Source: Mobula hypostoma (lineage: Eukaryota). Taken from it: a DNA stretch of 64,000 nucleotides. Both the position numbers and the translations under genes were made by a program. The notes beneath the pieces are model-generated. The model ran no database searches, was not told the origin of the DNA, and saw nothing but the letters and a program-made list of their open reading frames with translations. The stretch covers positions 28,460,001 through 28,524,000 of the forward strand of contig NC_086097.1 in NCBI RefSeq assembly GCF_963921235.1, given 5' to 3'. This document shows, in pieces, positions 1 to 64,000 of this stretch (its first letter is position 1; each line of letters opens with the position of its first letter).

Positions 1-389
1 AACTTATTTAACCTTTCCTGAGAACTCAGGTCCTCTAGTCCAGGTAACACCCTTGTAAATTTTTGCTGCACTTGCAATCTTATTGACATCTTTCCTGTAG
101 GTAGGTGATCGGAACTGCACACAATACCCCAAATTAGCCTCACCAATGTCTTGTACAACTCCAGCATACCATCCCAACTCCTGTGCTTAATACCTTGATC
201 TACGAAGGTCACATGTATATATACATCAAAGCATACAGTGAAATGCGTCATTCGTATCAAACCAAATCAGCGAGAATTGTGCTGCGGGCAGCCCGCATAT
301 GTCAGCATGCTTGCAGCACCAACACAGAATGGCCTACAACTTACTAACCTACACATCTTTTAGCGTGTGGGAGGGAACCTACATGGCTG

Positions 390-700
390 AGAGTGCAGTT
401 AGTACAATCTTTACAATGGCAGCTGTAAGATCGAGGTTCAAGTCCTACTGCTGTTTATAAGGAGTTTGCACGTTCTCCCTATCATCACATGGGTTTCTCC
501 CAGGCACTCCAGTTCCCTCCCACATTCCAAAGGCATATGGGTTAGGGTTATGGTCATGCTGTGTTGGGATCGGAAGCACGACAACACTTGTGGGCTGCCC
601 CCAGCAGAGATTTAGGTGGTGTTGGCTGTTGATGCAAGAGATACATTTCACTGCATGCTTCGATGTACATGTGGCAAATAAAACTAATCTTTATCTTTAA
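390..700 (+). mobile_element. V-SINE/HE1-like SINE; decayed relatives recur through the window (e.g. about 210-380, 7770-8050, 10330-10580, 30220-30460, 30770-31080, 56260-56500)
   Basis: ggttcaagtcc box-B-like head, gggtttctcccaggcactccagttccctcccacattccaaag central domain, AT-rich tail. Confidence 0.7.
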
Positions 701-974
701 CGTACAAACTCCCTGCAAGCAACGTTAGGCTAACCACCATGCTAATGTGCCCACTTACTGCTGAGGTGTCAAGTTGCTTATAAGCAAAATACTCATGGTT
801 GGACAGAAAAGATATTTAAACCACTGTTCTGAGGATCAACTCTGAAAAATAAGGAGATAGATTTTCCAATTAATAATGAAGACAAGAACAGAGTAAACCT
901 GAAGCAATGTGACTTCACCGATGACCTTTCGAGGAACCATGCAATGAATAACTTAATCCCAGGGGGTGCAGATC

Positions 975-1634
975 TCGGACAATCTCACCTGTCCAGGAAC
1001 ACCACTGGGATTGTGAAACGGGCCCAACAGAGATTGCACTTTCTGAGGAAGCTTAAACAAGCATCACTCCCCACTAACATCTTAGCTACATTCTACAGAG
1101 GTGTGGTTGAGAGTGTGCTGACCTTTTGCATCACAGCCTGGCACTCCAGCTGCAGTGCTGTCGACAAAAAAGCCTTGCAGAGGGTGGTTAGGGGAGCAGA
1201 GAAGGTTATTGGGGTCTCCCTACCTTCTGTCCAAGACCTCTTTCAGAGTCGATGCCTCCAGAAGACACGGTACATCGTTAAAGACCCCTCACATCCTCTC
1301 CATGAACTGTTTGTTCTTCTGCCATCAGGAAAACGTTACAGGAGCTTCAAAACTAAAACCACAAGGCTACTAAACAGCTTCCTCCCACAGGCAGTCAGAC
1401 TGCTAAATAGCTGCTCTAACTGATTCTGCTTTTAGACACTTTCAACTCATACTGGACACTTATAACTCGATTTTAACTGACATGTGGCTGTTGTGTTTTA
1501 CTATCTATTTATTGTTATACTTAGAGTTGTGTTTGTTATCTTATTGCTCCTGGGAAACGCTGTCTCATTCTGCCCTGCAGAGCTGATGTACGGTTAGAAT
1601 GACAATAAAGTTTTCTGAATCTTGAATCTTGAAT
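975..1634 (+). mobile_element. 5'-truncated Rex1/Babar-type LINE
   Basis: Open C-terminal ORF KRAQQRLHFLRKL...FYRGVVESVLTFCITAW...DPSHPLHELFVLLPSGKRYRS; AATAAA then (CTTGAAT)n tail. Confidence 0.85.
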
Positions 1635-3146
1635 GATTTCAAATTTTATTGCAAAGAATTAAATGTTAGCTGAAAAAGTAACATCTTCAAATTAAACTCC
1701 AATTTGATCTTGGAGTCCAGTCATTATTAACAAAATTAATTACATCATAGCCCATCTTCCTGACCTTATCTACAAAAGGAAATGTACAACAAAAAGGCAA
1801 TTTCTTTTTCCTCAAAGGGCATCAAACGCATGAGATACAAGGAGACTCATTCAATTTCTGCAACCCTCCTCCACCCCACCCAATCAGCAGTGATACCTCT
1901 GAAACTGAACTATGTTGGAAATTATCAATAGTAGAATTTATTTTCTCTGTTGCTCTTCCAGCATGCCCATGGGGACCCCAAATTTGGATCTCATGTAAAG
2001 TGACAAAAAAATAATTGTGGAAATTACACAATTAAATCAGAACAGTGTCAGATTCAACCGAGGCCTGGAATAGTACAGCCAGACCGCTGATCTTAGAACC
2101 AATGGATTAACCTGCTTGCTTCCATTTGTCTGCATACAGGGCTTGTGCATCATAACATCTTGCCCGGTTTCAGAATATACAATACAGTTGAAATTCCACA
2201 TTGGTGCAACTTCTCTCTCCCATTTACAGTTATTTACAGTGCGCACAAGCCCAGGTACACAGGAGGCAACAAAGATTAACATCGGGACATGTGAAGTCTT
2301 CCCACAATGAGAGAGTTAGCACTTGTCCCTTCCATTCTGTGAAATATGTCAGCGTGTTTGCTAGAGTTTCCACACCCACTGATCACCCCTGCTCCATCCC
2401 ATGTCTTTATTGCCTCACCAGCTACACTCCTGACGCTGACCATGACCCCTTCCGCGACACGGCACTTAACCCTTGCAGACACGGATGGAGTGCAATCCTA
2501 CCTTTGCAGGAATATTTGGCAAGGAGGAAGGGAAATCGACAACATTTCCAGTGGAGGAGATAGTTTCAGGGTATTAAAAAGCCACACTGTGATGTGGAAA
2601 GGACTGGCCAAAAGCGTGGAGGGAACTCTCAGAGAGTAACAGATTCATGAACGTTTTGCAGGGACACAGAGGGAGCAAAGTAAAATTTAACGAAAATATT
2701 AAGGTTTTTTTTAAAGAAGAGCTGGACAATTGTGGAGTGCGAGTCCATTATCCAATGCTGATGGCCGAAGCCAAACTTTTTGAATGCTGGATGCATGAGT
2801 GAGTTATAAAATGTGATATCCCTCACTGTTTAACCTGGTTATTAGGTCTGTGAAGATAAATCAAAGAGGTGCAGCAAGGGAGCCATTCCCGATAGTCCAG
2901 TGCAATTATTTCAAGACATACTCCTCAAACAACTGTCTCTCCTGAGTTCCAAGAAAAAATTGAGTTGGATCTTTAAGAAATAAAACAAAAACCCAAATCG
3001 TTTTGAGCTTAAACCCAGAGGCAGCTTATTTTCTTGCTGAGGATAGTGTTTTAAATACATTTTTTCACTGTTTCGTACTCCAAAAAGGGGGAGGAGCTTC
3101 CTGCTGCTTTGAGCTTGGTTGAGTGATGCCAGCAGCAAAGTCTCCT
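1635..3146 (-). other. Probable 3' UTR of CCDC88C
   Basis: Repeat-free DNA after the stop; minus-strand AATAAA at 2406-2411, 1937-1942 and 1645-1650; the true end is unknown. Confidence 0.6.
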
Positions 3147-3944
3147 CTATACACACCCGTACTCGTACCACACCGTCTGTTGCTCACTGCTGGGGTCAGG
3201 GGAGACTGGTGTGCTCCTTGGTTCCTCTGCTCCGCGGGGAGGGTTGCTGCCAGTGGGGGACCCGCTTTGGGTCTCGTTCGACAGATCCTCGGTGCGGAGG
3301 GGGCCAGCTCTGGCTGGGGGTGCTGGATTTAGCTCACCGGGGTTGTGGCGCTGCCGCGGGCTGGGCAAGCCGCCAGGGGCCTGCGGGAGGCTGAGAAACA
3401 AGTCATCCTTGGGCGGGGCCAAGGAGAGCCGCCGGGGATCGAGGGTTCGGCAGCGGGCGTCAAGGGCCGGTGTGGAGCCTGCAGAGCTGGAGGGCGCCGG
3501 TCTCCGCTCTGGCTGGGAACCGCTGCTCCTGCAGTCTCCCGTCGACTTCCAGGTGCCTGCCGTCGCCGCCCCCCACGCCAGCTCCTGACCACGGAGGTCG
3601 GCCGAGGCCAAGCTGACTGCCCGGTTGAGTGACACCACCCGGGAACCTGCAGTCGCCGGGCGCTGAGGCTGTACCGGTTTCTCCAACAGTGGCGGTGCAC
3701 CCGGAGCCCCTCCCTGCCGGGCAGAAGGGGAGGCGGCCGTAGCGTCGTGGCCAGCCGGCCGAGGGCTGGGTCTGCTGAACTGTCCTGTCTTGGGGAGCCT
3801 CCCGTCGGGTGATTCGAATGGGGTCTTCACTGCGAGGCTGGCGGGCACCCTCGTTGCCTCCTTCCTATTCAGCTGCTCACTCATGATTGATGGCTCCCTC
3901 TTCTTGTTGAAGTAATCACTCAGCAGGTCATCTCGGAAGCTCGC
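3147..3944 (-). CDS. CCDC88C: Daple last coding exon with C-terminal PDZ-binding motif
   Basis: atgcag acceptor (phase 0); RDDLLSDYF, SLASADL, RRLSLAPPK and terminal QTVWYEYGCV-TAG diagnostic of Daple. Confidence 0.97.
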   Translation of the reverse strand, partial: ASFRDDLLSDYFNKKREPSIMSEQLNRKEATRVPASLAVKTPFESPDGRLPKTGQFSRPSPRPAGHDATAASPSARQGGAPGAPPLLEKPVQPQRPATAGSRVVSLNRAVSLASADLRGQELAWGAATAGTWKSTGDCRSSGSQPERRPAPSSSAGSTPALDARCRTLDPRRLSLAPPKDDLFLSLPQAPGGLPSPRQRHNPGELNPAPPARAGPLRTEDLSNETQSGSPTGSNPPRGAEEPRSTPVSPDPSSEQQTVWYEYGCV

Positions 3945-4225
3945 CTGCATTTGTAACAAAGGACGAGTTAAAATATGTCGCCATGGTGCATAAAATTGGT
4001 TTATTGTTGTCAAATGAAAAACGCTGGAAAGGCTCAGCAACTCAGGCAGCATCTATAGAAGCCAGAGGAGTACAGCACAGGAACGGACCAGGCAGTCCAG
4101 AGTGTTGTACCACACCAGCTTAAAAGCAAAGCAAAAACACCCAAACAGTGGCTGCTTATTCCTCCCCACAGATATAAGGAGGTAGAGGGATATGGATATG
4201 GTGCAGGTAGAGGGGGATTACCGTT

Positions 4226-4615
4226 TCCTTATATCTATGGGGAGGAATAAACAGCCAACGTTAGGGTCCTTGGGTCTTGGACAGTAATATCACCAATTTC
4301 TTCCCCTTGGCTCGAAACATCGACTTTTCAATCATGGTCCACTCTCCTACCCAAACAGATTCCTTCTTCTCCAGCCCTTTACCTTTCCCACCCACCTGGC
4401 TTCACTTATCACCTTCTAGCTATTCTCCTTCCTCTCTCCCACCCCCCAGCTTTTTATTCTGGCGTCTTCTCCCTTCCTTTTCAGTCCCGAAGAAGGGTCT
4501 CGGCCCGAAACGGCAACTGTTGATTTATTTCCATAGATGCTGCCTGACCTGCTGAGTACCTCCAGCACTTTGTGTGTGTTACTCTCGACTTCCAGCACCT
4601 GCAGAAGCTCTGTGT
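4226..4615 (+). mobile_element. Decayed Penelope-like pseudo-LTR
   Basis: cagtcccgaagaagggtctcggcccgaaac (mutated hammerhead core) and gatgctgcctgacctgctgag tail, homologous to 34140-34246. Confidence 0.75.
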
Positions 4616-4744
4616 TTATTATTGTCACCTGAACTAAGGTAGAGTGAAAACTTGTCTTGCAGACTGTTCATACAGATCAGATCATCACACAGGGCACTGA
4701 GACAGAGCTGGGGAAAAGCATAAGAAAAGGCGGAATGAAGTGTT

Positions 4745-4990
4745 CGTGGTGTTTGAAAGTTTGTGAATACTGCAGCATTTTCTCTATTTCTGCATAAACA
4801 CGACCTAAAATCTGATCAGATCTTCATGTAAGTCCTAAAACTAGATAAAGAGAACCTAATTAAATAAATAGCACAAAAACCATTACACTTGTTCCTTTAT
4901 TTATTGAGAAAATGATCCAATATTACAAGTATTTGCTGGAAAAAGTATGTGAGCCTCTAGGATTATCAATTCATTTAAAGGGGAAATTAA
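4745..4990. mobile_element. Probable Tc1-type terminal repeat fragment
   Basis: gtggtgtttgaaagtttgtgaa start and inner gaaaaagtatgtgagcc direct-repeat-like motif; no transposase seen. Confidence 0.45.
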
Positions 4991-5434
4991 CAAGTATAAT
5001 TTTGAAATGGTGTAGTTTCTTCCTCCACAGCTGCTGTCCACCCTATGCCCAGCTCCAGGCACAGGCAGCGCCAGGCGAATGCAATAACTGTAGACACATA
5101 TTCAATAAAGAAGGTTTTGTTGGAATCAAGGGAAAGTTGTCTTTCATAGACCTACACCAAGAATAGCATTCATTTATGTTGTTGTTACTTGGGATAACTA
5201 CCACCCAACAAACCACAGGATCTGGACGCAAAACTTCATCTGAGCGAATAACGCAACCAGAAGTTTTGCATTCTTACTGGAATAATGCGGGGGAAGTGAA
5301 AGAGTGGGGCAGGGTCAGCGGATCACGGCAGCAGCCGGCCAAAACCACAAGGGTGGTCCTAACTGTCGGAGGGGCAGTGCCGGTGATGCGTCGCACTGTC
5401 AGAGGGGCAGCGCCAAAGGGCGTTGCACTGTCTG

Positions 5435-5695
5435 GGAGAGGGGGTGGAGGGTGAAGGGTAAAAGGTTGGGGGAGAGAGGGGGTGGGGGAGAGAGGGTGGG
5501 GAGAGAGGAGGGGAGAGAGGGTGGGAAGAGAGGGTGGGGAGAGAGGGGGAGAGAGGGGGAGAGAGGAGGGGAGAGAGGAGGGGAGAGGAGGGGGAGAGAG
5601 AGGGTGAGGAGAGAGGAGGGGAGAGAGGAGGGGGAGAGAGAGGGGGGGAGAGAGGGTGAGGAGAGGAGGGGGAGAGAGGAGGATGAAGGTGGGGG
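5435..5695 (+). repeat. Polypurine G/A low-complexity tract
   Basis: Reiterated ggggagagagga-like units. Confidence 0.9.
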
Positions 5696-6404
5696 CAACA
5701 CACACAGTTGCTGGAGATTTTTGAAATGTTGATTTACAATAACCATTAGGTGTAAGTCTGAATGAGAAATACCCTTCGGCTGTTACACACCTGAAACTTC
5801 AATGCAGTGCACCCAGCTGTTACCATTGAAACCGTTCCTAATTCTGGTATTGTGCTTCAAAACTATAAAGCTATAAGAGTGAAATTCTGTGACGTTGCTG
5901 AAGCACACACACTCGGTGAAAAAGAGGAGAAGTTGAAGTTCTGTGGATTGAACCCTGGGGACGGGGGTGGGGGAGGGGGTGTAGTTTGAAACTTAATGTT
6001 AGATCAAAATAGAAGCTGTTCATTCCATGGTCTGAAGGCGATTTAGCTTCAAATGTAAAGATATGTAAAGATACAGCTATCAGTGAAAAGGGGCGTGTGT
6101 GGTCAGTGACTGGAAGTCGGTTGACCTCTGAATGATCATGTGAGTACACAGGGTTCAGCGGGCTGGAGAAAGTATGAGTTCTCCAGTGTCAGCTGCTGTG
6201 TGGAGTTTATTGTAACCTCTTCACCGCAAGTGAAAATACTTAGAACAGAATGAGGAACAGGTTTACTTGACACTTCGTAAAATCCCCAGCTAGTCAGGAG
6301 CTCTGCATAACTGGAAATTTCTGACTCAGCATTAGATTTATCACTCTTCTATGATGTGAATTTCTTTGCAGCAGTAGTACAGTGAAAAGACCTAAGATTA
6401 CTGA

Positions 6405-7287
6405 TCAACGCACACAAGATATTGGAGGAACTCAGCAGGTCAGACCGCATCTATTGAAAAGAGTACAGTCGATGTTTTGGGCCAAGGCTCTTCATCAGGA
6501 CTGGAGGACAAGAAAGATGAGGAGTCAGAGCTAGAAAGTGGGGTGAGGGGAGAAAGATACAAGGTGATAAGGTGATAGGTAAAACCATGGTTGGGGGGGG
6601 AAGAGAGGTGAACTGACAAGCTGGAAAGCTGATTGGTGACAGGGCTGAAGGGGGAGTCTGATAGGAGAGGACAGAAAGCCATGGTAGAAAGAAAAGGGGG
6701 ACGAGCACCACAGGGAGGTGATGGGCAGGTAAGGAGATAAGGTGAGAGGTGGGAATGGGGAATGGTGAAGTGGGGGGGGGGGGGAGGTTTACCAGAAGTT
6801 TGAGAAATCAATGTTCATGCCATCAGGTTGGAGGCTACCCAGATGGAATAAAGGTGTTACTCCTCCAACCATAGTGTGGCCTCATCGTGACAGCAGAGGA
6901 GCCTATGGACTGACATGTCTATGGCCTCCACCAGCACCTGTTTCCAGCGCATAGTCCTTCGTAATGTCCGCCATCTCCAACGGGATCCCACCACCAAGCA
7001 CAGCTTTCTCTCCTCCCCCCCCACCCCACTTCCTGCTTTCCACAGGGATCGCTCCCTACACGACTCCTTTGACCATTCGGGACGATCTCCCTCCTGGCAC
7101 ATCCTTGCAAGTGGAACGAGTGCCACACCTGCCCCTACACCTCCTCCCTCACTACCATCCAGGGCCCCAAACAGTCCTTCCAGGTGAGGCGACACTTCAC
7201 CTGCAAGTCTGTTGTGTCCGGTGCTCTCGGTGCGGCCTGGGGTATATCGGTGAGACCCGACGTAGATTGGGAGACCGCTTCACCGAG
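6405..7287. mobile_element. Rearranged Penelope-like relic (minus-strand pseudo-LTR plus an inverted GIY-YIG piece)
   Basis: 6405-6920 matches 32000-32560; 6940-7287 on + encodes CVRCSRCGLGYIGETRRRLGDRF. Confidence 0.8.
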
Positions 7288-9640
7288 AAAAGATTGAGGG
7301 AAGGTTATGTCACTGCAGAGGCAGTGCTGATGGAGAGCCACTCAGTTGAAAGAACTGTACGGTGGGTGTGAAACAGAGGTGTTGCATAGTACGCTGCAGC
7401 ACAGTACAGGCCCTTTGACTCACAACGCTGTGCGGACTTTTTAACCTGCTCCAAGATCAACCTAACCCTTCGTCCTGCACAGCCCGCCACTTTTCTATCA
7501 TCCATGAGCCCATCTCTTAAATGTTCCGTCTCTGTCTCTACCACCTGGCTTGGCGTTTGACACACCCACCTCTCTCTGTGTAAAAAAAAACTACCTCTGA
7601 CATCACCCACTATACTTTCCTCGAATCACCTTAAAACTATACCCTCCCCCCCGCCATCTTAGCCATTTCTGCCCTAGGAAAGAGGCACGGCCTGTCCACT
7701 TTATGTCCCTGTGTCCGTTTCTAACGTATCTGCCTCTCCCACTACCCTTAGGGCTTTAGAGAGGTTAGAGATTAACATTATTTGTCACAGGCACATCGTA
7801 ACATACAGTGAAATGTATCATTTGCATCGATGACCAACACAGTCCGAGGATGTGCTGTGTGTAGCCCACAAGTGTCACCATGCTTCTGGTGCCAACAAAG
7901 GATGCCCACAACCTACTAACACTAACCTCCTACGTCTTTGGAATGTGGGAGGAAACTAGAGCACCAAGAGGAAACCAACACAATCACAGAAAGAATATAT
8001 ATACTCCTTAAAAAATGGTGGCAAGAATTAAACCTGGCTGCTGGTGTTGTAACGTGCCATGTGACTCTGCTGCCCTTACCGCTCTCCGTGTTAAAAAAAA
8101 AACCACCTCTGACATCCCTCCTATACTCTCCTCAAATCACCTTTAAATTATGTCCCCCCACATTCACTTCCACCTTGAGAAAAAGTTTCTGGCTGTCCAC
8201 TCGATCTATGCCTCTTATCTTCAAGTCACATCCTCCTTCGCTCCAAAGAGAAAAGCCCTTGCTCACTCAACCTCTCCTCATAATCATGCTCCTTTAGTCC
8301 AGGCATCGTCCTGCTGAATCTTCACTGCACCCTTTCCAAATGTTTCCTATGAGGCAATCGGAACTGAACAGAATATTCCAAGTGTGGTCTTGCCCGAGTC
8401 CTTTTCAGTTGCAACATTACTTCACAGCTCAGTTTCTCCGACTAACGAAAGACAACACACCATACGCTTCTTAACAATCTATCACCTTATGCAGCAACTT
8501 TGAGGGACCTATAGACACAGCCCTAAATATCCCTTTGTTAAACCACAAGACATAGGGCAAGAATTAGGCAATTTAGCCCACTGAATCTGCCCCCACCATT
8601 CCATTATGGCTGATTTATTATTATCCCTCTCAACCCCATTCTCTACTTTCTTCCCATAACCTTTGGCACCCTTACTAATCAACAACTTATCATCCACCGC
8701 TTTAGATATAATGACTTGGCCTCCACTAACCGTCTGCAGCAACGAATTCCACAGATTCACCACCCTCTGGCTAAGAAAATTCATCCTCATCTCTGTTCTA
8801 AAGGGACATCCCTTTTTCCCTCCGTGCTGCTAAGAATCCTGCCATTAACTCTGTATTCTGCCTTCAAATTCAACTTTCCAGACTGAAACACTTCACACTT
8901 TCCCAGATCGAACTCTACCTGGCCCTTCTCAGCCCAGCTCTGCATCCTGTCCATGTCCTGTTGTAACCTATGGCAACATTCTACACAATCCTCAACACCA
9001 CCAACCCTTGTGGGGTGGGGGGGAGAGAGTAACGGGGGGGGGGAAAGAGTCCAATGGGGGGGGAAGAGTCCGCGACGGGGGGGATGAGGAAGAGTCCGCG
9101 TCGGGGGGGGGGGGAATGAGGAAGAGAGTGCGACGGGGGCGGGGGGGACCAGAGAGACCGATTGGGGGGGGGGGAGGGTCTGACCAGGGAGACAGAGAGC
9201 AACATGGTGTCATGACAACAGCCTTTCCCTGAGTGTCTACAAAACAGAAAAGCTGTGTATTGATTTCAGGTGGCGGGGGGCTGCGCACCTGCTCCTATGT
9301 GCAACACTCTTGTTGAGTTGGAGAGGATTGAGAGCTGCAAGTTCCTATGTGTGAACACCACCAATATCCTAATCCTGGCCTAACCACATAGATGCCTCTG
9401 CCAAGGAAGCTCACCAACACCATTCCTCAGGAAGTTAAAGAAATTTGGAATGTCCACTTTGACACCTGCAACTCTTTTTTTTTATTGATGCACCATATAG
9501 AGTGTCCAGTCTGGATGCATAACTGCTTGGCATGGGAGCTGCTTTGTCTGTGATCACAAGAAACCGTAGACAGTTGTGGACAAAGCTCAGCACGTCACTG
9601 AAACCAGCCTCCCCTCCTCTATAATGTATCTCATTATAGA

Positions 9641-9921
9641 CATCCGTTAGTCTCGTGAGACCATGGATTTGCGCCTTGGAAGTTTCCAGGCCGCAGGCTT
9701 GGGCAAGGTTGTATGGAAGACTGGCAAGTCTCCCCTCCCACCGATGTTGTCCAAGGGAAGGGCACTAGGGCCGATACAGCTTGGCACCAGTGTCGTCACA
9801 GAGCAATGTGTGGTTAAGTGCCTTGCTCAAGGACACAACATGCTACCTCAGCTAAGGCTCGAACTAATGACCCTCAGATCACTAGACCGACGCCTTAACC
9901 ACTTGGCCACGTGTCAACACT
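9641..9921 (-). mobile_element. tRNA-headed SINE (second copy at 63657-63962)
   Basis: Minus strand starts gtgttgacacgtggccaagtggttaagg...gttcgagcc; clear similarity to the copy near the window end. Confidence 0.75.
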
Positions 9922-12647
9922 TATTAGGTGACAATAATAAACAATTCAAGTTCCAATTTTCACTTTCTGTGTATAAAAAACCTTGCTCCACACATCTTGT
10001 TTGAACTCAGCTGCTCACCTCAAAGGCATGCTGTCTGGTATTAGACAATTCAAATCAGGGTAAAAGATATCAGCTAACTACCCTCTCCTAATCATATTAA
10101 TCTTTATTAGATCTCCCTGCGGCTTCAGCTGCTCTAGTGGAGGTTTGCAAGACATCAACGAAAAATGATAATGAAATAAGTTGCTATCAAGTTGTGGGAA
10201 GTTTTACAGCTGAGTGCTGTGGTGCTCAGAGGTCACAGAAGTTCAGAGACGAGGGTTAAAGCTACGCAAGTCTATTTTTCCCTGAATTTTTGGAATTGAG
10301 CCTGAGCCCTTAGATTACAGATTGAGATTTAGATTTTTATTTTGTTACGTTGAAACATACAGTGAAATGTATCATTTGCGTCAACAACCAACAGTCTGAG
10401 GATGTGCTGGGGTCAACCCCAAGTGTTGCCAAATTTCTGGCCCCGACATAGCATGACTATTTATTCACCCCAACCCATACGTCTTTGGAATATGGGAGGA
10501 AGCTGGAGTACCTGGAGGAGACCAAAGTAGTCATGAGGCAAGAACAGACAAACTCCTTACAGACAGTGGCAGTGGCGGGAAGCAAATTACTTTTGGCAGG
10601 CTGAAATCAACTCGAGAAGTTGCTCATTGGTGATGCAGCACAAAGTTTAAAAAGAGTACCGGAGCTTTCAGCTTTCTTTTGGTGGGATGAAATCAGCACA
10701 AGGCCAATAGAAAGAAAGGAGGTGGAAGCAGAGTGGCCATTTTTGGAGTGGGCCAGTGTTAGAGTGTTGGATGACTGTTAGAGGAGGGAAAGGGAATAGG
10801 CAGCCAATGCAGAGTACCCCTGTGGCCATTCCCATCAGTAATAAGTATACCGCTTTGGATACTATTGGGAGGTGTGGGGAGGGGGGAATGACCTACTGGG
10901 GAGAGCCACAGCAACCAGGTCTCTGGGAATGTCTGGCTCTGTGGCTTAGGAGGGAAGTGAGGAATAGTGGAGTGCAGTAGTAATAGGGGATTCCATGATT
11001 GGAGGAGCAGAAAGAGATTCTGTGGATGTGATAGAGACACCCAGATGATATGTTACCTCTCAGATGCTAGGGTCAGGGATATCTCAGGTCAAGCACACGG
11101 CATTCTAAAGGGGGAAGGTGAACAGCTGTAAGTCATGGTACATATTGGTACCAACATTATAGGTAGGAAAAGGGAGGAAGTCTTTAAGAGAGAACATAGG
11201 AAGTTAAGCAGAGAGTTGAACAGCAGGACCAGCAGGGAGGCAATCTCTGGATTGCTGTCTGCATTAAGTGTCAGTGAGAGTAAGAATAGAATGATTTGGA
11301 AGGTGAATGTGTGGCTGAGGAATTGGTGCATGGGGCAGGGGTTCAGGTTTCTGGATCACTGGGATCTCTTCTGGGGAAGTTATGACCTGTACAAAAGGGA
11401 TAGGTTACATCTGAATCTGAGGGGAACCAATATCCTTGCGGGCAGGTTTGGTAGAGCTGTTGGAGAGGGTTTAAAGTAATTTGGCAGGGGGAGGGGAACC
11501 ACAGTGAGAGGGCTAAGAATGGGTCAGTTAGTATACAACGATATACAGTGTGTTGTGAGGATGTGAGGAAGGACAGGTAGATGTTACGGCTAAATTGCAC
11601 TCAGTGGAACTAGTTGAAGTATAACAGGGGGCCAAAATTGAAAAGGGTGATGAATTCAGGACTGAAGGTGTTATATTTGAATGCACACAGTATTTGGAAT
11701 AAGGTGGATGATCTTGTGGCGCAATTAGAGATTGGCAGGTATGAGATTCTGGGCATTTCTGAGCCATGGCTGAAAGATCAATAGTGGGGAGTTTAACATC
11801 GAAGGATGTGCACTGTATCGAAAGGACAGGCAGGGAGGCAGAGGGGGTGGGTGGCTCTGTTGGTAAAATATGAAATTAAATCCTTGGAAAGAGGTGACAT
11901 AGGATCAGAAGATGTAGAATCCTTGTGGATAGAGTTAAGAAACTGCAAGGGTAAAACGACCCTGATGTGAGTTATATACAGGCCTCTGAAGAGTAGCCAG
12001 GATGTGGGCTACAAGTTACAATGGGAGATAGAAAAGGCATGTAAAAAGGGCAATCTTGCAATAATCAATATGCAGGTAGATTGGGAAAATCCAGTTGACA
12101 CTGGATCCAAAGTGAGAGAGTTTGCAGAATGCCCACAAGATGGCTTTTTAGAACATCTTGTGGCTGAGCCCACAAGGGGTATGACAATTCTGGATTGGGT
12201 GTTCTGTAATGATCCAGATTTGACTAGGAAGCTTAAGGTAAAGGAACCCTTAGGAGACAGTGATCATAAGACAAAAAAATTCATACTGCAGTTTGAAAAG
12301 GAGAAGATAAAATTGAATGGGGAGTAAAGGGAATTATCAGAGGCCTGAGAGAGCAGGTGGCCAAAAGTGACTGGAAGGGGACACTGAGGAATGAAGACAG
12401 AACAGCAATAGCTGGTGTTTTGGTGGGGGGGAAAGGTTCAGTACGGATACATCCCAAAAATGAAGAAATATTCCAAAGGGAGGATGAGACAACTGTAGCC
12501 AACAAGGGAAGTCGAAGATAGCATAAACACAAAAGAGAAGGCATATCATATAGCAAAAATTAGAGGGAAAGTAGATGATTGAGAAGCTTTTAATAACCAA
12601 TAGAAGGCAACTAAAAAATCCACAAGGGCAAAAATTAAATATGAAGG

Positions 12648-13308
12648 TGTAATGACCTGGTTCATATTTTTACTGTTACGCTGTATGTATTTTATTTTGG
12701 CAGTTCTGTAAGAGCAGTCGGTTCTGTTTTCAGCTTGTTTGGGTTACTGTTGAAGACAAGGGATGAGGAGAAATGTGTACCATCCAATTAGGATGGTCGG
12801 ATTAAGGGGAGGTTTCTCTGGTGAGGGACACTAAGGTTGGGTTTGGAGCTTTTGTTCAAGAGGTTGATGAAGAGAGTGACACTGGGGAGAACCAATTGTA
12901 GCATATGTTCCAGATGCAGATCTGTTTGTTCGAGGTGGATTGTGAGTAACGTTCGGAAGGTGGTGTGTGCTTTCACATTAACTGAGGGCCCAACGTGTGA
13001 GTGACAGAGAAGTTCAAGATGAGCTCTAACTTGTGAACATCTGACTGTGTAATTAGAACGGGCCGTTTTCTTTTTGTTATTCTTTACTAACCCTTTAGTT
13101 AAGATTCATAAATATCATTCCTTTATTCATATGAAATGTTCTGTCTGTTATTTTGTGGCATTAATTTGTAACAGGGTAGCGAATTACACAGCATCCACAC
13201 AAACAGGGGTTTGGGGTGGGATCAAGTGCACCTCAATCTCGTAAGTTTGGCAGGGCTGGAGGTTGTTTTTCCCTAGACTTACGCAGCCGAGGAAACCAGG
13301 GTGTTTCA
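12648..13308. mobile_element. Solo LTR (661 bp) inside CR1
   Basis: TG...CA ends; 4-bp TSD AAGG (12644-47, 13309-12); removal restores atgaaggtaagctagcc, seen intact in the CR1 copy near 24500. Confidence 0.85.
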
Positions 13309-14028
13309 AAGGTAAGCTAGCCAATAATATAAAAGAAGATGCAAGATGATTTTCAGATAAACTGTATAAAGAGCAAAAGAGAGACAAGAGTGGATATCAA
13401 ACCACTGTAAAATGATGCTGGTGAGGTAGTAATGGTGGACAAAGAAATGGTGGAGGAACTTAATAAGTATTTTGCATGAGTCTTCACTGTGGAAGACACT
13501 AGCAGAATGCCAGAAATGCAAGAATGCTATTGTTATTACTAAGAAGAAGGTGCTTGGGAAGCTGAAATGTCTAAGGCAGGTAAGACACCTGGACCAGATG
13601 GACTACGCCCTAGGGTTCTAAAAGAGGTAGCTGAAGAGATTGTGGAGGCATCAGTAATGATCTTTCAAGAATTACTAGAGATCGGAATGGTTTTTTGAGG
13701 ACTGGAAAATTTCAAATGTCACTCCACTCTTTAAAAAGGAAGGGAGGCAGAAGAAAGGAAATTATAGGCCAGTTAGCCTGACTTCAGTGGTTGGAAAGAT
13801 ATTGGAAACTATTAATTAAGGTGAGGTTTTGGAGTACTTGGAGGCACATGACAAAATAGGCCAAAGTCTGCATGGTTTTCTGAAAGGGAAATCTTACCTG
13901 AAAAACCTGTTGGAATTCATTGGGTAAATAACAAGCAGGATAGAGAAGGGAGAGTCAGTGGATGTTGCTTATTTAGATTTTCATAAGGCTTTGACAAGGT
14001 GCTGCACATGAGGCTACTTAACAAGTTA

Positions 14029-14686
14029 CACCGGCACATATGTTTTGGTCTTGTTCTATATTGGAACAGTTCTGGAAGTCGGTTTTCTCAACAATTTCTA
14101 AAGCATTTAAAATTAATTTACAACCTAATAAATTAACTGTGCTTTTTGGAATAGTTCCTCAAAATATTCATGGTATTTCTGTGTCTGACCAACATGTTAT
14201 TGCATTTGTTACATTGATAGCTCGGAGGGCCATTTTGTTGAAGTGGAAGGATACATCAGCTCCCACTTTGTCACAACGGTTCTCTCGAGTGATGCTATGT
14301 CTTAGTTTGGAGAAAATTAGAAGTCGAAGCTTTGAACCTTTATTTGATTTTGAGAAAAGATGGGGCTCATTTGCTCGTTATTATCATTTGAGTTAATTGA
14401 TATAATTTTTCCATGATCTAATTGTAAATTTTTTTCGTATACTTCCTTTTCTTGTGGTGATTTGATGTTTATTTTTAGAAGCTTTTTGTATGACGCATGG
14501 CTCCGGGGTTGTACACCTAACGGGTTCTCTTTTTTTTCTCACTTTTCTGCTCAGTAGGTTTTTTTGTTACCACAAAATTTTGTTTTCAATCTTTAAGATG
14601 ATGATGTTTTTTTGAGGCATTGTAAGTGTTACTTCCATGTACTCATGTTATTATTCCTATATGTACAATAAAAAGATTTGAAAAGA
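14029..14686 (+). mobile_element. 5'-truncated L1-clade LINE inside CR1
   Basis: HMFWSCSILEQFW...LIARRAILLKWK ORF2 C-terminus, T-rich 3' UTR, AATAAA and A-rich tail, TSD AAGTTA (14023-28, 14687-92). Confidence 0.85.
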
Positions 14687-14947
14687 AAGTTAAGGGCCAA
14701 TGATATTATGGGAAAGGTACTAGCATGGACAGAAGATTGGCTGACTGACAGGAGGCAAAGAGTGGGAATAAAAGAGGCCCTTATTGGTTGGCTGTCAGTT
14801 ACTTTACTAGTGGTATGCCAGAGGTGTCAGTGTTGGGACCGCATCTTTTGATGTTGTACATCAAAGATATGGATGCAGGATTTGATGCTTTGTGTGGCCA
14901 AGTTTGTGGATGATACGAAGATAGGTGGAGCAACAGGTAGTGTTGAG

Positions 14948-15850
14948 ACCATAAGACATAGGAGCACAATTAGGCCATTCAGCCCATCGAGTCTGTTCCG
15001 TCATTCCACCATGGATGCTCCCGGATCCCACTCAACCCTGTACACCTGCCTTCTCACCATAACCTTTGATGCCCTGACCTATCAAGAAACTATCAATGTT
15101 CACTTTAAATAAACACACGGTCTTGGCCTCCACAGCTGTCTGTGGCAGAGCATTCCACAAATTCACTCCTCTCTAGCTAAAAAAAGATGTTTCCTTACCT
15201 CTGTTCTAAATCTTGAGGCTGTGCCCTCTCGTTCTGGACACCCTCATCTTGGAAAACATACTCACCACATCCACCTTCTCTAGTCCTTTCAACATTCGGT
15301 AGGTTTCAATGAGATCCCCCTGCATTCTTCTAAATTCCAGTCAGTATAGGCCCAAAGATGCCAAATGCTCCTCGTATGTGAACCGTTTCATTCCCGGAAT
15401 CATCCTCGTGAACCTCCTCTGGACTCTCTCCAATGACAATACACCCTTTCTGAGATATGGGGCCCAAAACTGTTTTCAATATTCCAAGTATGGCCTGACT
15501 CGTGCCTTATAAAGCCTCAGCATTATCTCCTTGTTTTTACATTCTATTCCCCTTGCAATGAATGCCAACATTGCATTTGCCTTCTTTACCACAGACTCAG
15601 CCTGTAAATTAACATTCTGGGAGTCTTGCACAAGGACTCCTAAGTCCCTTTGCACCTCTGGTGTTTGAATTTTCTCCCCATTTAGAAAATAATTTGCACT
15701 TTTGTTCCTTTTTATCAAAATGCATTATCATACATTTCCCAACATTGTATTCCATCTGCCACTTTTTTGCCCATTTATCCAATTTGTCTAAGTCCTTCTG
15801 CAATCGCATTGCTTCCTCAGCACTATCTACCCCTCCACCTATCTTTGTAT
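14948..15850 (-). mobile_element. Antisense CR1 3' segment
   Basis: LQKDLDKLDKWAKKWQMEYNVGKC and LYKARVRPYLEY on the minus strand; CR1 tail at 14950. Confidence 0.85.
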
Positions 15851-16430
15851 AAGGAGGTCATGTTGAGGCTCTGTAAGGCATCAGTCAAACCACACTTGGG
15901 GTATTGTAAGCAGTTTTGGGCCCTTTATCTAAGAACAGATGTGCTGGCATTGGAGAGGGTCGAGAGGAGGTTCACGAGACTGATCCCAAGAGGGTTAATG
16001 TACAAAGAGCGTTTGATAACTCTGTACTCACTAGAGTTTAGAAGAATGAGGGGGTATCTCACTGCAACCTATTTAATATTGAAAGTTCTGGATAAAGTGG
16101 ATGTGGAGAGGATGCTTCCTATAGTGGGAGAGTCTAGGACCAGAGGGCACAGCCTCAGAATTTTTGTCAGAAGGTGGTGTATCTGAGGAATTCATTGCTA
16201 CAGGTGGCTGTGCAGACTTTCATCGGGTATATTTTAAGGTGAAGGTTGATAAGTTCTTGATTAATCAGAGTGTCAAAGGTTATGGAGAAAAGACAGGCGA
16301 ATAGGGTTGAGAGGGATAGTAAATCAGCCACCATGGAATAAAGGAGCTAACTTGATCTGCACCTGTGCCTTATGATCGGTGTTTGCTGGCGATATATGGG
16401 AGACAAGTAAAACATTAAACCTCTGCTTAC

Positions 16431-16723
16431 ACTGGTAGCCGACTGCCCGCTCTCCTGTAGGAACTCCTCCAAGGTCACCATTTCACTGCCTGGTGAGGAT
16501 GCTCTGGTCCGACTCTCCAGCGGCCTCTCTCTCACTCTTTGTAGCGTGCTGTATGACACCGGGCTCCTCCGAGGCATTGCAGGGTCCAGCTTGGTGCTGG
16601 GGAGCATGGTCGAGCTAGAGCGGTAGAGAGCGTTCGCTTTGGGAGCAGCTCCCACGTCTCGACTGGGGAGGAGATCTTCACTGCTGAGGCTGTCCGCTCT
16701 GGGGTCCATCACCTCCGCAACAC
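16431..16723 (-). CDS. CCDC88C: Daple penultimate exon with GBA motif (293 nt, phase 1-0)
   Basis: ttcaacag acceptor, AGT|gtaagc donor; SSEDLLPSRD and the G-alpha binding/activating motif EMVTLEEFLQES at 16449-16484. Confidence 0.95.
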
Positions 16724-16864
16724 CTGTTGAAGGAGGACACAGTTCCACGTTTGTAAGCTATGAACTGGCAGCATTTGCAGAAATCGGGTTCTAATCTCAA
16801 ATATAATGGAGCCATGGGACAATTCAACAAAAACAGTCAATATGACATAGAAATACAATTGTAT

Positions 16865-17810
16865 CAGCGTGAGTTCATCAGTCTGATAGCCTGGTGGAAG
16901 AAGCTGTCCCAGAGCCTGTGGATCCTGGCTTTTATGCTGCGGTACCGTTTCCCAGATGGTAGTAGCTGGAACAGTTTGCGGTTGGGGTGACTCTGGTCCC
17001 CAATGATCCTTCAGGCCCTTTTTACACACCTGCTGCTGTAAATGTACTGAATAGTGCAAAGTTCACATCCACAGATGCGCTGGGCTGTCAGCACTACTCG
17101 CTGCAGAGTCCTGCGATTGAGGGAAGTACAGTTCCCATACCAGGCAGTGATGCAGCCAGTCAGGATGCTCTCAATTGTGCCCCCTGTAGAAAGTCCTTAG
17201 GATTTGGGGGCCCATACCAAACTTCTTCAACAGTCTGAGTTGAAAGAGGCACTGTTGTGCCTTTTTCGCCACACAAACCATGTTAAGACCCTCGGTGATG
17301 TGTATGCCGAGGAACTTAAAGCTGTTCACCCTCTCAACCCCAGATCCATCGATACCAATAGGGGTGAACCTGCCTCCATTCCTCCTGTAGTCCACAACCA
17401 GCTTCTTTGTTTTTGTGACATTGAGGGAGAGGTTGATTTCTTTTTTTTTGGCGTGTGCCTGCGTGCGTGTGAGTCTGTGCGTGTGTGTCTGCGTCTGCGT
17501 GCGTGTGTGTGTCCGTGATGATGTCTTTCTCGTGGCTTTTACAAGGCGCTCCGAGACAGAGAGAGACTGTGTGGCACGCCACTCCTCACACAGATATTTT
17601 CACAGTATTTTCCCCTTCTTGTTTCACGAGGTCGAGTTGCGATCTCGACACTCAACCCGGCACGGATGGAAAGCGTACTTGGGAGCGGACCCGACTAGTT
17701 TTGAACCCGGGAACCTCTGCTCCCGGGTCTGGCGCCGATGTCGTTGCGCCACCAGCCGGCCCGAGGTTGATTTCTTGACGCCACTGTGTCAGGGTGATGA
17801 CTTCGTCTCT
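16865..17810 (-). mobile_element. Rex1/Babar-type LINE fragment interrupted by a SINE
   Basis: VERVNSFKFLGIHI...KKAQQCLFQLRLLKKF motifs. Confidence 0.8.
17443..17762 (-). mobile_element. Young tRNA-derived SINE
   Basis: Head gggccggctggtggcgcaacg...gggttcaaaac; (CA/CG) microsatellite plus A tail; perfect 14-bp TSD gaggttgatttctt (17429-42, 17763-76). Confidence 0.85.
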
Positions 17811-19066
17811 GTTATTATTTCGTTATTGAAAAAGCTCTCCCTCAGGTTCCCCTTAAGTATTTCACCTTTTACTCTTAACATATGACCTCCAGTTCTGGTC
17901 TCACTCAACCCCAATGGAAAAAAGCCCGCCTGCATCTGTATCCCTCACAATCTTGTATACCTCTCTCAAATCTGCCCTCATTCTCTTCCACTCTAGGGAA
18001 TAAATCCTAACCTAGTCACCTTCCTCTATAACTCAGGTCCTCAAGTCCTGGCAACATCCTTGTAAATTTGCTCTGCACTCTTTTAATCTTATTGATATCT
18101 TTCCTGCAGGTAGGTGACCAGAATTTCAAACAATACTCCAAATTAGGCTTCACCAACGTCTTTTGCAACTTCAACATACCATCCCAACAAAGCAACAGTT
18201 AATCAGAAGGGACAATGTAGTATAACAAATATGATCATTCTATAGCCTTTAATTGTCTAGATCGTTTTGAGCTGATATGGACAGCAATCCACTCTAATGC
18301 CTCAATTCCAACTCGGATGGTGTGAGAACCTCATTTTCACTCTGGAAAGTTATGGACAGCTCAGAACACAAAAGCTGTGAGGGAATTTGACAGTGGTGTT
18401 TAAAATACACATGCAAAAAATTCTTGGAATCTACTTCCACCCAGAAACCAGACAGGGGAAGTGATTGACTAAAAAAATCTAAGTAAAATTTACTATCAAA
18501 TGTTACCGTATACGACCTTGAAATTCATTTTCTCACAGGCATTTACAGGAAAATTATGAAATAGAATAGAGTGTACGAAAATCTCTGCAAGTCCACAGGA
18601 GAGGTCAAAGTCTGGTGTCTGCAGGCCCGAATCTGTATTGACTGCAGCTGGAGGCTTATCCAGGGGTTAAAGGACTGTGTATGTGGGTGGTGGGAGGAAG
18701 GAATGGGGCTTGTTTTATTACTTGCTGTATTCTTGAGCATTGTGAGCATGCTGTGTTAACACCAGAAGGTACGATGACACCTGTGGGCTGATGCCAACAC
18801 ACCCTCGGCTGTATTGATTGTTAACACAAATGATGTTTCAATGTACATGCAAGGGTTTATGATTATGCTGGTTGCTTCGCTGAGGCAGCAAGAACTACAC
18901 ACAGAGTCCAAGGAGGAGAGACTGCTGAGATGGTTATTTTCTACACTAAACTGATGATAATATACCAAGATGGGCAAGACTCTGTTACCTCCAGCATTTC
19001 GTTCAAGAAACGGTACTTTAGTCCAAACTGGCTGGTTGCATTGGTCGGAATATCTCCATGACTTAC

Positions 19067-19141
19067 CAAGGCTTGCATTTCCATTCTTGGCAAATTCCAA
19101 TTCAAGTGACTGTGTCCGGAGGTCATCGTCCGAGTTAAAAC
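19067..19141 (-). CDS. CCDC88C: Daple small exon (75 nt, phase 1-1)
   Basis: ctcaataag acceptor, TTG|gtaagt donor; GFNSDDDLRTQSLELEFAKNGNASL resembles the Daple GYNSDDNL...SLEFE segment as recalled. Confidence 0.85.
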
Positions 19142-21367
19142 CTTATTGAGCGAGGAAACGAGACAAATGGGAGTGAAGTTATCAATATCACAGGTTCACT
19201 TGTGTAAGCTACCAATAACATCTTTCCTTTCCTTGCAATATTCCACACAAAATCAAACTGGTGCCAATGGCAACCACTACAATGTGTTTGGTGGGGACCT
19301 ATAGTTGTTTCTTTACATGGAGAAACCAAAGCATGCAGAACTCATCACTGAGACTACAGCAAGGTTAATGTTTCAATGAACATGTGAGAAAAACAGCTAA
19401 CCTTGTACCTTTTTAAATGCCATTTTCCCACACTATCTCCATATCCCCTGATTCTACATACCTCTGAGCCATTCACAAATCCAAGCAACTGCTTAAATCA
19501 ACGACCATACCTTGGGGCTGTTACTCTAGGATGTTATTAAACCAGAAAGGGTGCAGGAAAGATTTACCAGGAGTGGAGGGCGTGAATTAAAAGGAGAGTC
19601 TGGACAGGCTGGAACATTGTTTCCTCTTGATCAAAGGCGACTGAGGGGTGATCTCGTAGAGGTTTATAAAATTCTGAGGGTTATGGATATGATGATTGGC
19701 CACAGTTACTTTTCCCTAGAGTAGGGGAGTCTAAAGCCAGAGGGCACAGTTTTAAGGTGATAGGGGAAAGATTTCAGAGGGACCTGATGGCCAACTTTTT
19801 CCACACAGGGGGTGGTGGGTGTATGGAATGAGCTGCTAGAGGAAGTGCGCAATTAGAACACTTAAGAGACTATCAGATAGGTTCATGAATAGAAAAGGTT
19901 TATAGTGATCTAGCTTAAACAGATTGAGTAGATCTAGCTTGGTTGGCATGGTCAATTTGGGCCAAAGGGTCTGGTTCCAAGACTCTCTCCATCTAATTCT
20001 ACTTTAAGAATATACAAAACTCTTCTTCCACTTCTCTCTTCTCACCCCCTCCTATCAGGCAGAAGATATGAAAGCCTGAAAGTACATACCCCTAGGCTCA
20101 CGGACGGATTCTATCCCACTGTCGTAAGATTATTAAATGAGAAGATGGACTCTGGACTCACAATTTACTCGTTATGATCTTGTACCTCACTGTTTATCTG
20201 TACTGCATTCTCTCTGTAGCTGTCACACTTGTCATTGTTTTTGGTGTATCTTGTTTTACTGTGTCATGAATTGATCTGTATGAACGGTTTGTAAAACAAG
20301 TTTTTCACTGTATCATGGTACACGTGACAATAATAAACCATTTCCAATACACTTTAAGGACAAAAACTCTCAAAACTTGAAATCCTCGGCAAAAAAAGTT
20401 GTCTCATCTTTACTGTCAATAGGGAGTGCTTAAGTTTCTTTAAACAGAGATCCTGAGTTCTAGATTGTCCCATGAGAGGAAACACGCTCTCCACATACAA
20501 TCTGTCTTGTGCTTGTTCGCTCTGCTAAACTCCAGAGATGTTTCAGAGTCTCTTCAGGACACAGTGAGTTAGTAAAAATCTGGACTGCACCTTCTGGGGA
20601 TGTGGTGGAATTGGAATGCATCTGGAATTTCTAAGATCAGCAGAATGCTGAGTCAATTTCCAGGGCTAATTCTCAAGTGCCAAAACGCCAGATTACTCTA
20701 CCGTACTGAACAGAGTCAGGTGGACTGTCGCACTGAACGAAGTGATGCCATATCTGGAGTAAAGATTAAAGATCAAACTGCAGGGTAAACAGGGTCAAGT
20801 GGACCATTTAAAATATACGGCTGAGGTTCTGTGGAACAGATGTGAAGAGTTCAATTCTATTTGCTGGAGAGGTCAGAACTCTGACGCATATAAATTTCAG
20901 GAAAAAGTGGAAGTTACCACACAGTGTAAAGTTCACAGGAAGTTGGAGAAGCACTTTCTATTACTGCAGTTTTGGGGTTTAGTGAAGTAGGAAGAGACTT
21001 ACAGGTTAGCTAAGATGAGCACTGTACTCCATTTCAGATTTTCATCTCTAATCTCAGTACATATTGTAGAACATGGAACAGTACAGTACAGTACAGGCTC
21101 TTCGGCCCAAACTGTTGTGCTGACCTTTTAACCTACTTTGAGATCAATCTAACTCTTCCCTCCTACATAACCTTCCATTTTTCTGTCAGGTTGCCCTTAA
21201 ATATTTAACCTTTCACCTTTAACCTATGACCTCTGGTTCTTGTCTCACCCAGTCTCAGTAGGGAAAGCCTGCTTATATTTATCCTATCAATGCCACTCAT
21301 AATTCTGTACATGCCTATCAAATCTCCACTCGTTCTCCTGTGCTCTAGGGAATAAAACTTTCCTTAC

Positions 21368-21571
21368 CTTTGGCTTTGGTGCGGTGCCAGCTGTTGAATT
21401 TGGGGGTGGTGTGCGAGGAGGTGAGATGGATGGCGGAGGTGGAGTACGCCATGGACCCCAGTTCCGCCCAGCGGTGCCGCATCCCAACGGTGCTCTCGGG
21501 GCTTGGGTTCGCACTGGGGGAGGGCGTGGAACTGAGAGAGGGCTTTCTGTCCCTCTGGCCTTCACTGGGGA
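21368..21571 (-). CDS. CCDC88C: Daple exon (204 nt, phase 1-1)
   Basis: ctctttcag acceptor, AAG|gtaagg donor; VPSEGQRDRK...MRHRWAELGSMAYSTSAIH...HRTKAK carries the ELGS/A..STSA motif of CCDC88A/C. Confidence 0.92.
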
Positions 21572-22061
21572 CTGAAAGAGACAAGAAGAGCGCATGATTA
21601 CCATCCCGTTTCTCACGGGTTTGTGTGGGGAATCTGAGGCACAGACAGAAGCTGAACAAGATCTGGGCGGACTGTTACTGCTATCAACAGACAGTGTGAC
21701 AGTGATTAGGTAAGAGCCACAAAAAAGTTCAAAGTGAAGTAAAAGTACGTACTGTATATATCACCACATACTACCTTGAGATTCATTTTCTTGGAGACAT
21801 TTACTGGAAAACAAAGCAATACATACAATCAGTGGGAAAGAAACTACACACAAAGACTGATGGGTAAAAGAGGACAAAATGCATAAAACTAAGTAAATAG
21901 TACTGAGTACGAATGGTAGAGTCCCTGAATGTGAGTCCATTGGTCATGGAATCTGCTCAGAGACAATGTCAGTGAAGTTATCCACGTTCCTTCAGGAGCT
22001 CAATTATTGTAGCATAATAACTGTTCTTGAATAACTGACATAAGGAGGATGAGGAAGCTTT

Positions 22062-25000
22062 AAGACCATAAGACACAGAGCCAGAATTAGGCCACTTGGC
22101 CCATCGAGTCTGTTCCGCCATTCCATCTTGGCTGATTTATTATCCCTCTCAATCCTATTCTCCTCCCCTCTCCCCATACCCTTTGAAGCCCTGATTAATC
22201 AAGAACCTATCAACCTCCACCTTAAATACACCCAATAACTTGGCCTCCACAGCTGTCTGTGGCCACGAATTCCACAGATTCACCACCCTCTAGTTAAAGA
22301 AATTCCCCCTCATCTGTTCTAAATGGACATCCCTCTATTCTGAGGCTGTGCCTTCTGGTCCTAGACTCTCCACCATACCACCATAGGATACACCTTCTTC
22401 AAAACTACTTTATCCCGGTCATTCAATATTTGATAGTTTGCAATGAGATCCCCTCTCATCTTCTAAACTCCAACGAGTACAGGCCCAGAACTATCAATAA
22501 CTTCTCATATGTAAACCCTTTTCATTCCTGGGATGGTTCCTTAAGGTTATTAAAGCTGGGGGTGGTAACGGGGACAAGCTCCCACCACCTATTAAATGCA
22601 CTTCAATTAGCCTCTGACAGCCAAGTACACCTCCTGGCCTTCATGTGTGGCTTAGCTACTAGGTCCGGTGGAACCATTTCTGCTGACAGGAGAAGGGGCA
22701 AAAGTGGGTACTGGTGTCTTAAAACCAGTTGCTTCAGGCAGATGGGATTCATCAGCCGTGGTTGGCATCTCATCTAGGAGAAGAAAAACTCAGATCTCAA
22801 ACCTGTGCTGCCTTGCACCTATATCCACTCACGGGGAAGGCTTCAGGAGTATACCCCGAGGATAAAATCTGGAGCTGTTGTTCCTAAGGCAGTGCTATGT
22901 TCAATGCTGACCACAAACTCCAGCGATGCCGCTGGTGCCAAACTGCACCGGACTCGGACTCTGCCATTCCTTTAGGTTCATCAGATGTGTGGAAAAGGAG
23001 AGCTTGATACATGGGCAACAGCTTGCTCTCCATATTGTACTGCTCAGGCTTGTGATTTAGACAGCTAGGATGCAAATCCATGGTCAGCCCTGACTGATGG
23101 AGGCCTCACTCACTCACTCATTCCTGGAATCATTCTCGAGAACTTCCCCTGGACCCTCTCCAAAGCCAGCACATCTTTTCTATAAGGGGTCCTAAACAAC
23201 ACTCAGTACTCCAAGTGCAGCCTGACCAATGCCTTATAAAGCCTCAGCATTACACCTTTGCTTTTGTATTCTACTCCTCTTGAAGTGAATGTAACATTGC
23301 TTTTGGCTTCCTTATTACTGACTCAACCTGCAAGTTGACCATCAGAGAATCCTGCAGGAGGACTCCCAGATGTCTCTGTATTTCTGATTTTTGAATCTTC
23401 TCCCCATTTAGAAAACAGCCCGAGCCTTTATTTCTTGTGCCAAAGTTCATGACCATGCACTTCCCTACACTGTATTCCAGTGGTCACTTCTCTGCCCATT
23501 CCCCCAATCTGTCCAAGTCCTTCTGCAGGCGCTCTGCTTCCAACACTACCCGCCCTCCAGCTATCTTCATATTGTCCTCAAACCTAGCACAAAGCAACCA
23601 ATTCCTGTATCAAAATCATTGACATACAATGTGACAAGAAGTGGTCCCAACACCAACTCCTGTGGCACACCACTAATCACTGGCAGCCAACCAGAAAAGA
23701 CTTCCTTTATTTCCACTGTTTGCCTCCTGGCAGTCAGCCAATCTTCTATCTATGCTAGTATCTTTCCTGTAATACCATGGACTCTCACGTTGTTGAGAAG
23801 CCTCGTGCAAAACCTTGTCAAAAGCCTTATAAAAGTCCAAATAAACAATGTTTACTGACACTCATTTGTCTAACTTGCCTGTTATTTCCTCAAAGAATTA
23901 CAACAGATCTGTCAAGCAAGAATTCCTCTTAGGAAACCACTTTGGGCTATTTTACCATGTTATCTTACTCTTCCCTGTTTTATCACATGCCTTCAAATAC
24001 TCTGTTACCTCATCCAACCACAGAAGTCAGTCAAAATGGCCTATAATTTCCTTTCTTCTGCCTCCCTCCCTTCTTAAAAATTGGAGTGACATTTGCAATT
24101 TTCCAGTCCTCGGGAATCATTCTAGTATCCAGTGATTCTTGAAAAATCATTACTAATGCATCCACAATCTCTTCAGCCACCTCCTTCAGAACTCTGGGGT
24201 ACAGTCCATCTGGTCCAGGTGACGTACCTACCTTCAGACATTTCAGCTTCCCAAACACTTTCTCCTTAGTAATAGCAACTGCACTCACTTCTGTCCCCTG
24301 ACAGTCTCACATTTCTGGCATTCCACTAGTATTGTTCACAATTAAAACTGATGCAAAATACTTATTAAGTTCATCTGCCATTTCCTTCTCCCCCATTACT
24401 ACCTCCTCAGCATCATATTCCAGCAGATCAATATCCACTCATTTCTCTTTTACTTTTTATACAATATATCCGAAAAATCTGTCCTCTTTTACATTATTGG
24501 CTAGCTTACCTTCATATTTCATCTTTTCCCTCTTTATAGCCTTTTAGCTGCCTTCTACTGGTTTTTAAAAGCTTCCCAATCTTCTACCTTCCCACTAAGT
24601 TTTGTTTTATTATATGCCCTCCCTTTTGCCTTTATGCTGTTTTTCACTTTTGTCAACTACGGTTCCTTATCCTCTCTTTAGAATACTTCTTCGTCTTTGG
24701 GCTGTATTCTTCTGCGTCTTCTGAATTGCCCCCAGAAGTTCCAGCCACTCTGCCACGATCCCTGCTAGTTCCTCTTCCAATCAACTTTGGTCAGATCCTT
24801 TCTCAGGCCTCTGTAATTCCCTTTACTCCACTGTAATACTGACACATCCTACTTAAGCTTCTTCTCAAATTGCAGGGCAAGTTCTACAATATTATGATCA
24901 CTGTCTCCTAAGGGTTCCTTTACCTTAGGCTTCCTAATCAAATTTGGCCCATTACATAACACCCAATCTAGAATTGCCTTTCCCCTACTGGGCTCAACCA

Positions 25001-26450
25001 CAAGCTGCTCTAAATAGCCATCTCGTAGGCATTCGACAAATTTTCTCTCTTGGGATTCAGGCCTGTATATAACTCCCACCAAGTCTTTTTACCCTTGCAG
25101 TTTCTTAACCCCACTCACAATGACTCTATATCTTTAGATCCTATGTCACCTCCTTCCAAGAATTTGATTTCAGTTTTCTACCATTTAAACCACCTCAGCC
25201 CTCTGTCTAACTGCCTATCCTTTCAAAACAATGTATATCCTTTTATGCTAAATTCCCAACTATGATGTCCTATCAGTCACGACTCAGAGGTGCCCTCAAC
25301 ATCACTCCTGCCAATTACCAACAGTGCCACAAGATCACTTATCTGACACCGTATGCTGAGTGCATTCATATATAACATCTTTAGTCACCCTTTTTGATTC
25401 TGGCTGCCTACTAACTCATCCTACCATGATTTTGCTCGATTATCTGCCTGTCCTTTCTCACAGTCTCTACACATTGCATCTACTTGTATACCAACTGCCT
25501 CATCTTCAGTCCTATCATTCTGGTTCCCATCCCCCCCAGCCAAATTAGTTTCAACCCACCCTCACAAACCTGCCCTGAAAGATGTTACCCCCCCCCCTCG
25601 GGTTCAGGTGTAACCTGTCCTTTTTGTACAGGACCTACCTTCCCCAGAAGAGATCCCAATGACTAGAAGTCTGAAACTCTGTATCCTGCACCAGTTCCTC
25701 AGTCACTCATTCTCTGCCAAATAGTCCTACACTTACCCTCACTAGCACGTGGCACAGCCAGCAATGCAACAGTTACTACCCTGGAGGTCCTGCTTTTCAG
25801 CTTATTGCCTAATTCTCCAATTCCTCCCTTTTCCTACCCATGTCATTGGCACCATTATGTATCACAATTTCTGGCTGTTCATCCTCCCCCTTCAGAATCC
25901 CATGGACCTGAACCGAGATAACTCTGACCCTGGCACCAGGGAGGCAATGTACAATCTGGGTGTCTCTTTCACATCCACAGAATCCCTTTCCACTCCTCTA
26001 GTTATGGAATTCCCCCATTACTACTGCACTCTTTTCTCCCCCCAGTTCCCTTCTGGGCCACAGAGCCAGACTCAGTGCCAGAGACCTGGTTGCTGCAGCT
26101 CCCCCCGACAGCTGTATAACTATTACTGAGGGGAATGGCCACAGGAGTTCTCTGCACTGGCTGCCTATTCCCTTTCCATCTCCTGACAGTCACCCATGTA
26201 CCTGCCTCCTACAACTTAGGGGTGACTACCTCCCTGTAGATCCCATCTATCACCTCCTCATTCTCCCACATGAGCTGAAGGACATCGAGCTGCAGCTCCA
26301 GTTCCTTAACAGAGACTCTAAGGAGCTGTAGCTTGACGCACTTCATGCTGATGTAGTTATCAGGGAGACTGGAGGTCTCCCACGTTTCCAACATCTCACA
26401 CAAGGACCACCGCACTACCTCTGGATCATTCTCAGCACAGTAGATATGCA
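22062..26450 (-). mobile_element. Decayed near full-length CR1 LINE
   Basis: Ordered remnants: ORF1 (CVKLQLLRVSVKELELQLD), GVIYRP, EPLGDSDHN, SPGPDGLYPRVLKE, YLDFYKAFDKV, CR1 tail. Confidence 0.88.
22532..23117 (+). mobile_element. Non-coding retroposon (RTE-like derivative) inside CR1
   Basis: 10-bp TSD tcattcctgg (22522-31, 23118-27), (CACT)n tail, no ORF; family assignment tentative. Confidence 0.7.
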
Positions 26451-27339
26451 TTACCAGAAAAAAACAACTCCTTCCTTACTTAGAACTTTGTCCTGTACTT
26501 GCTCAAGACTGTTTGCACCCAAGCCAGACCATTCTAACACGGACTTACTCACACAGTGGGTGCCCCAACAATGGCTGCTCTGCTTACACTTCATTTTCTC
26601 ACTGGCCCCGCACTCATTTCAACCCGGTGAAAGAAAAATGAAAGCTCCCAAGCTCTTTTTAAACTTTGCGCTGAAGGGCAGTAAGGGTGCAGAGGAGATT
26701 TACCAGGATGCTGGCTGGATTAGAGCATGCTGTGACTATAGGTTGAGCGCACTAGGTGTTTTCCCTTTGGAATGAAGGCGGATGGGAGGTGACTTGATAG
26801 AGGTATACAAGATGATAAGCGGCATGAAAAGTTAGTCAATAGCCAGAACCTTCCTCCTCATGGCGAAAATGGTTAATGAGGGGGCAACATCTTTAGGTGA
26901 TTGAAGGGAAGCATAGGGGAGATATCAGAGGTAAGTTTTTTAATGCACAGAGTGATGGGTGTGTGGAATACACTGTCAGATACATTTAGGATGTTTAAGA
27001 AATTCTTAGGCACGTGGATGAAAGAAAAATGGTGGGCCACGTGGGAGGGAAGGGGTAGATTGATCTTGGAGTAGGTTAAAGGGGCAGCCCAACATTGTGG
27101 ACTGACGGACCCATACTGCGCTCGACTGTTTTATGTTCAAATGTGCTGAACGTGGAGAGGGCTGAAGAAGACAAACTATTGCAAGTCCCTGTCACTGAGG
27201 AATAACCACAAGCAGATAGTGGTAGATCCCATTTGGGACAAAGAGACTAGGTGGGATCCTACCATCCCTGGAGCCTTCAGGGCTTCCGCAGGGCTCAGTG
27301 CTGGGTCAGTACACTCTTTAAGGGAGGGAGGCAGACGTA

Positions 27340-28675
27340 AGGAAATAATAGGATTGTTAGCCTGACTTCAGTGGTTGGGAAGGTATTGGAGTCCATTATT
27401 AAGGCTGAGGTTTCAGGATATATGGGATAAGATGGACCGAGGTCAGTATGGTTTCCTTAAGGGGAAATCTTGCCATACAAACCTCTCAGAATTCACTGAG
27501 GAAGTACAAGATAGGATAGACAAAGGAGATGCAGTGGATGTTGCTTAGTTAGATTTTCAGAAAGCTTTTGACAAGGTACCACACATGAGGCTGCTAACCA
27601 AGATAAGAGCCCATGATAATACAGGAAAGATACTAGCATGGAGGAAGAGAGTGGGAATAAAGGGGGCCTTTTCTAGTTGGCTGTTGGCAACTAGCCATGT
27701 TCTACAGGTGTCAGTGTAGATACACAACTTCTTTTCAGGTTATATATCAATCATTTGGATGATGGAATTGACAATTTGCAGCCAAGTTTACAGAATGATA
27801 CGAAGATAGGCAGGTAGTGTTGAGGAAACATGGAGTCTGGATAAGGACTGGGACAGATAAGGAGAATGGGTAAAGAAGGGGCAAATGAATACAGTGTAGG
27901 GAAGTGCAAGATCATGCAATTTGGTAGAAGGAGTAAAGGCATAGACTATTTTCTAAACAGGGAGCAAGTTCTGAAATCAGAGGTGCAAAGGGACCTGGGA
28001 GTCCTCATGCAGGTTTCCCTAATGATCAGCTTGCAGGCTGAGTTGGTGGTAATGAAGACAAATGCAATGCCAGCATTCATTTCAAGAAGACCGGAATATA
28101 AAAACAATGCTTTGGGCAGATTGCACTTGAAGCATTGTGAGCAGTTTTGGGCCCCTGAAACGAGGAAAGGTGTGTTGCCACTGGAGAGGGTCGAGAGGAG
28201 GTTCATGAACAAGATCCCAGGAATGAAAAGATTAACGTATGAGGACCGTTTGACAGCTCTGGGCCTGTACTCACTGCAGCTTAGAAGAATGAAGGAGGAT
28301 CTCATTGAAACTTATTGAATATTGAAAGGCCTAGATACAGTGGACAAGGGGAGTCTATTTCCAATATTGAGAGAGTTTATGCCCAAAGGGCACAGACTCA
28401 AAAAAGAAATATGCCCCTTTAGAACGGAGATGAGGAGGAATTTCTTTAGCTGGAGGGTGACAAACTGTGCAATTCATTGCAATAAACAGGTGTGGGGACT
28501 AAGTCATCGGGTGTATTTAAAATGGAGCTTGATAGCTTCTTGATTAGTAAAGGCATCAAAGATTACGGAGAGAGGCAGGAGAATGGGGTTGAAAAGAAAT
28601 CAGCCATGATCAAACGGTGGAGCAGACTGCATGGCCTGAATAGCCTATTTCTAGTATACCTTATGGTGCTATGAG
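27340..28675 (+). mobile_element. 5'-truncated decayed CR1 LINE
   Basis: DFQKAFDKVPH, SEVQRDLGVL and LGLYSL motifs; CR1 3' end. Confidence 0.85.
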
Positions 28676-29634
28676 TTGAGAACTATTGTCTAGAACCACA
28701 ATCCCAGTGAGGCAGTGCTGAAAACAAGAAGTTTAAGACTAGAAGCGAGCAAATTAAAAGACACATCAGGAGCAACTTCTTCACACAAAGGGTGGTGCTT
28801 ATTTGGAATGAGCTGCTAGACATATTGAATGAACTGGGCACATTAGGAACATTTAAAAGTCATCTAGGTAAGTACATGAAGAGGAGAGGTCTAGAGAGGC
28901 ATGGGCCAAATGCAGGCAGACAGAACTGCTTGCTGGGCAACACAGTCAACATGAATGCGATGGGCAGAAGGGCCTGCTTCTGTGTTGTATGAGAATCGAT
29001 AGGTAATATTCTGTGCAGAGGGGGAAAACAGCAATGAGAGAGATTAGAAGTTTTACTTCTGTAAACGGGGAGTTTCCTGCTTAGACAGGATGATGTTCTG
29101 ATGTTTAATTGGGGGGGGGGTGAAGTGCTGCGGTGGGGTCAGGTGTTGTTGTAATGCAGTAACACATCACGGCGAAGACAGCAACTATTGTATTCAAACT
29201 TGCATCACTGTCTGAAATGGTTCCAGTCAGCACTAAAAGCTGACTGGAAAAGTTTTCACATAAGTTTCACTTTGTTGACAGAACACCATAGCTGGAAGGT
29301 AATGCAGAACCTGCAGTAAACAGCTCAAGGCATACTGTACGTGTGGTTTCTGATGACACATTACTGGGCAGGTGTGACAGCACTGGAAGATTTTGGGGAA
29401 CCTTTGCAGGAAATGGAAAACTTAGCTGCATGTTCATGAGAATAGGGTGGAAGTTTATTGGTTGGAGACAGCAGAGGGTGTTTAAATTATGATTAGAATG
29501 ATCTGATTCTCTTTGTACAGGGGTCAGAACCTCAGGGCTGAAGACTTGAAGTAACTGCAGGAAAGAATGACGACGATACTGTATGTAGTTCTATTACCTG
29601 CCACAAAAATCCGCTTTATTTGTCACATGTACAC

Positions 29635-30190
29635 AGTTTGGAAGCTACCCAGACAGAACGTAAGATGTTGCTGTTTTAATTCCACTTCCCATTCCCATTC
29701 TGACTTGTCAGTCCATGGCCTCCTCTACTGTCGTGATCAGGTTGGGGGGAGCAACAACTTTTATTCTGTCTGGGTAGCCTCCAACCTGATCGCATGAACA
29801 TCGATTTCTCGAATTTCTGGTAATGACCCTGCCCCCATCCCTAGCATCACTCCCCACTTCCCTCTCTGACCTTATCTCTTTACCTGTCCATCACCTCCCT
29901 CTGGTGCTCCTCTCTCTTCTCTTTCTTCCATGGCCTTCTGTCCTCTCCTATCAGAATCCCTCCTTTTCCAGCCCTTTCACCAATCAACTTCCCAGCTCGT
30001 TACTTCACCACCCCCCTCCCGGTTTCACTTACCACCCTGTGTTTCTCCCTCCCCTTCCCCACCTTCTAACTCTGACTCCTCATCTTTTTTTCTCTAGTCC
30101 TGACGAAGGGTCTTGGCCAAAAATGTTGACTGTACTCTTTTCCATTGATGCCGCCTGGCCTGCTGGACTCCTCCAGCCTTTTGTGCGTGT
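29635..30190 (+). mobile_element. Penelope-like relic (endonuclease tail plus pseudo-LTR)
   Basis: FNSTSHSHSDLSVHGLL; tagtcctgacgaagggtcttggccaaaaatgttgactg, a degenerate hammerhead. Confidence 0.8.
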
Positions 30191-31348
30191 TCCCCTTCAT
30201 TCAGTCCTCAGCTGGGCCGCGCGATAACACAACACTATTACAGCACAGCGTTCCCGGTTCACTTCCTACCGATGCCTGCAAGGAGTTTGCATGTTATCCC
30301 TGTGACCGTGTGGATTTCCCCCGGGTACTCGGTTTCCTCCCACACTCCACTGACGTATGGGTTGGTCGACTGATTGGTCATGGGTGTAATTGGGGTGTGT
30401 GAGCTCATTGGGCTGGAACGGCCTGCTTCCGTACTGTATCTCCGAATAAAATAAAGAATTAAAAATGAACAGCTCATCCCTTATTTTGAGATGGTGGTTC
30501 TTGGCCCTCTCCCTGTATCCGAGCCTGTTGCATCCTGTAGGAATTCCTCAAATTCCAATGAAGTGCCCTCTAACTCTTCTAAACTCCGCAGACTACGGTC
30601 CTAGTCTACTCTGGTCTCTCATCACATGGCAAATACCACCTGTGGAACAAGCTGTGCAACTCTTCCCTGCAAGACAACTTCGTACGATGACAACTCAGTC
30701 CATTTTTATTTTGAGGGGAAGAGACTTGAACTGAATTGTGCTCCCATATTCATATCCTCTTGTAAAGAAGAGCTTTATTTGTCACACACACATCGAAACA
30801 TAGAGTAAAATGGGTCGCTTTTGCATCAAATCAAGTCAGCAAGGAGTATGCTGGGGGCAGCCTGCAAGTGTGGTCACGCTTCCAGTGCCAACAGGGCATA
30901 CCCACAATTACTAACCCTAGCCTGTAAGCCTTTGCAATGTGGGAGGAAACCGGAACACCTGGAGGAAACCCACACGGTCACAATTGGTGGCAGCGGCAGG
31001 AACTGGACCTCAATCAGTGATCACTGGCGCTGTAAAGCGATTGTGCTAGATGCTACACCACTGTGTTGCTCCCTATGCTACAGTGCCACCTAGGGTAATA
31101 ATGGCCAACATACCATTTACCCTCCTAATCGCATAGTGCACTTGCATGCTGCCCTTCGGTGATGTGTACAGGCTCACAAGGGTCCCCTTTGAACTTCAAT
31201 ACAATCTCCTACGGTTTAGCAAGTACTCCGTCTTCTGTTTTGTGCCCTATGATGGATAACTTTACTCCCTTCCAAACTCTGCATCTGCTGTGTACTTAAC
31301 TGCTGGGGGTGACATAGCAGCGTAACACTATTACAGTGCCAGTGACCC

Positions 31349-31742
31349 ATTTCGATTCCACTGCTGGTGGGAGAGACAGATAGATTAGGGATATTTCGAT
31401 TCCACTGCTGGTGGGAGAGACAGATAGATTAGGGATATTTCGATTCCACTGCTGGTGGGAGAGACAGATAGATTAGGGATATTTCGATTCCACTGCTGGT
31501 GGGAGAGACAGATAGATTAGGGATATTTCGATTCCACTGCTGGTGGGAGAGAGATAGATTAGGGATATTTCGATTCCACTGCTGGTGGGAGAGACAGATA
31601 TATTAGGGATATTTCGATTCCACTGCTGGTGGGAGAGACAGATATATTAGGGATATTTCGATTCCACTGCTGGTGGGAGAGACAGATATATTAGGGATAT
31701 TTCGATTCCACTGCTGGTGGGAGAGACAGATATATTAGGGAT
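31349..31742 (+). repeat. 44-bp minisatellite, 9 copies
   Basis: atttcgattccactgctggtgggagagacagata(g/t)attagggat head-to-tail; copy 5 is 42 bp; no spacers. Confidence 0.95.
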
Positions 31743-32074
31743 ATTTAAGAGGCACTTAGGTAGGCACATGGATGTAGGAAAAACGGAGGGTTAAGGGCTG
31801 TGTGTGCATGGGAAAGACTTTTTCCGTGGTTGGCACAACATTGTGGGCTGAAGGGCCCATACCGTGCTTGGATGTTATATATTCTGTATTCTTGTTCTAT
31901 GTACAGTGCCTAATATACATTGAGGGCTGAAGAGTCCGTATTATGCTGTACAAAGTATAACAAGCTGTATACTCTGTGGGCACGAGGAAATCTGCAGATG
32001 CTGGAAATTCAAGCAACACACATCAAAGTTGCTGGTGAACGCAGCAGGCCAGGCAGCATCTCTAGGAAGAGGTA

Positions 32075-32112
32075 CAGTCGACGTTTCAGGCCGAGACCCT
32101 TCGTCAGGACTA
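32075..32112 (-). ncRNA. Minimal type I hammerhead ribozyme motif (sense to the CCDC88C pre-mRNA)
   Basis: tagtcctgacgaagggtctcggcctgaaacgtcgactg on the minus strand; one C>T in stem II relative to the other copy. Confidence 0.7.
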
Positions 32113-34150
32113 ACTGAAAGAAGAGCTAGTAAGAGATCTGAAAGTGGGAGGGTGAGGGCGAGATCCGAAATGATAGGAGGGGGAGGGATGGAGCCAAGAG
32201 CTGGACAGGTGATTGGCAAAAGGGATATGAGAGGATCATGGGACAGGAGGCCCAGGGAGAAAGAAAAGGGAGAGGGGGGAAAAGCCCAGAGAATGGGCAA
32301 GGGGTATAATCAGAGGGACAGAGGGAGAAAAAGGAGAGAGAGAAAAAGAATGTGTGTATATAAATAAATAACGGATGGGGTACGAGATAAATAAATAACA
32401 GATGGGGTACAAGGGGGAGGTGGGGCATCAGCGGAAGTTTGAGAAGTCAATGTTCATGCCATCAAGTTGGAGGCTACCCAGATGGAATATAAGGTGTTGT
32501 TCCTCCAACCTGAGTGTGGCTTCATCTTTACAGTAGAGGAGGCCGTGGATAGACATATCAGAATGGGAATGGGACGTGGAATTAAAATGTGTGGCCACTG
32601 GGAGATCCTGCTTTCTCTGGCGGACACAGCGTAGGTGTTCGGCGAAACGATCTCCCAGTCTGCGTCGGGTCTCGCCAATATATAGAAGGCCACATCGGGA
32701 GCACCGGACGCAGTATATCACCCCAGCCGACTCACAGGTGAAGTGTCGCCTCACCTGGAAGGACTGTCTGGGGCCCTGAATGGTAGTGAGGGAGGAAGTG
32801 TAAGGGCATGTGTAGCACTTGTTCCGCTTACAAGGATAAGTGCCAGGAGGGAGATCGGTGGGGAGGGATGGGGGGGGGGACGAATGGACAAGGGAGTCGC
32901 GTAGGGAGCGATCCCTGCGGAAAGCGGGGGGGGGTAAGGGAAAGATGTGCTTAGTGGTGGGATCCCGTTTGAGGTGGCGGAAGTTACGGAGAATTATATG
33001 TTGGACCCAGAGGCTGGTGGGGTGGTAGGTGAGGACAAGGGGAACCCTATTCCTAGTGGGGTGGCGGGAGGATGGAGTGAGAGCAGATGTGCATGAAATG
33101 GGGGAGATGCGTTTGAGAGCAGAGTTGATGGTGGAGGAAGGGAAGCCCCTTTCTTTAAAAAAGGACATCTCCTTCATCCTGGAATGAAAAGCCTCATCCT
33201 GAGAGCAGATGCAGTGGAGACAGAGGAATTGCGAGAAGGGGATGGCATTTTTGCAAGAGACAGGGTGAGAAGAGGAATAGTCCAGATAGCTGTGAGAGTC
33301 CGTAGGCTTATAGTAGACATCAGTAGATAAGCTGTCTCCAGAGATAGAGACAGAAAGATCCAGAAAAAGGAGGGAGGTGTCAGAAAATGGACCAGGTAAA
33401 CTTGAGGGCAGGGTGAAAGTTGGAGGCAAAGTTAATAAAGTCAACGAGCTCAGCATGCATGCAGGAAGCAGCACCAATGCAGTCGTCGATGTAGCGAAGG
33501 AAAAGTGGGGGACAGATACCAGAATAGGTTTGGAACATAGATTGTTACAAAGCCAACAAAAAGGCAGGCATAGCTAGGACCCATACGGGTGCCCATGGCT
33601 ACACCTTTAGTTTGGAGGAAGTGGGAGGAGTCAAAGGAGAAATTATTAACAGTAAGGACTAATTCCACTAGACAGATCAGAGTGGTGGTAGAGGGGAACT
33701 GATTAGGTCTGGAATCCAAAAAGAAGTGGAGAGCTTTGAGACCTTCCTGATGGGGGATGGAAGTATATAGGGACTGGACATCCATGGTGAAAATAAAGCG
33801 GTGGGGGCCAGGGAACTTAAAATCATCAAAAAGTTTCAGAGCATGAGAAGTGTCACGAACATAGGTAGGAAGGGATTGAACAAGGGGGGATAAAACAAGG
33901 GATATACACATTCTTTTTCTCGCTCTCCTTTTTCTCCCTCTGTCCCCCTCACTATACCCCTTGCCCATCCTCTGGGCTTCCCCCCTCCCCCTTTTCTTTC
34001 TCCCTGGGCCTCCTGCCCCATGATCCTCTCATTTCCCTTTTGCCAATCACCTGTCCAGCTCTTGGCTCCATCCCTCCCGCTCCTGTCTTCTCCTACCATT
34101 TTGGATCTCCCCCTCCCACTCTCAAATCTCTTACTAGCTCTTCTTTCGGT

Positions 34151-34188
34151 TAGTCCTGACGAAGGGTCTCGGCCCGAAACGTCGACTG
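34151..34188 (+). ncRNA. Minimal type I hammerhead ribozyme motif
   Basis: UAGUC-CUGACGA-A-GGGUCUCGGCCC-GAAA-CG-UC-GACUG: core boxes, stem I UAGUC/GACUG, stem II, palindromic minimal stem III. Confidence 0.75.
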
Positions 34189-37100
34189 TACCTCTTCCTA
34201 GAGATGCTGCCTGGCCTGCTGCGTTCACCAGCAACTTTTATGTGTGATACTCCGTGGGCCGTAGGTGTAGATGCTGCGATAGTATCCATGCAGGATAAAT
34301 GAAGGGGTGTGGGTCGGCTCTAAGAGAGGGGAATGAAGTTAAAACTGCACGGAAACGGGTGGAGTTTACGAGCAGGATTTTATAAATTGCATACCCATTT
34401 CCCAATGGCTAACTCCCTTGGTTCCAGCACCATCTGCTGGCCCAGTCACAAACTGCAGCTTGGCCCTGCTGTCCATTTCAGGCTCTTCACAAGATGCACA
34501 ATGTTCACCACTCTGCTGAGCCTGTTACTGGGTGGTAAAATGCAGTGAAGACCGGTTCTCAGCATCTGACATACAGAGGAAGGACGTGGATGGCGATAAC
34601 GTCGCTGGGTCAAAGGGTGCAAACCTTGTCGCCCCATTATGGGAAGGATATGGAGAGGGTGCAGAAGATGTTCATCAGGATGCTGCCTGGATTATCGGGC
34701 ACGAGCTACAAGGAGAGGTGGGACAAACTTGTGTTTTTTTCGCTGGAGTGATGGAGGCGGTGGGGAGATCTGATAGAAGTTCATAAATTTACAAAGAGGC
34801 ACAGATAGGATAGGTCGTCGGAATCTTAGTCTCAGGGTAGAAATGAAGATGATGGTTAGAGATGATTACCTTCATTTTGTCACACGTACATTGAAAAAGT
34901 GAAATGCATCGCTTGTGTCAAATCAAATCAGCGAGGATTATGTTGGGTATCAGCGTGACAAAGCATGCCCGTTACAAGCCCTGGAATTTGAGAGGACACG
35001 AAGTACGTGGAGCAAACCAATGTGGTCGTGTGGAGAGTTGACAGTCAGTGGCAGGAATTGAACCCAATCTTACAGCTGGCCGCTGTAAAAAGCACTGAGC
35101 TCACCGCTGTGTTACCACGCCGAAATACCGGATGACATGCATTGAAGGCGAGGTCAGGAAATTTAAAGGAGATGTGCAAAGCAAGTTTTAATTTACAGTA
35201 CACAGAGATTGGAGGGTGCATGGAAGGGAAAGTGATGGAAAGCAGATAGGATGGCAGTGTTCATGAGGCTTTTTGACAGACACGTTAATGTGTGGGGAAC
35301 GGGGGTGGGGGTGCGGGATATGGATCACGCGCAGACAGATGAAAATTAGTTTAATTCATCATGTACAGCACAGACTTTGTGGGCCAAAGGCCCAGTCCTG
35401 TGCTGTACTAAAGCTTGAAGACAAACATCATTCTGAAACATTATATTAATTCAATATAAATTCTTAAATATACATATACATGTAAACCTGTACAGTGGAG
35501 GGAGGGTGTAATTACAGTTTTAACACTTTCCATTAAAAACATGATTTTTCATAGAAGGCAATAATACAGTATGTACAGACAGTACAGATATAGAAAATAT
35601 TAACATATCTAATCACTGTCACATAATGCCTGCAGTTGAAATCACTGTTAAAAATAAATAATTGTTTTGAAAAAATCGTTAAAAACCATCTGGAGCCCAG
35701 TTCAGCAACTGTGCATTATTTGCAAAACTCAGACAACAGGAGTGCTGGAAGCGGTATGCAGACTCAACACGATACAGTTAGTTCAGCAGGGACAGACAAT
35801 CAGCTGCACGCCTCCCTGCCTCACCTCCTCACCTCCCCACTGATACCAGTTATACTTCACTGAAATGATTACCACACATACAAAACTAATGTATCAGTAT
35901 TACTGAGATTTAAAGATAAAGATGAGCTTTAGAAACCTACAGTGAAACGTGTCATTTGAGTCAATGACCAACACAGTCCAAGGATGTGCTGGTGGCAGCC
36001 CACAAGTGTCACCAACATAGCATGCCCACAACTCACCATGAATATAAACTCCTTACAGATGGCGGCAGAATTGAACCCAGATGGCTGGTGCTGTGAAGCA
36101 CTATGCTAACTGCTACGATTCCCACTTACACTAGCGAGCCCTCTGCTGACCTCATTCACTGTCGACAAGCACACACATCATCATGGAGGATCTCAGCCTA
36201 AAATGCTGATTATCTACCCCCCTCCACAGATGCTGCCCGAGTTCCTCCAGCATTCTGTTTGTGTTGGGAGCTGGATAACTCTCAGCATGTCGTCACCCTG
36301 CTTGGAATATTTACTGTATCACAATCGTCTCCGCTGAAAACAAAGTGTTGAATACTTCAGGGCATGCATTTAAGGTGAGAGGGGGAAAGTTTAAAGTTTA
36401 AAGGAGGTGTGTTATAGAGCCGTAGAGCGCTACAGCACAGAAACAGGACCTTCGGCTCATCTCGTCTGTGCTGACCCGTTACTTTGCCTAGACCCATCGA
36501 ACTGCACCTGGACCACCGACGTCCAATTCTTGTACTTGTCCAAACTTCTCTTAAAGGAAGTGCAGGGAAGTTTATTTAAAATTACACACACTGGTGGGTG
36601 GCTAGAATGGGCTGCGAGGGTTTGTGGTGGAAGCAGATTCAATAGTGGTGTTTAAGAGGCACATTACTGTGCAGTGAACAGAGGGATAAGGATTACATGC
36701 AGGCAGTAGAGATCTAGTTTAATTCAGCATCGTTTTTGGCGCAATCATCTTGGGCCTGTTCCTGCACCATGGTATTAGAACATAGATCATTACAGCTCAG
36801 TACAGGCCTTCTGGCCCACAATATTGTGCCAACTCTGTAACCTACTTTAAGGACAATCTAATCCTCTCCTCCCACATAACCTTCCATCTTTCTTTCATTC
36901 ATATACCTATCTGAGAGGCTCTTTAATGTCTCTAATGTATCCTCCTCTACCACCACCCTGGCACCCACCATTCTCTGCATTAAGAAAAAACTTACTCTGA
37001 CATGCCCACTATACTTTCCTCCTATCACCTTAAAATTATGCTCCTCCCCCATAATAGACATTTCAGTCCCGGGAAAAGTCTCTGTCTGTCCACTCTACTT

Positions 37101-38743
37101 ACCTATGCCTCTTATCATCTTGTACACCTGTACAAAGTTCTACGTTTTATTTAGTTAATGCTGTCTCAGAATAGCAAACAAGATTTAGGGTTTAAGTTTG
37201 TGGGCAAGCTGCCCCTCATGCTTTTAATCCTTGATTTTTGGTTTTAGTTTTCAATGCTAACCGCCCCCATGATTGCCCCACACTCTTCACCACCATCAGA
37301 CGAGCTCCACCTTCCCTCAGGATTACAAGCTAAATGACTCTGTTCTCCTCTAAGACATCGGAAGCTGCTGGGAAAGGAAGGGAGATAAAGATAATATCAC
37401 GCCGAATAGAAGCAGGGAGAGCAACGAGAGTGGCAGCAATGGCACATAACAGGACGGGCAAGGAACCGGTCAATCCTGAGACACATGTTATGGAAGAGAC
37501 TGGGGAAGGAGAGCACAAGACAGGAAGCTTCATGGGCAACAATCATTGCATTGTAGCTGGCCACTTATAAGCGTACGTGTAAGCAAAGGTAATGAAGTTC
37601 ATAATTTGGGGTGAACTTTTTGTTTACAGTGAAACTTGTACACTTTGTGGACTGCAGAGAAGGGTGTCACTTGTTCTCACCTTAGTTGTGTGTTGGGGAA
37701 AAAAACATTCACAGTCAAATGGAGAGCTATTTACCCAGCATGCAAGGCACAAGGGAAAACTCTATTCACTGCATGGAGCTCTATGGGCACCCAGTCCTCT
37801 TATAGAGAGGTTTCCCTGTCACTCTGCATGCTGGGTAGAAAGGTCCTCCATTGCATCATAGACATTTGCTTCACCAAATCCCATGCTGAGCCGTATGTTG
37901 TGTATGCCAAGGTTGTCTGTGTTTGTAAGTTGTGTCTGTAGTGTCATGGGTCACTTGTGTGCCTTAGTGTGCAATTAACCCACATTTCTCAATAACCACC
38001 GGTGCCTATGGGCATCGGGTGTGAGCAGTATGAGGAACTGTCTTTCCTGTGGCAATAGCTGTGGAGAAAGTGGATGAGGATCTTTTTCCAAATCCATCTG
38101 GTGAAGGAGGGAGTGGTGTCTGTCCGAGGGAAGGCCAAAGTCCATTCGCTGAGCAAGCACGCGGATGCATCTGTCCACCTGGCAGAGAGTGGGGTGAGTG
38201 TGGGGCGGTGTGTGTTGTCTGTCAGCATTCACTTGTACAAGTTTCACTGTCTAATTAAAAAAGTGCCAGAAGGGACAAATTCAAAAACTAAAAAGTCATC
38301 CCTTTATGACAGTTTTCAGTTCTTCAGAAACACACCGAATTTGGGTTTATAAATGAAACATTAACGCATTGCAGCACAGAAGCGTGTTGTTACTTACATC
38401 TGAAATGCTCAGAGACTCAAATGCTCGGTTTAATTTTGTGTTGCACCATCCGAAATCATGGATGACTGGCTCTACTTTGAAATCATTGGCACCAACGTGC
38501 CAGATGTAGTATTTCAATTGATCTGTTTTAAATTTAATTTTAATTCCTTTACACTTTTGGAATTAGCATTGACATTGACATCATCACAATCTGGTAGGCA
38601 ATGTGGCCCCTGGCTTCTCTCGTGTGCCTCCATTCTGTGTTGCTCTTGGGTGGGGATGGTGATGGGACGCGAGGAATAGAGGGGATTAGAAATTGCCACA
38701 GTCAGAGATGTGCAGAAGTGAATCACTGGCAGAGTCCGACATG

Positions 38744-38874
38744 TCATTGGAAGACCACAGACGGAGACCCCTGGACAGCGAACGGTGTTGGTTGGTTGGT
38801 CGGGCTCAGCGATTTCTCCTGGAGTTTTTCTTTACTTTTACTCCTTAGAAAGGCAAACTTTTTCCGGGTAGGCA
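38744..38874 (-). CDS. CCDC88C: Candidate alternative terminal exon of Daple (phase-1 acceptor, 43 aa then TGA)
   Basis: tttcttttctgacctcacttaag acceptor; in frame with the 42566 donor gives VPTRKKFAFLRSKSKEKLQEKSLSPTNQPTPFAVQGSPSVVFQ*; followed by unique UTR-like DNA. Confidence 0.6.
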
Positions 38875-39109
38875 CTTAAGTGAGGTCAGAAAAGAAATTC
38901 CAGCACCCCAGTAATCGGGGGAGCAGAGAAAGAGAAATAAGGAAAAAAATGAAATTGAAAACAAAAATTACATTAAATAAAATCATAGCAACAATTCCCC
39001 ATCCCAACCAGAGCTAATTTCATTCTGACTAGAATCATCAATGGAAACTGATTTGCTGCATCATTTCAGTAATAATCATGCAAACTTTTCAAAAACATTA
39101 TTTTCTAAA

Positions 39110-39920
39110 TGTACTGCTTGGCTCAAATGTCATCTATAAGTTTGCCAATGACACCACTGTTGTGGTAGAACCTCAGAGAGCAATGAGGTGGCGTACAGGA
39201 GTGAGATACATGATTGAGTGGCGTCACAACGCTGTGCACGCAGTGTCAGCAAGGCCAAGAACTGACTGCAGGCTTCAGGAGAGGGATGCAGGGTGAACAA
39301 CACCAGTCCTCTTTGGAGGGTCCGTGCTGCAAAGGGTCAGCAGCGCAGGGGCCCTGGGCACCAGCATCTCGAAGAATGCCTCCTGGGCCCAGCAAAGCGA
39401 CCATGAAGAAGGCAAGCCAGCAGCTCTAACTTGTTAGTTTTAGGAGGTTTGGTATGTCACCAAAATACCCTAGCAAATTTCTACGGATGTACGATGATGG
39501 ACAACATGCTGAATGATTGCGTCACAGCCTACCATGGACGCTCCAATGCACAGGATCACGAGGGGCTGCAGAGCGCCGTAGACTCAGCCAGTTCCATCAC
39601 TGGCACAGCCCTCCCGACCACTGGCGATGTCTCCAAAAGGCAGTGCTTCAAGAAGGTGGCATCCATTATTAAGGACCCTCACCATCTGGGACGTGCCCTC
39701 CCTCATTACCATCAGGAAGGTGGTACAAGGTCTTGAAGACCAGCACTCAACAATTTAGAAACAGCTTCTTCCCCACCGTCATCAGATTTCTGAACGGTCC
39801 ATGAACACCACCTTATTATTCATTTTTTGCAACTTATAGTAATTTTATTCCTTTGCACTGTACTTCTGCCACAAAGCAACAAATTGCATGTCACATGCCA
39901 GTGATAACACATCTGATTCT
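39110..39920 (+). mobile_element. Old Rex1/Babar-type LINE fragment
   Basis: IYKFANDTTVV RT motif; ASIIKDPHHLG; heavily mutated. Confidence 0.75.
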
Positions 39921-40400
39921 GGTGCTAATAATCTGGCAAAACTGTTCGTTATTGATGAAAACTGTTGGTTGCTGCTGCTGGTTCCACCAGGCGAGGAGAC
40001 CATCTGCCCTAGTCTGACCGATGCATGACTCCAAACCCACCCCAGACACATAACTGCTTGAAACAGCCTGGTGGACCCCCCAGTTATACTATTATTACGG
40101 CTATACCTATGCGTGACTCCAAACCCACCCCACACACGTAACTGCTTGAAACAGCCTGGTGCATTTCCGAGCTGCACCATTATTTTAAGGCTCACGGTTA
40201 GACAGCAGCAATTCAAGAAAGCAGCTTCTTGAGATCAGTCAGGGCTGGACAATAAACAGGAGACTAGTGGGAGCTTATAGACTCAGCAAGTCCCAAAAGA
40301 GATTGGTATTGCTATTGGAATATTATTGTCAGATGCACGGAGATATACTGAAAATCTTATCTTGGTGGGTGGCTGGGTGGCTGGGTGGGTGGGTGCGGGG

Positions 40401-40402
<2 letters not shown>

Positions 40403-40442
<40 letters not shown>
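40403..40442 (+). repeat. (GT)n microsatellite
   Basis: About 20 GT units. Confidence 0.95.
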
Positions 40443-40444
<2 letters not shown>

Positions 40445-40490
40445 ACGCGCGTGCGCACACATATACCACACACTCAAATATATATATATT

Positions 40491-41362
40491 TTGGTTAATT
40501 ATGCCATTGGTTAATCAGGGCAGCGGCTTATTCAGGATAACTCTTAAGAACAAAAACTTATCAAGAAAATAGCTAGCATTCCCTTAGTTTATTTGGGACA
40601 CTGTGCCACTTAATAGGGCAGGACTCTGTTGCCAATCAGTTTTTAACTAGCGTTGGTCATGTGCACTTTTGCGGCCATTAGACACTACACCGTACTTAGA
40701 GCGAATGGTTTTTAAATAGCGTCAGGTGCATGTGTTAGTTTTCAAAAAGCAATGATTTTTGTCACTGATAGTTGATGAATAGCGAAAGGTTTTTAAATAG
40801 TGTCAGGTGCATGTGTTAATTTTCAAAAAGCAGTGGTTTTTGTCACTGATAGCTGGTGAGTAGTAAACAGCAAAACAATTCAGAACTAGTTTGCTTGCTG
40901 CAGAAATGGCCGGGGGTGAAAATGAAATGATTTCACTACAAATTAGGAACTATGAAAAATTTGAACGTATCAACAATCATCTTGAATATTACAATGAAAA
41001 TGAAGGTCTGAAGGATGCAATCATTGATAACATTGTATGAAAGCACTAGGGATTTTCTGCACTAGGTGTCTGCACTGATTTTGTTCGTTTACAGTCAAAC
41101 AAAAGAACATGGCAGCGTGCATTGGATGAATTCCTCGATTACTAACTATTAGGAACTAATATAGAGTTTTAGATTACTGTAGTCGCATTGATAGTTCTCA
41201 TTTGTTCTGTTTTTCATTTAACTATATAATTTGTTACTCAGTTAGACATTAGGTTGTCTTTTTTGTACCTTTTTAACTATTTCCATGAAACTTTGGCTAA
41301 TTGGGGCAGCTGCTTAATTGAGCCAAAATGTACTTTTCCGGGATGTCCCAATTAACCAGAAC
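40491..41362. mobile_element. Probable non-autonomous Tigger/pogo-like DNA element
   Basis: Imperfect inverted ends ttggttaatt / aattaaccag, subterminal aat(c/t)(a/g)gggcagc motifs, no ORF, internal 80-bp duplication. Confidence 0.5.
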
Positions 41363-42565
41363 ATACAGTGAAAATATATATATTCCTTATTGTGATTTAT
41401 AGTTTTTAATGTACTGCGCTGTACCGCTGGTGCAAAACAGCAAATTTCATGATGCGTGTCAGTGATAACAAACCGGATTCTGATGCAGTGCATTGAAGTG
41501 GAACAAGGTAAAACTATAAAGATGCGAGAATAAAGCTTCACAGCTATGGAGAAAGTGCAGTGCTGGTAAAGAGTAAGTTGCAAGATCCTAATGAGGTAGA
41601 TTGTGAGGTCAAGAGTCTATCTTATCGCACTCTTAATGGGAACAATTTTTAATCTTATGAAGCAGGAATTGCTGAGTGTCTAAATTCACACAAGTCTCTT
41701 CCTTGACACCCTGGTTCAGACCCATCAATGGCAGCTGATGTTACTCATTACTAAGTAAACTTGAGACAGGACTAGGCAACACCGCTGCAAGAGTTACCAA
41801 CATATGGAAAAAACTCAACTTGACCTCTGGGGATGGAGGCCTTTAAAATCCCAATTCAATTTTGACAGAACTCCATCCATAACCATTCACTCACTCTGGA
41901 GCACAGCAGTAGCAGTCTGTATCATCTACAAAAGGCACTGCAGCAACTACCAAGACTCCTTAGACTGCAGCTTCCAAACCCACCACCTCTACCAGCAAGA
42001 AGGACAAAAGCAGTAAAAGCAACTGGACATTGTCCTCCAAGCCACACAGCACCCTAACTTGGAAATATATCACCGTTCCTTCACCGTTTGCTGCGTCAAA
42101 ATTCTGGAGCTCTCTCCCTAACAGCACTGTGGATGTACCCACACCTCAGGGACTGCAGTGGTTCAAGAAGGCAGGTCACCCCTATCTTCTCAGGAGCGAT
42201 TAGGGATGGGCAGTTAAGTATTGGCTCGGAGTGTGAAGACCAGACCTTTGAAGGGTGGGGTCCTTTCCAATCCCAACTCCATGAGTTCAGTCTTAAGGCT
42301 GCATGGTCAACTACACAGTGTGTTCCAGGTAACTTGGGGCAGTCTTATCAGTGACATCCGTGTTCCGAGAACAGCCGAAATAAAATCAATGAACAGTCAA
42401 AGTGAACACAGGAAGACACGGGGTAAATGCAGAAACACCCCTTGGACGACTTGATGAAACTCAGAAAATGCTAATGCACCGAACAGGTGACAGCACTGAA
42501 GCCAATGAACCGGTCTTTGGTTCAGGCCATTCCATGAAGGATCACCACTCACTACTCCACCTTAC

Positions 42566-42783
42566 CTTTGCTGGGTGTACATGGAGATGGTTCCTCCAGT
42601 GAGTTGGATCCTTGTGAGGATTCATCCAGACTCGCTCTCTGTCCCTGAGAAGCATTCGGCCCGGTCGCGACCTCTGCTGGTTCCATTTGGCGGGCCTGCC
42701 CTTCGACGGCCTGCTTCTTGGCACTCTCCTTTCTGGGTTTCATGAGCTTAACCAATGCCTTTGCCGTCACCCAGTTGTTCTTC
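42566..42783 (-). CDS. CCDC88C: Daple exon (218 nt, phase 2-1)
   Basis: ttctttccccaaag acceptor, AAG|gtaagg donor; KNNWVTAKALVKLMKPRKE resembles the Daple-type AKALVKL.KPKKE motif. Confidence 0.94.
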
Positions 42784-43699
42784 CTTTGGGGAAAGAAAAA
42801 CAATTAACTTGTTACCAACCTTAAAGAGAATCTTATTTTGCTGCTGAACATAATGAAAGCCTGAAGAAACAGTGGCAATTTCATCACAGCATCCATATCA
42901 AGCCTTCTCTCAGCTGCCTCCACTTCAAAGAAAACACACCCACCTTATCTACCTGTGCTGTTATCTTTAGGGAACCTTGGACATGAACATCCAAATCCCT
43001 CTGTTCCTCAAAACTTCCCAAGGATCTAACATTCATTGTGTATACTTTACCCTCAGTAGTACTCCCAAAATCACCATAAATTTATCCGGATTAGATTCCA
43101 TCTGCCAGCATCTTACCAAGTGATGAATATCAAATAGTTGCCTAGTCCATTCTGGTCAGCATGGACCTGTTGGGCCGAAGGGCCTGTTTCCAGTCTGTAT
43201 GACACTATGACCATCTTCTTCACTATCAATAACACTACGGATCACTTGCAAACTTACTAATTGTAGCTCATATCTAGATTGCTCATGCACTGAGGAACTG
43301 CATTACATTCAAAGGTTGAATAGATTAGGATTTTATCCCCCGGAACATATGAGAGTGGGGGGAGGTGTTGTAGAGGTATACAAAATAATGAGGGGTATAG
43401 AGAGGGTAAATGCATGCAGGCTTTTTCTACTGAAGTTGAGTGAAACTAGAACTAGAGCTCATAGGTTAAAGGTGAAAGGTGAAATACTTGAGGAGAATCT
43501 GAGGAGGGAACCTCTTCACTCAAAAGCTGGTGTGAGTGTGGAACGAGCTACCTGTGGAAGTGGTGGATGTGGGTTTGATTGCAGCATTTACGAGATGGAT
43601 TGGAGGGATTGTAGAGGGCGCTAGTCCAGGTGAGGGTCAATGTAGAGGGCTCTGGTCCAGGTGAGGGTCAATGTAGAGGGCTCTGGTCCAGGTGAGGGC

Positions 43700-44350
43700 C
43701 AACATGGCGGCGCGATGGTATGATATCTGTTATCTGTCAAGTAGGGGATGGTGCACAATTCTGATTCGATGCAGACAGACGTGAGAGCACAGAGGAACAT
43801 CTGGAAAACTTCTGAAATGCCCGCTTCGCTGCCGCTGCTACTGTGTGGTAACCAGAATCTCCGGAGCTGAAGGCCCTGAAATCCTCGGCTTTGCATGTTT
43901 CAGTGGCCGGGGCAAGGTCGAAGGCGCTCAGTAGAGGATGGCGCTCGGCAGGCTGTATCGGAAGGGCTGGGTCGGAAGCTCGGTGTTTTCGGCTGGATGG
44001 ACTCAGGGTCGGCTGTGGTCGGCTGCTTCCAAGGCATCGGCAAGTTGACGGTGCCTGGAGGTTTATGGCAGGGAGTTTCTCCCTTTTGCCGCCTGCTATC
44101 GGGCACTCGGGAGTTGATCGACTCGGGACTTTTTTACTGTGCCTCAAAGATTTGTTCTTCATCAAATCATGGTATTGCTTTGCATTGCTGTAACTATATG
44201 TTATAATTATGTGGTTCTGTCAGTGTTAGTCTTCGGTTTGTCCTGTTTTCTGTGATATCACTCTGGAGAAACATTGTATCATTTCTTAATGCATGTATGC
44301 ATTTCTAAATGACAATAAAAGAGGACTGAGTGTTGTCATAATCTAATCTG
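43700..44350 (+). mobile_element. About 650-bp non-coding retroposon, copy 1
   Basis: Starts aacatggcggcgcg; ends gacaataaaagaggactg...(taatc)n; homologous to 47253-47856. Confidence 0.8.
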
Positions 44351-44821
44351 ACGTAGAGGGCTCTGGTCCATTCACGAGATGGATTGGAGGGATTGTAGAG
44401 AGCTCTGGTCCAGGTGAGGGTCAATGCGACCACGCAGAATAACAGTTCAGCATTGACTAAGAGTCCTTTTGCACTGTAGTGCTCTATGATTCTGCAACAA
44501 ACAGTAAGGGACACCGGTACTGATCTTTGAGGTACACCACAGACCTCCAACCACAACAGCAGCCCTCCACCATCACCCTCTACCTCCTGTTACTGAGACA
44601 GTCTTGCAACCAATTTGCCATCTTGCCTTGGATCACGTGAGCTTCAACATTTAACCATTTTCCCGAGATGACCTCAAATGCCTTAGTGAAGTCCAGGAAG
44701 ACCACATAAACCACACCACGCTCATCAGTAGCTCTTGTCCACATTGAGGGAGGGTTTTCGCTCATTACCCGTGACACAGAGGCACCTCACAGACTATTTA
44801 ATTTGCTAAGTAAGGCGTTAC

Positions 44822-44911
44822 CTTTTTGGAGTTGCCTCATAGAATTTATACTGGTCCATTATTTTCTCTTCCAATTTCTCCTTTTGCCTTCGAAGGGAGT
44901 TTAACCTGTCT
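44822..44911 (-). CDS. CCDC88C: Daple exon (90 nt, phase 2-2)
   Basis: ctttttcag acceptor, AAG|gtaacg donor; [29 protein letters not shown], the conserved end of the coiled coil. Confidence 0.95.
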
Positions 44912-45854
44912 CTGAAAAAGGAAATGAAAGTATGACAATTGATTATTACAGGATTCCTGAGAGTTCAATGTCAACCAAGAGCAAGCCTCCAAGTTCTGCT
45001 CCCTACAGTGGGGGAAATCTAGGGCCAGAGGTCACAGCCTCAGAATAGAAGGATATTCCTTTAGAACAGAAATGAGGAGGGATACCTTTAGCCAGAGAGT
45101 GGTGAATCTGTGGAATTCATTGCCACAGCCAGCTTTGAATGCCATGTCATTGGGTACAGTTAAAGTGGAAACTGATAGGCTCTTGATTAGCCAGGGCATC
45201 AAAGGTTACTGGGAGAAGACAGGAGAATGGGGTTGAGAGGGATAATAAATCAGCCAAGATAGGCTGAATAGCTTAATCCTACTCTTATGCATTATGGTCT
45301 GGTAGTCTTCTGCAATTCCAATTTAGGGATAAGGAGTGTTAATTTCTTGCCCTTTCCTGGTTGCAGTGAGAGATTTTCAGTGTGAGTCTCCACAGTTCAT
45401 CTGTAGTGCTACTAGGAATGAACTGTCTGAGCCATATTCATACATGAACTGAAATGAGTATACTATGATAGGTAGCATCCTCACATCAGCAATTACATCT
45501 GGCTTGGGGCAGCATCCTCTCTCAATATACAGAAGCTACAGTGAGCTGTCAGGTCAGCAGAAAATGTCATTGGCTGCAGCCTACCACCACTGCAGGACTT
45601 GTGTATGTTCAGGACAAAGAAGTGGGCAGGAAAATTGTGGCAAACACTACCCAATGCCTCTTCTAAAAGCTCCCTGCTGGAGAGCACCAAAGGGCAATTA
45701 AAACAAAAACCATGCTATCCTAAAAAATTCTTCCCTCAGATCAGATTAATCTGATCAATCATTCTAGTTACCCCCCCCACTGCCCCATCTGCTACCCCAT
45801 CACTGCACTATAACACTTCAAAACACTAATATAATGCTGTTTATGTTGTAAATT

Positions 45855-47998
45855 CAGTGCCTATAAAAAGTATTTAACCCTTGGAAGTTTTCATGTTTTG
45901 TATTTTTATAGCAGTGGATTTAATTTGGCTTTTTTGACAATAATCAAAGTGAAAACAGATCTCTACAAAGTGATCTAAATTAATTACAAATATAAAACAC
46001 AAAATAATTGATTGCATGAGTATTCATCCCCTTTAGTATAACACACCAAATCATCGCTGATGCAGCCAATTGGTTTTAGAAGTTGCATAATTAGTTAAAT
46101 GGAGATCACCTGCATGTAGTCAAGATGTTTCAACTGATTGTAGAAAAAATATACCTGTATCTGGAAAGTCTGTATCCTGGCAAAAACAACATGAAGACAA
46201 AAGAACACTCCAAGCATCTCCGCAAGAAGTTTATTAAAAAGCACAAATCAGGAGATAGATACAATAAAATTTCTGCCACTGAATATCCCTTGGAGTACAG
46301 TTAAGTCAATCATCAAGAAATGGAAAGAATATGGCTTAGCTGTAAATTGGCCTAGAGCAGGTCGTCCTTAAAAACTGAGTGACCGTGCAAGAAGGGGACT
46401 AGTGAGGGAGGCCACCAGGAGACCTATGACAACTCTGGAGGAGTTACAAGCTTCAGTGGCTGAGATGGGAGAGGCTGCCCATACAAAAACTGTTGCCCGG
46501 GTGCTTCACCAGTCACAGCTTTATGGGAGAGTGGCAAAGAGGAGCCATTGTTGAAAAAAATGCACATGAAATCTTGGCTCGAGTTTGCCAAAAGGCATGT
46601 GGGAGACTCTAAAGTCAGCTGGAAGGAGGTTCTATGTCCTGATGAAACCAAAATTGAGCTTTCTGGCCATCAGACTAAATGTGGCGTAAGTGAAATACTG
46701 AACATCATGAAAACAAAACGTCATCCATAAAGCATGGTGGTGGCTGCGTCATGCTGTGGGGATGCTTCACTACAGCAGGCCCTGGGAGGCTTGTGAAGGC
46801 AGAGGGTAAAATGAATGCAGCAAAATACAGGGAAATCCTGGAGGAAAACCTGACGCAGTCTGCAAGAGAACTGTGACTTAGGAGAAGATTTGTTTTCCAG
46901 GAAGACAATGACACCAAGCATAAAGCCAAAGCTACACAGGAATGGCTTAAAAACAACAAAGTTAATGTGCTGGACTGGCCAAGTCAGAGTCCAGACCTCA
47001 ATCCCATTGAGACTTTATGGCTGGACTTGAAAAGGGCTGCTCACTCACGTTCCCCATGCAATTTGACAGGGCTTGAGCAGTTTTGTAAAGAAGAATGGGG
47101 AAAAATGTGCAAAGCTGATAGAGATTTATCCACACAGACTCAAGGATGTAATTGCTGCCAAACATGCATCTGCTAAATATTGATTTGAAAGGGATGAATA
47201 ATTAAGCAATCAATTATTCTGTGTCTAATAATTGTAATACATTTAGACCAATGGAGGGAGAAGATGGCGGCACGACGCAGCGCGCACGGCTGTTCCGAAT
47301 GAATATCGTATGTGTAACTAGGGGGCCGTGCACAATCCGGATTTGATGGAGACAGCCATGAGAAGCACAGAGGAACATCTGGAGAAACTTCTGAAATGCC
47401 CGCTTCGCTGCCACTGCTACTGTGCGATCGAGAATCTCCGGAGACCAAGGCCCCAAATCCTCAGCTTTGCCTATTGCCGGGGCCGGGGTCGGCAGAGATG
47501 GCGCTCGGTGTCGGACAGCTGGTCGGAGGCTTGGAGTTTTCAGATGGACTGTGGTCGGATGCTCCCAGTATGCTGCACCAGCAAGTTGGCGGTGCTGGAG
47601 GTTTACCGTCTGCGTGAGATGATGGGACTTTCGAGAGACTTTGAGACTTTTACTGTGCCATGGTCTGTTCTTATCAGATTATGGTATTGCTTTGCACTGT
47701 TGTAACTATATGTTATAACTATGTGGTTTTTGTTAGCTTTTAAGTCAGTTTGTCATGTGTTTCCGTGATATCATTCTGGAAAAACATTGTATCATTTCTT
47801 AATGCATGCATTACTAAATGACAATAAAAGAGAACTGCGTGTCCTCATAATCATAATTTGTAGAAATTTGTTTTCATTTCACTTTGACATGAAAGAGTCT
47901 TTTTCTGTTGATCAGTGTCAAAAAAGCCAAATTAAATCCACTGTGGTTCAATGTTGTAAAACAATAAAACATGAAAACTTCCAAGGGGGGTGAATACT
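45855..47998 (+). mobile_element. Tc1 (IR/DR-type) DNA transposon with pseudogenised transposase
   Basis: About 200-bp TIRs starting cagtgcctataaaaagtatt; MKTKEHSK start at 46191; [17 protein letters not shown] and [12 protein letters not shown] catalytic motifs; stops and frameshifts; tip of the right TIR missing. Confidence 0.92.
47253..47856 (+). mobile_element. About 600-bp non-coding retroposon, copy 2, inserted in the Tc1 right TIR
   Basis: gagggagaagatggcggc start; AATAAA plus cataatcataat tail; splits TIR sequence that is contiguous in the left TIR. Confidence 0.85.
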
Positions 47999-50144
47999 CT
48001 GGTTTCCTCCCATCTTTCAAAGACGTACGGGTCAGGATGAGTGAGTTGTGGGCACGCTATGTTAGCACCGGAAGCATGGCGACACCTGTGGACTGCCCCC
48101 AGCATTCCTCAGACTGTGTTGGTCATTAATACAAAACAATGCATTTGGTGTATGTTTCCATGTACAGATGCTATATATAGATAATCTAATCTAATCTGCC
48201 TCTTCATTTGACACCTTGACAGGTTTTCATAGGATGGGAAGTGTATCTCACCAGTACATCACTGAACCAGTACTGCAAAGTGGGGATAATGATCTTTTGA
48301 AGCGGGTTTAAATTTGCCAATGTGTTTGATGCCTAAGAGCTTTAACTTTTAATCAGTTTCCTGCATGGGTCCTTGCCAGAGACCACATAAACCACACTGC
48401 CCTTATCAAATATGTCTTGCCTATGGAATTTAAGTTTTACTAAAGTGAAAACAAGAATTTAAAAAAAGTTACAAGGGTAATGATGTCTAAGAAGCAATTG
48501 GGATGTTGTAAAGGCTTGTCTGATTCACTGAAGGGAAGAAGCCAGTCAGGCCTCTATTAAACTCCAGATTGTGATTGCCTCATGCACTCTTTAGAATGGC
48601 CTTATTAGTGACCCAGTTCAAGGTGCATTAGTAAAACTAAATGTAAATAAATAATATTGAGAACATGAGTTGTAGAGTTCTTGAGAGTAAGTCCTTGAAA
48701 TCAGTTCAGAGTTGATGTGACTGAAGCTATCCACGCTGGTTCAGGAGCCTGATGGTTGATGGTCGAAGGGTAATAACTATTCCTGTAACTAGTGGTGTGG
48801 GATCCAAGGTTTCTGTACCCTCTTTCTGAGGACAGCAGCGGGAGGAGACCATGGCTTGGTTGGTGGGCTCCTTGTTAATGGGCGGGGGGGCGGGAATCTT
48901 TGCCTGTAATGTACTGGGCTGTATCCATTCATAGGCATTGATGTTTCCATTCTTATACCATGTCAGGAAAATTCCTACCTTCCAGTTCAATTTTGTACAC
49001 ATGCAGCTAGAGCAGTCACAGGGGCTGGAGGACACTCAGTCAGTGATCTCTCAAAGATCAGGATTTGCTGTTTCTTGTCCTTCCACCAAAACCTATTAAA
49101 GGGTGTTCGAACTGGTCTCAAACTAGAGACTAATCTGGGCCATGCCATTCAGGTACAGAAGCCTGAAGTCCCCACACCACCAGCTTCAGGAACAGCTACT
49201 TCCCTTCAATCATTTGGCTCTTGAACTGACTGGCACAACCCTAATCACTACCTTGGTATAACAACTCAGTGACCACTCTGATCAATTTACAATGAAATTG
49301 ACTTTTTTGTTTATTTGTGATTCCTTTCTTGTAAAAATTGTGTATAATTTATGCCATTATGAATTTCTTGAGAATTCTGCCTATATCATGCTCCATGCAA
49401 TTTGTTTTGTTTGTGAATACTGCTTATCTGGTGACATATACCTGTGATGCTGCTGCATGCAAGTTTATGATTGCATCTGTGTATTGTCTACAGATGACAA
49501 TAAACTCAACTTCAACTTATGATCCAATTACAGTAGTACTCTGAGTAATTGTCTTTTTATGACCTACCATTAAAATCTTATTGTTCCCCTACACTATTGA
49601 CAATTTCCCAATTTGCTCCTCTCACTCTTGCTGACTATTGGTGAGTCAATAGTATAATTTCATTCAAGTGATCACTAATTTCTTATTTTTAAGTTCTACT
49701 CACATAGCCTTGCTGGATTCAATATTGTCAGGTTCAGGAATGGCTACGGCCCTTCAACCATTTAGTTCTTGAACTAACCAGCAAAACCCTAATCACTACA
49801 GTTCTACAACCACTTTGATCACTTTTCACTGAAATGGACTTTGTTTCCTCTTTTGTTCTTTTCCTCTTAAAAAAATGTGTAGTTTGTTTACCTTGCGAAC
49901 GCTGCTTATCTGATACTCAGTGTCTGCGATGAAGGTTTTCTTTGCACCTGTACATTTATGGTCTTGTGCAGACAACAATAAACTCGACTTTGGGAATGTC
50001 ATTGAACAGCGATAGTGGGCAAGAACAGGAAACGAGGCGAGGTACAGAAATCTGAAGTCCCACACCTCAAGTTCAAAAGCAGCTACTTCTTTTCAACCAT
50101 TTGCTTCTTGAACCAACCAGTAAGTTGGTTCAAGAAGGCAGCTT

Positions 50145-50612
50145 GAGCCTGGGGCAGCAGGCTGAGGGTAGCAGACACCAACAGAATCAACAAACTCATT
50201 CGTAAGGCCAGTGATGTTGTGGGGATGGAACTGGACTCTCTGACGGTGGTGTCTGAAAAGAGGATGCTGTCTAAGTTGCTTGCCATCTTGGTCAATGTCT
50301 CCCATCCACTACATAACGTACTGTTTGGGCACAGGAGTACATTCAGCCAGAGACTCATTCCACCGAGATGCAACACAGAGCGTCATAGGAAGTCATTCCT
50401 GCCTGTGGCCATCAAACTTTACAACTCCTCCCTTGGAGGGTCAGACACCCTGAGCCAATAGGCTGGTCCTGGACTTATTTCATAATTTACTGGCATAATT
50501 TACATATTACTATTTAACTATTTATGGTTTTACTACTATTTATTATTAACAGTGCAACTGTAATGAAAACCAATTTCCCCCGGGATCAATAAAGTATATG
50601 ACTATGACTATG
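50145..50612 (+). mobile_element. Rex1/Babar-type LINE 3' end
   Basis: SHPLHNVL...IPPRCNTERHRKSFLPVAIKLYNSS; AATAAA plus (ATGACT)n tail. Confidence 0.82.
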
Positions 50613-50888
50613 ACCCCAATCACTACAGTTCAGCAAAACCATGGCTACTTCGATCACTTTATACTAAAATAGACTTAGATTCTTTTCTCTTTATTCTACG
50701 TTTTTCTTGTAAAAGTTGTGTGCAATTTGTTTTCCCTGTGAACAGGCCTGTGACGTTGCTGTAAGAAACTTTTCATTCACCTGTTTGTACATGTATGTGT
50801 GCATGTGGCAATAAACTTGACTTGGGAATGCTGTCACACAAGAAACCTGGGAGGACAAGAAACGAGGCCGTATCAGCCCTTGACTCAC

Positions 50889-51034
50889 ATATACCGCTTC
50901 TGTTCCTCGTGGTAGACTTCCCTGCTCTCCATGGACCGCTCGAGGAGGTTTTGATTCTGCTGATTCAGCGTCTGGACCTGACTCAGCAGAAAGTGATTCT
51001 CCTCCTCCAGGTTGCTCTTCAGCTGAGTCAGCAG
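50889..51034 (-). CDS. CCDC88C: Daple exon (146 nt, phase 0-2)
   Basis: tttgcaaag acceptor, AT|gtgagt donor; LLTQLKSNLEEENHFLLSQVQTL...YHEEQKRY, a conserved CCDC88 segment. Confidence 0.95.
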
Positions 51035-51711
51035 CTTTGCAAAAGGAAGACCAGAGAAAGAGAACAAGAGTGAGAAATGGAGACAGAGACTAGAGTCTGT
51101 CTCCCCAGCCCAAAGTCGAAGGGTTCTGACAACATGTGCCTGAGGAAGATTACAAAGTTCTTGGCTCAGAATAGTTTGCCATCAATAAGTAAACTTATTA
51201 ACATTTAGGAATATATAAATATAAGATGGCAAATGGTGTTTTGGCCCTGAGGTAATATTGCAAGTCTGTAAAACCCAGGTTAGACCACACTTAGAGTACT
51301 GCGTTCAGTTTTGGTTGCCACATTATAGGAAGGATGTGGAAAAATTAAGAAGGTGCAGAGGAGATTTACCAGTTTGCTGCCTAGATTGGAGAACATGTCT
51401 CATGAGGATAGGCTGGGTGAGCTCTTTTCTGTTTGGAGTGAAGAAGGATTAAAGTTGGGATGGTAGTTGTGTATAAGATGATAACAGGCAGAGATCGAGT
51501 GGACAGCCAGAGACTTGTCCCAGGGTGGTAATGGCTGATAGGAAGGGGCACAATTTTAAGGTGATTGAAGAAAAGTATAGGGAGAGATGTCAGAGGTTTT
51601 TTTCACACACACAAAGTGGTGGGTGCATGGAATGCCCTCACAGGGGTGATGGTAGGAGCAGATACATTAGGGACATTTAAGAAACTCCTAGGCACATGGG
51701 TGGCAAAGTGT

Positions 51712-52077
51712 TGATATGTCCCTAGAAAAGGAGGTGTAAGGCACTCCTTTCCTCCGCTAGCCTTCAGGTCACCATGGGCAAGGTGTAGCACCTGCTTAAC
51801 CCCCCCACACCCCCCACCCCGATCACAGGCACCTGAAGCCATGGGAGCAGGTGGTGGATGGTATTATGAGCAGCTGGTGCACATCACAAGTCCTGGTTAT
51901 GCAATCACTGACAGTTTCTGAAGAGTATTGATAGTGGCTGAAGTCACCCACCTTCCAAGAGACTGCCCAGAAGATGACAACGGTAAACCACTTTTGTAGA
52001 AAAATTTGCCAAGCACAATCATGGTTAAAGACCATGATTGCCCATGTTATATGACACAGCACATAATGATGATGATA
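51712..52077 (+). mobile_element. Short RTE-tailed non-autonomous retroposon inside a CR1 fragment (51255-52200)
   Basis: aaaccacttttgtagaaaaatttgccaag RTE-like 3' motif, (GAT)n tail; interrupts the CR1 3' end. Confidence 0.55.
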
Positions 52078-52964
52078 GGTACATACATGGATGAAAGAAA
52101 AACGGAGGACGATGTAGGAGGGAAGTGTTAGAGGGATCTTGGAGCAGGTTAAGAGGCTGGCACTTGTGGGTTGAAGGGCCCTTCCTCTGCTGTATTCTAT
52201 ACACACGAAAGGGGTCACATGAAAGTAGCATTTTGACCTGAAACATCAACAATTCCTTTCCCCCACAGGTGCTGCTTTCCTCCAGCAGATTGTTGTGTGT
52301 GGATCTTTTGTTTTGAACGGCCTGCCTCTGTGCTCTGAGTACCGGTTAATAATTTTATCACCAGATTACCCAGCTCAAATGGGACCAAGACACAGTCGGA
52401 CTGTCAGCAGTGGATCAATGGGAGCACTGCCCGTGTTTTAGGGAATTAATCAAGACATTTGGACCTGGGAGGGATTTTTAATTAAGTTAATAAGTCTAAA
52501 TGAGTTACATTAGTACAGCACATTAAAAGGCTCTTCAGACCAAAATGCTTGTATGGGACATGATGCCAAATTAAATTAAATCTCTTGATTTAGGCTGAAG
52601 CTTTATAAAGCATTGATCGCACTGCATTTGGAGCACTGTGAGCATTTTTGTGTCCCATATCTGAGAAAGGATGTGCTGGAATCTGTGGCAATCAACTCCA
52701 CCGATCTGCCACCCTCTGGTTAACGAAATTCTTCCTCACCTCCATTTTAAATGGGCATCCCTCTATTCTGAGGCTATGTCCTCTGGTCCTAGACTCACCC
52801 ACTAAAGGAACACCTCCGCTCCAACTTGGCCTTTCGATGTTCGTTAGGTTTCAATGAGATCCGCCCTCCCACCACCCCAGTCTTCTAAACTCCAGTGAGT
52901 ACAGGCTCAGAGCCAAAAGTGAATCCTTTCACTCTCAGGATTATTCTCCTTCCATCATTATTAC

Positions 52965-53151
52965 CTCACAGTGATTCCCAATCTTGGTTTGCGAGATGTC
53001 CAGGTTCTGGTGCTTCTCCTTCAGTTCGTGATACTGGGCCTTCCAGCGCTCCAGCTCCAGCTCGGTGCTGTTCAGACTGCTCCTGCACTCCTTGGCCAGG
53101 CTCTGCAGCCGGTTGTATTCCTCCTTCAGTGTACCGTTCATCGAGTGCAGC
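52965..53151 (-). CDS. CCDC88C: Daple coiled-coil exon (187 nt, phase 2-0)
   Basis: ttgcag acceptor, GAG|gtaata donor; LHSMNGTLKEEYNRLQ...HQNLDISQTKIGNHCE. Confidence 0.94.
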
Positions 53152-53637
53152 CTGCAACACAAACCGTGCGGCCCCCCCCGTCAGTTGGCGTGTGGGGCGC
53201 AGGAACGGGGAACTCGCGCTGGAACCCCGCTAGAGGGCGGCGCAGAGCTCTGAGCACCCCATTACCAGGTAGACATGAGGGCAGAGGAATCTAACAAGGA
53301 CTGGAGATAATTAGTTATGAAGGGAGATTGGCTCGGCTGGTGTGGGTTGTGTGGAAATCAAACTTAACGCTTTCAGAGGCCTATCTGGGGGTTGGAGGAC
53401 TGACTGTGTGTGTGTTGGCGGGTGGGAGAGAGGAAAGGGGCTTGTTCTGCTGTTGCTTGTTGTGTTCTGTGTTGTTCTGCTCAACATTGCGGCTATGCTA
53501 CGATGGCACTGGAGAGAGTCGTGACGCTTCCATCTACCCCAACTACAAACTTGGGTGTGTTGGCTGTTAACACAATCAATGCATTGCACTGTATGCTTCG
53601 GTGTGCATGTGATAAATAAATCTGGATCTTGAATCTT

Positions 53638-53829
53638 GGTGAGGCAGCGAGGGAGTCGCTCGGTGAGGCAGCGAGGGAGTCGCTCGGCGAGGCAGCGAGG
53701 GTGTCGCTCGGCGAGGTAGCGAGGGTGTCGCTCGGCGAGGTAGCGAGGGTGTCGCTCGGCGAGGTAGCCAGGGAGTCGCTCGGCGAGGTAGCCAGGGAGT
53801 CGCTCGGCGAGGTAGTGAGGGAGTTGCTC
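53638..53829 (+). repeat. 24-bp CpG-rich minisatellite, 8 copies
   Basis: gg(c/t)gagg(c/t)agc(g/c)aggg(a/t)gtcgctc tandem units. Confidence 0.95.
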
Positions 53830-54664
53830 GAGTGGACCACAAAGCTCCCTAAAGTTGAGCTCCTGGTGTCCAGTCAATGCTTATTCCTTATCCAATTGCA
53901 GTTTTCACTGGCTTGTTCTGGGAGCTTGTTGTGTGCACATTGGCTGTTTTAGCATTTTGTAGAGAGTGAAATGATTTAGCTTTTAAAAAGGCACCAGGGA
54001 CAAGCACTGAGCACTCTTGACTCCGACCAATGGATCCTAAGCACCACCCCTTCTTCTCACATCCTCCCGCATAGACCCCACCCATCAACTTCCTACACAG
54101 GACACCACCCCCCCCACACCCTCCCTCGTAAACCCCACACCTGAACTTCCCACATAGGTCCCACCCACACCTTCTCTCACAGGTCCCACACCCCCAACCT
54201 GAATGTATGGGCCCCACCCCTCAGCCGTCCTCATAGACCTTACCCACCTTCTCGCACAGGCTTGTCCACGCCAGAACAGGCCCCACTCTCACCTGTCCTC
54301 ATGTGCTTCAGCACCCCCCCGCCTTCTGCTCACACAGGCCCAAACCCCACCTGTTTGTAACGGCCTCGCCCACGCTTGACTGTACAACCTTCTCAGCTCC
54401 ATTCTAACTTGAATACAGGCTCTGATCTCAGCTGGCTGTATGAGCCAAGCTCTGTCCCTGCTTGTCTGTAGGGGCTCTGGCTCTGCCCAATTTGAATGCA
54501 GGGGCTAGGTTCCGCCCTCATATTTGCAAAAATTCCAGGCTCTGCCCCCATTTGAGTTTAGGCCTCACCTCCTTGTCCAGGCTCCACCCCTTATCCGTTG
54601 GCTCTGAGATGGGGCTCTGCACTCAGCCCCAGTGAACCGTCCACCCGTGTACCTGGCCGCTCAC

Positions 54665-54808
54665 CTGCTCACGTCAGCCTTCAGCTGCCTGTTCTCCTCC
54701 GTGATGGCTGCGTTTCTCCTGGATTCCCGCTGCAGGCTCTCCTTCTGGGCCTGAAACTCTGAGTCCAGCTTCTCCACTTCGGCCTGCTTCTTCAGCAGCC
54801 CCAGGTAC
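54665..54808 (-). CDS. CCDC88C: Daple coiled-coil exon (144 nt, phase 2-2)
   Basis: gtgcag acceptor, CAG|gtgagc donor; YLGLLKKQAEVEKLDSEFQAQKESLQRESRRNAAITEENRQLKADVS; phases fit both neighbours (this frame is not in the ORF track). Confidence 0.92.
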
Positions 54809-56636
54809 CTGCACACAGAGACAGGGCGAAGCAGTCACACCCGGGCTGGCACGGGAGCCAACGTAGGGACTCACACTGCAACACGGGCAGGGAGGGTGAG
54901 TCTCCCCTTCCCTCGCGAGTGTGAGAAATGGGATTTTATAGTACAGCACAGAAACAGGCCCTTCAGCCCACAATGTCTACATAAAACATGCTTCAGATTA
55001 AACCACATCTCCTCTGCCTGCACATGATCCACATCTCCATTCCCTGAATGTACCTCTGAAACACCATCATCAAATCTGCTTCCACCACCACCGCTGGCAG
55101 CCCATTCCAGGAGCCCATCGCTCTGTATGAATAACACTTGGTGACCCACACATCCCCCTTAAACCTCTCACATTAACACTTCTACCCTGTTAAAAAGACT
55201 GACTGTCTATTCTATCTGTGCTTCTTATAACTTTATAAACTTTCATCAAGCCTCTGACGCTCCACGCCATCGAGGATATTGCCCAGAGGTGATGCCTCAA
55301 ATGTGCTGTATCCATCATGAAAGACCCTCCCCATCCAGGACACCGCCTCTGCTCATTACAGAAGCAGCTTCTTCCTTTCCGCTGTCAAATTTCTGAACGG
55401 TCCATGAACCCACAAACACTGGCTCACTATTTATTTCCTTGTTTCTAACTCATAGTAATCCTCATGTTTTGCACTGTTCTGCTGCCACAAAACCAACATT
55501 TTTATGACAAATACCAATGCTGGAGGAACTCAGCAGGCCAGGCAGCGTCTATCAAAGTTCAACGCTGAAAGTAAGTCTATTGTCACGGTACATTTACGTC
55601 ACCATATACAAACCTGAGATTCATTTTCTTGTGGGCATTCACAGCAAGTACAAGGAACAGAATGGAATCAATGAAAGACCGCACCCCAACAGGATGGACA
55701 AATGTGCGAAAGGCAACAAACTGAGTAAATACAAAAAGAAAAAAATTATAATGATAAATAAATAAGCGACAAATATCAAGAACACGAGATGAGGAGTCCC
55801 TGAAAATGAGTCCATAGTTTGTGGGAACAGTTCAGTTATGGGGCGAGTGAAGTTATCTCCACTGGTTCAAGAGCCTGATGGTTGAGGGGTAATAACTGTT
55901 TCTGAACCTGGTGGTGTGGATCCTGAGGCTCCTGTACCTTCTTCCTGATGGCAGAAGTGAGAAGAGAGCGTGACCTGGGTGGTGGGGGTCCCTGATGATG
56001 GATGCAGCTTTCCTGCAACAGTGCTCCTTGCAGATGTGCTCAATGGTGGGGAGGGCTCTACCCGTCATGGACTGGGTGGAATCCAGTACTTTTTGTAGGA
56101 TCTTCTGTTCGAGGACATTGCTGCTTCCACACTAGGCAGTGATGCAGTCAGTCAAGACTCAACCGTGGATTCATCTACATAGATGCTGCCGGACCTGCTG
56201 AGTTCCTCCAGCATTTTGTGTGTGTTCCTCTGGATTTCCAGCTTCTGCTGAATCTCTTGTGTTTATTTATTGATTTTATTTCGAGATACAGCACGGTAAC
56301 AGGCCCTTCCGGCTCAACAAGCCTGCGATGCCCAGTTACAACCATGTGACCAATACCCCTTACCCATAGTCTATCTTTGGAATGTGGGAGGAGACCTGAG
56401 TATGTGGAGGAAACCCACACAGTCAAGGGGAGAACGTACAAAGTCCGAACAAGCAGCGGCCTGAATTGAACTCCGCCCGCTGGTGCTGTACTATCATTTC
56501 ATTAGCATTTACGCTGCTGGGCAGCCACATTTTTTTTATATTTCTTATTGTAACTTACAGCAAGTTCTATGTCTGGCACTGTACTGCTTATAATCACGAC
56601 GTAAGTCAGTGATTATAAACCTGACTCTGATTATGA

Positions 56637-57497
56637 TGTTACGTACCCCGTAACTGGGTTGCCAAACCAGCAGAAATGGATCACTCAGTTGGAGTCTGGA
56701 GTACTAGAACTAAGAAAGTTTTATTAAAGAAACAAGCAACACAGTAATCGAAAGGATAATAAATGCAACAATTCAACAATGATAACCACACATGTGCACA
56801 GAATTAAGATAACAGCATCAATCAAGCTCTATCGTTGTCTAGGGGTAAATGACCAATTTCAAAATGACTCAAAGTTCAGTCCAGTTAGTAGTTCAGTTCG
56901 CAGTAATCGTTGCCATGGCGATGGACAAGGTGGGGGAAGAGAGACAGAGAGAACAGGAACAACTCATCATTCAGCACAGCTTCACTCACAGACCAGCGAG
57001 ATTGCTCACGAGCAACTTTTGGGCGGGTCCTTGGTGATGTCACCTGAGGTCACCGACTGTGACCCCTCCTCCAGATGCGGTCGATCCTCTGCAGTGAACC
57101 CGGCACCCAGGCAAGGGCGGACACACACCGGGTTCCCGCTGATCGTACCTTTCCACCCTTGTCGTTGTCTGGCACTTCTCACCCACTCGTGAGAGGCGCA
57201 CCGCTTCCAGGGTCTCGTTACCTCGGGTGGCGTGTGTGTCCTGTCTTAGCGAACCTGTCCCTTTTTATCCCCCTGCTGGGGTATCGCCTGTCCATCGCTT
57301 CAAACAGTTCAGGGTTCAAAGGGGGAGCCGCTCCAGACAGCTCTCTCTCCCACATCCCTTCATTACACATCTCCAGACGCTGCTCCATTGTTCCTTATCT
57401 CTCCTTCCCCTGAGGGCAGGTGGCAGACCAACTGCTGATGCCACTGATGCTAGCCCAGGCCAGCAAACATCTTAATTTTATGTGTATTCTCGTAACA
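56637..57497 (-). mobile_element. Solo LTR (861 bp), Gypsy-like
   Basis: Inverted ends TGTTACG...CGTAACA; 4-bp TSD ATGA (56633-36, 57498-501); minus-strand gataaaaag near 57265 and AATAAA near 56722. Confidence 0.88.
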
Positions 57498-58345
57498 ATG
57501 ATTATGGCATTTTAAGCTTCAAGAAACACACCAGACTCTGCAGGTGCTGGAAATCTTGAGCAACACACGCGAGATGCTGGAGGAACTCAGCAGGCCGTGC
57601 AGCACCCATGGAGGAGAACAAGCAGCTGACATTCAGACCGAGGCCCTTCCCCCAGGACCCATGCAGGGTCTTGGCCTGAGACCTCAGTATTTTGCTCTCT
57701 TTTTGCACGACATACTTAAGTTTTTATATTTCTTATTGTAGCTGATAGTACTGTTTTATGTGCTGGACTGTACTGCTGCTGCAGAACGAACTTCAATAGA
57801 TACAGAGTGAGAAGTATCCTGACTGGTTGCATCATGGCCTGGTACAGGAATGCCAATGCCCAGGAACAGAAAACTCTACAAAAAGTGCTGGATAAGGCCC
57901 AGTCGATCACAGGCAAAACCCTCCCCAGCATTTACAAGCATTGCCACAAGAAGGCAGCATCCAGCAAAGGACTTTCACCATCCAGGCTACACTCTCTTTT
58001 CACTTCTACCATCACACAGGAGGTCCCACATCACCAGGTTGAGGAGCAATTATTAACCTACAACCATCAGGCTCCTGAACCAGCATGGACAACTTCACTC
58101 ACTTAAACACTGAACTGACTCCACAACCCACCGACTCACTCTCAAAGACTATACACATCATGTTCTCAGTATTATTTATTCAGGTTTTTTTTAATATTTG
58201 CACAAGATTTGTCTTCTTTTGCACTTGCTGGGAAATGAATCTCAGGGTAGTATATGATGGCGTACTTCGATCATCACCTTACCTTGACATTACTTCGAAT
58301 TTCACAACTCACGTTAGTGAGAAGAACCTGATTCTGATTCATTAC

Positions 58346-58623
58346 CTGGTCTCCAGATCCTTGTGTTGAGACTCCAGGCTCCTGTACGATGACTTGAAGG
58401 AGGCCTGCTGGGTGATGAGGGCCTCACACTCGGTGGACTGCCGCTCGTTCAGCGCCATCAGCCGCTCGTGGTCCTGCAGTAGGGAGTCGTGCGCCACCTT
58501 CAGCTCCTCCTTCTGCCGGGCCAGGCCATCCCGCTCGTTCTCCGCCGCTGACTGCGCATTCTGCAGCATCGCGTTCTGGCCCATAAGCGCCGCGCTCTGC
58601 GAGTTCAGGGTCGAGTTCTCCAC
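58346..58623 (-). CDS. CCDC88C: Daple coiled-coil exon (278 nt, phase 0-2)
   Basis: tcacag acceptor, CAG|gtaatg donor; VENSTLNSQSAALMGQNAMLQ...QHKDLETR continues NAKLQ|VENSTL as in CCDC88A/C. Confidence 0.95.
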
Positions 58624-58682
58624 CTGTGACGGCAGCACACCACACACCCCCCAGGAGACAGAGACAACGTTACACCTTGCAA

Positions 58683-60120
58683 GACCATCAGCACATAAGA
58701 CATAAGGTTACTCTGCTCATCGAGTCTGCTCCACCATTCCATAATGGCTGATCCCAGATCCCACTCAACCCCATACACCTGCCCTCTCGCCACGTCCTTT
58801 GATGCCCTGACTGATCAGGAAACTATCAACATACTTAAATATAGGCATGGATTTGGCCTCCACTGCAGTCTGTGGCAGAACATTCCACAGATTCATTACA
58901 CTCTGGCTAAAAATAATTCTCCTTACTTCTGTTCTGAAAGGTTGCCCCTCAGTTTTGATGTTGTGCCCTCTAGTTCTGGATATCCCCACCATCCTCTCCT
59001 CATCCACCCTATCTAGTCCTTTTAACATTCGATACGCTTCAATGAGATCCCCCCCATGTTCTTTTAAATTCCAGAGAGTACAGGCCCAAAGCTGCCAAAC
59101 GCTCCTCATATGTTAACCCCTTCATTCCCGAATTCATCCTCGTGAACCTTCTCTAGACTCTCTCCAATGTTAACACATCATTGCCTTTCTGAGATATGGG
59201 GCCCAAAACTGTTAACAATACTCCAAGTGCAGCCTGACTAGTGTCTTATAAAGGCTCAGCATTATCTCCTTCTGTTCTCCTTGAAATAAATGCCAACATT
59301 GCATTTGCCTTTACCTGTACCTTCTGGGAGTCTTGCACGAGGACTCCTAAGTCCCTCTGCACCTCTGATGTTTGAACCTTCTCCCCGTTTAGATAATAGT
59401 CTGCACTACTGTTCCTTTTTCCAAAATGCATCATCATACATTTCCCAGCACTGTATTCCATCTGACACTTTTTACCCCATTCCAATTTGTCTAAGTCCTG
59501 CTGCAATCACATTGCTTCCTCAGCACTACCTACCCCTCCACCTGTTTTTGTATCATCTGTGAACTTTGCCACAAAGCCATCAATTCCATTATCTACATCA
59601 CTGACAAACAATGTGAAAATTACCGGTCCCAACACTGACCCCTGAGGAAAACCACTAGTCGCTGGCAGCCAACCAGAAAAGGCCCCCTGTATTCCCAATC
59701 GCTGCCTTCCTGCCTGTCAGCCATTTTTCTATCCATGCCAACTTCTTTCCTGTAATGCCATGGGATTTTATATTGTTAAGCAGCCTCATGTGTGGCACCT
59801 TATCAAATGCTTTCTGAAAATCCAAGTAAATGACATCCACTGCCTCTCCTTTGTCCATCCTGCTTGTTACTTCCTCGAAGAACTCCTAACAGATTTGTCA
59901 GACAAGATTTCCCTTTATGAAGCCATGCTGACTTTGACTTGTTTTATCATTAGTCTCCAAGTATCCTGAAACCTCATCCTTAATAATAGACTCCAACACT
60001 TTCCCAACCACTGTGGTTAGGCTAACTGGCCCATAATTTCCCTTCTTAAAGAGTGGAGTAACATTTGCAATTTTCCAGTCCTCCAGGACCATGCCAGAAT
60101 CAAGTGATTCTTGAAAGATA
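58683..60120 (-). mobile_element. 5'-truncated decayed CR1 LINE
   Basis: EDWKIANVTPLFKKG, IYLDFQKAFDKVPH, PQGSVLGP and KFTDDTK motifs. Confidence 0.88.
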
Positions 60121-61714
60121 GCTGATGTTTCTGCAAAGACCAGAAGCTCTGAAGTGGGGACTCTGGGTGGCACACCCCATTGCCCCCGAGACACAGTGAC
60201 AATGTCAGAGGTCAGAGGTCAGAGGACCAATATCAGACTGCCAACACACCCCAACCACAAGAGAGACAAAGGAAATGACTGATACGGTAGGGACAGCAGA
60301 CTCATATGGCACTACCCAAACCCATACCCTCCCCAGACACAGAGTCAATGTCAGATGTCAGCATACTATTGTATCACAGACTCTGGGCGACACACACCTA
60401 CCAACGCCACCATGGACACAGGGAGACAGGGCCTCCCCACGACTATACCACCCCCCCACCCAGCGACACACTGACAACATTACAGACCAAGAGAACGAAT
60501 ACTCCCGTACAACAGAATCTAGATGACAACCTCCCTACTCCCAACCCCCCAACACAATTTCACTAATGTTACACGTTAGAAAACAAAATAGGACGAATAC
60601 CTCTGGATCACAGACAGCAGTCTCTGGAAAACACCACCACCCCCACCCCGGCCCCCCCCCCCCGAGGCCGAGACACGCCAACAACATTAAGCACGAGAGG
60701 ACCAATACCTCTAGGCCAGCAGATGGTGGACAACACAGCCCACACTCCTCTCCACTCGCCACTCACGTTAGACATCAAGAGAATGAACATCTTCGGGATA
60801 GCGGAATTGGGACTACTATCCCACTACTACATCCTCCCCGCCAATGTCAGATGTTAGAGAGGGAATAAGGACCAAAGCCTCTGGGACAGCAAACAGCTGA
60901 CTTTGCACAATCTTCCCCCACCCCCACACCCATAGAAACCCCTCACTCCAATGACACAGCAATATGGTTGGATATCAGACCAACACCTCAGGTCCTCTGA
61001 TCTGGGAAAGCAGATCACAGAGAACAGCAGCAGAGAAGACAACACAGGATACACAAGCAGAGAGGAGGTAGGGTGGGGGCAAGTGAGAATGTTGGCAGGG
61101 AGGGATGGAGGGGAGAGGGGTCTAGGGAGTGGGTGAGGAAGAGTGTTCGTGGAGGGTTTTGACTGAAGGGTCAAGGCAGGGGGTAAAAGGTGGGGCCAAG
61201 GAAAATTGGGGGGGGCTTAAAGGGGGATGCGAGGGAGGACAAGCATGGTGTCCAGGGAGATGGTTGAGGGATGTGAGGAAGCAGGGGGGTCAAAGAAGAC
61301 AGGGTTTGATGGGGTGGGGGAAGAAGGGCAAGGCTGGGGTCAAGGGAGAGAGGTCAAAGGTTGCCAGGAAGAGGGGCAAAGGAATGGGTGAGGGAATGCG
61401 TTAGGGGAGGGCTTTGACTGAAGGGTCGAGGGAGGGGGTAATAGGTGGGGCAAAGGAAGACCGGAGGGGTGGGGGGGATTAATGGGGGACGCGAGTGAGG
61501 ACAAGCATGGTGTTGAGGGATGTCAGGGAGGTGAGGGTTGAGAGATGGAAGGGAGAGGGGGAAAAGCAGGTGGGGGGACTAGGGAGGCAAGGAGGGGTGA
61601 GAAGTAGGAAGAAGGGTATGGGAGTGAGGGGATCATGTGACAATTGGAAGGGAGGGGGAGGGATGGATGGGCGACGGGGGGTGTGGTTGCAGGCGGTGGG
61701 GAGGGCGTAGGTAC

Positions 61715-61876
61715 CTGCAGCTTGGCATTCTGGATCTGCAGAGCGTTGCTGTGTTCCTGCATGGATGCGGCCTGACGCTGCAGCATCACAATCTGAGAGT
61801 TGACCGCGCTGTTCTGTGCTTCCAGCTGCTTTATCTGCTTCTTCAGTAACTCCCTCTCCGCTTGCAACGCCGCGTT
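61715..61876 (-). CDS. CCDC88C: Daple coiled-coil exon (162 nt, phase 0-0); the gene continues beyond the window end
   Basis: ttgcag acceptor, CAG|gtacct donor; encodes [54 protein letters not shown], a CCDC88-family coiled coil. Confidence 0.93.
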
Positions 61877-62282
61877 CTGCAAACACAACTACTTCAGGTA
61901 CAGCGGGAGAAACACTCGCCAAGCAGCATGAAGGACACACAGGACATCGAACATTACAGCACCGTACAGGACCCGCTGTCTTGTGCCAACCCTTTCACCC
62001 ACTCCAAGTTCAATCTAATGGTTAGACTGATCTTGGAGAAAGGCAAAAGGTCGATGAAAGAAAAATGCGGGGTTAGATTCTAATCCTTCCCTCCCACATA
62101 AACGTCTATTTCTTTATCATCCCTGTGCCTATCTAAGAGTCTCTAAGATGTCCCTAATGTATCTGCCTCTAGAACAATCCCTGACAGTGTGTTCCACACA
62201 CCCACCACTCTCTCTGTGAAAAACAACCCCCCTGCGTTTCAGGTTGAAACCCTATATCAGGATTTAACCCTATATCAGCAAA

Positions 62283-63055
62283 TGTGCGCACGCGCTGGTC
62301 GTGCATGCAGCCTGGTACAGCTGTTCCGATCTATTCTTTTACTTTCTTCTTACTTTTTAATTTACGTTATTTTTTGTATTTTTTTCTCACAATAACACAT
62401 CGAAGCTGCACCCTCTCTAATATGCTGGTAGAGAGAGGTTTATTTGGGTTTTCTTTAGCGCTGGAAATGGTTACATCCCGACACGTGGGACAGAAGCAAG
62501 GTCACATTGTGTATTCCACGGACCAGCAAATTCCGGTCGGCTGAAATCCGGAGGAAAACACACAGAGGGGGATCACAAAGCCGAGGAAAGAGGACCGGGT
62601 CGAGACAACAGAGACTTTTGGAGAAGAGCAGTTCAGTGGGTAATACCGTTCCGGCTGACCGGAAGTGCACTGAGAGCGGTAAGCGTGAAGGGTTGGGGTG
62701 ATTACTGATCTGGCTAACAATGGATGGTGCAATCTGGGGTATATTACGATCGAGGAATGTGTTTGCAGACTGGATATTGAACTTTTTACTGTTGGACTTC
62801 GGCCACATTCCACCGAGATACAACACTGGGTGGCACAGGAGGTCGTTCCTGCCTGTGGCCATCGAACGTGCAGCTCCTCCCGTGGAGGGTCAGACACCCT
62901 GAGCCAATAGACTGGTCCTGGACTTATTTTCCATCTGGCATAGTTTGCATTTTGTTGTTTGATTGTTGGTGGTTTTTGTATTGCTATATTTACGCTCTAT
63001 TCTTGGTTGGTACGGCTGTAACGAAACCCAATCTCCCTCAGGATCAATAAAGTAA

Positions 63056-63095
<40 letters not shown>
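62283..63095 (+). mobile_element. Internally deleted Rex1/Babar-type LINE derivative with (TATC)n tail
   Basis: 5' UTR and endonuclease remnants (ADRKCTESGKREG, NNGWCN...DIELFTVGLRP) fused to the 3' end shared with 50355-50480. Confidence 0.75.
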
Positions 63096-63096
<1 letters not shown>

Positions 63097-63656
63097 ACAT
63101 AGAACAACAGGCCATTCAGTCCAAGATGCTGAGTTGATCTTGATGCCAGTTTATACTAAATGCCCTCCCCCTGTTAATCATCCATTTCCCTTCATTCTTT
63201 TCATATTCACTTCCTCTTGAACTCCACCAAAGTGTCTGCTTCCACTACTAACCCCAGTAACCCAGTCCAGGCACCAGCACAAAAACTCACCTCTCACGCC
63301 ACCTTTAGACACCTCACCCTCTAACCTTAAAAGCATGCCCTCTGGTGTCTGACACTTACACCCAGGGGAAAGGATTCTGACTGTCTACCCTATCTATGCT
63401 TCTCAGAATTTTTGAAAATCCTCCATCAAGTTTCCCCTCAGGCTCCAAAGCGCAGGGACAGCAACCCAAGTTTGCCCAACCTTTCCTCATAGATCATTCC
63501 CTCTAGTCCAGCACCATCCTGGTGAACCTCTTCTGCACCCTCTTCATGTCCTTCCTGTAGCAGGGCTAAGATTTGCCAAGATTCCTCACTGGCTTCCCCA
63601 GCATTGAAGACATCTTCAAAAGGCCACGCCTCAGAAAGGTGTTATCCATCATTAGG

Positions 63657-63962
63657 CATCCGTTAGTCTTGTGAGACCATGGATCCATGCCTGGAAAGTC
63701 TTCACTCTCCAGGGTGCAGGCCTGGGCAAGGTTGTATGGAAAACTGGCAGTTGCCCATGCTGCAAGTCTCCCCTCTCCACGACACTGATGTTGTCCAAGG
63801 GAAGGGCGAGGGCCGATGCAGCTTGGCACCAGTGTCGTCGTAGAGCAATGTGTGATTAAGTGCCTTGCTCAAAGACACAACACACTGCCTCGGCTGGGGC
63901 TCGAACTCACGACCTTCAGATCGCCAGTTCAAAGCCTTAACCACTTGGCCACGTGCCCACAC
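63657..63962 (-). mobile_element. tRNA-headed SINE, same family as 9641-9921
   Basis: gtgtgggcacgtggccaagtggttaagg...gagttcgagcc head; shared body and tail. Confidence 0.78.
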
Positions 63963-64000
63963 TAAGGACCATCATTAAGGACCCCCTTTACCCAGGATAT

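Follow-up and report, generated by a model that had tools for sequence, protein, structure and literature searches.

Work on Daple, the product of CCDC88C, has dealt almost entirely with its GBA and PDZ-binding motifs, in neural tube closure, cilia polarity and hydrocephalus. The GBA motif is required for constriction and the PDZ-binding end for junctional or cortical placement (PMC6504902; PMC7300155). Daple forms without the PDZ end are neither cortical nor junctional (PMC7300155; PMC6504902). In humans, truncated alleles without either motif are described as recessive and loss-of-function (PMC6504902). Dimerisation has been assigned to the N-terminal region and microtubule binding to residues 1390-1867 (PMC8094116). 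A fragment of residues 1-545 co-precipitates dynein and dynactin, and dynein motility was not conclusively activated by Daple (PMC5533585).

Alternative last exons are common, and members of this family are already known to come in forms that differ in their C-terminal motifs. Human Daple-V2 arises from an exon in intron 25, and the part that it shares with full-length Daple starts at residue 1482 (PMC6702192). In the portion of that paper that lists human variants V2-V7, none is a body-only form with a new tail (PMC6702192). In the paralogue Girdin/GIV (CCDC88A), the presence of the PDZ-binding motif in GIV or GIV-L, and with it localisation to junctions, depends on alternative 3′ processing (PMC8042451). 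CCDC88B (Gipie/HkRP3) is reported to interact with dynein and dynactin (PMC5533585).

The CCDC88C gene of the devil ray can make a further kind of product, one that keeps the body of Daple and exchanges its signalling end for a short tail. The explanation that best accounts for the observations as a whole (probability about 0.55) is that an old alternative last exon yields a signalling-silent adaptor. The switch between GIV and GIV-L resembles it, as a paralogue in which 3′ processing controls the PDZ-binding motif, but both GIV forms keep the G-protein motif, and there the event is intron retention near the very end of the gene and not the use of an upstream last exon (PMC8042451).

An alternative last exon in the devil ray gene

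The window, by which is meant the whole 64-kb stretch of DNA analysed, holds the 3′ part of CCDC88C on the minus strand. Eleven exons were mapped within it using named ray proteins, from 61876 to 3150; these match residues 1067-1930 of named Daple proteins, the HOOK exons lying outside the window. The closest named protein is that of Mobula hypostoma (XP_062901250.1), with 265/265 residues identical in the last exon, and the corresponding counts for other rays are 258 (M. birostris), 229 (Hypanus) and 225 (Hemitrygon). Long Daple has 1930 aa and carries GBA and PDZ-binding motifs; the sequence VTLEEFL at 16478-16458 is taken here to be the GBA motif. Table 1 gives the features discussed below.

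The upstream exon ends AGC AAA G|GTAAGG at 42566, the next constitutive exon begins at 21571, and the intron between them (42565-21572, minus strand) is of phase 1 at both ends. A first-pass annotation of this DNA had proposed that the intron conceals a terminal exon with an acceptor at 38874, in phase with donor 42566. This is correct: the acceptor lies within an intron of the longer form, and its phase matches that of the upstream donor. The frame then reads VPTRKKFAFLRSKSKEKLQEKSLSPTNQPTPFAVQGSPSVVFQ, 43 aa to a TGA at 38746-38744, as had been predicted. The acceptor had been called pyrimidine-rich. The acceptor itself stands, but its pyrimidine fraction of 0.70 over -27..-5 is quite ordinary for the Daple gene, where values range from 0.43 to 0.87. 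The AG-free zone of 137 nt is the longest among 12 acceptors scored (runner-up 77), and long zones of this kind are often found at regulated exons.

It had also been stated that the exon has no convincing donor. The sequence alone does not bear this out: two in-phase GTs (phase 1) lie inside the exon, at 38841 with 4/9 and at 38835 with 6/9 consensus matches. The automatically chosen donors of the Daple gene score 4-8, a range to be read with the caution that at least two of these nine picks look misplaced. The terminal use that the statement implied is upheld by the contigs described below.

Homology searching points to the same site. With a tail profile made from four non-cartilaginous tails only, the exon site takes the two top places among 2672 stop-to-stop frames in the window (27.8 and 25.4 bits), the next best frame reaching 8.2. 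The two matches are in different frames, one (38875-38747) covering the first half of the tail and the other (38805-38689) the second half. There is hardly any doubt that the exon at 38874 is a real and old alternative last exon of CCDC88C. That donor 42566 joins either 21571, giving long Daple, or 38874, giving short Daple, can be regarded as established or nearly so.

Table 1. Positions in the window of features of the short and long forms of Daple
Feature	Positions	Strand	Basis or remark
Upstream constitutive exon (KNNWVTAKALVKLMKPRK...CTPSK)	42566..42783	-	Phase-1 donor common to short and long forms
Acceptor region: AG 38876-38875, pyrimidine tracts, 137-nt AG-free zone	38875..39014	-	Sequence and contig cover
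Motif 1 of the alternative last exon, basic-hydrophobic (TRKKFAFLRSKSKEK)	38810..38874	-	Sequence comparison; homologous to Girdin segment KRLPFLRNRPKEKDK
Short ACCA repeat, 4 extra bases relative to Hypanus and organism B; frame shifted	38786..38800	-	Alignment and contigs
Frameshifted product end (QPTPFAVQGSPSVVFQ), stop TGA 38746-38744	38744..38794	-	Frame comparison
Ancestral second tail half, out of frame (QHRSLSRGLRLWSSNDMSDSASDSLLHISDCGNF), TAA 38688-38686	38686..38790	-	31/37 identical to the end of Hypanus X2
3′ UTR, ~3.3 kb	35414..38743	-	Far end inferred from contig ends at 35414-35500
Long-form competing downstream exon (VPSEGQ...ELGSMAYSTSAIHL)	21357..21571	-	Exon end approximate
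GBA motif core VTLEEFL	16458..16478	-	Missing from short form
C-terminal PDZ-binding end YEYGCV	3150..3167	-	Missing from short form

Junction use and 3′ end

Contigs from four of nine listed sequencing runs were compared over 35200-39400, and the findings are those among the rows listed. That the runs are RNA is a guess only; none of the nine is recorded as RNA, and X5 is marked as probably DNA. X1 and X2 are two samples of organism A from one study, X5 is from organism B, and X9 is from organism C, which is more distant.

In 4/4 runs the fit of a contig ends at 38877, from which the contig is continuous into a long 3′ region. A spliced molecule is expected to lose its fit at exactly this position, because the end of the upstream exon and the end of the intron have their last three letters in common. 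Use of the junction 42566->38874, which had been set as a check on the proposed exon, is in this way supported in every run compared, and the Hypanus RefSeq model has the same junction. No contig covers 38878-39006 in any of the four runs. The depth in the bin 38866-39006 equals the contribution of the 12 bases up to 38877 alone, and the unique intron flank is therefore uncovered.

In X2 and X9 the contig fit starts at record position 27. This is the value predicted for a branch of 31-letter words between the short and long junctions, which have one further letter in common; the word length of the assembly is presumably 31, in part on the strength of the tool description. The X1 contig has 7667 letters, of which 4816 are off the compared stretch, and these fit 4423 coding nt before the donor plus a leader of about 400 nt. 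In X5, 1222 letters are off the compared stretch. It is by arithmetic from such off-stretch letters that we infer the partner exon of 38874. The contigs of X1 and X5 are unbranched at the junction, which suggests that the short form dominates in those samples.

Terminal use is supported because contigs pass both in-phase GTs unbroken in 4/4 runs. They run past the stop codon without onward splicing, which if rare would escape contigs, and are continuous down to 36027 (X1), 36363 (X2), 36225 (X5) and 38409 (X9). On the way they pass ATTAAA at 38544, 38538 and 38434, and those of X1, X2 and X5 also pass AATAAA at 37151 and 36576. Further pieces cover 35500-35871 and 35414-35989, and in organism C 35647-35915. 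The short transcript is likely to end near 35414-35500. Candidate poly(A) signals there are a weak AATATA at 35447 and an ATTAAA at 35355; 35700-35300 contains no AATAAA, and no poly(A) tail was seen in the contigs of the four runs. One X2 piece (35200-35385) lies past the proposed 3′ end, and X2 also has intronic pieces at 39134-39271 and 39249-39400, with a depth of 3-6. X5 is without cover at 35482-35904.

Conservation of the tail and a second motif

The short form resembles RefSeq Daple X2 of the stingray Hypanus sabinus (XP_059816975.1, 1535 aa), in which CTPSK is joined to VPTRK and the same exon is last. It differs in that the Hypanus record, an automatic model, ends 61 residues on with an intact tail, vs 43 residues in the window. 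Among 14 named Daple records from rays and sawfish, only Hypanus X2 ends in this exon. Residues 1372-1535 of the Hypanus protein yielded 80 matches in a HMMER search, and the motif scan took in every stored protein. In four of the 80 the tail forms the end of the protein: the shark Mustelus asterias (XP_078065052.1), with a longer tail than the others; the frog Ascaphus truei (MEE6494339.1); P0035, whose upstream part resembles teleost Daple; and P0095, an unspliced fragment with four cluster mates (P0095-P0099). The exon can hardly be called hidden, as it had been, since it is in the databases as XP_059816975.1 and XP_078065052.1.

A compact CCDC88C gene is also carried by a metagenome contig (L001), where the best matches of the exons are to amniote-type proteins. 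The upstream exon of this gene ends AAC AAA G|GTAAGG; some 1.6 kb further a phase-1 acceptor opens the tail AAQRKKIAFLRSKIKDK...RLRFWSSSD...ELGDF, which is followed by TAA. The phase-1 donor, phase-1 acceptor and stop are as in the ray gene.

In most jawed-vertebrate records the tail has ~54-61 residues, the shark tail being longer. Alignment brings out two motifs, [KR][KR][FI]xF[LM][RK]SK[SN]x[DE]K (motif 1) and RLR[FL]WSSxD (motif 2, which in Hypanus reads GLRLWSSND). Both motifs and the frame are kept in stingray, shark, frog, P0035 and P0095, while the spacer drifts. The tail was not seen in the mammalian protein records examined, which are a few models from colugo (X1 and X2), rabbit and a bat. 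Sharks and tetrapods separated more than 400 million years ago, and a form without the GBA and PDZ-binding motifs whose frame is kept from sharks to tetrapods implies a job for the HOOK and coiled-coil body.

RVxF-type motifs dock PP1, and such a reading of motif 2 was considered and rejected, because ray and shark have RLW here, which does not match. Pfam has no family for P0001, P0095 or P0022, and the ESM Atlas gave no usable match for P0095 or the Hypanus tail. Word-based protein searches scored none of two candidates with the 43-aa peptide and none of 28 with the Hypanus tail. These blanks are no evidence, because short isoforms hide in clusters represented by long forms.

Homology to a segment of Girdin had been proposed, and it is confirmed for the first part of the tail: the first 22 columns of the tail profile match the Girdin segment (hhalign probability 90.4, E 1.4e-6, score reached by 0/150 column shuffles). 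The Girdin segment, KRLPF[LM]RNR[PS]K[ED]KDK...RRSMSMNDL, is at the same place in the protein as the Daple tail, both being found after an SNSLE[DE] stretch and before an ELGSMA[FY]ST stretch. Unlike the Daple tail, it is internal and in frame with the rest, and has neither RLR[FL]WSSxD nor a stop. The ray exon does not have this Girdin-type internal position, in frame with a GBA-bearing tail, but is terminal. One Girdin model, P0032, has intron-like residues just before VALKRL, as seen at the protein level only. Judging by these alignments, motif 1 is common to Daple and Girdin and RLR[FL]WSSxD is specific to Daple.

An internal homologue is also found in Daple itself. In the mormyrid Paramormyrops, three of five Daple models contain a 49-residue internal cassette at the position of the tail. 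It aligns with the P0035 tail without gaps over 41 columns, and none of 2000 shuffles reaches the score; for the tails of P0095, frog and Hypanus the corresponding numbers are 0, 12 and 100. The homologue has a terminal position in this ray as well as in P0008, P0017, P0022, P0035, P0095 and L001, and an internal one only in the Paramormyrops models. Use as a last exon, as first proposed, is right for the ray (from the contigs and Hypanus X2), but the exon is not always terminal. It is probably older than the duplication that separated Girdin from Daple, and its use has probably changed between internal and terminal.

A frameshift in the devil ray

Comparison with Hypanus shows that the tail of the window is split between two frames. 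The first 27 of the 61 Hypanus residues match the exon frame (24/27 identical), and the last 37 match another frame (31/37 identical), which runs to the TAA at 38688-38686. The window has 190 nt where 186 are expected; the excess lies within the ACCA repeat, at ~38800-38786. This insertion falls between motifs 1 and 2 and removes motif 2 from the product. The short product of this genome is predicted to have 1517 aa and motif 1 only. On this comparison the 43-aa peptide is a frameshifted derivative and not the ancestral product. The tail had been described as polybasic, and basic motif 1 agrees with this; the description falls short in that the ancestral tail is more than polybasic, having RLR[FL]WSSxD, which is lost here by the frameshift.

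An assembly error was rejected as the cause, as X1 and X2 carry the same allele as the assembly; these two samples of organism A show 0 differences from the window, and no gap, over 2.5-2.9 kb. The contig of organism B (X5), with 48 differences in about 2650 letters (~98% identical), is without four letters at 38787. For organism C (X9) a 4-letter gap at 38787 is not among the rows listed, and the contig has 7 gap letters. It is very probable that the frameshift is real in the RNA of this organism. Because of it, at least one animal lives without motif 2. The devil ray copy of the short form may well be partly disabled, a reading for which the odds are about even.

It should be pointed out that the insertion could be an allele private to, or a slip in, a single animal of a species that normally makes a 62-residue tail. 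The insertion sits in a short tandem repeat, a relative that is ~98% identical does not have it, and the two identical runs share one study and may come from the assembled animal. Against this, both samples and the assembly agree without a difference over 2.5-2.9 kb, and a private allele has somewhat less than an even chance. This alternative bears on the frameshift alone and does not conflict with an old last exon that encodes a signalling-silent adaptor.

Possible functions of the short form

The short product retains both the HOOK domain and the coiled coil (PF19047 matches residues 20-164 of P0008, E 2.8e-21). VTLEEFL and YEYGCV are both downstream of the stop of the exon and are lost. The first-pass annotation had foreseen this retention of the coiled coil with loss of the GBA motif (16478-16458) and the PDZ-binding end (3167-3150). 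By its sequence, the short form is a product of the Daple gene but not a signalling-type Daple. In size and plan, i.e. HOOK, coiled coil and a short tail lacking YEYGCV, it is like P0094, P0077 and P0060, which we take to be CCDC88B proteins and to have no GBA motif. Homology of the tail to the CCDC88B tail, RRKLSSR...PR[QH]RFRQR, was rejected; the hhalign probability is 0.5, and 20/150 shuffles reach the score.

Basic-hydrophobic patches were scored in a 19-residue window with a threshold of 0.6 (bioRxiv 2023.09.28.559937). The Hypanus short form exceeds 0.6 at 1411 and at 1483, where it reaches 0.86; the long Mobula form does so only at 1411. The first patch is borne by the upstream exon. 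The 43-aa peptide of the window scores 0.75, and the Girdin segment only 0.66. In the fish-like P0035 the peak is on motif 2, not motif 1. A citation for lipid binding by Girdin was sought in PMC3344933 and not found in its accessible part.

The exon may be looked at as a tail swap that retargets the Daple protein. The N-terminal part would dimerise and bind dynein-dynactin. Lacking the PDZ-binding end, the product would not be brought to junctions by PDZ proteins of the Dishevelled type, and loss of the GBA motif would leave it unable to activate G-alpha-i. The two adjacent basic-hydrophobic patches could anchor the dimer on acidic membranes or on microtubules, and motif 2 might be a docking or phosphorylation (kinase) site for a partner. 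The short form would then be a signalling-silent motor adaptor that carries dynein. A retargeted, dynein-binding and membrane-tethered adaptor is the best guess as to function, at roughly even odds.

A different role for the same protein is that of a natural dominant-negative, which the first-pass annotation had named ahead of an adaptor-only form, or decoy, which would form heterodimers with long Daple or compete for dynein, and so damp G-alpha-i and Dishevelled signalling. Dimerisation by the N-terminal region (PMC8094116) is in keeping with this, as are the branch-type contigs of X2 and X9, which imply both forms in one sample; in addition, Redwine et al. raise the possibility that other dynein activators are blocked by daple and girdin (PMC5533585). 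However, a pure decoy does not need two conserved tail motifs, and the unbranched contigs of X1 and X5 look as if the short form were nearly alone. Human truncations without the GBA motif and PBM are described as recessive (PMC6504902), a weak argument in that such alleles may be degraded, yet one that leans towards an adaptor-only reading and away from a dominant-negative one. A decoy role is considered unlikely.

The exon could also act at the RNA level, diverting transcripts from long Daple in some tissues, with the peptide tail of minor importance. The 137-nt AG-free zone is of a length often met at regulated exons, part of the long 3′ region is also present in organism C, and the frameshift is tolerated in this ray. 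Conservation of the frame and of both motifs in stingray, shark, frog, P0035 and P0095, next to a drifting spacer, is not what such an off switch would call for, and even the out-of-frame half in the window is still 31/37 identical to Hypanus; we regard this alternative as quite improbable. Alternatively, the exon may be composite and also spliced from 38835 or 38841 to 21571, which would give long Daple with a Girdin-like insert. Both GTs are of phase 1 and that at 38835 has 6/9 consensus matches, the homologous Girdin segment is internal, and the Paramormyrops cassette, with its 41 gap-free columns to the P0035 tail, is a precedent within Daple. But the contigs are unbroken at both GTs in 4/4 runs (among the rows listed, and rare variants are lost from contigs), and an insert of this kind after the upstream exon is absent from all 13 long records of rays or sawfish, which makes composite use in the ray very unlikely.

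Relation to human Daple-V2

The short form that ends in this exon is a mirror image of human Daple-V2, which starts at a first exon and consists of the tail alone, with GBA and PBM and no coiled coil. The matching exon boundary in colugo Daple is at K1481, and from residue counts the human V2 exon and the ray exon appear to be in the same intron. A tentative and rather doubtful extension is that intron 25 is an ancient split point that issues two halves of Daple, one a tail-only signalling form (human V2) and the other a body-only motor adaptor with the docking motif RLR[FL]WSSxD. The latter would date from the jawed-vertebrate ancestor, dominate in some tissues, and serve in transport or cortical tethering that is independent of G proteins and Dishevelled. 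If this were so, studies of frog and fish that rely on Daple knock-down, knock-out or C-terminal antibodies would be confounded, and in the devil ray frameshift nature would have done the experiment of parting one tail motif from the other. The short form would in any case escape C-terminal probes or antibodies.

What was already known is that automatic annotation has this exon in two cartilaginous fishes. Its conservation across vertebrates, the second motif, the change between internal and terminal positions and the devil ray frameshift are new. No description of body-only Daple or of motif 2 was found in the literature searched, most subscription journals being outside its scope, and the available part of bioRxiv 2025.09.26.678488 does not mention a short Daple isoform.

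A CpG-island scan of the window for a V2-like internal promoter gave 10 positive windows of 207, at 29972-30472, 32372-33172 and 34072-34372. None is near the downstream exon, and those at 32372-33172 and 34072-34372 fall in retroelement-like open frames.

Host intron and homologues of the ray last exon

The intron at 21572–42565, within which the alternative last exon of Daple is found, appears by residue counts to be the same intron that holds the first exon of Daple-V2, the tail-only isoform in human (PMC6702192).

In Paramormyrops kingsleyae, Daple X1 (P0111) carries a diverged homologue of the ray last exon at residues 1477–1525. This homologue is modelled as an internal, in-frame cassette, as it also is in the Paramormyrops models P0025 and P0114, and the basic motif is degraded in the P0111 cassette. 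Daple X2 of the same species is without the cassette. In the shark Mustelus asterias (P0017), the C-terminal tail is about 20 residues longer, and the tails of the ray, frog and others stop earlier.

Vertebrate CCDC88C exons are also present at 4335–10200 of L001, a contig from a metagenome collection, and represent host DNA within that collection. The introns of this gene are much shorter in L001 than in the ray.

Acceptors and the 3′ region

Four of the 12 acceptors scored (51034, 42783, 38874 and 19141 of the window) have AAG as their last three bases, in place of CAG or TAG; this share seems high relative to expectation.

Near the proposed 3′ end, the non-coding segment 35647–35915 is also present in organism C, a more distant sequencing-run source, with 37 differences in 269 letters. 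The segment may be a conserved 3′UTR element.

Repeats and retroelement-like frames

The window also contains repeats and open frames. The CpG-rich frames look like those of a reverse-transcriptase plus GIY-YIG retroelement, which we take to be Penelope-like.

Repeats and open frames in the window
Feature	Position	Strand	Properties
Intronic tandem array	31349–31746		44-base unit, 9.1 copies, 98% matches
Open frames, 381 and 192 aa	32428–34028	minus	CpG-rich
Intronic minisatellite	53311–53880	open frames on both strands	repeats in the frames, e.g. LAERHPRY
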